Shown piece by piece: positions 1 to 11,910 of a stretch of DNA of 11,910 bases. A program made the position numbers and the translations under genes. The stretch comes from a virus. How positions within the stretch are numbered: position 1 is the first letter of the stretch; every line of letters starts with the position of its first letter. The notes beneath the pieces were generated by a model. That model had not been told where the DNA came from. It did no database searches and worked only from the letters and a program-made list of their open reading frames with translations. Location of the stretch: UHGV virus genome UHGV-0361702; one strand, given 5' to 3'.

Positions 1-17
1 TCAGCGAGCTGGTTGAT

Positions 18-335
18 ATGGTTTACGAGTATTGCCGGAAGCGAGGCCTGTATCCGGATGCAGAGTCTTATCCGTGGAAATCGAACGCGCACTACTGGCT
101 GGTTACCAACCTGTACCAGAACATGCGGGCCAATGCGCTGACTGACGCGGAATTACGACGCAAGGCTGCCGATGAACTGACCTGTATGACAGCGCGAATT
201 AACCGTGGTGAGACGATACCTGAACCAGTAAAACAACTTCCTGTCATGGGCGGCAGACCTCTAAATCGTGTTCAGGCGCTGGCGAAGATCGCAGAAATTA
301 AAGCTAAGTTAGGACTGAAAGGAGCAAGTGTATGA
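18..335 (+). CDS. hypothetical protein, probably 5'-truncated (reading frame stays open to the window edge upstream of the first ATG)
   Basis: ORF of 105 codons; no stop in frame between position 3 and the ATG at 18 and no Shine-Dalgarno before that ATG, so the gene likely starts upstream of the window. Its stop (TGA 333-335) overlaps the ATG of the next gene (ATGA), indicating translational coupling. No family recognised. Confidence 0.45.
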   Translation: MVYEYCRKRGLYPDAESYPWKSNAHYWLVTNLYQNMRANALTDAELRRKAADELTCMTARINRGETIPEPVKQLPVMGGRPLNRVQALAKIAEIKAKLGLKGASV

Positions 336-550
336 CGGGCAAAGAGGCAATTATTCATTACCTGGGGACGCATAATAGCTTCTGTGCGCCGGACGTTGCC
401 GCGCTAACAGGCGCAACAGTAACCAGCATAAATCAGGCCGCGGCTAAAATGGCACGGGCAGGTCTTCTGGTTATCGAAGGTAAGGTCTGGCGAACGGACT
501 GCGTGAATAGCGTTTTGCTGATGTGCTGGAGATCGAATTTCAAAGGTTAG
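332..550 (+). CDS. hypothetical small protein (72 aa), possibly helix-turn-helix DNA-binding
   Basis: Strong SD AAGGAG at 317-322, nine nt before ATG 332; ATGA overlap with upstream ORF. The segment PDVAALTGATVTSINQAAAKMARAGLL resembles an HTH. Function not identified. Confidence 0.5.
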   Translation: MTGKEAIIHYLGTHNSFCAPDVAALTGATVTSINQAAAKMARAGLLVIEGKVWRTDCVNSVLLMCWRSNFKG

Positions 551-764
551 TTTTTTCATGACTTCCCTCTCTAACAGATTTCAGGTTATTCCACTCCGTT
601 ACCGCACTGCGATAATTCGCGGCCACCACAGCAGCGTGGTTAGCGCAGTAGATTTGGCACCCGTTCTCCATGTCGAATATTGTCGGTGATTTTCCGCATT
701 TACATTTTTTGGCACGCGGTGCGTCTGAACACATTCCGTTAACGGTGTCCATCAGGATCACCAT
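540..764 (-). CDS. hypothetical Cys-rich small protein (possible zinc ribbon; Lar-like restriction alleviation is a tentative guess only)
   Basis: 74-codon minus-strand ORF with Cys pattern C-x7-C-x-C-x13-C-x3-C and a C-terminal AVTEWNNL motif. Weak SD; its 3' end overlaps the convergent plus-strand ORF by 11 nt. Low confidence that it is expressed. Confidence 0.3.
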   Translation of the reverse strand: MVILMDTVNGMCSDAPRAKKCKCGKSPTIFDMENGCQIYCANHAAVVAANYRSAVTEWNNLKSVREGSHEKTNL

Positions 765-777
765 CGTTCTTAATCCA

Positions 778-806
778 ATAAAAAAGGGCTACTGTGTAAA
801 TAGCCC
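778..806 (-). terminator. intrinsic terminator downstream of the helicase gene
   Basis: On the minus strand: GGGCTA (806-801 complement) - 9-nt loop - TAGCCC followed by a U-run (plus-strand A-run 780-785), about 28 bp after the helicase stop codon. Confidence 0.6.
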
Positions 807-833
807 CTGTTATTAGCTCAGTGACGTAGATGG

Positions 834-2210
834 TCATACGTCCGCCCCTTGTGCATATCGTCTGCCACGCGCAGCAGGCGCATTTGATGCTGTGCAAATC
901 TGTCTGGCTTCATCCTGGTCACATGCAACAAAGTGTCCGTTGCAGAACCGCTGGTAAACCGTACCAAGTGAGCCAAAACGGTTTTTCGTCACAATGATTT
1001 CAGCAAATGGCGCGGCGCTACTGTTCTCGTCATATACCGCTTCCCGATAGAGCATGATGATTGAGTCTGCGTCCTGTTCAATGCTTCCTGAATCACGCAA
1101 ATCTGCGTTTGTCGGGCGTTTGTTTGGTCGCTTCTCAACATCGCGTGAAAGCTGACTTAGGGAGATAACAGGCGTTTTCAGGTCTTTCGCCATCGCCTTA
1201 AGGCTTCCTGAGATGTGGGCAATTGCGAGGTCGTTGCGATCTGCTTTCGGCTTCTCAATCAGGCCAAGATAATCCGCCATGATGAGTGACAGGTTTGGAT
1301 TTTCCTGTTTGTGTCGTTCTGCGATTGAGCGTATTTCTTCGACCGATAACCGCGAGGCATCGACTACCCATACATCCAAATCTGCAAGCTGACTCATGCC
1401 GTTAGCAACACGCGCCCAGCCTTCGTCATCCATCGATGCAGGATTTCGCAGTACGCTAACCGACATCCTCCCGGCGTTGGCAATGCTTCGCTCTGCAATC
1501 TGCAATGCGCTCATTTCCATTGAGAAAATCAATACCCCGCGCCGGACGTCAGAACCAGGAATAACGCGGCTTGCAACGCCTTCGGCAATCTTCAGCGCCA
1601 GCTCGGTTTTCCCCATACCAGGACGAGCAGCGATTATCACCAGGTCTTCTGCGTTCATCCCTCCGGTGATGGCATCAAGTTCTTCGATTCCGGTCTTCAG
1701 GGTATCGGACTCTTCTCCGTTCCTCAGACGCCTGTCAAGCGTGTCAGTGTAGTCAGTAATGATTTCCCCTAACCGTACAGGTTTAACCTCGTCACGGGGC
1801 TTTCTGATGGCTGAAAGACGCTTTACAAGCTCATCCATCGCCTGACTCGATGCGTCGATGGTTCCGCTCTGAATTGGTTCACGCATTTCATCCATGATTT
1901 CCAGCACCAGACGGCGGTGATAGTTATCCGCGACCATTCCGGCATATCCCTTCAGGTTTGCGGCACTCGGGCAGTTTTTGCTGGTCATCAGGATTGCGGT
2001 GAAATGCTCCTCTCCGCACGCCTCGGCAACCATCAGCGCGTCGATTAGGTTTCTGTTTCTCGCCTGCTTGCGAATAACCTCGAAGGCTTTCCGGTAGAGC
2101 GGAATTGAAAACGCTTCCGGCTCCAGCGTTGCAAGAACGTCACTGGCGGTTGGAGTTAATCCACCAATCAGCAGGCCACCGATAACGCTCGCTTCGATAT
2201 CCTGTCTCAT
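834..2210 (-). CDS. DnaB-family replicative DNA helicase (P22 gene 12-like)
   Basis: 458-aa ORF with Walker A motif GMGKT ([15 protein letters not shown]) and overall DnaB-like organisation; start overlaps the stop of the upstream O-like gene; sits where lambdoid phages place P or gene 12. Confidence 0.9.
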
Positions 2211-3154
2211 GCAATCCCCCTGTCTGCAAACTTCCCTTCCCGAACTCCCGTTAACGAGTCTTCTCTCAGCAGGTAATCAAAATCAGCCGTCCAGCCCGTG
2301 TCGTTGTCTCCGAAGTAAAACGGCTTGGCCTGATGCACAAACGCCCTGACATACGCTCTGAAACCGTCCACGTTTGGCGTTTTCAGTTGCGGGATGATTT
2401 TCTTCAGGCGGCGTTTTCGTTTCTCGTTGACCGCAACAGCGTGTGGCAGTCTGTCACCGACTTCGGTGTTGTAGGCGTTCAGGAAGGATTCGTAGTCGAT
2501 TCGTTCTGCCTTGCGACGTTCAGGTTTAACCTGCCCATCGCCTCCCCCATTGGGGGGTAGGGGGGTATTATTTATATTCTTGTTAATACCTTCTTGTTCA
2601 TGATGTGCGGTTGTTTGTGCGGCTTCATGTGCGCTTTCATGTGCGGCATGTACGCTGAAAGCCGCGCTATTGCTGGCTTCATCATGTGCGGCATCATGTG
2701 CGGTTGTTTGTGCGGCTTCATGTGCGGGTAAATTGTCCATTTTTTGAGCATATTCATGGTAATTTGTGATGGTTATCACACGGCCTTTTTGCTTCTCTCC
2801 ATCAATGGAGATCATCCCCTCTTTCACAAAAACCTGAAGCATCCGCTCAACCTGATCACGGCTTGCTGGCTTGCCATGTCTGTCGCATAACTGAAGACCT
2901 AAATCAGCTGCTGTCACAACCAGTTGACCGGGTTGCAGATGCCATTCATGACCTTTGAAATTCGCTTTGTATGGCTTTCTGGCGGCATTCAGGAGAAGGT
3001 TTTCCCACAGGGTGCGAAGATAAACATCTTTCGCCCATGACTGTTTCAGAATGCTCCGGTACAACGGAATGTAACCAGTTTTCTGGTTCTCCATCCTGTT
3101 GCTCCTGCGCTCGTGTGCGGCGCTGAAATCGTAGATTTTTGCTGTATTGCTCAT
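2207..3154 (-). CDS. replication initiator protein (lambda O / P22 gp18-like) with internal origin iterons
   Basis: 315-aa ORF starting MSNTAKI (lambda O starts MTNTAKI), immediately upstream of the helicase gene. The central linker is a His/Ala-rich repeat ([17 protein letters not shown]...) encoded by the iteron DNA. SD-like GGCAGGTAG precedes ATG at 3154. Confidence 0.75.
2598..2728. repeat. origin of replication iterons (about 8 copies of an 11-12 bp unit CATGTGCGG) inside the O-like gene, flanked by an AT-rich segment at 2565-2600
   Basis: Direct repeats ending at 2610, 2622, 2634, 2647, 2692, 2703, 2715, 2727 (gatgtgcgg / tttgtgcgg / catgtgcgg variants). A 31-bp exact direct repeat ATGTGCGGTTGTTTGTGCGGCTTCATGTGCG occurs at 2603-2633 and 2696-2726. 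AT-rich stretch follows in gene orientation, as in lambda ori. Confidence 0.6.
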
Positions 3155-3156
3155 AA

Positions 3157-3429
3157 CTACCTGCCTTGACGAAAGACCTTAAGAACATCGTTAAACTGAC
3201 TTACGGATATGTCTTCTTTGAGAAGCTTTTCCAGAAATGCGTTTGGAATGAACGTATATCCCTCCTCTTTTGGTAGAGACGGGAGCAACGCCCTCGCCTC
3301 AGCCTTCAGAAGCTCAGTTCTGGCAACTTTCACAAAAGAGATTTGAGTTCTTTCATCAATGGAACGAAGGAAGCGCAAACGCTTAGCTTCTTTGTGTGTA
3401 TCAGGTGGATTAAAGCCTTTGTTTCGCAT
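3157..3429 (-). CDS. hypothetical protein (90 aa) inserted between cII and the O-like gene
   Basis: ATG at 3429-3427 (complement) preceded by SD GAGGT with 7-nt spacing; stop TAG ends 2 nt before the O-like ATG (coupled). Sequence MRNKGFNPPDTHKEAKRLRF... not recognised. Lambda has only about 30 bp here. Confidence 0.45.
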   Translation of the reverse strand: MRNKGFNPPDTHKEAKRLRFLRSIDERTQISFVKVARTELLKAEARALLPSLPKEEGYTFIPNAFLEKLLKEDISVSQFNDVLKVFRQGR

Positions 3430-3440
3430 ATAATTACCTC

Positions 3441-3507
3441 GTTGGATGTTGTTAAAATTCCATTTGTATTTGATCAGAACGCTCGGTTGCCGCCGGGCGT
3501 TTTTTAT
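3441..3507 (+). ncRNA. oop: OOP-like antisense RNA (antisense to the cII 3' end)
   Basis: Plus-strand TATAAT at 3429-3434, then a GC-rich hairpin (3480-3499) followed by TTTTTTATT (3500-3508). The 3' segment GTTGCCGCCGGGCGTTTTTTATT matches the remembered lambda OOP terminator. It overlaps the last roughly 55 nt of cII on the opposite strand. Exact 5' end is inferred. Confidence 0.5.
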
Positions 3508-3745
3508 TGGTGAGAATCGAAGCAACTTGTCGTGCCAATCGAGCCATGTCGTCGTCGACAACACCCCATTCAAGAACAGCAAGCAGCATTGAGAACTTTG
3601 GAATCCAGTCCCTCTTCCACCTGCTGATCTGCGACTTATCAACGCCCACAGCTTCCGCTGTCTTCTCAGTTCCAAGCATTGCGATTTTGTTAAGCAACGC
3701 ACTCTCGATTCTTAGAGCCTCGTTGCGTTTGTTTGCACGAACCAT
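3452..3745 (-). CDS. cII: CII transcriptional activator (lambda cII-type)
   Basis: 97-aa product MVRANKRNEALRIESALLNKIAMLGTEKTAEAVGVDKSQISRWKRDWIPKF... is nearly identical to lambda CII as remembered. The six-frame ORF begins further upstream (3832), but the internal ATG at 3745 gives the canonical 97-aa protein. Confidence 0.9.
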   Translation of the reverse strand: MVRANKRNEALRIESALLNKIAMLGTEKTAEAVGVDKSQISRWKRDWIPKFSMLLAVLEWGVVDDDMARLARQVASILTNKKRPAATERSDQIQMEF

Positions 3746-3756
3746 ATGTAAGTATT
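3723..3756 (+). promoter_or_regulatory. pRE-like CII-dependent promoter (TTGC-N6-TTGC CII box) directed toward cI
   Basis: TTGC at 3723-3726 and 3733-3736 separated by 6 nt (cgTTGCgtttgtTTGCacgaaccatatgtaagtat), same arrangement as lambda pRE, overlapping the cII start codon on the opposite strand. Confidence 0.6.
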
Positions 3757-3804
3757 TCCTTAACAAATAAGAAGTTATGCGCATCAACTTATGCGCGTTG
3801 TATT

Positions 3805-3846
3805 CCCGCATTTCGGCGGGAATGAGGACCATGACTGTTAAAGAGC
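3805..3846 (-). promoter_or_regulatory. nutR (boxA GCTCTTTAACA + boxB hairpin CCCGCCGAAATGCGGG)
   Basis: On the minus strand between cro and cII: boxA (3846-3836 complement) then a 5-bp stem / 6-nt loop hairpin (3820-3805 complement). Identical boxA and boxB occur at nutL on the plus strand. Confidence 0.65.
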
Positions 3847-3853
3847 AATTTGC

Positions 3854-4039
3854 TTATGCCGCTTTGCGGTAAGCGCTTTCTTGATACTTCAGGGCGCCAG
3901 CTGTAACGACTTCCAGTCGATAGGCGTCTTTCTCTGGGATGACTTCCTTCCACTGAGAGACTGCTGCGTCGCTAATGCCTAACGCTTTAGCTACAGCACG
4001 CTGGGTTCCGAAGTGGTCGATAACATCTTTCTTGTACAT
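3854..4039 (-). CDS. cro: Cro repressor (P22 cro-type)
   Basis: 61-aa HTH protein (QRAVAKALGISDAAVSQW) divergent from cI across the operator region; SD GGAG (complement of 4046-4049) 6 nt upstream of ATG. Confidence 0.85.
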   Translation of the reverse strand: MYKKDVIDHFGTQRAVAKALGISDAAVSQWKEVIPEKDAYRLEVVTAGALKYQESAYRKAA

Positions 4040-4053
4040 AGACTCGCTCCGAA

Positions 4054-4119
4054 ATTAAAGAACACTTAAATTATCCACTAAAGGAATCTTAAGTCAAGTT
4101 TATTTAAGATGTCTTAACT
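4054..4119. promoter_or_regulatory. oR operator cluster (three 18-bp sites) with divergent pR (minus) and pRM (plus)
   Basis: Three sites fitting ANTNAAG-N4-CTTNANT: 4054-4071 ATTAAAGAACACTTAAAT, 4077-4094 ACTAAAGGAATCTTAAGT, 4102-4119 ATTTAAGATGTCTTAACT. pR on minus strand: -35 TTGACT (complement of 4092-4097), 16-bp spacer, -10 GATAAT (complement of 4070-4075). pRM position (ending next to the cI ATG at 4120) is inferred, not precisely located. Confidence 0.7.
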
Positions 4120-4770
4120 ATGAAAACTCAATTGATGGGAGAGCGCATTCGCGCTCGGAGAAAAGAACTCAAGATCAGGCAGGCCGCACTTGGAAAGATG
4201 GTCGGCGTGTCTAATGTTGCCATATCTCAGTGGGAACGCTCTGAGACAGAGCCAAATGGAGAGAATCTTCTCGCCCTGGCTAATGCGTTGAAGTGTTCCC
4301 CTGACTATCTGATGAAAGGAGAGGAAAGTCTTTCAAACATTGCCTATCACAGTAGGCATGATCCAAGAGGGTCATACCCTCTGATTAGCTGGGTGAGCGC
4401 AGGATGCTGGATGGAAGCTGTAGAACCATATCATAAGCGTGCAATAGATAACTGGTACGATACAACCGTAGACTGTTCAGAAGATTCGTTTTGGTTGGAC
4501 GTGAAGGGAGACTCAATGACGGCTCCGGCCGGTCTCAGTATCCCTGAAGGAATGATAATACTCGTCGATCCTGAAGTAGAGCCGCGTAACGGGAAACTGG
4601 TAGTTGCAAAGCTCGAAGGAGAAAACGAGGCAACTTTCAAGAAGTTAGTTATTGATGCAGGCAGGAAGTTTCTAAAACCACTTAACCCACAATATCCGAT
4701 GATCGAGATCAACGGAAACTGCAAAATCATCGGCGTAGTTGTCGATGCAAAACTAGCAAACCTTCCATAA
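4120..4770 (+). CDS. cI: prophage repressor, P22 C2-type (CI family; N-terminal HTH, C-terminal LexA-like S24 autopeptidase domain)
   Basis: 216-aa protein with HTH (QAALGKMVGVSNVAISQWE), Ala-Gly cleavage site (VSAGCW), catalytic Ser (GDSM) and Lys (VVAKLEG). Closely matches the P22 c2 repressor as remembered. Confidence 0.95.
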   Translation: MKTQLMGERIRARRKELKIRQAALGKMVGVSNVAISQWERSETEPNGENLLALANALKCSPDYLMKGEESLSNIAYHSRHDPRGSYPLISWVSAGCWMEAVEPYHKRAIDNWYDTTVDCSEDSFWLDVKGDSMTAPAGLSIPEGMIILVDPEVEPRNGKLVVAKLEGENEATFKKLVIDAGRKFLKPLNPQYPMIEINGNCKIIGVVVDAKLANLP

Positions 4771-4795
4771 GGGGGCATTCGCCCCTTTTTTTTTA
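4771..4795 (+). terminator. intrinsic terminator immediately after the repressor gene
   Basis: GGGGGCATTCGCCCC hairpin followed by a run of nine T. Confidence 0.7.
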
Positions 4796-4837
4796 TTTCC
4801 TTTAAAAATCAAAGCTAAACTTAAGTTACGAAAGAAA

Positions 4838-4891
4838 ATTTAAGTTTTCTTCAAAAATACTCTTGACCATTAATTAAAGAGATCTTAAATT
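4838..4891 (+). promoter_or_regulatory. oL operators and pL promoter
   Basis: Operator-consensus 18-mers at 4873-4890 (ATTAAAGAGATCTTAAAT, same half-sites as the first oR site) and 4838-4855 (ATTTAAGTTTTCTTCAAA). -35 TTGACC at 4863-4868, 17-bp spacer, -10 TAAATT at 4886-4891. A third oL site was not confidently located. Confidence 0.6.
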
Positions 4892-4937
4892 TAAGCCATC
4901 AGCAGGACGCTGGAAGCCAAACGGAAAAGATTGGCAG

Positions 4938-4977
4938 GCTCTTTAACATTGATGGGATTGTCCCGCCGAAATGCGGG
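4938..4977 (+). promoter_or_regulatory. nutL (boxA GCTCTTTAACA + boxB hairpin CCCGCCGAAATGCGGG)
   Basis: boxA at 4938-4948; boxB 4962-4977 (stem CCCGC/GCGGG, loop CGAAAT) in the leader between pL and N; identical to the nutR elements. Confidence 0.65.
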
Positions 4978-5291
4978 AACCAAAGAGTAGTTGGCTTTGG
5001 GGTGACGTGAAGTGCAGCTGCACGACGGCAACCGGAAGATAAGCACCCGGCGCGTCACCGCCAAAGTCAATTCCATAGGCGTTATGCAGCCGCCACCATA
5101 TTCAAGAAAGCTGCACAAGAGGTAGGAGGATTTATGTGAATACTTACATTCAATTGAGAGATTAATTAAATAGAACTGATCGAGCAGAGTCCATAAAGGC
5201 TCATAAATGCTCTTCCATCCCCGTCTAATTGGCGGGGAAGGAAACCACTTTGTAATAAAAAAATTCCAAAGTTGTTTCATCGGAGGTCAAC

Positions 5292-5591
5292 ATGACAGTA
5301 GTCATTACATATCTGGCTGACGATAACGCCAGAAATCGCCGCAGAGCACGCAGACAGGCTCAACGTGAACAGGCAATGCAAGAACAGCGACTGGCGCGAA
5401 AGATTGCGCTAAAGCTCTCTGGTTGCGTCAGAGCAGACAAAGCAGCATCACTCGGAAGCCTTCGCTGCAAGAAGGCAGAAGAAGTCGAGAGTAAACAGAA
5501 TCGTATTTACTACCGCAAGCCACGCAGTGAAATGGGGGTGACTTGTGTTGGTCGCCAGAAAATGAAATTAGGAAGCAAACCACTTATTTGA
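5292..5591 (+). CDS. N: N-type transcription antitermination protein
   Basis: 99-aa protein with N-terminal arginine-rich motif (NARNRRRARRQAQREQ) and a C-terminus (RIYYRKPRSEMGVTCVGRQKMKLGSKPLI) closely resembling the lambda N C-terminus; SD GGAGG 5 nt upstream; first gene after pL and nutL. Confidence 0.8.
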   Translation: MTVVITYLADDNARNRRRARRQAQREQAMQEQRLARKIALKLSGCVRADKAASLGSLRCKKAEEVESKQNRIYYRKPRSEMGVTCVGRQKMKLGSKPLI

Positions 5592-5599
5592 GGTGATAT

Positions 5600-5686
5600 A
5601 TGGAAGAAGAATTTGAAGAGTTCGAAGAGCATCCGCAGGATGTGATGGAACAATACCAGGACTATCCTTATGACTACGACTATTGA
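5600..5686 (+). CDS. small acidic ORF (28 aa), positional equivalent of lambda orf28
   Basis: MEEEFEEFEEHPQDVMEQYQDYPYDYDY; SD GAGGTG before ATG; overlaps the ral start by 17 nt, the arrangement I recall for lambda orf28 and ral. Confidence 0.45.
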   Translation: MEEEFEEFEEHPQDVMEQYQDYPYDYDY

Positions 5687-5870
5687 TAAGAATCAATGGT
5701 GTGGACAATTCAAGCGATGCAATGGATGCAAGCTGCAATCGGAATGTATGGTTAAGCCTGAAGAAATGTTTCCTGTAATGGAAGATGGGAAATATGTCGA
5801 TAAATGGGCAATACGAACGACGGCAATGATTGCCAGAGAACTTAGTAAACAGAATAACAAGGCTGCCTGA
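5670..5870 (+). CDS. ral: Ral restriction-alleviation protein
   Basis: 66-aa product MTTTIDKNQWCGQFKRCNGCKLQSECMVKPEEMF... matches lambda Ral as remembered (same length). Confidence 0.8.
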   Translation: MTTTIDKNQWCGQFKRCNGCKLQSECMVKPEEMFPVMEDGKYVDKWAIRTTAMIARELSKQNNKAA

Positions 5871-5888
5871 TGGTGGCCTTTATTTTTG
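5859..5888 (+). terminator. intrinsic terminator-like hairpin overlapping the ral stop codon
   Basis: AAGGCTGCC-tgat-GGTGGCCTT stem (with two G-U pairs) followed by TATTTTTG. Confidence 0.5.
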
Positions 5889-5928
5889 TCCGTAAATAAT
5901 TTCATGCTTATTACAATCAAGGTGATAT

Positions 5929-6351
5929 ATGGAAGAACAAGCAAACAAGATTCTCGTAGAACTTCTGCAAAAAGCCAGTAATGGAATAGACGCGGCTGTT
6001 TCATTTAGCCAGGCACAGATTCCTGATGTTGTTCGTCAGTTGCTAACATGGAGTTTTGTCCATAGCGCACTTTTCCAAGTGGCTGGGTTGTTGCTTTTAA
6101 TTGCAGCAATGAAACTTCCTAGTTTTGCAAGAACGGCAAGAAATAATGGCGAGAGATGGACGTCTTTAGATGGATGTCCAAACGATAGATATTTTATATC
6201 TTCGTTTTATTACGATATATGCACTGTATTTGCTCCTATATTTGGCTCAATTATTGGCGTTTTAATTATTGCCTTCAATTTCGAATGGTTGAAGATTTGG
6301 CTTGCACCTAAGTTATTCCTAATTGAATATGCAGCATCATTGGTTAAGTAA
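5929..6351 (+). CDS. hypothetical inner-membrane protein (140 aa, 2-3 predicted TM helices)
   Basis: ATG preceded by AAGGTGATAT; hydrophobic segments LLTWSFVHSALFQVAGLLLLIAAM and ICTVFAPIFGSIIGVLIIAF; flanked by terminator hairpins on both sides. Not recognised as SieB or RexB from memory. Confidence 0.6.
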   Translation: MEEQANKILVELLQKASNGIDAAVSFSQAQIPDVVRQLLTWSFVHSALFQVAGLLLLIAAMKLPSFARTARNNGERWTSLDGCPNDRYFISSFYYDICTVFAPIFGSIIGVLIIAFNFEWLKIWLAPKLFLIEYAASLVK

Positions 6352-6355
6352 TTTC

Positions 6356-6381
6356 AGGCCGCATAGTCGGCCTTTATTTTT
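6356..6381 (+). terminator. intrinsic terminator after the membrane-protein gene
   Basis: AGGCCG-catagt-CGGCCT followed by TTTATTTTT. Confidence 0.6.
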
Positions 6382-6500
6382 GGCATAAACAACAGAATAA
6401 ACACTGCACTGTGTATTCATTCCAACGAGTGAATACACGGAGCAATGTCGCTCGTAACTAAACAGGAGCCGACTTGTTCTGATTGTTGGAAATCTTCTTT

Positions 6501-6528
6501 GCCCTCCAGTGTGAGGGCAATTTTTTTT
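6501..6528 (+). terminator. second intrinsic terminator, 13 nt upstream of the next gene
   Basis: GCCCTC-cagtgt-GAGGGC followed by AATTTTTTTT; the downstream gene must depend on N-antiterminated readthrough. Confidence 0.55.
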
Positions 6529-6540
6529 GATGGAGGATAT

Positions 6541-6891
6541 ATGAGTGAAGTAACAGATTTAGTTGTTATTGAAAAAGCAAATGCAATGACTGTATTTCAG
6601 TCTGCCGACCAGATTGAAGAAATTCTCCAAAAGGTTGAACGTGAAGTTATGTCATTTGTGCCTGATATCACAACGGCAAAGGGCAGAAAGGAGATCGCTT
6701 CTCTGGCGTATAAAGTTGCGCAGACGAAAACATATCTCGATGGTCTTGGCAAAGACCTTGTTGCTGAACTGAAGGAAATTCCAAAGCTAATTGATGCCAA
6801 CCGCAAGACAGTGCGCGATCGCCTTGATGAACTGAAAGCCAAGGCGCGCCAGCCTCTTACTGATTATGAGGAAGAATCAGGCGCGGATTAA
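6541..6891 (+). CDS. hypothetical protein (116 aa); possibly the N-terminal part of a frame-disrupted or recoded larger gene
   Basis: SD GGAGG at 6532-6536 then ATG 6541 (the upstream ATG at 6445 would read through the terminator hairpin and has a badly spaced SD). Ends ...KARQPLTDYEEESGAD, overlapping the next ORF by 26 nt in the +1 frame. Confidence 0.55.
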   Translation: MSEVTDLVVIEKANAMTVFQSADQIEEILQKVEREVMSFVPDITTAKGRKEIASLAYKVAQTKTYLDGLGKDLVAELKEIPKLIDANRKTVRDRLDELKAKARQPLTDYEEESGAD

Positions 6892-7510
6892 AGCCGAAGA
6901 AGAAGCTAAGGCAGCAGCTGAAGCTCTCGCAAAGCAAATTGAGTCTGACCATGAAATAGCGATTTTGATGGATCGCGAATTTGACCGCCAAAGAGAAGAG
7001 GCAAGACTCAAAGCGGAGCAGGAAAAGCGAGAGCATGAAGAACGATTAAAAAGAGAAGCTGAAGAGAAAGCCAGAGCAGAAGCCGAAGCAAAGGCAAAAG
7101 CCGAAATTGAAGCAGCAGCAAGGCGAGAAGCAGAAGCTAAGGCCGCAGCGGAACGTGCAGAGCGTGAACGCATTGAAGCCGAGCAACGAGCACAGCGCGA
7201 AGCAAAAGAGGCAGCAGAACGAGCTGAAAGAGAAAAGCAGGCAGCAATTGAAGCAGAACGCAGAAAAGCACAGGAGGAGGCTGAACGAATCCGTCGCGAG
7301 GCTGAAGCAAAAGAGCAAGCCAGAATAGCAGAAGAAAAAAGAATCAAGGACGAAGAAGAGCGTAGAGCAAAGGATAAAGCTCACCGGAAAGAAGTAAATA
7401 ACAAAATACTTGCTGACCTTATCAAGGTTGGCGCATCAGAAGATGTTGCTAAAAATATCATAACAGCCATCGTAAAAGGCGAAGTATTCGCAACAAAAAT
7501 AACCTACTAA
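6866..7510 (+). CDS. hypothetical highly charged E/R/K/A-rich helical protein (214 aa as annotated); likely the continuation of the preceding ORF
   Basis: No SD before ATG 6866, and its frame is open from 6836; about 130 residues of ER/K-rich low-complexity sequence (REAEEKARAEAEAKAKAEIEAAARREAEAK...) followed by a short C-terminal domain (ILADLIKVGASEDVAKNIITAIVKGEVFATKITY). Confidence 0.5.
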   Translation: MRKNQARIKAEEEAKAAAEALAKQIESDHEIAILMDREFDRQREEARLKAEQEKREHEERLKREAEEKARAEAEAKAKAEIEAAARREAEAKAAAERAERERIEAEQRAQREAKEAAERAEREKQAAIEAERRKAQEEAERIRREAEAKEQARIAEEKRIKDEEERRAKDKAHRKEVNNKILADLIKVGASEDVAKNIITAIVKGEVFATKITY

Positions 7511-7534
7511 TAAAACCAACATAAGGAACCACCC

Positions 7535-7666
7535 ATGATTTACGCAATCGCGGGAGGCGCTCGCATGGGTGCCTTCCAACTAAATGAATCTTTACTTGAA
7601 CGAATCACCCGTAAATTACGTGACGGATGGAAAAGAGTTGAGGTCTTATTATGCGCAATGAAATAG
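7535..7666 (+). CDS. cIII: CIII-like protein (FtsH/HflB inhibitor)
   Basis: 43 aa, MIYAIAGG...NESLLERITRKLRDGWKR; the core matches lambda CIII (ESLLERITRKLRDGWKR) as remembered; SD AAGGA 6 nt upstream. Confidence 0.8.
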   Translation: MIYAIAGGARMGAFQLNESLLERITRKLRDGWKRVEVLLCAMK

Positions 7667-7803
7667 CCATCAATCACCAGATGCTTCGTGCTGCACAGAA
7701 CAAAGCAGTAATAGCCAGATTTATTGGTGATTCCAAAATGTGGCTTGAAGCAAATAAAGCGATGAAATCAGCTATCAACCTTCCGTGGTATCGCAGGAAA
7801 TGA
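7651..7803 (+). CDS. kil: Kil-like small protein (host cell-division inhibitor)
   Basis: 50 aa; immediately downstream of and overlapping cIII, as in lambda; motif ARFIGDSKMW resembles the lambda Kil segment ATFIGDEKM as I recall it. Identity partly positional. Confidence 0.55.
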   Translation: MRNEIAINHQMLRAAQNKAVIARFIGDSKMWLEANKAMKSAINLPWYRRK

Positions 7804-7958
7804 GTTTTACAGATAACTGGTCAGACGAAGAATTCATTCGTCAGATTAAAGAATTAATCGGTAACGAAGGAGATATTCATGTCACTTGCAACCACAGTGA
7901 AGGAGAGCAAGTTACAGAGACGCATGTACACGCAGAAAGCTCTCTGGTATCGCCATAA
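7800..7958 (+). CDS. hypothetical small acidic protein (52 aa)
   Basis: ATGA overlap with kil stop; AGGA just upstream; MSFTDNWSDEEFIRQIKELIGNEGD... The position upstream of erf is where P22 has arf, but no sequence support. Confidence 0.4.
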   Translation: MSFTDNWSDEEFIRQIKELIGNEGDIHVTCNHSEGEQVTETHVHAESSLVSP

Positions 7959-8059
7959 TGGTGACCGCGAAGGAATGCGGGTATGCCTTAATTTGTCCCG
8001 AGTCGAAGTATTAAATCAGCGTTATTTCCTTGGGCCGTGTCCATTCTGAGAGCAATCAT

Positions 8060-8665
8060 ATGAGCAAAGAATTTTACGCAAGACTGGCAGCTATTCAGGA
8101 GAATCTGAACGCGCCAAAGAATCAGTACAACTCATTCGGCAAATATAAATACAGAAGCTGCGAAGATATTCTTGAAGGCGTTAAGCCGTTACTGAACGGT
8201 CTGTTTTTATCAATCAGCGATGAAGTTGTGTTGATTGGTGATCGGTATTACGTGAAAGCCACGGCAACTATTACCGATGGCGAAAACAGTCATACGGCAA
8301 CCGCTCTTGCACGAGAGGAAGAAAGCAAGAAAGGAATGGATTCTGCACAAGTTACGGGAGCTACAAGCTCTTATGCACGCAAGTATTGCCTCAATGGTTT
8401 GTTCGGCATTGATGATGCGAAAGATGCAGATACAGACGAGCATAAACATCAGCAGAACGCAGCAGCAAAGCAATCAAAACCATCACTTACACCTGAACAG
8501 GTTCTAAAAGCATTCACTGACGCAGCAATGCAGAAAAACACCGTAGAAGAGCTTAAACAGGCGTTCGCCAAAGCGTGGAAGATGCTCGAAGGGACGCCGG
8601 AGCAGCACAAAGCGCAGGACGTTTACAACATCAGACGAGACGAATTAGAAGGGGCAACTGCTTAA
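8060..8665 (+). CDS. erf: Erf-family single-strand annealing recombinase (P22 Erf-like)
   Basis: 201 aa starting MSKEFYARLAAIQENLNAPKNQYNSFGKYKYRSCEDILEGVKPLL..., which closely matches the P22 Erf N-terminal domain as remembered. The first ATG of the six-frame ORF (8030) is less likely than 8060. Confidence 0.85.
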   Translation: MSKEFYARLAAIQENLNAPKNQYNSFGKYKYRSCEDILEGVKPLLNGLFLSISDEVVLIGDRYYVKATATITDGENSHTATALAREEESKKGMDSAQVTGATSSYARKYCLNGLFGIDDAKDADTDEHKHQQNAAAKQSKPSLTPEQVLKAFTDAAMQKNTVEELKQAFAKAWKMLEGTPEQHKAQDVYNIRRDELEGATA

Positions 8666-9048
8666 TGGCACATTCGATTACAGTAAGACTAAACAAACCC
8701 GCAAGAGAGTTTCAGGGCGGGGAAAATATCGGATTCAACATCCGTGCTGGCGTTCAGTATTACGATCGCCAGACAAAAAAGAAAGAATGGACAAACTACA
8801 GCGCCGTTGTATTTGCCAAGCCGGGAGCGCAAGCGGATTACTATCGTAGCGTTCTGGTTGAAGGAGGCATTGTAGAAATTACCGGAGAAAACATCAGGGT
8901 TGATGTTTATCAGGGGCAAAATGGTCAATCAATCACTCTTGAATTACTGAATGCAAAGATTGGATTTGCAACTTCAGGAAACAGCCAACAGCAGCAAAGT
9001 AGCAATCATCAAAATAATCCTGAATACGACGATTCCATCCCATTCTGA
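8665..9048 (+). CDS. phage SSB-like single-stranded DNA-binding protein (short OB-fold with C-terminal acidic tail)
   Basis: 127 aa ending ...NNPEYDDSIPF, the hallmark SSB C-terminal tail (E. coli SSB ends DDDIPF); TAATG overlap with erf stop. Confidence 0.75.
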   Translation: MAHSITVRLNKPAREFQGGENIGFNIRAGVQYYDRQTKKKEWTNYSAVVFAKPGAQADYYRSVLVEGGIVEITGENIRVDVYQGQNGQSITLELLNAKIGFATSGNSQQQQSSNHQNNPEYDDSIPF

Positions 9049-9071
9049 TTTAGAAAAATAAGGATTTAATT

Positions 9072-9368
9072 ATGCCAGCGCCTTTGTATGGTGCGGATGA
9101 CCCGCGCCGCTGTTCCGGCAATTCCGTATCGGAGGTGCTGGATAAATTCAGAAAAAACTACGATCGAATAATGTCTCTACCGCAGGAAACGAAAGAGGAA
9201 AAGGAATTTCGCCACTGTATATGGCTTGCAGAGAAAGAAGAACGCGAGCGAATTTACCAGACATCAATCCGACCATTCCGCAAAGCCACATATACCCACT
9301 TCCCTGAATATATCGACCCGCGCCTGCGTAATTACCGCTCACGCTATGGCGCTATCAGTAATGACTGA
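9072..9368 (+). CDS. hypothetical protein (98 aa); by position a candidate Abc-like RecBCD modulator, unverified
   Basis: SD AAGGA then ATG 9072; MPAPLYGADDPRRCSGNSVSEVLDKFRKNY.... The functional guess rests only on location downstream of erf as in P22. Confidence 0.6.
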   Translation: MPAPLYGADDPRRCSGNSVSEVLDKFRKNYDRIMSLPQETKEEKEFRHCIWLAEKEERERIYQTSIRPFRKATYTHFPEYIDPRLRNYRSRYGAISND

Positions 9369-9462
9369 GGAATTTACCATGAGAGGACTTGCTTAAGAGA
9401 AAGAGTTTCGGTTCTGTTAATGACAACAAATATCTGAATGCGATGTGGCGGAGTGGGAAGAA

Positions 9463-9981
9463 ATGAAACAAATGTCACTAATTGAGATGGATGGTTTTCT
9501 GAAAGGTAAATGCATCCCAAGTGATTTAAAGGTTAACGAAACAAACGCTGAATACCTTGTCCGTAAGTTCGGTGAACTTGAATCAAAACTGGAAACGGCG
9601 TTGCGGGAGTGTAGTTCTGCTGGAATCACGATTGATAACCTTGAGGCTAAATGCGCGAAGATGGCTGCTGAAAATACCTCACTTAAGCAATCTGAGAAGG
9701 AATTTAATGACTTTTGTCGTGAGGAGTTTAGCGAATGGGAAGATGATGTTACTGAAACCCCAGCCACCGATGCTTTTCTGGCTGAAGTGCGGGCGCAGGG
9801 GGTGGATGCTGCTATAGAAGCTGCAAAAAATCTGGTGGCCCAAGAATATGAGTATAAGGATTTCAAAGCGGCGCAGAGTGATTGCTGTATGCACCCTGGT
9901 TCAGACCTGGTAGGGAAGGTTGAAATGACTGAGTGGTTAGTTGACTTTGCTGCCCAGCTTCGCAAAGGAGGCAACCAGTGA
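9463..9981 (+). CDS. hypothetical protein (172 aa), predicted coiled-coil
   Basis: ATG 9463 with GGAG 9 nt upstream (the six-frame ORF begins at GTG 9445); stop overlaps the next start (GTGA). Confidence 0.55.
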   Translation: MKQMSLIEMDGFLKGKCIPSDLKVNETNAEYLVRKFGELESKLETALRECSSAGITIDNLEAKCAKMAAENTSLKQSEKEFNDFCREEFSEWEDDVTETPATDAFLAEVRAQGVDAAIEAAKNLVAQEYEYKDFKAAQSDCCMHPGSDLVGKVEMTEWLVDFAAQLRKGGNQ

Positions 9982-10277
9982 CTGTATGTCTTATTGATAA
10001 ACGTCGACGTGGGCAACAAATACCATCTGTTGAAATGCCGAATCACACATGGTTTTGCGTACTTGATATCGATGGTATGGATACGTTGGTTGACACTCGT
10101 CATTACTGCGATACCGCAACAGCTACTCCGGCGAAAGCAAAGAAAATGGCTGCTCTGATAGAAAACTGGACTCCACCTGATGGTTGGTGCAATGGGAATG
10201 ATCGAGATTGGCACGAAAAAATGAAGGGCTATATCTGCGATTTTTTACGTAAATGCAACGGCTTCAGGGGGATGTGA
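9978..10277 (+). CDS. hypothetical Cys/Trp-rich protein (99 aa)
   Basis: GTG start 9978 preceded by GGAGG with 6-nt spacing; translationally coupled to the neighbouring genes. Confidence 0.5.
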   Translation: MTVCLIDKRRRGQQIPSVEMPNHTWFCVLDIDGMDTLVDTRHYCDTATATPAKAKKMAALIENWTPPDGWCNGNDRDWHEKMKGYICDFLRKCNGFRGM

Positions 10278-10278
10278 T

Positions 10279-10851
10279 ATGACCAAAATTAACTATCAGG
10301 CACTGCGTGAGGCGGCAGAACGTGCAATTCCGGCAATGGAACGCCTGTTAATGTTGCCAGTTGATGATGATTTGTTAAGTGAACAGGAACTTAAGGATTA
10401 CGGTGTGGATATTGATGCGCTCAACGCCTTCAAATTTCTGACCGGACCAGAAACCGTGCTGGCGCTGCTGGATGAACGGGAAAGAAACCAGCAATACATC
10501 AAACGCCGCGACCAGGAGAACGAGGAAATTGCGCTAACGGTAGGGAAGCTGCGCGTTGAGCTGGAAGCTGCAGAGAAGCGCATTGCAGAACTGGAAGCCG
10601 AACCTGTAAGCCAAACTTACAAGTTGAACGAGCTGTCGGGCAACTATCCGGTAACTCCGGATGGTTGGATAAGCTGTAGTGAGCGAATGCCCGCTCAAGA
10701 TGATTGGATTTTAATTTATTCAAAGCACGGCGAGTATATGGCAGGACAGGTACAAGGGGAATACGTGGAGTTGAGCGACGGCACTTTATCGTGGTTAGGG
10801 AACGCCTTGTACTGGATGCCTCTACCGGAACCGCCGCAGGAGGTTAATTGA
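10279..10851 (+). CDS. Ead/Ea22-like protein with C-terminal DUF551-type domain
   Basis: N-terminal region (PETVLALLDERE...LEAAEKRIAELEA) resembles Ead/Ea22-like prophage proteins and the C-terminus ends ...YWMPLPEPP, typical of DUF551, both from memory. SD AGGGGGA before ATG. Confidence 0.6.
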   Translation: MTKINYQALREAAERAIPAMERLLMLPVDDDLLSEQELKDYGVDIDALNAFKFLTGPETVLALLDERERNQQYIKRRDQENEEIALTVGKLRVELEAAEKRIAELEAEPVSQTYKLNELSGNYPVTPDGWISCSERMPAQDDWILIYSKHGEYMAGQVQGEYVELSDGTLSWLGNALYWMPLPEPPQEVN

Positions 10852-11135
10852 TGGTCTCCTTCGCGAAATATACGATTATTGACTGGATAGCATTCATTCA
10901 GGTTTTGCTCATCTGGTTTTATATGGCTTACAGGAGTGGACAGTGGATTGTCAGTGTAGCCTGTAGCAATGGATGGCGTTGGTGGAACCGAAAGAATAAA
11001 AAAGCGCTGGCCTTGGCTTCGTTTTACGAAGCATTCAATCTTAACAGTCTTCAGCCTGGTTCTGTCGTTGTAGTCACCACTCAAAGCGGCATGACGATAC
11101 AAATTCACAAGCCAAAGGAGGAAGGTCGTGGCTAA
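10851..11135 (+). CDS. hypothetical small membrane protein (94 aa, one N-terminal TM segment)
   Basis: SD AGGAGG 7 nt upstream of ATG 10851 (TGATG overlap with the upstream stop); hydrophobic segment IIDWIAFIQVLLIWFYMAY. Confidence 0.5.
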   Translation: MVSFAKYTIIDWIAFIQVLLIWFYMAYRSGQWIVSVACSNGWRWWNRKNKKALALASFYEAFNLNSLQPGSVVVVTTQSGMTIQIHKPKEEGRG

Positions 11136-11412
11136 CCTGCAACTTGCCGTTAAAGGTGAATACTTCGATGCCATGATTCGCGGAGAGAAAACGGAAGAGT
11201 ATCGCCTGTGTAATGACTACTGGAATAAGCGAATTATGTTCCGCGAGTATGACCGCCTGATTATCACAAAGGGATATCCGAAGCGCGACGATTCCAGCCG
11301 CAGAATTGACGTCCCGTATGACGGATATGAAATCAAGACAATCACACATCCGCACTTCGGCGATAAACCGGTAAAGGTGTTCGCTATAAAGGTGAATATC
11401 GACAATGAATGA
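11128..11412 (+). CDS. hypothetical protein, possibly ASCH/PUA-like fold (DUF3850-like)
   Basis: GTG start preceded by AAGGAGG with 6-nt spacing; N-terminal motif LAVKGEYFDAMIRGEKTEEYRL resembles ASCH-domain proteins. Family assignment is tentative. Confidence 0.5.
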   Translation: MANLQLAVKGEYFDAMIRGEKTEEYRLCNDYWNKRIMFREYDRLIITKGYPKRDDSSRRIDVPYDGYEIKTITHPHFGDKPVKVFAIKVNIDNE

Positions 11413-11484
11413 TAATCCTCGCACTCGCGGGGATTTCTTTTATCTGAACTCGCTACGGCGGGTTTTGTTTTATGGAGATGATAA

Positions 11485-11652
11485 ATGCACTTCCGAGTCA
11501 CAGGTGAATGGAATGGAGAGCCATTCAACAGAGTTATCGAAGCAGAGAACATCAACGACTGCTATGACCACTGGATGCTGTGGGCGCAGATAGCACATGC
11601 AGACGTAACTAATATTCGAATTGAAGAACTGAAAGAACACCAAGCCGCCTGA
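11485..11652 (+). CDS. hypothetical small protein (55 aa)
   Basis: Not in the supplied ORF track (below its size cut-off). ATG 11485 with GGAG 7 nt upstream; product MHFRVTGEWNGEPFNRVIEAENINDCYDHWMLWAQIAHADVTNIRIEELKEHQAA; stop codon lies within a terminator hairpin. Confidence 0.4.
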   Translation: MHFRVTGEWNGEPFNRVIEAENINDCYDHWMLWAQIAHADVTNIRIEELKEHQAA

Positions 11653-11667
11653 TGGCGGTTTTTTATT
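11643..11667 (+). terminator. intrinsic terminator
   Basis: CCGCC-tgat-GGCGG stem followed by TTTTTTATT. Confidence 0.6.
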
Positions 11668-11709
11668 GCCTGATTTGCAGGTTCGATTCCCTATTCGGAG
11701 ATAGCACTC

Positions 11710-11910
11710 ATGCAACACGAACTACAACCTGATTCACTGGTTGATTTGAAATTCATCATGGCCGATACTGGCTTCGGTAAAACCTTCATCTATGACCGGA
11801 TTAAGTCCGGCGACCTGCCAAAAGCCAAAGTTATCCACGGGCGAGCAAGATGGTTATATCGTGACCATTGTGAATTCAAAAATAAGCTCTTAAGCCGCGC
11901 CAATGGGTAA
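11710..11910 (+). CDS. xis: AlpA-family helix-turn-helix protein, likely excisionase (Xis)
   Basis: 66 aa with the AlpA-type signature (LVDLKFIMADTGFGKTFIYDRIKSGDLPKAKVIHGRARWLYRDHCEF); last gene of the leftward operon at the window edge, where an integrase gene would be expected just beyond. Confidence 0.6.
   Translation: MQHELQPDSLVDLKFIMADTGFGKTFIYDRIKSGDLPKAKVIHGRARWLYRDHCEFKNKLLSRANG

Follow-up and report, generated by a model that had tools for sequence, protein, structure and literature searches.

In lambda, N antitermination governs all genes past cro, with the nin region situated between O/P and Q (PMC10695390). The intact members of the group closest to the locus described here are laid out on a single strand: in CUS-3, HK97, P22, and Nil2, the terminator tR2 is followed by ninB and then by the remaining nin region as far as Q. 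CUS-3 (CP000711.1), a P22-like prophage of Escherichia coli K1 strain RS218, has a complete ninB, followed by ninE, ninF, roi, rus, ninH, Q, the lysis genes, and the head genes, all on one strand. HK97, a functional phage, likewise extends to a Q-type antiterminator, gp69. Prophages of the lambda type, in which P is followed by ren, encode a full Ren protein of 96 aa, with ninB downstream on the same strand. One of these, which bears quuD/ompC/iss, is present in E. coli NU14, UTI89, CFT073, and Nissle 1917. As for tR2, a published construct in which the terminator lies about 30 bp past the NinA start codon, within a short ORF, kept most of its efficiency (PMC4824070).

The stretch of DNA analyzed here (referred to as the window; 11,910 nucleotides of the viral genome UHGV-0361702) begins with 834 positions that are not one genetic unit: they contain the ends of two known lambdoid prophages of ST95-type extraintestinal E. 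coli. The window as a whole is composed of two pieces butted together at 497|498, each of which is 100% identical to a different prophage in the same ST95-type genomes (Table 1). In a base-by-base comparison with NU14, positions 1-497 corresponded to 1254295-1254791 with 0 mismatches in 497 bases, and positions 498-11910 to 2637239-2648651 with 0 mismatches in 11,413 bases; the annotation of NU14 places P/ren in the first of these segments and ninB to torI in the second. NU14, UTI89, and other ST95-type E. coli harbor both parental prophages in one genome. Phage CUS-3 itself and its copies in UTI89, IHE3034, and other genomes likewise show 100% identity to the window from position 498 onward. 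The first-pass annotation, made from the sequence alone, had described a rightward operon that meets convergent genes on the opposite strand. The discontinuity it pointed to is real, and the break is sharp, but what had been read as convergent genes is the P-ren segment of a second lambdoid prophage.

Table 1. Features of the window discussed in the text, with positions, strand, and assignment.
Feature	Position	Strand	Remarks
3' part of lambda-type replication gene P (helicase loader)	1..335	+	codons ~124-233 and stop
ren, codons 1-55 and 1 nt	332..497	+	100% identical to annotated 'protein ren'
72-aa ORF, formerly 'HTH-like'	332..550	+	Ren residues 1-55 and 17 residues from antisense ninB
Breakpoint	497..498		blunt join of two unrelated loci, no shared base
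Right piece, CUS-3	498-11910		ninB (from nt 62, minus strand), Cys-rich ORF, ninA, DnaB-type helicase, O, cII, cro, cI, N, ending at xis
ninB fragment	498..559	-	first 62 nt of CUS-3 ninB (20 codons and 2 nt), cut at the breakpoint
Cys-rich nin-region ORF (conserved)	540..752	-	70 aa; HK97 gp60 / CUS-3 ECRS218_0038 type; longest ORF to 764
ninA-like ORF	739..837	-	32 codons; CUS-3 ninA, HK97 gp56; phrog_5907, 9.5e-18
tR2-type intrinsic terminator (predicted)	775..808	-	10-bp stem (808-784), 5-nt loop, then UUUUAUU
DnaB-type replicative helicase	834..2210	-	458 codons; P22 gene 12 / HK97 gp55 type; Pfam
nutR	3803..3846	-	boxA GCTCTTTAACA, then boxB hairpin
nutL	4938..4978	+	boxA and boxB same as nutR; leftward transcript, upstream of N
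N	5292-5591		annotated in CUS-3

The left piece opens with an ORF that had been reported as truncated at its 5' end. It is open from the edge of the window, and this edge is its sole truncation. The encoded fragment matched the Pfam profile of lambda replication protein P (PF06992, Phage_lambda_P) with 74.8 bits, above the curated cut-off of 26 (E = 8.5e-21). The match spanned profile positions 89-162 of 162, which form the C-terminal half, and the C-terminal 110 residues of P fall inside the window. The same fragment was 100% identical to the annotated 'replication protein P' of phages ev207 and ev017, and of NU14, UTI89, and many other genomes. As in intact prophages, the start codon of ren overlaps the stop codon of P as ATGA. 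The P-ren segments of ev207/ev017 and of the NU14 prophage are 100% identical to the whole of positions 1-497, this overlap included, and that of phage 933W is 99.6% identical. The difference from these prophages lies in the length of ren, which in the window is cut after nucleotide 166, behind codon 55. Accordingly placed matches were found among the PHROGs (phrog_7054, 4.5e-39; phrog_142, 'Ren-like exclusion protein', 3.2e-20), covering residues 1-55/56 only; homology to Ren, the lambda Rex-exclusion escape protein, extends over these residues alone and not over the full 96 aa.

The start codon of ren is also that of the ORF of 72 codons coupled to P, its ATG overlapping the preceding stop (ATGA), which had been taken for an HTH-like gene. 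This ORF is a fusion frame made by the join and no natural gene: behind the Ren residues, it reads through the breakpoint into 17 residues of antisense ninB. The impression of an HTH protein arose because weaker matches of the MarR type cover the same Ren residues. The exact 72-aa product had no record among 153 billion gene positions in an exact look-up, and the same was true of the second ORF fused across the join (51 aa).

The right piece reproduces CUS-3. The CUS-3 record was identical to the window across the 7,803 bases compared, and CUS-3 and its copies in NU14 and UTI89 agree with the window in gene order, tR2, the nut sites, N, cI/cro, erf, and xis. The helicase gene, with Pfam matches to DnaB_C (9.6e-78) and DnaB (3.9e-13), is 100% identical to the CUS-3 gene annotated as 'P: replicative DNA helicase'. 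Its stop codon overlaps the ATG of the ninA-like ORF (ATGA), and the tR2 hairpin lies inside the latter. The same order is found at the start of the nin region of HK97, where a block 97.7% identical to the window comprises the helicase gene (gp55), a ninA-like gene of 32 codons with a hairpin (gp56), a Cys-rich gene of 70 aa (gp60), and the gene for NinB (gp61). The ninB fragment of the window is 100% identical to ninB of CUS-3 and NU14; its N-terminus, MKKLTFEIRSPAHQQNAIHAV (559-498), is that of CUS-3 NinB, and it gave a weak match to phrog_72 (NinB/Orf). Neither this start of ninB nor the ninA-like ORF had been noticed in the first pass.

Unlike in CUS-3, ninB stops in the window after nucleotide 62, and it is only up to this nucleotide that the HK97/CUS-3 order (helicase, ninA, gp60-type ORF, and ninB through to Q on one strand) is kept. 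Sequence of the other prophage then follows, and the CUS-3 segment lacks the nin-Q-late continuation that HK97 and CUS-3 have.

The Cys-rich ORF had been considered weakly supported. It is, however, annotated in both CUS-3 and HK97, called as a gene in many public assemblies, and matched over its full length by phrog_6308 (7.1e-54), a family to which no function is assigned. The exact protein was found in 54 collection blocks; of the contigs encoding it, 24 were read, and each had the gene between ninA and ninB. In none of these 24 was ren or P beside it; ninB and other nin genes adjoined instead. Searches of Pfam (even with E up to 10), NCBIfam, and the PDB gave no match. A Lar-like identity, considered for this ORF, is unsupported, as these databases were blank and only the PHROG without function remained.

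Taken as ORFs, all three had been placed correctly: the truncated ORF and the coupled 72-codon ORF on the plus strand and the Cys-rich ORF on the minus strand were recovered from the ORF list and the raw sequence. Homology searches identified them as a P fragment, a Ren fusion, and a gp60-type ORF, and none as an unknown HTH or moron gene. All elements of this region (P, ren, tR2 in ninA, the gp60-type ORF, ninB, and the helicase gene) are already known.

A terminator-like hairpin was likewise confirmed 3' of the helicase gene. On the minus strand, its stem had a fold energy of -12.6 kcal/mol (z = -3.3 versus shuffles); the hairpin starts 29 nt after the ATG of ninA, and its T-run extends down to about position 775. 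The first-pass annotation had made this hairpin the end of the operon. That reading is wrong because intact relatives continue beyond tR2 with the nin genes and Q, without a change of strand. In the window too, ninA, the Cys-rich ORF, and 62 nt of ninB lie downstream on the strand of the helicase gene. Also missed was that the hairpin is an ordinary one of the tR2 type within ninA, in a window that contains N, nutL, and nutR.

The pR operon thus read on the minus strand consists of cro, nutR, cII, O, the helicase gene, ninA with the tR2-type hairpin, the Cys-rich ORF, and ninB. It normally runs on past the hairpin, and in the window it is cut 336 nt after the helicase stop codon. The nutR site is situated between cro and cII, upstream of O, the helicase gene, and tR2, and has an 11-mer boxA and a 14-mer boxB core in common with nutL. 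By analogy with lambda and P22, tR2 would limit transcription until N, loaded at nutR, allows the polymerase to pass it and reach the nin genes and Q; we infer N-dependent read-through at this site.

At the join itself, ren is interrupted after its nucleotide 166 and ninB after its nucleotide 62, and transcriptional polarity reverses. No microhomology is present: ren reads ...CGAACGG|TGTA, CUS-3 ...GCTGT|ACTGCG, and the window ...CGAACGG|ACTGCG. When positions 1-900 were searched by megablast in phage records and in 5,426 complete E. coli genomes, no record covered at least 80% of the query. No record spanned the join among 50,697 phage records, the 5,426 complete E. coli genomes, and 72,556 plasmids. 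A 29-mer across the join was absent from 2.9 million viral contigs (IMG/VR) and from 185,579 species-representative genomes, a collection that holds one genome per species and says little on rare E. coli variants. Shorter junction words (a 16-mer and a 20-mer) gave only chance matches, in metagenome and genome contigs of unrelated taxa with a flank identity of about 25-40%; the 16-mer is too short a word for a collection of 596 Gb.

This structure bears on the proposals that the region is a module junction or a moron insertion. Lambdoid phages are mosaics, and a true mosaic boundary exists close by, at the foot of the tR2 hairpin. A natural lambdoid module junction would be expected to lie at or between genes, keep polarity, and recur, whereas this break falls within two coding sequences, inverts polarity, lacks flanking homology, and has no counterpart in any other phage or genome (0 of 50,697 phage records; 0 of 2.9 million viral contigs). 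It would also set two replication modules head to head, without an intervening Q or late genes. A moron would be an autonomous cassette of promoter, gene, and terminator set between genes that are neighbors in related phages. The plus-strand ORFs are instead fragments of P and ren, for which no promoter of their own was found in the window, and CUS-3 sequence does not resume to their left within it. We consider a natural mosaic boundary or moron insertion in a functional phage extremely improbable.

The position of the two halves in complete genomes was informative with regard to the remaining explanations. Both were found at 100% in 8 distinct complete strains, on the same relative strand and 1.36-1.50 Mb apart. 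As the halves share their relative strand in all eight, the join is of the deletion type; a simple inversion is ruled out, the relative strand being the same in all reference genomes. The interval between the halves holds gyrA and nrdAB. Because gyrA is essential, a join that removes this interval implies a non-viable chromosome.

A physically real join would come from an illegitimate rearrangement of the end-joining type in one strain, fusing a lambda-type early region to that of CUS-3. Such an event would have destroyed ren and ninB and removed nin, Q, lysis, and morphogenesis genes from both prophages, leaving two dead remnants head to head. Both flanks are clean as far as the join itself, prophages commonly decay by deletion, and with both breaks near ninB, one could conceive of a local event, for example breakage of the nin region upon co-induction. 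The window moreover ends at the xis/torI stop codon and could represent a predicted provirus trimmed from a longer host contig. Against this stand the deletion of 1.36-1.50 Mb, including gyrA and nrdAB, that it entails in 8 of 8 complete strains with both halves, and the absence of the junction from all collections searched and of the fused ORFs from the gene positions looked up. Zero microhomology counts against it as well: E. coli is not known to have canonical NHEJ, and microhomology is what its alternative end joining usually relies on. On balance, a real rearrangement appears unlikely, and less probable than a non-biological join; it is the only form in which the earlier idea of a defective prophage survives. 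That idea was right in that the helicase segment of the window is without nin, Q, and late genes; as an account of the locus, it holds only if the join is real, with the megabase deletion this requires. The narrower claim, that some ST95-like E. coli carries a chromosomal or episomal head-to-head fusion of the two early regions, free of homology and with both breaks beside ninB, seems quite unlikely to us. If true, it would hint at nin-region breakage and end joining when two lambdoid prophages are co-induced; a real join would otherwise be a private event of prophage decay, of modest interest.

In our view, the join between the two known prophage segments most likely, and with good probability, has a non-biological origin outside the cell; a living chromosome is unlikely to contain it. 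The artefact is inferred from the flanks, each of which exactly matches one of two far-apart loci in a single genome, and from the junction, which is unique to the window. Candidate routes would be an error of assembly, a chimera in a read or a ligation product, or contig ends that were concatenated or wrapped around near the ninB repeat. The only inverted repeat common to both prophages near the breakpoints is ninB (97% identity). The break in ren lies 199 nt upstream of the ATG of one copy, and no repeat was found there; the break in CUS-3 lies 62 nt into the other copy, which is 29 nt into an exact run of 101 nt that is preceded by an exact run of 45 nt. A public draft contig ends 158 nt into ninB, so assemblies do break within this gene.

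Two points run counter to an artefact. The breakpoints are off the exact repeat boundaries and do not form a simple pattern of k-mer contig ends, and the source strain could carry its lambda-type prophage elsewhere than the eight references do, in which case the deletion might be viable.

Two specific routes were considered and set aside. Homologous exchange between the prophages does not fit, as neither breakpoint is in register with ninB, the sole shared inverted repeat near them, and exchange at the inverted ninB copies would give collinear hybrids rather than a head-to-head join. De Bruijn contig ends at repeat boundaries are not supported either, since the earlier 45-nt exact run would break the contig first.

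A related possibility is that sequencing caught a minority or transient molecule, for example an aberrant recombination product of co-replicating induced prophages. The parental prophages do coexist in the same strains, and both breaks are within one functional region, but assemblers rarely emit minority junctions with perfect flanks, and such a molecule would look the same as a library chimera unless the reads tell them apart. We regard it as very unlikely. With a non-biological join as the preferred explanation, the convergent layout is probably no real feature, resting as it does on one blunt join that no other sequence supports.

The main value of this locus is one of caution. Taken at face value, it would lead to the annotation of a false HTH gene from a fusion of Ren and antisense ninB, to an 'operon end' wrongly placed at a terminator that transcription normally passes, and to a false call of a defective prophage.

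The terminator itself could be compared with described tR2 sites. The hairpin of the window is rich in G+C, is followed by a U-run, and occupies a position 3' of the replication genes and 5' of ninB that matches annotated tR2 sites. It aligned column for column with the corresponding sites of Nil2 (AJ413274.1), where the position is annotated as 'tR2 terminator', and of P22 (NC_002371.2), where it is annotated inside ninA as 'terminator; L2; similar to phage lambda'. In all of them, a hairpin with a U-run is found about 28-30 nt past the helicase stop or ninA start, upstream of ninB, in an operon subject to N antitermination, and the spacing in the published tR2-in-NinA construct is similar (about 30 bp, compared with 29 nt here). 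The letters of the stem, in contrast, are wholly unlike, being AGGGGCUAUU...AGUAGCCCUU in the window and AGGCCUGC...GCAGGCCU in P22 and Nil2; both the CUS-3/HK97 stem and the P22/Nil2 stem are nevertheless predicted to fold into a hairpin followed by a U-run in the same place. Judged from alignment and predicted fold, the tR2 of the window is a positional and structural equivalent of that of P22 and Nil2, and not a copy. At the foot of this hairpin, the CUS-3/HK97 type ceases to be homologous to the P22/Nil2 type, which marks a real mosaic boundary close to the join.

Comparison of the CUS-3/HK97-type helicase-ninA region with that of the P22/Nil2 type, represented by the P22 and Nil2 loci, showed that homology stops at approximately position 805 of the window, where the 5' side of the tR2 hairpin, the terminator within ninA, has its foot. 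The tR2 stems of the two types have no sequence relation, yet each folds. The foot of tR2 looks like a genuine mosaic boundary, placed at the terminator.

A 244-kb contig of a public draft assembly (GCA_013017845.1, contig DABHTI010000007.1), which carries the same prophage, terminates 158 nt into ninB (locus positions 3194-3351), which shows that this gene is a natural place for assemblies to break. The gene is common to co-resident prophages. At the right end, the stop codon of xis/torI coincides exactly with the end of the window (NU14 position 2648651), which may indicate that the source sequence was cut to fit the end of a gene, as could happen when a provirus is predicted and excised from a longer sequence. 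In NU14, the E. coli strain, xis/torI is the final annotated prophage gene, with dsdC next.

Features discussed in this section
Feature	Position	Strand	Remarks
tR2 hairpin	784-808	-	
nutR	3803-3846	-	boxA GCTCTTTAACA; boxB hairpin 13-14 nt further on
nutL	4938-4978	+	boxA GCTCTTTAACA; boxB hairpin 13-14 nt further on
cI-N interval ORF	4891-5280	-	129 codons; antisense overlap with nutL
pL-operon ORF pair	6445-6891 and 6866-7510	+	26-nt overlap
ORF downstream of erf	8665-9048	+	product terminus ...PEYDDSIPF
xis/torI	11710-11910	+	

The two nut sites match and have the boxB core TCCCGCCGAAATGC in common; the start of N (5292) lies more than 300 nt downstream of nutL. The ORF in the cI-N interval is annotated as a hypothetical protein in NU14; in the CUS-3 record, this interval contains no CDS and is labelled "boundary sequence" (bsq5). 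As its composition appears non-coding, this ORF is probably spurious. The pL-operon pair is likewise annotated in 2 ways: as a single frameshifted "TolA" pseudogene in NU14 (PGAP), and as two hypothetical proteins in the CUS-3 record. The second ORF encodes a repeat protein extremely rich in Glu, Lys, Ala, and Arg, and the pair may be two separate genes or may result from a frameshift, whether programmed or not. Finally, the product of the ORF downstream of erf, in NU14 only a hypothetical protein, may be a phage SSB, since its terminus resembles the acidic tip with which bacterial SSB ends.

Follow-up and report, generated by a model that had tools for sequence, protein, structure and literature searches.

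A conserved small gene between cII and an O-like replication initiator gene encodes a protein with partial sequence similarity to the O N-terminal domain

Introduction

In lambda, and in the standard model of lambdoid replication initiation, O comes directly after cII. In P22-like phages, HK97-like phages and many Stx2a-converting phages, a small gene coupled to O precedes it. The virus genome UHGV-0361702 (11,910 nucleotides, one strand; hereafter the window) carries an ORF for 90 amino acids (ORF90) between cII and an O-like gene. This raises the question of whether ORF90 is a gene at all and, if so, what its product has to do with the initiator encoded next to it. The layout is an ordinary one and holds no surprise, and we consider the locus modestly interesting, as it offers a testable hypothesis. 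Among the three families of small gene that occupy this slot, ORF90 is the most informative, because part of it appears to be related to or derived from O.

Results

ORF90 is a protein-coding gene under purifying selection

Positions 3100-3520 of the window match Enterobacteria phage CUS-3 (CP000711.1) at 100% identity; CUS-3 is a P22-like prophage carried by E. coli K1 strain RS218. ORF90 and its neighbors in the early right operon, on the minus strand, are arranged as follows.

4039-3854, minus strand: cro
3452..3745, minus strand: cII, lambda-type, 97 aa (PF05269, E 5e-48; 293/302 nt identical to lambda)
3436..3440, minus strand: Shine-Dalgarno (SD) sequence of ORF90, GAGGT, 6 nt before the ATG (read from sequence)
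3157..3429, minus strand: ORF90, 90 aa, stop included in the coordinates; phrog_2519 member
3160..3167, minus strand: SD sequence of the O-like gene (AAGGCAGG), inside the last ORF90 codons (read from sequence)
2207..3154, minus strand: O-like replication initiator, 315 aa (PF04492, E 3e-15; phrog_345, E 4e-100)
2210-834, minus strand: DnaB-like helicase

ORF90 starts with the ATG at 3429-3427, ends with the TAG at 3159-3157 (minus strand), and encodes a protein that reads MRNKGFNPPDTHKEAKRLRFLRSIDERTQISF...FRQGR in translation. The cII stop codon (3454-3452) lies 22 nt upstream, and the ATG of the O-like gene (3154-3152) follows 2 nt past the ORF90 stop. The first-pass annotation had described a translationally coupled 90-aa ORF between cII and the O-like gene, and its coordinates, SD sequence and stop spacing are all correct.

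ORF90 matches the phrog_2519 profile with an E value of 1.9e-57 (192.8 bits), residues 1-90 aligning with positions 1-90 of 90, and this significant full-length match makes it a member of that family. Homologues at 41-80% identity retain frame and length, with core motifs kept down to 41%, and indels among them are in frame. Mean pairwise differences at codon positions 1, 2 and 3 are 0.36, 0.25 and 0.60, giving variability in the order 3>1>2, and the third-position excess is not limited to the ends of the gene. Among diverged copies, in which synonymous sites are near saturation, dN is 0.1-0.46 and dN/dS, where computable, is 0.08-0.22. The SD region is also retained across homologous loci, as GAGGT or GGAGT followed by AATTAT. 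The profile match, the kept frame and length, the dN/dS values and the codon-position pattern together place ORF90 far beyond chance; it is a real protein-coding gene under purifying selection. A lack of conservation in related prophages had been named at the outset as grounds for dismissing the ORF, and the wide occurrence of homologues, with dN/dS of 0.08-0.22, clearly settles this point in its favor.

Family members range from 59 to 93 aa and are spread over prophages of about ten enterobacterial genera, the hosts of homologues being E. coli, Salmonella, Scandinavium, Pseudescherichia, Serratia, Cronobacter, Klebsiella, Providencia and Proteus. ORF90 DNA is present in 279/5426 complete E. 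coli genomes (∼5%). The GenBank feature table of CUS-3 has no CDS at ORF90. The same protein, identical or 98-99% identical, is annotated as 'hypothetical' in JEP4, Gally, HF4s, Kapi1, TL-2011a and Stx2a phage 981509, and 48 more records of Stx2a-converting phages contain an identical ORF, with no feature at the match. Among the E. coli matches listed, the PGAP name is hypothetical protein. The phrog_2519 proteins of these phages (Kapi1_024 and the CDS of JEP4, Gally, HF4s, TL-2011a and the Stx2a phages) are 98-100% identical and likewise lie between cII and O. The sequence, the ORF and the family are therefore already in public databases, and ORF90 is a catalogued hypothetical gene. Its partial O-like motif has also been noted before: the annotation of Kapi1_024 records phrog_2519 together with the CDD Phage_rep_O motif, and one Salmonella homologue is named 'replication protein' by PGAP. 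Literature searches on CUS-3, Kapi1, phrog_2519 and the cII-O interval returned no statement about ORF90, and the databases and literature searched record no function for phrog_2519. Kapi1_024 (98.9% identical) is absent from the Kapi1 genes listed as undetected by RNA-seq (PMC12922286), which lends slight support to transcription of ORF90.

ORF90 holds the position of the first gene after cII

Two predicted elements on the opposite strand bear on the start of ORF90.

3429..3434, plus strand: predicted pO -10, TATAAT, overlapping the ORF90 start (read from sequence)
3441..3508, plus strand: predicted OOP-like antisense RNA, ∼68 nt, covering the 3' end of cII

The overlap between the ORF90 start codon and the predicted pO -10, pointed out in the first-pass annotation, is confirmed: TATAAT spans 3429-3434 and the ATG 3429-3427, the first T of the former being the complement of the A of the latter (one base in common). 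The -10 is perfect, the best candidate -35 (TGGATT, 3406-3411) has 3/6 matches, and pO was not called in a consensus promoter scan. The motif AATTATATG is retained in CUS-3 and in loci L004, L005, L009, L012, L013, L099 and L101. Further along the plus strand, a stem-loop at 3476-3503 followed by a T run forms an OOP-type terminator, and cII with the 3' part of oop is 97% identical to lambda. The start site of the predicted RNA was placed by analogy with lambda OOP, which starts GUUGAUAG, 7 nt past the -10. A search of 2000-5000 against Rfam returned no RNA family. As a prediction, then, the locus has the lambda-type pO/OOP arrangement, with a leftward promoter whose -10 lies over the start of the post-cII gene and a terminator in the 3' end of cII.

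In lambda, cII ends at 38653 and O starts at 38686, an interval of 32 nt that agrees with the ∼30 bp first quoted. The sequence around the lambda O start is ...GGAGTCATTATGACA, and the pO -10 on the opposite strand, CATAAT, includes the complement of the O ATG. In P22, CATAAT likewise lies over the ATG of orf48. Because the overlap of -10 and start codon is found in both lambda and P22, it represents the ancestral layout, and ORF90 holds the position of first gene after cII. High identity to lambda stops at the last cII codons and resumes for 22 nt at the start of O (TTATGAGCAATACAGCAAAAAT versus lambda TTATGACAAATACAGCAAAAAT), where the start of the O-like gene (3131-3157) has 20/22 nt of the lambda O start (MTNTAKILNF). 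A decayed -10-like sequence, CATAAC, lies on the plus strand at this second start (3152-3157), which is consistent with an old event in which a second O-type start came to lie behind the first.

ORF90 is always followed by an O-type initiator gene

The SD sequence of the O-like gene lies within the last codons of ORF90, and translational coupling of the two genes is therefore expected. The junction, ...CAAGG(C/A)AGGTAGnnATG, is retained in CUS-3, L004, L005 and L096, and with one substitution in L009 (CAGGGCAGGTAG) and L101 (CAAGGAAGTTAG); in other family members, the two genes overlap as ATGA or ATGGCTAA/G. Across ∼14 distinct lineages, the next gene downstream of the ORF90 homologue is always an O-type initiator gene, which begins 2 nt past the stop or shares its first 4 or 8 nt with the homologue.

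So close a junction, with the stop 2 nt before the O ATG and O in the -1 frame relative to ORF90, could be taken to mean that the two are made as one protein via programmed frameshifting or readthrough. However, there is no slippery heptamer near the stop, and every downstream O has its own ATG, SD sequence and complete N-terminal domain. Moreover, the frame differs among family members, the 2-nt gap and ATGA giving one frame and ATGGCTAA another. We rejected such a fusion because the frame relation is not conserved, and regard it as extremely improbable.

The other neighbors of the family are less constant. In most lineages, cII (PF05269) lies 19-28 nt upstream of the ORF90 homologue. Providencia loci have a short family member and O, no cII, and a Cro-like HTH gene directly upstream; in Proteus, another small ORF lies between cII and the homologue. 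The helicase varies across family loci: some have a DnaB-like one, Stx2a phages one of 797 aa, and others a Toprim/AAA_25 protein. At least four types of O DNA-binding domain, the lambda type included, and several C-terminal types are found downstream of the family, and ORF90-family sequence does not track O type; in Klebsiella variicola, for instance, a 41%-identical member is followed by an O whose N-terminal domain is of the CUS-3 type. All 57 phage records with a full-length CUS-3-type O also carry ORF90, and HK97 and ST104 have the same O C-terminal domain and no ORF90.

Among 80 near-identical IMG/VR loci, recurrent mosaic breakpoints, at which homology to CUS-3 is lost, fall upstream at 3514, 3762 and 3846-3862 and downstream at 2692, 1608 and ∼806. 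These sites correspond to gene or domain boundaries. On the upstream side they are a point within cII just upstream of the OOP terminator, the start of cII and the end of cro; on the downstream side, the iterons of O, the middle of the helicase and its end. None of the 80 loci (80/80) has a breakpoint in the block that runs from the OOP terminator through ORF90 into the O N-terminal domain, and the smallest block common to them is 3503-2692 of the window. The first-pass annotation had seen in the overlap of -10 and start codon a cII/OOP block fused directly to a foreign gene. Given the uninterrupted block in these loci and the like overlap at lambda O and P22 orf48, that view is not supported.

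Given its place downstream of cII, one might ask whether ORF90 serves the lysis-lysogeny decision together with cII or OOP, for instance through an effect on how stable or active CII is. The spacing of 19-28 nt from PF05269 cII in most lineages and the presence of predicted pO at the 5' end of ORF90 are consistent with this. Yet the Providencia loci keep the short member and O and lack cII, the Proteus locus has another ORF between cII and the family member, and many of the 80 IMG/VR loci break at 3514, inside cII, such that the rest of cII has been swapped independently, which never happened to the O N-terminal domain. We therefore think such a role improbable.

A separate observation concerns the CUS-3 record, in which cII is given as 126 aa starting at 3832. 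The lambda-identical cII of 97 aa starts at 3745, and the start in the record is probably too far upstream.

The O-like gene contains a probable replication origin.

2597..2739, no strand assigned: iterons, probable replication origin within the O-like gene, 12-nt period, core CATGTGCGG, at least 7 copies

The core has 9 matches versus 2.6 expected, clustered at 2602-2727, and the array encodes a His/Ala-rich linker of the O-like protein. The array is very probably the replication origin, and its placement is that of the lambda origin. A search for iteron copies within ORF90 found none. One iteron-like 9-mer, CGTGTGCGG (one mismatch), lies at 3112-3120 in conserved codons of the O leader (AAHER); with 2.6 such matches expected per window, it is compatible with chance. 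This leader, MSNTAK(I/V)YDFSAAH.RRS.RMENQK, is conserved in the two 'RMENQK-leader' types of O DNA-binding domain found downstream of ORF90 homologues, one of CUS-3 and L009 and the other of L004, L005 and L013. In lambda O, TNTAKI is a ClpX recognition signal.

The C-terminal third of ORF90 resembles the start of the O N-terminal domain

An AlphaFold2 model of ORF90, built with 18 family members, has a mean pLDDT of 84 and predicts a helix at residues 10-51, a hairpin at 54-59 and helices at 63-71 and 76-86. Two segments can be distinguished.

3277..3402, minus strand: ORF90 residues 10-51, one long predicted alpha-helix (AlphaFold2)
3166..3267, minus strand: ORF90 residues 55-88, predicted beta-hairpin and two helices, O-like (PF04492, TIGR01610, BLASTP, AlphaFold2)

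In its second segment, ORF90 matches positions 6-39 of PF04492 (Phage_rep_O), a domain of ∼95 positions, with an E value of 0.048; its score of 14.6 bits does not reach the gathering threshold of 28.7 bits. The same part of the profile is matched by 16/18 family members (best E 5.2e-5), and TIGR01610 (phage_O_Nterm) by 10/18. In BLASTP, residues 55-88 align with residues 26-59 of lambda O (E 5e-4), and ORF90 also matches the O-like phrog_678 (E 0.009). ORF90 and the O N-terminal domain have in common the motif G-Y/F-x-x-I/L-x-N...L...D-L/I-S/T-x-x-Q-F...L. When eight O N-terminal domains were aligned by hand and this alignment was compared with the family profile to profile, the match was in register and not significant (E 0.21), and the case for homology rests on the Pfam, TIGRFAM and BLASTP results. 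Judged from these sequence matches, homology links residues 55-88 to the opening ∼35 positions of the O N-terminal domain, and ORF90 can be classed as a fragment homologue of PF04492 and not as a member of the domain family. The protein that had at first seemed unrecognizable thus belongs to phrog_2519 and matches, in its C-terminal third, the start of the Phage_rep_O domain.

The helix-turn-helix (HTH) and wing of the O domain are absent. ORF90 ends ∼10 residues past the first domain helix, the model has no third helix, and neither the recognition helix nor the iteron-binding wing of a winged HTH is found. With these elements missing, ORF90 cannot read iterons in the manner of O. In all family members, the conserved core stops at F86; the tails beyond it vary (RQGR, DPRGIE, DQRRSKK, REASNNG), and their codons overlap the ribosome-binding region of the O gene. 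Fold searches and a sequence search of the PDB with ORF90 returned nothing useful. Among the PADLOC defence models, there was no significant match, the sole hit being to JetB (E 0.021, 13 bits).

Could ORF90 simply be inert, a 5' remnant that an earlier O gene left behind when the replication module was swapped, and a relic kept for pO and ribosome delivery, its protein sequence being irrelevant? Much of the layout suits this idea: the ORF90 start sits as the lambda O start does relative to pO/OOP, the C-terminal third resembles the O N-terminus and ends before the HTH, the start of the O-like gene keeps 20/22 nt of the lambda O start with the decayed CATAAC (3152-3157) included, and the coupling geometry is conserved. 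An ORF needed for ribosome delivery alone, however, would not conserve its protein sequence, and ORF90 has a dN/dS of 0.08-0.22 along its whole length with synonymous sites near saturation, a third-position excess that is not confined to the ends, and a length and core motifs that are retained to 41% identity in many genera. This selection signature disfavors the relic, which we consider a poor explanation.

Other small genes occupy the same slot in related phages

ORF90 had been called an extra gene, which it is relative to lambda only, as P22, HK97 and epsilon34 carry a small ORF in this place. P22 orf48 (48 aa, phrog_1913) and HK97 gp53 and epsilon34 gp49 (53 aa, phrog_1331) lie in the same slot between cII/c1 and an O-type gene, and share 8-14 nt with the beginning of that gene. 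In the P22 annotation, the oop promoter spans the start of orf48, as predicted at ORF90. ORF90 shares the defining features of this positional class: it lies between cII and O, it starts under the predicted oop promoter, and its end abuts the O start. A layout of cII, small gene and O is hence very ordinary, and ORF90 represents a third, longer family in the slot. The genome paper on epsilon34 places gene 49 in the replication gene region, with no function assigned (PMC2629481).

ORF90 has no match to phrog_1913 or phrog_1331 at E≤0.01. In a pairwise hhalign comparison, residues 9-26 show a weak resemblance to P22 orf48 (E 0.0022, 18 columns), and an orf48-like ORF of Proteus gave an E value of 0.0077. 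A likeness between this segment and orf48 (phrog_1913) is suggestive only. In the PHROGs database, phrog_1913 is labelled 'tail protein', though P22 orf48 is an early-operon ORF between c1 and gene 18; the label looks like an annotation error.

Two loci show further variations on this layout. A Proteus contig (Logan SRR26920633; L104, 3332-3680) has two small overlapping ORFs before O, one of 58 aa in the P22 orf48 family (phrog_1913, E 9e-8) and one of 59 aa that is a short member of the ORF90 family. These sequences hint, on a thin basis, that ORF90 may join two modules found elsewhere as separate genes. In Klebsiella phage Mulock (L010, 1704-2501), a gene for a 265-aa 'DNA binding protein' lies between cII and O, and there is no ORF90; the O N-terminal domain of Mulock and the CUS-3 type share 81% identity.

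Discussion

We suggest that ORF90 assists the O initiation module as an accessory protein and works by contacting other proteins, and give this reading a probability of about 0.5. As read from the sequence, ORF90 would be transcribed rightward from pR after cII. Its own SD sequence would drive translation, and ribosomes would then be passed straight to the O-like gene. The product would have a long N-terminal helix (10-51), followed by a hairpin and two helices (53-86) that resemble the segment of O preceding the HTH. Such a protein would bind O, bind a partner that recognizes the N-terminal segment of O, or mimic that segment, and the contact would tune the assembly, availability or stability of the O-origin complex. 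We infer both the binding to O and the effect on replication. Several results count against this reading: HK97 and ST104 share the O C-terminal domain and do without ORF90, the profile-profile comparison with O was not significant (E 0.21), and the fold searches returned nothing.

ORF90 is paired with four O N-terminal types, and a specific interface would therefore need a surface common to all O types. That ORF90 does not co-vary with O type speaks against a tight interface specific to one type and makes a host partner a serious alternative. In the extreme, ORF90 would be a host-directed accessory protein, for example a host take-over or anti-defence factor, that has no relation to O and is simply carried along by the early right operon. 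The protein is small and early, and neither an enzymatic nor a DNA-binding domain can be detected in it. Its sequence varies independently of O type, and two other small ORF families, phrog_1913 and phrog_1331, use the same slot in other phages, all of which would suit such a role. On the other hand, adjacency and start/stop coupling to O are found in every lineage, whatever the neighbors, ORF90 has partial homology to O, and the defence models gave no meaningful match (JetB, E 0.02). A role wholly unrelated to O is, in our opinion, unlikely, though it deserves to be kept in mind.

As to origin, the family probably descends from a lambda-type O gene, whose 5' end was later kept under selection. 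We favor truncation because of the decayed CATAAC and because the O-like C-terminal third ends at one common point. A profile search of 1.8 billion representatives found no full-length O with an ORF90-like leader. The search for an ancestor (by profile, and word-seeded at E≤10) returned only small proteins of 32-164 aa and two very long repetitive ones, which we took to be spurious. As no full-length ancestor survives in the databases searched, the truncation is something we infer.

A bolder version of the accessory-protein reading can be put forward tentatively, and may well prove wrong. ORF90 would be a domesticated fragment of O, made up of the pre-HTH segment and a long helix, that serves as a mimic or adaptor controlling the assembly or turnover of origin-bound O. 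It would add a regulatory layer that lambda lacks, with orf48 and gp53 as alternative solutions to the same task. If ORF90 does modulate O, the replication of prophages in ∼5% of complete E. coli genomes would be affected, and possibly their output on induction. Stx2a-converting phages are among the prophages concerned, as is CUS-3, a phage that modifies the K1 capsule.

How does ORF90 compare with known systems? Residues 55-88 align in register with the segment of the O N-terminal domain, in lambda O and its relatives, that precedes the HTH. Compared to O, ORF90 has ∼1/3 of the domain and lacks the HTH, the wing and the C-terminal domain that recruits the helicase, and its 54-residue leader is absent from O proteins. 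The small ORFs of P22, HK97 and epsilon34 are about half the length of ORF90, belong to other PHROGs and have no O-like C-terminal unit, and gp53 and gp49 have no similarity to it. In concept only, ORF90 can be likened to the short pi forms of plasmid R6K and the Tn5 inhibitor, truncated derivatives that regulate the full-length protein. In each case, a fragment that has an interaction surface, without the DNA-binding part, would be made beside the full-length protein. Unlike these products, ORF90 is a separate, widely diverged gene and not an alternative product of O, so the parallel is one of analogy.

Follow-up and report, generated by a model that had tools for sequence, protein, structure and literature searches.

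A single inserted base very probably inactivates an accessory early-left gene of the P22-like prophage CUS-3

Introduction

Do two overlapping reading frames in the early-left (pL) operon of a P22-like lambdoid prophage stand for two proteins, for one protein made by recoding, or for the remains of one gene? The question is raised by an 11,910-nucleotide stretch of the virus genome UHGV-0361702 (the window, throughout). In an initial annotation, made from the letters of the window and a list of its open reading frames, a short ORF that ends at 6891 was seen to overlap, in the +1 frame, a 214-aa ORF rich in E, R and K. The pair was taken for one interrupted gene, and three causes were proposed: a genuine frameshift mutation that leaves a pseudogene, a sequencing or assembly indel, or programmed +1 recoding. 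Here we describe the comparison of this locus with its relatives, the explanation that we favour, and what can be said of the intact protein.

Results

Two open reading frames share a single start signal

The elements of the locus on which the following analysis draws are these:

6499–6528, plus strand: intrinsic terminator (stem-loop and T run) just upstream of the gene; site 6499–6520, then TTTTTTTT
6532–6537, plus strand: Shine–Dalgarno sequence GGAGGA of the true start, ATG 6541 (anti-SD duplex energy −9.3 kcal/mol)
6541–7510, plus strand: the whole frameshifted pseudogene, 970 nt, an orthologue of Sf6 gene 33 and a member of phrog_1376; RefSeq UTI89_RS13095 has the same span
6541–6891, plus strand: ORF1, the 5′ part, with native residues 1–112, then the frameshift-derived SGAD, then TAA (translation; phrog_1376 match)
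6836–6891, plus strand: stretch in which both frames are open, from after TGA 6833–6835 in the ORF2 frame to TAA 6889–6891 in the ORF1 frame
6866–7510, plus strand: ORF2, the 3′ part, 214 aa, an E/R/K/A-rich long helix and a C-terminal domain of about 45 aa (ORF list; phrog_1376 match)
6877, plus strand: the lesion, one inserted T that separates codons E112 and Q113 of the intact protein (located by aligning the DNA with Sf6 and phiv205-1)

We found that ORF1 begins at ATG 6541, which is also the annotated start in CUS-3, Sf6 and UTI89, and that its translation ends in ...LTDYEEESGAD, just as first read. The +1 frame is open from 6836 and continues into the ER/K-rich ORF2, again as first described, and the two frames overlap by 56 nt in a stretch that is neither a homopolymer nor a simple repeat. 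The remark that ORF2 had no proper start was borne out as well: ATG 6866 has no Shine–Dalgarno sequence (anti-SD duplex energy +0.6 kcal/mol, against −9.3 kcal/mol at the ORF1 start), and neither do the next starts in that frame, TTG 6965 and ATG 6968. ATG 6866 is fortuitous, lying out of frame in intact alleles (GAT TAT GAG), and the native reading frame restarts at 6878 (Q113), inside ORF2.

The bases of Sf6 homologous to the upstream terminator are annotated as 'terminator, homology to phage lambda tL2A'. In the T tract of this terminator (6521–6528, with the extra T noted at 6521), CUS-3, UTI89 and phiv205-1 have one T more than Sf6, a harmless polymorphism that accounts for the match lengths of 1049, 1050 and 1051 nt obtained for the region.

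The two frames are one gene with one extra base

Over the 1051 nt around the gene, the window showed 100% identity to phage CUS-3 (CP000711) and also to the prophages of Escherichia coli UTI89, NU14, IHE3034, APEC O18, PMV-1, UM146 and others. In Sf6, gene 33 (AAQ12223.1) is a single CDS of 969 nt and 322 aa; it occupies the same place in the same operon (ral, gene 34, terminator tL2, gene 33, cIII, kil, erf) and is 98.5% identical to the window gene in DNA. When the DNA was aligned with that of Sf6 and phiv205-1, both in pairs and together, the sole frame-changing difference from Sf6 within the gene proved to be an extra T at 6877 (GAAGAA-T-CAGG in the window, GAGGAA-CAGG in Sf6), through which the window allele, unlike the single ORF of Sf6, falls into two. 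Alignment with intact homologues, which the initial annotation had proposed as a means of locating the indel, thus placed it at 6877.

When T6877 was deleted in silico, a 969-nt ORF resulted whose 322-aa product is 100% identical to Sf6 gp33; the repaired gene differs from Sf6 gene 33 at 13 codons, 13 of them synonymous and 0 non-synonymous. Residues 1–112 of ORF1 are 100% identical to residues 1–112 of gp33. Both parts also match the same family profile, ORF1 at phrog_1376 positions 1–114 (E = 2.3e-52) and ORF2 at positions 161–362 (E = 2.7e-52), which together with the single ORF of Sf6 confirmed that the pair is one gene with a +1 shift. The expectation that a fusion would read smoothly was right in that the halves do join, but the proposed junction, ...EEESGA/RIKAEEE..., was a few residues off: SGAD is non-native, and the native protein runs ...DYEEE/QARIKAEEE.

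Of the features that characterize phrog_1376, the N-terminal domain of about 112 aa, the charged helix and the C-terminal domain of about 45 aa (...I.Y) are present in the window, and the single uninterrupted ORF is not. As T6877 splits the gene, the locus is a pseudogene member of phrog_1376 rather than a functional one. The profiles of two further PHROGs families, phrog_17211 and phrog_21365, are 116 and 214 positions long, exactly as long as ORF1 and ORF2; most likely these families are artefacts of the same frameshift and should be merged with phrog_1376.

The extra base is real, inherited and derived

No assembly error is commoner than the single-base indel, and among the IMG/VR loci (described below) two different deletions of 1 nt sit in short A runs and may themselves be errors, so that the real DNA might likewise be imagined without the extra T. 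T6877, however, is flanked by A and C and lies in no homopolymer. Records of 38 complete E. coli genomes contain a perfect match to a 63-mer centred on it, and gene calls on 305 contigs (NCBI, JGI, ENA, Logan) include the identical 116-aa ORF1 product, SGAD tail and all. The same base is present in the separately deposited CUS-3 phage record, and the IMG/VR prophage L071 carries the identical 1-nt insertion. Carriers include UTI89, NU14, IHE3034, APEC O18, PMV-1, UM146, BEN2908 and FDAARGOS strains, and come from many laboratories and dates. Recurrence of one allele across so many independent assemblies excludes a sequencing error, and we put the probability that the indel arose in sequencing or assembly close to nil. 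The named carriers are, we presume, largely ST95 K1 strains.

We then compared records without the extra base. The 63-mer matched 405 further E. coli records at 95–99% identity, and among the 60 matches listed all non-exact ones span 62 or 61 nt and lack the T; as the megablast word required 28 exact nucleotides, alleles with nearby SNPs (Sf6, for example) were missed and these counts of records without T are lower bounds. Among phage records T6877 occurs only in CUS-3; 22 are without it, and one of these is phiv205-1, the closest relative (99.4% identity across the region). In Enterobacter, Citrobacter, Cronobacter and Salmonella, homologues at 70–80% identity consist of one uninterrupted ORF (245–333 aa). 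Residues P105, T107, E110, E112, Q113, R115 and K117, near the junction, are invariant in cross-genus homologues. A shared two-ORF arrangement with a conserved start for ORF2, which the initial annotation had named as evidence against an interrupted gene, was thus not what the homologues displayed.

Since the T is absent from at least 405 other E. coli records, from 22 phage records and from cross-genus homologues, the insertion is derived. All 38 carrier records look like one clone-like allele and, on the sequences compared, T6877 is a derived mutation that has been inherited clonally within one CUS-3 sub-lineage. Intact orthologues exist, a single indel explains the difference from them, and the lesion is reproducible in independent assemblies, all of which is expected of a frameshift pseudogene. 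RefSeq already flags the locus as pseudo, 'frameshifted', in UTI89 (UTI89_RS13095, exactly 6541–7510) and likewise in BEN2908. With ordinary prophage pseudogenes caused by single-base frameshifts the window shares the one indel, clonal inheritance, a non-essential gene and the RefSeq flag; it differs from them in that T6877 lies outside a homopolymer, which is slightly unusual for a spontaneous indel and irrelevant to function. The locus is therefore an ordinary frameshift pseudogene, already so marked in public annotation, and not a novel one. Literature searches on CUS-3 with frameshift, and on a TolA-like lambdoid gene, returned no mention of it.

The overlap lacks the features of a recoding site

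Programmed +1 ribosomal frameshifting, or another form of recoding, would restore the full-length protein, and several features of the locus could be read in this way: the frames overlap by 56 nt, ORF2 has no Shine–Dalgarno sequence of its own, and an SD-like GAGGA stands at 6868–6872, just upstream of the lesion. The release factor 2 gene, prfB, similarly combines a short overlap of the 0 and +1 frames with an upstream SD-like purine stretch. Unlike prfB, the window has neither a CUU-UGA-type shift site nor an in-frame stop at the shift position, and, in contrast to sites of the prfB type, its arrangement is not conserved, the relatives being single-frame.

Inspection of the codons at 6835–6891 argued further against recoding. 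The zero-frame codons of the overlap (AAA GCC AAG GCG CGC CAG CCT CTT ACT GAT TAT GAG GAA GAA TCA GGC GCG GAT TAA) include no known +1 site (CUU-UGA-like or CCC-UGA-like) and no rare or hungry A-site codon. For the native sequence to be produced, U6877 would have to be skipped from a P-site GAA, and the GAA tRNA cannot re-pair on AAU. The only site at which re-pairing is possible is AAA-G (6835–6838), and a slip there would replace the invariant ARQPLTDYEEE motif. In addition, the extra base is missing from every relative examined outside the lineage, the nearly identical phiv205-1 among them; the two-frame arrangement is not conserved among homologues, a single frame being present in at least 405 E. 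coli records, in 22 phage records and in every cross-genus homologue. As the site is specific to one lineage and its context is otherwise that of a single-frame ancestor, no recoding signal can have evolved, and we regard the proposal of programmed recoding as hardly credible. Two related processes were also considered and rejected: transcriptional slippage, as the site has no homopolymer and no A/T run, and phase variation, as it has no repeat. Of the three causes first proposed, it is the genuine frameshift mutation that agrees with the intact homologues, which differ from the window by exactly one T at 6877.

Other lesions occur in the same gene

The gene is disrupted in other ways elsewhere. 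T6877 is absent from phiv205-1 (L004), where the gene is interrupted by a nonsense mutation of separate origin, Q30* (CAA to TAA; 1629, corresponding to window 6627–6628). Eight complete APEC genomes have Q30* as well; in this sister prophage lineage the gene has thus been knocked out a second time, independently of T6877. Further IMG/VR loci from E. coli prophages (L010, L016, L067–L070, L072 and L073) carry lesions of other kinds: a stop codon, Q20* (CAG to TAG), the loss of 14 nt at nt 469, and the loss of a single nucleotide at nt 794 or at nt 897. The last two fall in short A runs and may be errors. In all, about 9 of the 80 IMG/VR loci are disrupted, counting the window's own allele in L071. 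Such repeated lesions fit a dispensable gene that is decaying in resident prophages.

A different kind of rearrangement was seen in P0121, a protein of 222 aa. Its N-domain is 100% identical to that of ORF1 and its C-terminus resembles the window ORF at 9445–9981 (...FLAEVRAQGV...QLRKGGNQ), suggesting that a deletion of about 2.5 kb, or a recombination, joined two genes in some prophage.

The other lesions bear on whether the split gene could still work, with the N-domain of ORF1 and a reinitiated ORF2 (helix and C-domain) acting as two subunits. ATG 6866 is 23 nt upstream of the ORF1 stop and within reach of a terminating ribosome, each half is still an uninterrupted ORF, and the halves of 116 and 214 aa have PHROGs families of their own, the split form being annotated in more than one genome. 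ORF2, however, has no Shine–Dalgarno sequence, and the other family members examined hold both domains on one chain across deep divergence. The carriers represent one near-identical allele, in which an intact ORF2 is to be expected simply because the lesion is recent. Finally, Q20* and Q30* are plainly null alleles in other lineages, which indicates that the gene is dispensable. A functional split gene is, in our judgement, very unlikely.

The intact protein is predicted to be one long helix with a small domain at each end

We wanted to gain insight into the protein that the frameshift interrupts. A search with the N-domain alone hit 4849 clusters at 50% identity; for the 150 listed, the median length is 330 aa. 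In 15 of 15 sampled members an N-domain of about 112 aa is followed by a charged middle and a C-terminal domain of about 45 aa that ends in ...I.Y. The central 170–190 residues or so are rich in E, R, K and A and were predicted to form a single continuous helix with pLDDT above 90. The AlphaFold model of a natural 245-aa variant, built on an alignment of 106 sequences (mean pLDDT 89.5), consists of two short helices, one continuous helix at 46–218 and a small C-terminal element; in the model of the 322-aa form the helix spans 107–295. Between near-identical alleles, in-frame indels alter the length of the ER/K helix but leave both end domains unchanged, so that the whole proteins measure 245, 275, 290, 300, 306, 322 and 333 aa; the repetitive helix-coding sequence appears to be prone to slippage or recombination.

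Searches with these sequences and models gave little beyond composition. In the PDB, the family profile matched nothing but Zuotin and myosin VI, both in their ER/K regions, a compositional likeness; the N-domain alone had no match among the sequences of solved structures, and fold searches returned generic long-helix matches only. Neither the intact protein, nor either half, nor any of ten distant members had a meaningful match in Pfam (none at E <= 0.1), NCBIfam or PADLOC. The ER/K single alpha-helix (SAH) spacers of myosin VI and Zuotin resemble the gp33 family in having a long uninterrupted E/R/K-rich helix, a likeness of composition and predicted structure that is compatible with either a monomeric SAH or a coiled coil.

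PGAP names members of the family 'cell envelope biogenesis protein TolA' or 'coiled-coil domain-containing protein'. An identity with TolA was rejected, as no Pfam or NCBIfam TolA model matched and the predicted N-terminus consists of soluble helices and not of a membrane anchor. The name TolA most likely reflects nothing but a shared Ala/Glu/Lys-rich helix composition, and is probably misleading.

The gene lies in an operon with recombination genes

The early-left operon of the window has the order N, ral, a 140-aa ORF, the terminator, the pseudogene, cIII, kil, two small ORFs, erf and an SSB-like gene, so that in the window (6541–9048) erf and the SSB-like gene follow after cIII and kil. Two distant homologues, at 45–46% identity, also stand a short way upstream of recombination modules, which differ in type: that of L081 (4001–5982) is followed by one small ORF and then an Erf-like gene, and that of L084 (4001–6802) directly precedes Gam-like, RecT/Bet-like SSAP and exonuclease genes. 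Placement near recombination genes, seen in these three loci and in the general gene order, may point to a functional link or may be mere lambdoid gene order. In phages of Firmicutes, uncharacterised DUF1351, DUF2483, Sipho_Gp157 and Mu Gam-like genes lie upstream of single-strand-annealing recombinases (PMC8093625). The DUF1351, DUF2483 and Gp157 genes described there are like the gp33 family in their position upstream of SSAPs, and no sequence relationship between them was detected.

Two other ORFs of the window were noted in passing. The 140-aa ORF at 5929–6351 (plus strand), which corresponds to Sf6 gene 34 and lies between ral and the tL2-like terminator, has a long hydrophobic stretch and gave no PADLOC match; its position is one that we take to correspond to that of superinfection-exclusion genes in other lambdoid phages. 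A putative O-like replication-initiator ORF at 2207–3154 (minus strand) contains repeated His/Ala-rich peptide units, a pattern that could arise if the gene, like lambda O, harbours origin iterons in the form of direct DNA repeats.

Discussion

The comparisons above led us to the view that a genuine, vertically inherited 1-nt insertion, T6877, has with high probability inactivated an accessory gene of the early-left (pL) operon of the P22-like prophage CUS-3. Translation from ATG 6541 would yield 112 native residues, the tail SGAD and a stop at 6889–6891. The conserved N-terminal domain would in this way be cut off from the long ER/K-rich helix and from the conserved C-terminal domain. ORF2 would at best be made at a low level by termination–reinitiation, because it has no ribosome-binding site of its own, and the N-domain by itself might keep some residual function.

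What is lost would depend on what the intact protein does. Its predicted form, a small conserved domain at each end of one very long helix, weakly suggests a tether or spacer that might act in an early recombination or host-takeover module and hold both end domains on one chain. Such a function would require a single polypeptide, so that, on the model, the split allele is most likely null. The gene appears to be dispensable and to lie where the prophage is kept silent by repression in lysogens, and because of this lesions in it would be expected to gather neutrally.

It is conceivable, and we think unlikely, that the gp33 family is instead an accessory recombination or host-takeover factor whose loss is favoured in long-resident prophages, or that the CUS-3 allele yields two working fragments. 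On the reading that we prefer, inactivation by T6877, K1 E. coli such as UTI89 and RS218 would hold, in their CUS-3 prophage, a dead copy of a dispensable early gene, and the 'hypothetical proteins' ABQ88428 and ABQ88429 of the CUS-3 GenBank record would be artefacts of one frameshift. The lesion itself would then carry little biological weight, and its only wider interest would lie in the function of the intact gp33 family.

Follow-up and report, generated by a model that had tools for sequence, protein, structure and literature searches.

What are the seven small genes that lie between the recombination genes and the excisionase gene of the virus genome UHGV-0361702, and what might they do for the phage? 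Working on an 11,910-nt stretch of this genome (the window), the first-pass annotation had described them as a tightly coupled accessory block. We confirmed all seven ORFs at their coordinates on the plus strand (Table 1), where they match the GenBank/RefSeq calls for CUS-3, phiv205-1 and UTI89. Further, CUS-3 (CP000711), phiv205-1 (MN340231) and the prophage beside dsdC in UTI89, IHE3034 and APEC O18 are 100% identical in nucleotide sequence to the window, whole block included, with no difference in sequence or gene calls (UTI89/RS218/IHE3034 argW prophage; genes hkaJ, hkaH and ECRS218_0058-0063). The block consists of the early accessory genes of the already sequenced E. coli K1 prophage CUS-3, real but ordinary, and very probably represents the far end of the pL operon of this P22-like temperate phage, an accessory stretch that is not essential. 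Public annotations of CUS-3-type prophages are poorer, in that they give mostly 'hypothetical protein', mislabel one product as 'XRE family transcriptional regulator', carry a spurious antisense ORF (ECRS218_0062) and place the attR core upstream of torI.

Table 1. Features of the accessory block and its surroundings, by position in the window.
Feature	Position	Strand	Basis or remark
pL-like promoter	4863-4891		about 4.2 kb upstream of block
boxA-like TGCTCTT + hairpin	~5207-5236		nutL assignment by eye
N-like ARM protein	5292-5591
gp33 homologue	7800-7958	+	upstream context; 87% identical to HK446 gp33
erf	8060-8665	+	upstream context; ERF Pfam PF04404, E=4e-44
SSB-like gp31 homologue	8665-9048	+	SSB PHROG match; 98% identical to HK446 gp31
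abc2, anti-RecBCD protein 2, 98 aa	9072-9368	+	PF11043, E=4e-62
DUF2737 gene relic (HK620 hkaI homologue)	9379-9466	+	alignment with HK620 and APC_JM3.2; translations
hkaH, EaE/Oad2 family, 172 aa	9463-9981	+	phrog_614, E=9e-66
DUF7739 protein (homologue of Sf6 gene 22), 99 aa	9978-10277	+	PF24881
Ead/Ea22-like N-terminus + coiled coil fused to DUF551, 190 aa	10279-10851	+
DUF4752 protein, 94 aa, pI 9.8	10851-11135	+	PF15944, E=3e-34; phrog_667
ASCH-like protein, 94 aa	11128-11412	+	phrog_625, E=1e-51
Two terminator-like hairpins in tandem, with a U-rich tract after each	11414-11465	+	-24.7 kcal/mol, z = -5.85
orf55, 55 aa, lambda Orf55 (lambdap35) homologue	11485-11652	+	phrog_676, E=4e-40
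Intrinsic terminator-like hairpin + U-run closing the block	11642-11665	+	hairpin 11642-11661
TTGC-N5-TTGC box	11666-11678	+	position of cII-dependent integration promoter; direct reading
torI-type excisionase (RDF)	11710-11910	+	downstream context; 100% identical to HK620 hkaC; PGAP: TorI

All seven genes fall in catalogued families (PHROG matches with E-values of 1e-38 to 1e-66; Pfam matches for four of the seven proteins), and blocks of this type, made of shuffled host-manipulation genes, are well known. The first-pass annotation had found no assignable function for most of them, which holds, as only Abc2 has an experimentally established function, known for its family. The profile searches that it proposed yielded families for all seven. 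Abc2 has a match in the PDB; sequence and profile searches there gave nothing significant for the ASCH-like, DUF4752, DUF7739, hkaH and Ea22-DUF551 proteins. When the accessory-gene set of Silas et al. was searched with the block proteins, an Abc2 relative was the only one present.

The first gene, which had been left unnamed, is abc2, so that the earlier mention of RecBCD modulators beside erf proves correct to the letter. Its product matches PF11043 along the entire profile (positions 1-97 of 97; 206.8 bits, cutoff 25), is 93% identical to P22 Abc2 and 98% to HK620 hkaJ, and matches by phmmer (E=1e-56) the chain in 8B1T/8B1U, the solved complex of P22 Abc2 with RecBCD. Pro68, which in P22 Abc2 engages PpiB (PMC9836394), is retained within IRPFRK on direct reading. 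By homology to these characterised proteins, at 93% identity, Abc2 would bind RecC and redirect RecBCD towards Erf-mediated recombination.

The second gene, hkaH, encodes an acidic protein (pI 4.5) of mosaic N-terminal, central and C-terminal build with no Pfam match. It is 73% identical to HK620 hkaH and 64% identical over 58 aa to P22 EaE, and has relatives in 276 phage records. BLASTP aligns it over 172 aa at 50% identity (2e-54) with HK446 gp27, or Oad2, an EaE relative that inhibits the P2 OLD nuclease and is encoded at the same position as hkaH (bioRxiv 10.64898/2026.07.10.737580). Residues 1-70 of the two proteins are about 93% identical and both carry the ETPATDAFLAEVRAQ and C-terminal QLRKGGNQ motifs, whereas their central and C-terminal parts are unrelated in sequence. 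In HK446, HK620 and CUS-3 alike, the EaE/Oad2 gene follows abc2 and DUF2737. Family membership suggests that hkaH may block an abortive-infection nuclease of OLD type, such as is triggered when the neighbouring Gp33, and possibly Abc2, disables RecBCD. However, an Oad2 homologue from HK75, 54% identical, does not inhibit P2 OLD (bioRxiv 10.64898/2026.07.10.737580), so the anti-OLD activity is not transferable to CUS-3 hkaH at 50% identity.

The next three genes have full-length or two-domain Pfam matches. The DUF7739 protein matches PF24881 over its full length (77.6 bits, cutoff 27); considered as a homologue of P22 EaF, it showed no similarity. The fourth gene had been called Ead/Ea22-like with a DUF551-type C-terminus, and both Pfam domains indeed score above their cutoffs, Ead_Ea22 (PF13935) at residues 3-104 (E=1e-29, 104.3 bits, cutoff 27) and DUF551 (PF04448) at residues 129-187 (E=6e-11, 43.5 bits, cutoff 22; profile positions 1-68 of 68). 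The protein is 53% identical to the N-terminus of lambda Ea22, 63% to the coiled coil of P22 EaD and 43% to the C-terminus of P22 EaA. PGAP divides this gene into a pseudogene and a small ORF, although the ORF itself is intact. The 'Ea22 V2' proteins of Stx phages have the same layout, an Ead_Ea22 N-terminus and coiled coil followed by DUF551 (PMC10834534), a likeness of architecture alone. Ea22 of lambda and of Stx phages is tetrameric and pro-lysogenic (for Stx phages, PMC10834534), and membership of this family suggests that the protein of CUS-3 may modulate the lysis-lysogeny decision in the same manner. The DUF4752 protein, in turn, matches PF15944 over its full length (117.4 bits, cutoff 27), while its C-terminal half by itself corresponds to phrog_16281. 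It has an N-terminal hydrophobic helix (Kyte-Doolittle maximum 1.66 over residues 7-25) followed by the basic stretch RWWNRKNKK and is probably membrane-anchored, which leaves its earlier description as a small membrane protein plausible. It showed no similarity to lambda Ea8.5, another candidate relative.

For the sixth protein, the suggestion of an ASCH/PUA-like fold finds support in a GxKxxExR motif but not in the Pfam score, which for ASCH (PF04266) is 14.3 bits, below the cutoff of 21.2, and covers only the N-terminal 23 residues. In 78 diverse relatives, eight of which match ASCH at E<=0.01, K21 of the motif G19-x-K21-x-x-E24-x-R26 is invariant and the other positions are at least 90% conserved. 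At E<=1e-3 the family counts 1263 representative clusters. An octapeptide of the form GxKxxExR in the alpha1-beta2 region defines the ASCH motif (PMC6803910). The protein resembles the GKER subgroup of ASCH proteins (EOLA1, TthASCH and ZmASCH) in having this octapeptide at 19-26 (EOLA1 numbering) in a single domain of about 100 aa, unlike YqfB-type ASCH, which is GKTR; hhalign of the family against E. coli YqfB aligned the octapeptide alone, pairing it with GRKTITIR. It differs from the ASCH superfamily in lying under the Pfam gathering score and lacking a significant PDB sequence or profile match (the profile searches gave only 3IUW, E=0.56). An AF2 model from a 40-sequence alignment reached a pLDDT of 47 and was for this reason left out of the fold search. 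Very tentatively, the protein might bind or deacylate a modified cytidine or RNA.

The last gene, orf55, encodes a protein with 54 of 55 residues identical to lambda Orf55 (98%) and lies next to the excisionase gene with flanking hairpins, as in lambda. A published model casts lambda Orf55 as an RNA polymerase binder resembling T7 Gp2, an idea that its authors term speculative (PMC8614690). Orf55 and the DUF7739 protein could perhaps be small protein-binding modulators, and the DUF4752 protein might act at the inner membrane.

How far do these genes serve against host defences? The first-pass annotation had expected the region to be enriched for anti-defence and host-takeover functions, and the anti-defence part has published backing from Silas et al., who count the surroundings of abc2 among accessory regions, and from the Oad2 preprint on a 50% identical homologue of gene 2; both describe this neighbourhood as an anti-defence hotspot (Silas et al.; bioRxiv 10.64898/2026.07.10.737580). 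The block adjoins RecBCD-manipulating genes, which are now known triggers of OLD and retron-type guards. A more specific reading, which we regard as possible but rather doubtful, is that hkaH is a direct Oad2-type inhibitor retargeted from P2 OLD to another OLD-family defence or a related ABC-ATPase/TOPRIM one, and that the genes coupled to it are further single-gene counter-defences. The conserved N-terminal 70 residues of hkaH would then serve as a shared scaffold, with the target set by the divergent C-terminal half, while the DUF7739, Ea22-DUF551, DUF4752 and ASCH-like proteins would protect a phage whose Gp33 and Abc2 set off guard-type immunity. As a sub-case, the ASCH-like protein would be a phage tRNA N4-acetylcytidine eraser or a modified-base binder.

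The position of the block bears on when its genes are expressed. Its placement between a recombination module and xis was upheld, with erf and an SSB-like gene upstream and a TorI-type excisionase gene downstream. The latter belongs to a recombination module of the KplE1/HK620/Sf6 type, and CUS-3 has been named as a carrier of this module (PMC2951348). The genes run in the order cI, N, cIII, kil, erf, ssb, abc2 ... torI, and because the block shares the strand of cI/N/cIII/kil we assign it to the distal pL (early-left) operon. Sigma-70-like sites number zero in 8500-11910, against 5.1 expected. Several terminator-like hairpins, comparable to the annotated tL1-tL3 of HK620, are found inside the block and in the stretch separating it from pL. 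Transcription would start at the pL-like promoter after infection or induction, and, helped by N-mediated antitermination, the polymerase would read past several intrinsic terminators, among them the two hairpins ahead of orf55 and the one behind it, into torI. The terminator reported at the end of the block is present (-13 kcal/mol, z = -3.4), and lambda and HK620 have an identical one at the corresponding place; the tandem hairpins nearly match the lambda sequence that immediately precedes its own orf55. The TTGC-N5-TTGC box aligns with a site of HK620 that carries the annotation 'cII protein / phage integration promoter' and with the TTGC-N6-TTGC box of lambda, which we take to be the cII site of lambda pI.

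This arrangement speaks against the idea that the genes are lysogenic-conversion 'morons' or prophage defence genes (superinfection exclusion or abortive infection, for example), which a repressed prophage would express to benefit its host, rather than early lytic genes. Some genes of P22-like prophages are indeed expressed in lysogens, e.g. sieA/sieB and gtrABC, peroxide tolerance is affected by YfdS, a DUF551 protein from the cryptic prophage CPS-53, and apparent membrane anchoring, as in the DUF4752 protein, is common in exclusion proteins. However, there is no promoter-like site in or directly upstream of the block, all its genes point the same way within the pL operon, following N, cIII and kil, a PADLOC search matched no defence model to any of the seven proteins, and gene 1 encodes an anti-host protein. 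We consider this idea improbable and retain the early accessory reading.

The genes had also been described as joined by overlapping stop and start codons. This applies to four of the six internal junctions, which overlap or abut (-4, +1, -1 and -8 nt from hkaH through DUF7739, Ea22 and DUF4752 to the ASCH-like gene; the second and fifth of these five genes by order, DUF7739 and ASCH-like, start with GTG), but the other two are gaps of 94 nt (abc2 to hkaH) and 72 nt (ASCH-like to orf55, containing the two strong terminator-like hairpins). The good Shine-Dalgarno sequences noted earlier were found 6-9 nt upstream of all seven starts (in order, AAGGA, GGAG, AAGGAGG, AGGGGGA, AGGAGG, AAGGAGG and GGAG). 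Given these overlapping or abutting stops and starts and the strong motifs, the five genes from hkaH to the ASCH-like gene are probably translationally coupled. Four consecutive junctions of this kind are typical of complexes, and could mean that the block is one co-operating system, toxin-antitoxin-like or a multi-subunit complex, in which the overlaps reflect stoichiometry. The comparison of cassettes across related prophages that the first-pass annotation had suggested points elsewhere. Among the 80 loci sharing an ASCH-like protein at least 96% identical, gene content is nearly free (42 patterns, always in collinear order), any one neighbour gene occurs in no more than a quarter to a half of them, and homology breakpoints cluster at gene starts and domain linkers. 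Further, HK620, APC_JM3.2, HF4s, HK446, P22 and lambda hold different subsets of the genes. These data show that the genes are independently exchangeable modules in a fixed order and not one machine, and we see little chance that the block works as a single system.

The gap between abc2 and hkaH is itself a gene relic. A 77-nt deletion, read from the alignment with related phages, destroyed a DUF2737 gene here, leaving a 5-codon stub (9379-9396) and an out-of-frame C-terminal remnant (9383-9466), called a partial pseudogene by PGAP. The deletion junction occurs in 14 fetched loci and an intact 5' end in 41. A non-coding RNA at 9366-9465 was considered and rejected (z = +0.95, no unusual structure), and no Rfam family was found in the window. 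Signs of decay in the operon are this relic and, upstream of the block, a TolA-like gene that PGAP calls frameshifted.

The seven ORFs themselves are under purifying selection, with pN/pS of about 0.07-0.7 for every ORF against the most divergent full-length, ungapped alleles; conservation, whose absence had been named as grounds for refutation, is thus present in both family matches and pN/pS below 1. The antisense ORFs at 9417-10214, 10716-11174, 11074-11424 and 11217-11555 were rejected as genes, having no family matches bar one PHROG, which probably represents propagated mis-annotations. At the ASCH-like gene, pN/pS is 0.06 in the plus frame and 3.8 in the overlapping antisense ORF, for which reason we rejected the latter. 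That the block is decaying, non-functional prophage DNA with ORFs open by chance or recency is the least credible alternative, since the lost DUF2737 gene, the frameshifted TolA-like gene and the PGAP call of a partial Ea22-like gene are outweighed by pN/pS below 1 in all seven ORFs, intact Shine-Dalgarno sequences and start codons, an unbroken Ea22-DUF551 ORF with both domains above threshold, and the same genes in many isolated, plaque-forming phages.

As a discovery the block carries little weight, being part of a published phage and of an accessory region, the lambdoid ea / exo-xis region, that is a classic one. In practice it is useful as a short, well-defined list of candidates. Extraintestinal pathogenic E. 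coli (K1, UTI89, APEC) often carry CUS-3-type prophages, and because 4186 of the 5426 complete E. coli genomes contain parts of the block, functions for hkaH and the DUF7739, DUF4752 and ASCH-like proteins would annotate thousands of genomes; they could also enlarge the known set of anti-defence proteins.

Finally, the lambdoid ea position proposed at first was borne out, as the block sits where lambda has its exo-xis region (orf60a, orf63, orf61, orf73, ea22, ea8.5, orf55) and P22 its ea region (abc2, orf56, eaE, orf45, eaF, eaD, eaI, eaA, eaG, eaC). Genes of these regions are small, mosaic and, according to the literature, non-essential in the laboratory. We did not find orf60a, orf63, orf61, ea8.5 or abc1 in the window, and the DUF7739, DUF4752 and ASCH-like proteins had no tblastn match in the fetched lambda and P22 regions. 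Unlike in lambda and P22, the block adjoins a TorI-type excisionase gene, with attP between xis and int. All three nevertheless occupy the stretch of the pL operon that separates the recombination genes from xis; the block has in common with P22 Abc2 (93%), an EaE segment, the EaD coiled coil and an EaA-type DUF551 C-terminus, and with lambda the Ea22 coiled-coil region and Orf55 (98%) with its flanking hairpins.

The gene order on the + strand is that of the leftward early operon of a lambdoid phage. The first-pass annotation had read the seven small genes between the recombination genes and the excisionase gene as a lambdoid ea-type accessory block enriched in anti-defence functions, and both its description and its interpretation proved essentially right. 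All seven ORFs lie at the coordinates it gave, coincide with public gene calls and match a PHROG family (E = 1e−38 to 1e−66), four of them also giving Pfam matches above threshold. Conservation, on which that reading depended, was seen for every ORF: when each was set against its most divergent alleles of full length and without gaps, drawn from 89 fetched loci, pN/pS came to 0.07-0.7, with the ASCH-like gene at the low end and abc2, hkaH and orf55 at the high end (0.4-0.7). The good SDs it had claimed are also present, with an SD motif 6-9 nt 5' of every start.

Gene order in the window, with the spacing to the preceding gene for junctions inside the block
Feature	Coordinates	Strand	Spacing	Remark
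cI	4120-4770	+		
N-like arginine-rich protein	5292-5591	+		
cIII and kil	between N-like gene and Gp33 homologue	+		
Gp33 homologue, 52 aa	7800-7958	+		CUS-3 homologue, 87% to HK446 gp33
erf	8060-8665	+		
SSB-like gene	8665-9048	+		CUS-3 gp31 homologue, 98% to HK446 gp31
Block gene 1, abc2	9072-9368	+		first gene after SSB-like gene
Block gene 2, hkaH	9463-9981	+	+94 nt	
Block gene 3, DUF7739	9978-10277	+	−4 nt	
Block gene 4, Ea22-DUF551	10279-10851	+	+1 nt	
Block gene 5, DUF4752	10851-11135	+	−1 nt	
Block gene 6, ASCH-like	11128-11412	+	−8 nt	
Block gene 7, orf55	11485-11652	+	+72 nt	last gene before excisionase
TorI-type excisionase	11710-11910	+		

Joining by overlapping stop and start codons, proposed for the whole block, held for four of the six junctions and failed for abc2 to hkaH and for the ASCH-like gene to orf55. 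The first of these gaps contains the remains of a DUF2737 gene (hkaI in HK620), which the loss of 77 nt between short repeats of similar sequence has reduced to a stub of 5 codons and a tail that is out of frame; this deletion junction is found in 14 fetched loci while the gene is intact in 41. In the second gap a pair of hairpins occupies 11414-11465, with a U-tract after each (−24.7 kcal/mol, z = −5.9). A third hairpin at 11642-11661 with a U-run (−13 kcal/mol, z = −3.4) overlaps the orf55 stop and closes the block, as expected of the terminator predicted there.

Our search for sigma-70-like promoters found none in 8500-11910, compared with 5.1 expected by chance. A pL-like promoter with repeated operator-like sequences on its flanks lies at 4863-4891, and just 5' of the N-like gene a boxA-like TGCTCTT precedes a 7-bp/5-nt hairpin. 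Between this region and the block are several terminator-like hairpins, comparable to the annotated tL1-tL3 of HK620. Because of the promoter-free stretch, the pL-like promoter, the boxA-like site and the intervening hairpins, we infer that transcription from pL would read through to torI in an N-dependent manner. By appearance, the boxA-like sequence and its hairpin (about 5218-5236) resemble nutL. The pL-like promoter and the N-like gene lie about 400 nt apart (4863-5292, +), and a 129-aa antisense ORF lies within this interval (4891-5280, −).

The first gene of the block encodes Abc2 (Pfam PF11043, 4e−62), which is 93% identical to P22 Abc2 and keeps Pro68; the complex of P22 Abc2 with RecBCD and PpiB has been solved (8B1T/8B1U). 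Upstream, the Gp33 homologue lies directly 5' of erf and its PHROG family is labelled 'recombinase', while an overlapping ORF at 7879-8049 has a PHROG family of its own. Gp33 has been described as a trigger of P2 OLD and as a putative new RecBCD manipulator (bioRxiv 10.64898/2026.07.10.737580). Further 5', the ORFs 6445-6891 and 6866-7510 (+) overlap; the second has an extreme content of Glu, Ala, Lys and Arg, and PGAP merges the pair into one frameshifted 'TolA-like' gene. For the HF4s gene that ends at the position matching this pair, the annotation gives similarity to phi80 Agt ('Gam antitoxin').

No Pfam family was matched by hkaH which, judged by its sequence, is a member of the EaE group. 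Identity to HK620 hkaH is 73%, and a central segment of 58 residues is 64% identical to P22 EaE; the protein occurs in 276 phage records (Escherichia, Salmonella, Shigella, Klebsiella and Pectobacterium phages), several of them annotated 'EaE protein'. The same July 2026 preprint reports that HK446 gp27, named Oad2 and 'related to P22 EaE', is an inhibitor that binds the P2 OLD abortive-infection tRNase, and that this tRNase is triggered by HK75/HK446 Gp33. Full-length identity between hkaH and HK446 gp27 is 50%, and residues 1-70 reach about 93%; the two have in common a ETPATDAFLAEVRAQ motif and a C-terminal QLRKGGNQ motif, whereas their central and C-terminal segments differ. We consider it rather unlikely that hkaH, perhaps along with the genes coupled to it, encodes a counter-defence protein directed at new targets, since the sole tested homologue of similar divergence, that of HK75, was inactive against P2 OLD in that study.

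The fourth gene has both domains that the first-pass annotation assigned to it, an Ead_Ea22 N-terminus with a coiled coil fused to a DUF551 domain. Its product has segments in common with lambda Ea22, P22 EaD and P22 EaA and the same domain architecture as the Stx-phage 'Ea22 V2' (PMC10834534). PGAP splits this ORF into a pseudogene and a small ORF, for which the sequence gives no ground, and the phiv205-1 record (MN340231) labels the protein 'XRE family transcriptional regulator', with which its Pfam domain content disagrees. The adjacent DUF4752 protein (pI 9.8) has an N-terminal hydrophobic helix (Kyte-Doolittle 1.66) followed by RWWNRKNKK.

The product of the sixth gene is labelled 'ASCH domain-containing' by PGAP. 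A possible ASCH fold had been suggested earlier, and the signature octapeptide GxKxxExR (PMC6803910) is indeed present (G19, K21, E24, R26) and conserved in 78 diverse relatives, but the Pfam ASCH score of 14.3 bits falls below the cutoff of 21.2. Eight of these 78 relatives match the ASCH profile at E ≤ 0.01; searching PDB by sequence and by profile gave no significant match, and neither did hhalign against YqfB. The family is large (1263 representative clusters), and GKER-type ASCH proteins were recently reported as tRNA ac4C deacetylases. Among 28 alleles, pN/pS was 0.06 in the + frame versus 3.8 in an overlapping antisense ORF (11074-11424, −). This ORF is ECRS218_0062 of the CUS-3 record and has a PHROG family, phrog_20945; given these values we reject it as a gene and regard it as a propagated annotation artefact.

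The last protein of the block is 98% identical to lambda Orf55, whose function is the subject only of a speculative Gp2-like RNAP-binding model involving beta-prime / sigma70 (PMC8614690). We compared window 11414-11678 with lambda (29.08-29.37 kb) and HK620, and found the cassette of two hairpins, orf55 and terminator to be near-identical in CUS-3 and lambda. The adjacent excisionases of these two phages are unrelated. The TTGC-repeat box after the terminator has a 5-nt spacer in the window and HK620 but a 6-nt spacer in lambda. In HK620 the gene is hkaD (EaG-like), and the shared sequence is limited to roughly 50 nt at the end of orf55, the terminator and the box; a mosaic joint therefore lies inside the coding sequence.

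The excisionase of the window belongs to the KplE1/HK620/Sf6 type, attP lying between xis and int; a published account names CUS-3 among the carriers of a recombination module of this type (PMC2951348). In GenBank, the CUS-3 entry stops at an 'attR core' (window 11675-11690), which is 5' of torI. The argW-derived core TCTGCAGGGGACACCA lies after torI and past the window end (4485-4501 of L002, a fetched sequence extending beyond it), as phiv205-1 annotates and as expected for KplE1/HK620-type modules, so that the CUS-3 record seems to omit its own excisionase gene. Our guess is that this came about because homology to the K-12 KplE1 remnant begins at the annotated 'attR core'.

Cassette content was compared across 80 IMG/VR loci chosen only for an ASCH-like protein at least 96% identical, and the ten genes tested occurred in 42 different combinations, always in the same order. 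The count of aligning loci steps at gene starts (9072, 10279, about 10855, 11113-11129, 11419, 11483-11488 and 11673) and also at domain linkers within hkaH and the Ea22-like gene. These combinations in fixed order, together with the steps, show that the block genes are independent exchangeable modules rather than components of one machine.

Over the 2.9 kb around the block, identity is 100% to two phages of the P22-like genus Lederbergvirus, Escherichia phage phiv205-1 and Enterobacteria phage CUS-3, and also to a prophage that abuts dsdC in UTI89, NU14, IHE3034, PMV-1, APEC O18 and roughly 100 further complete E. coli genomes. Of 5426 complete E. coli genomes, 4186 contain parts of this region, as do 591 phage records. 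Our analysis adds the identification of gene 1 as Abc2, the Oad2/EaE link of gene 2 and the Ea22-V2 and lambda-Orf55 identities, along with the DUF2737 relic, the internal hairpins and a quantified mosaicism. A phage specialist would find nothing surprising in the block. Earlier work has regarded the surroundings of abc2 as an 'accessory region' (Silas et al.) and as a hotspot of conflict between phage recombination functions and host immunity (bioRxiv 10.64898/2026.07.10.737580). The block is the lambda exo-xis or ea region in its P22-type form, carried by a phage whose sequence was determined years ago.
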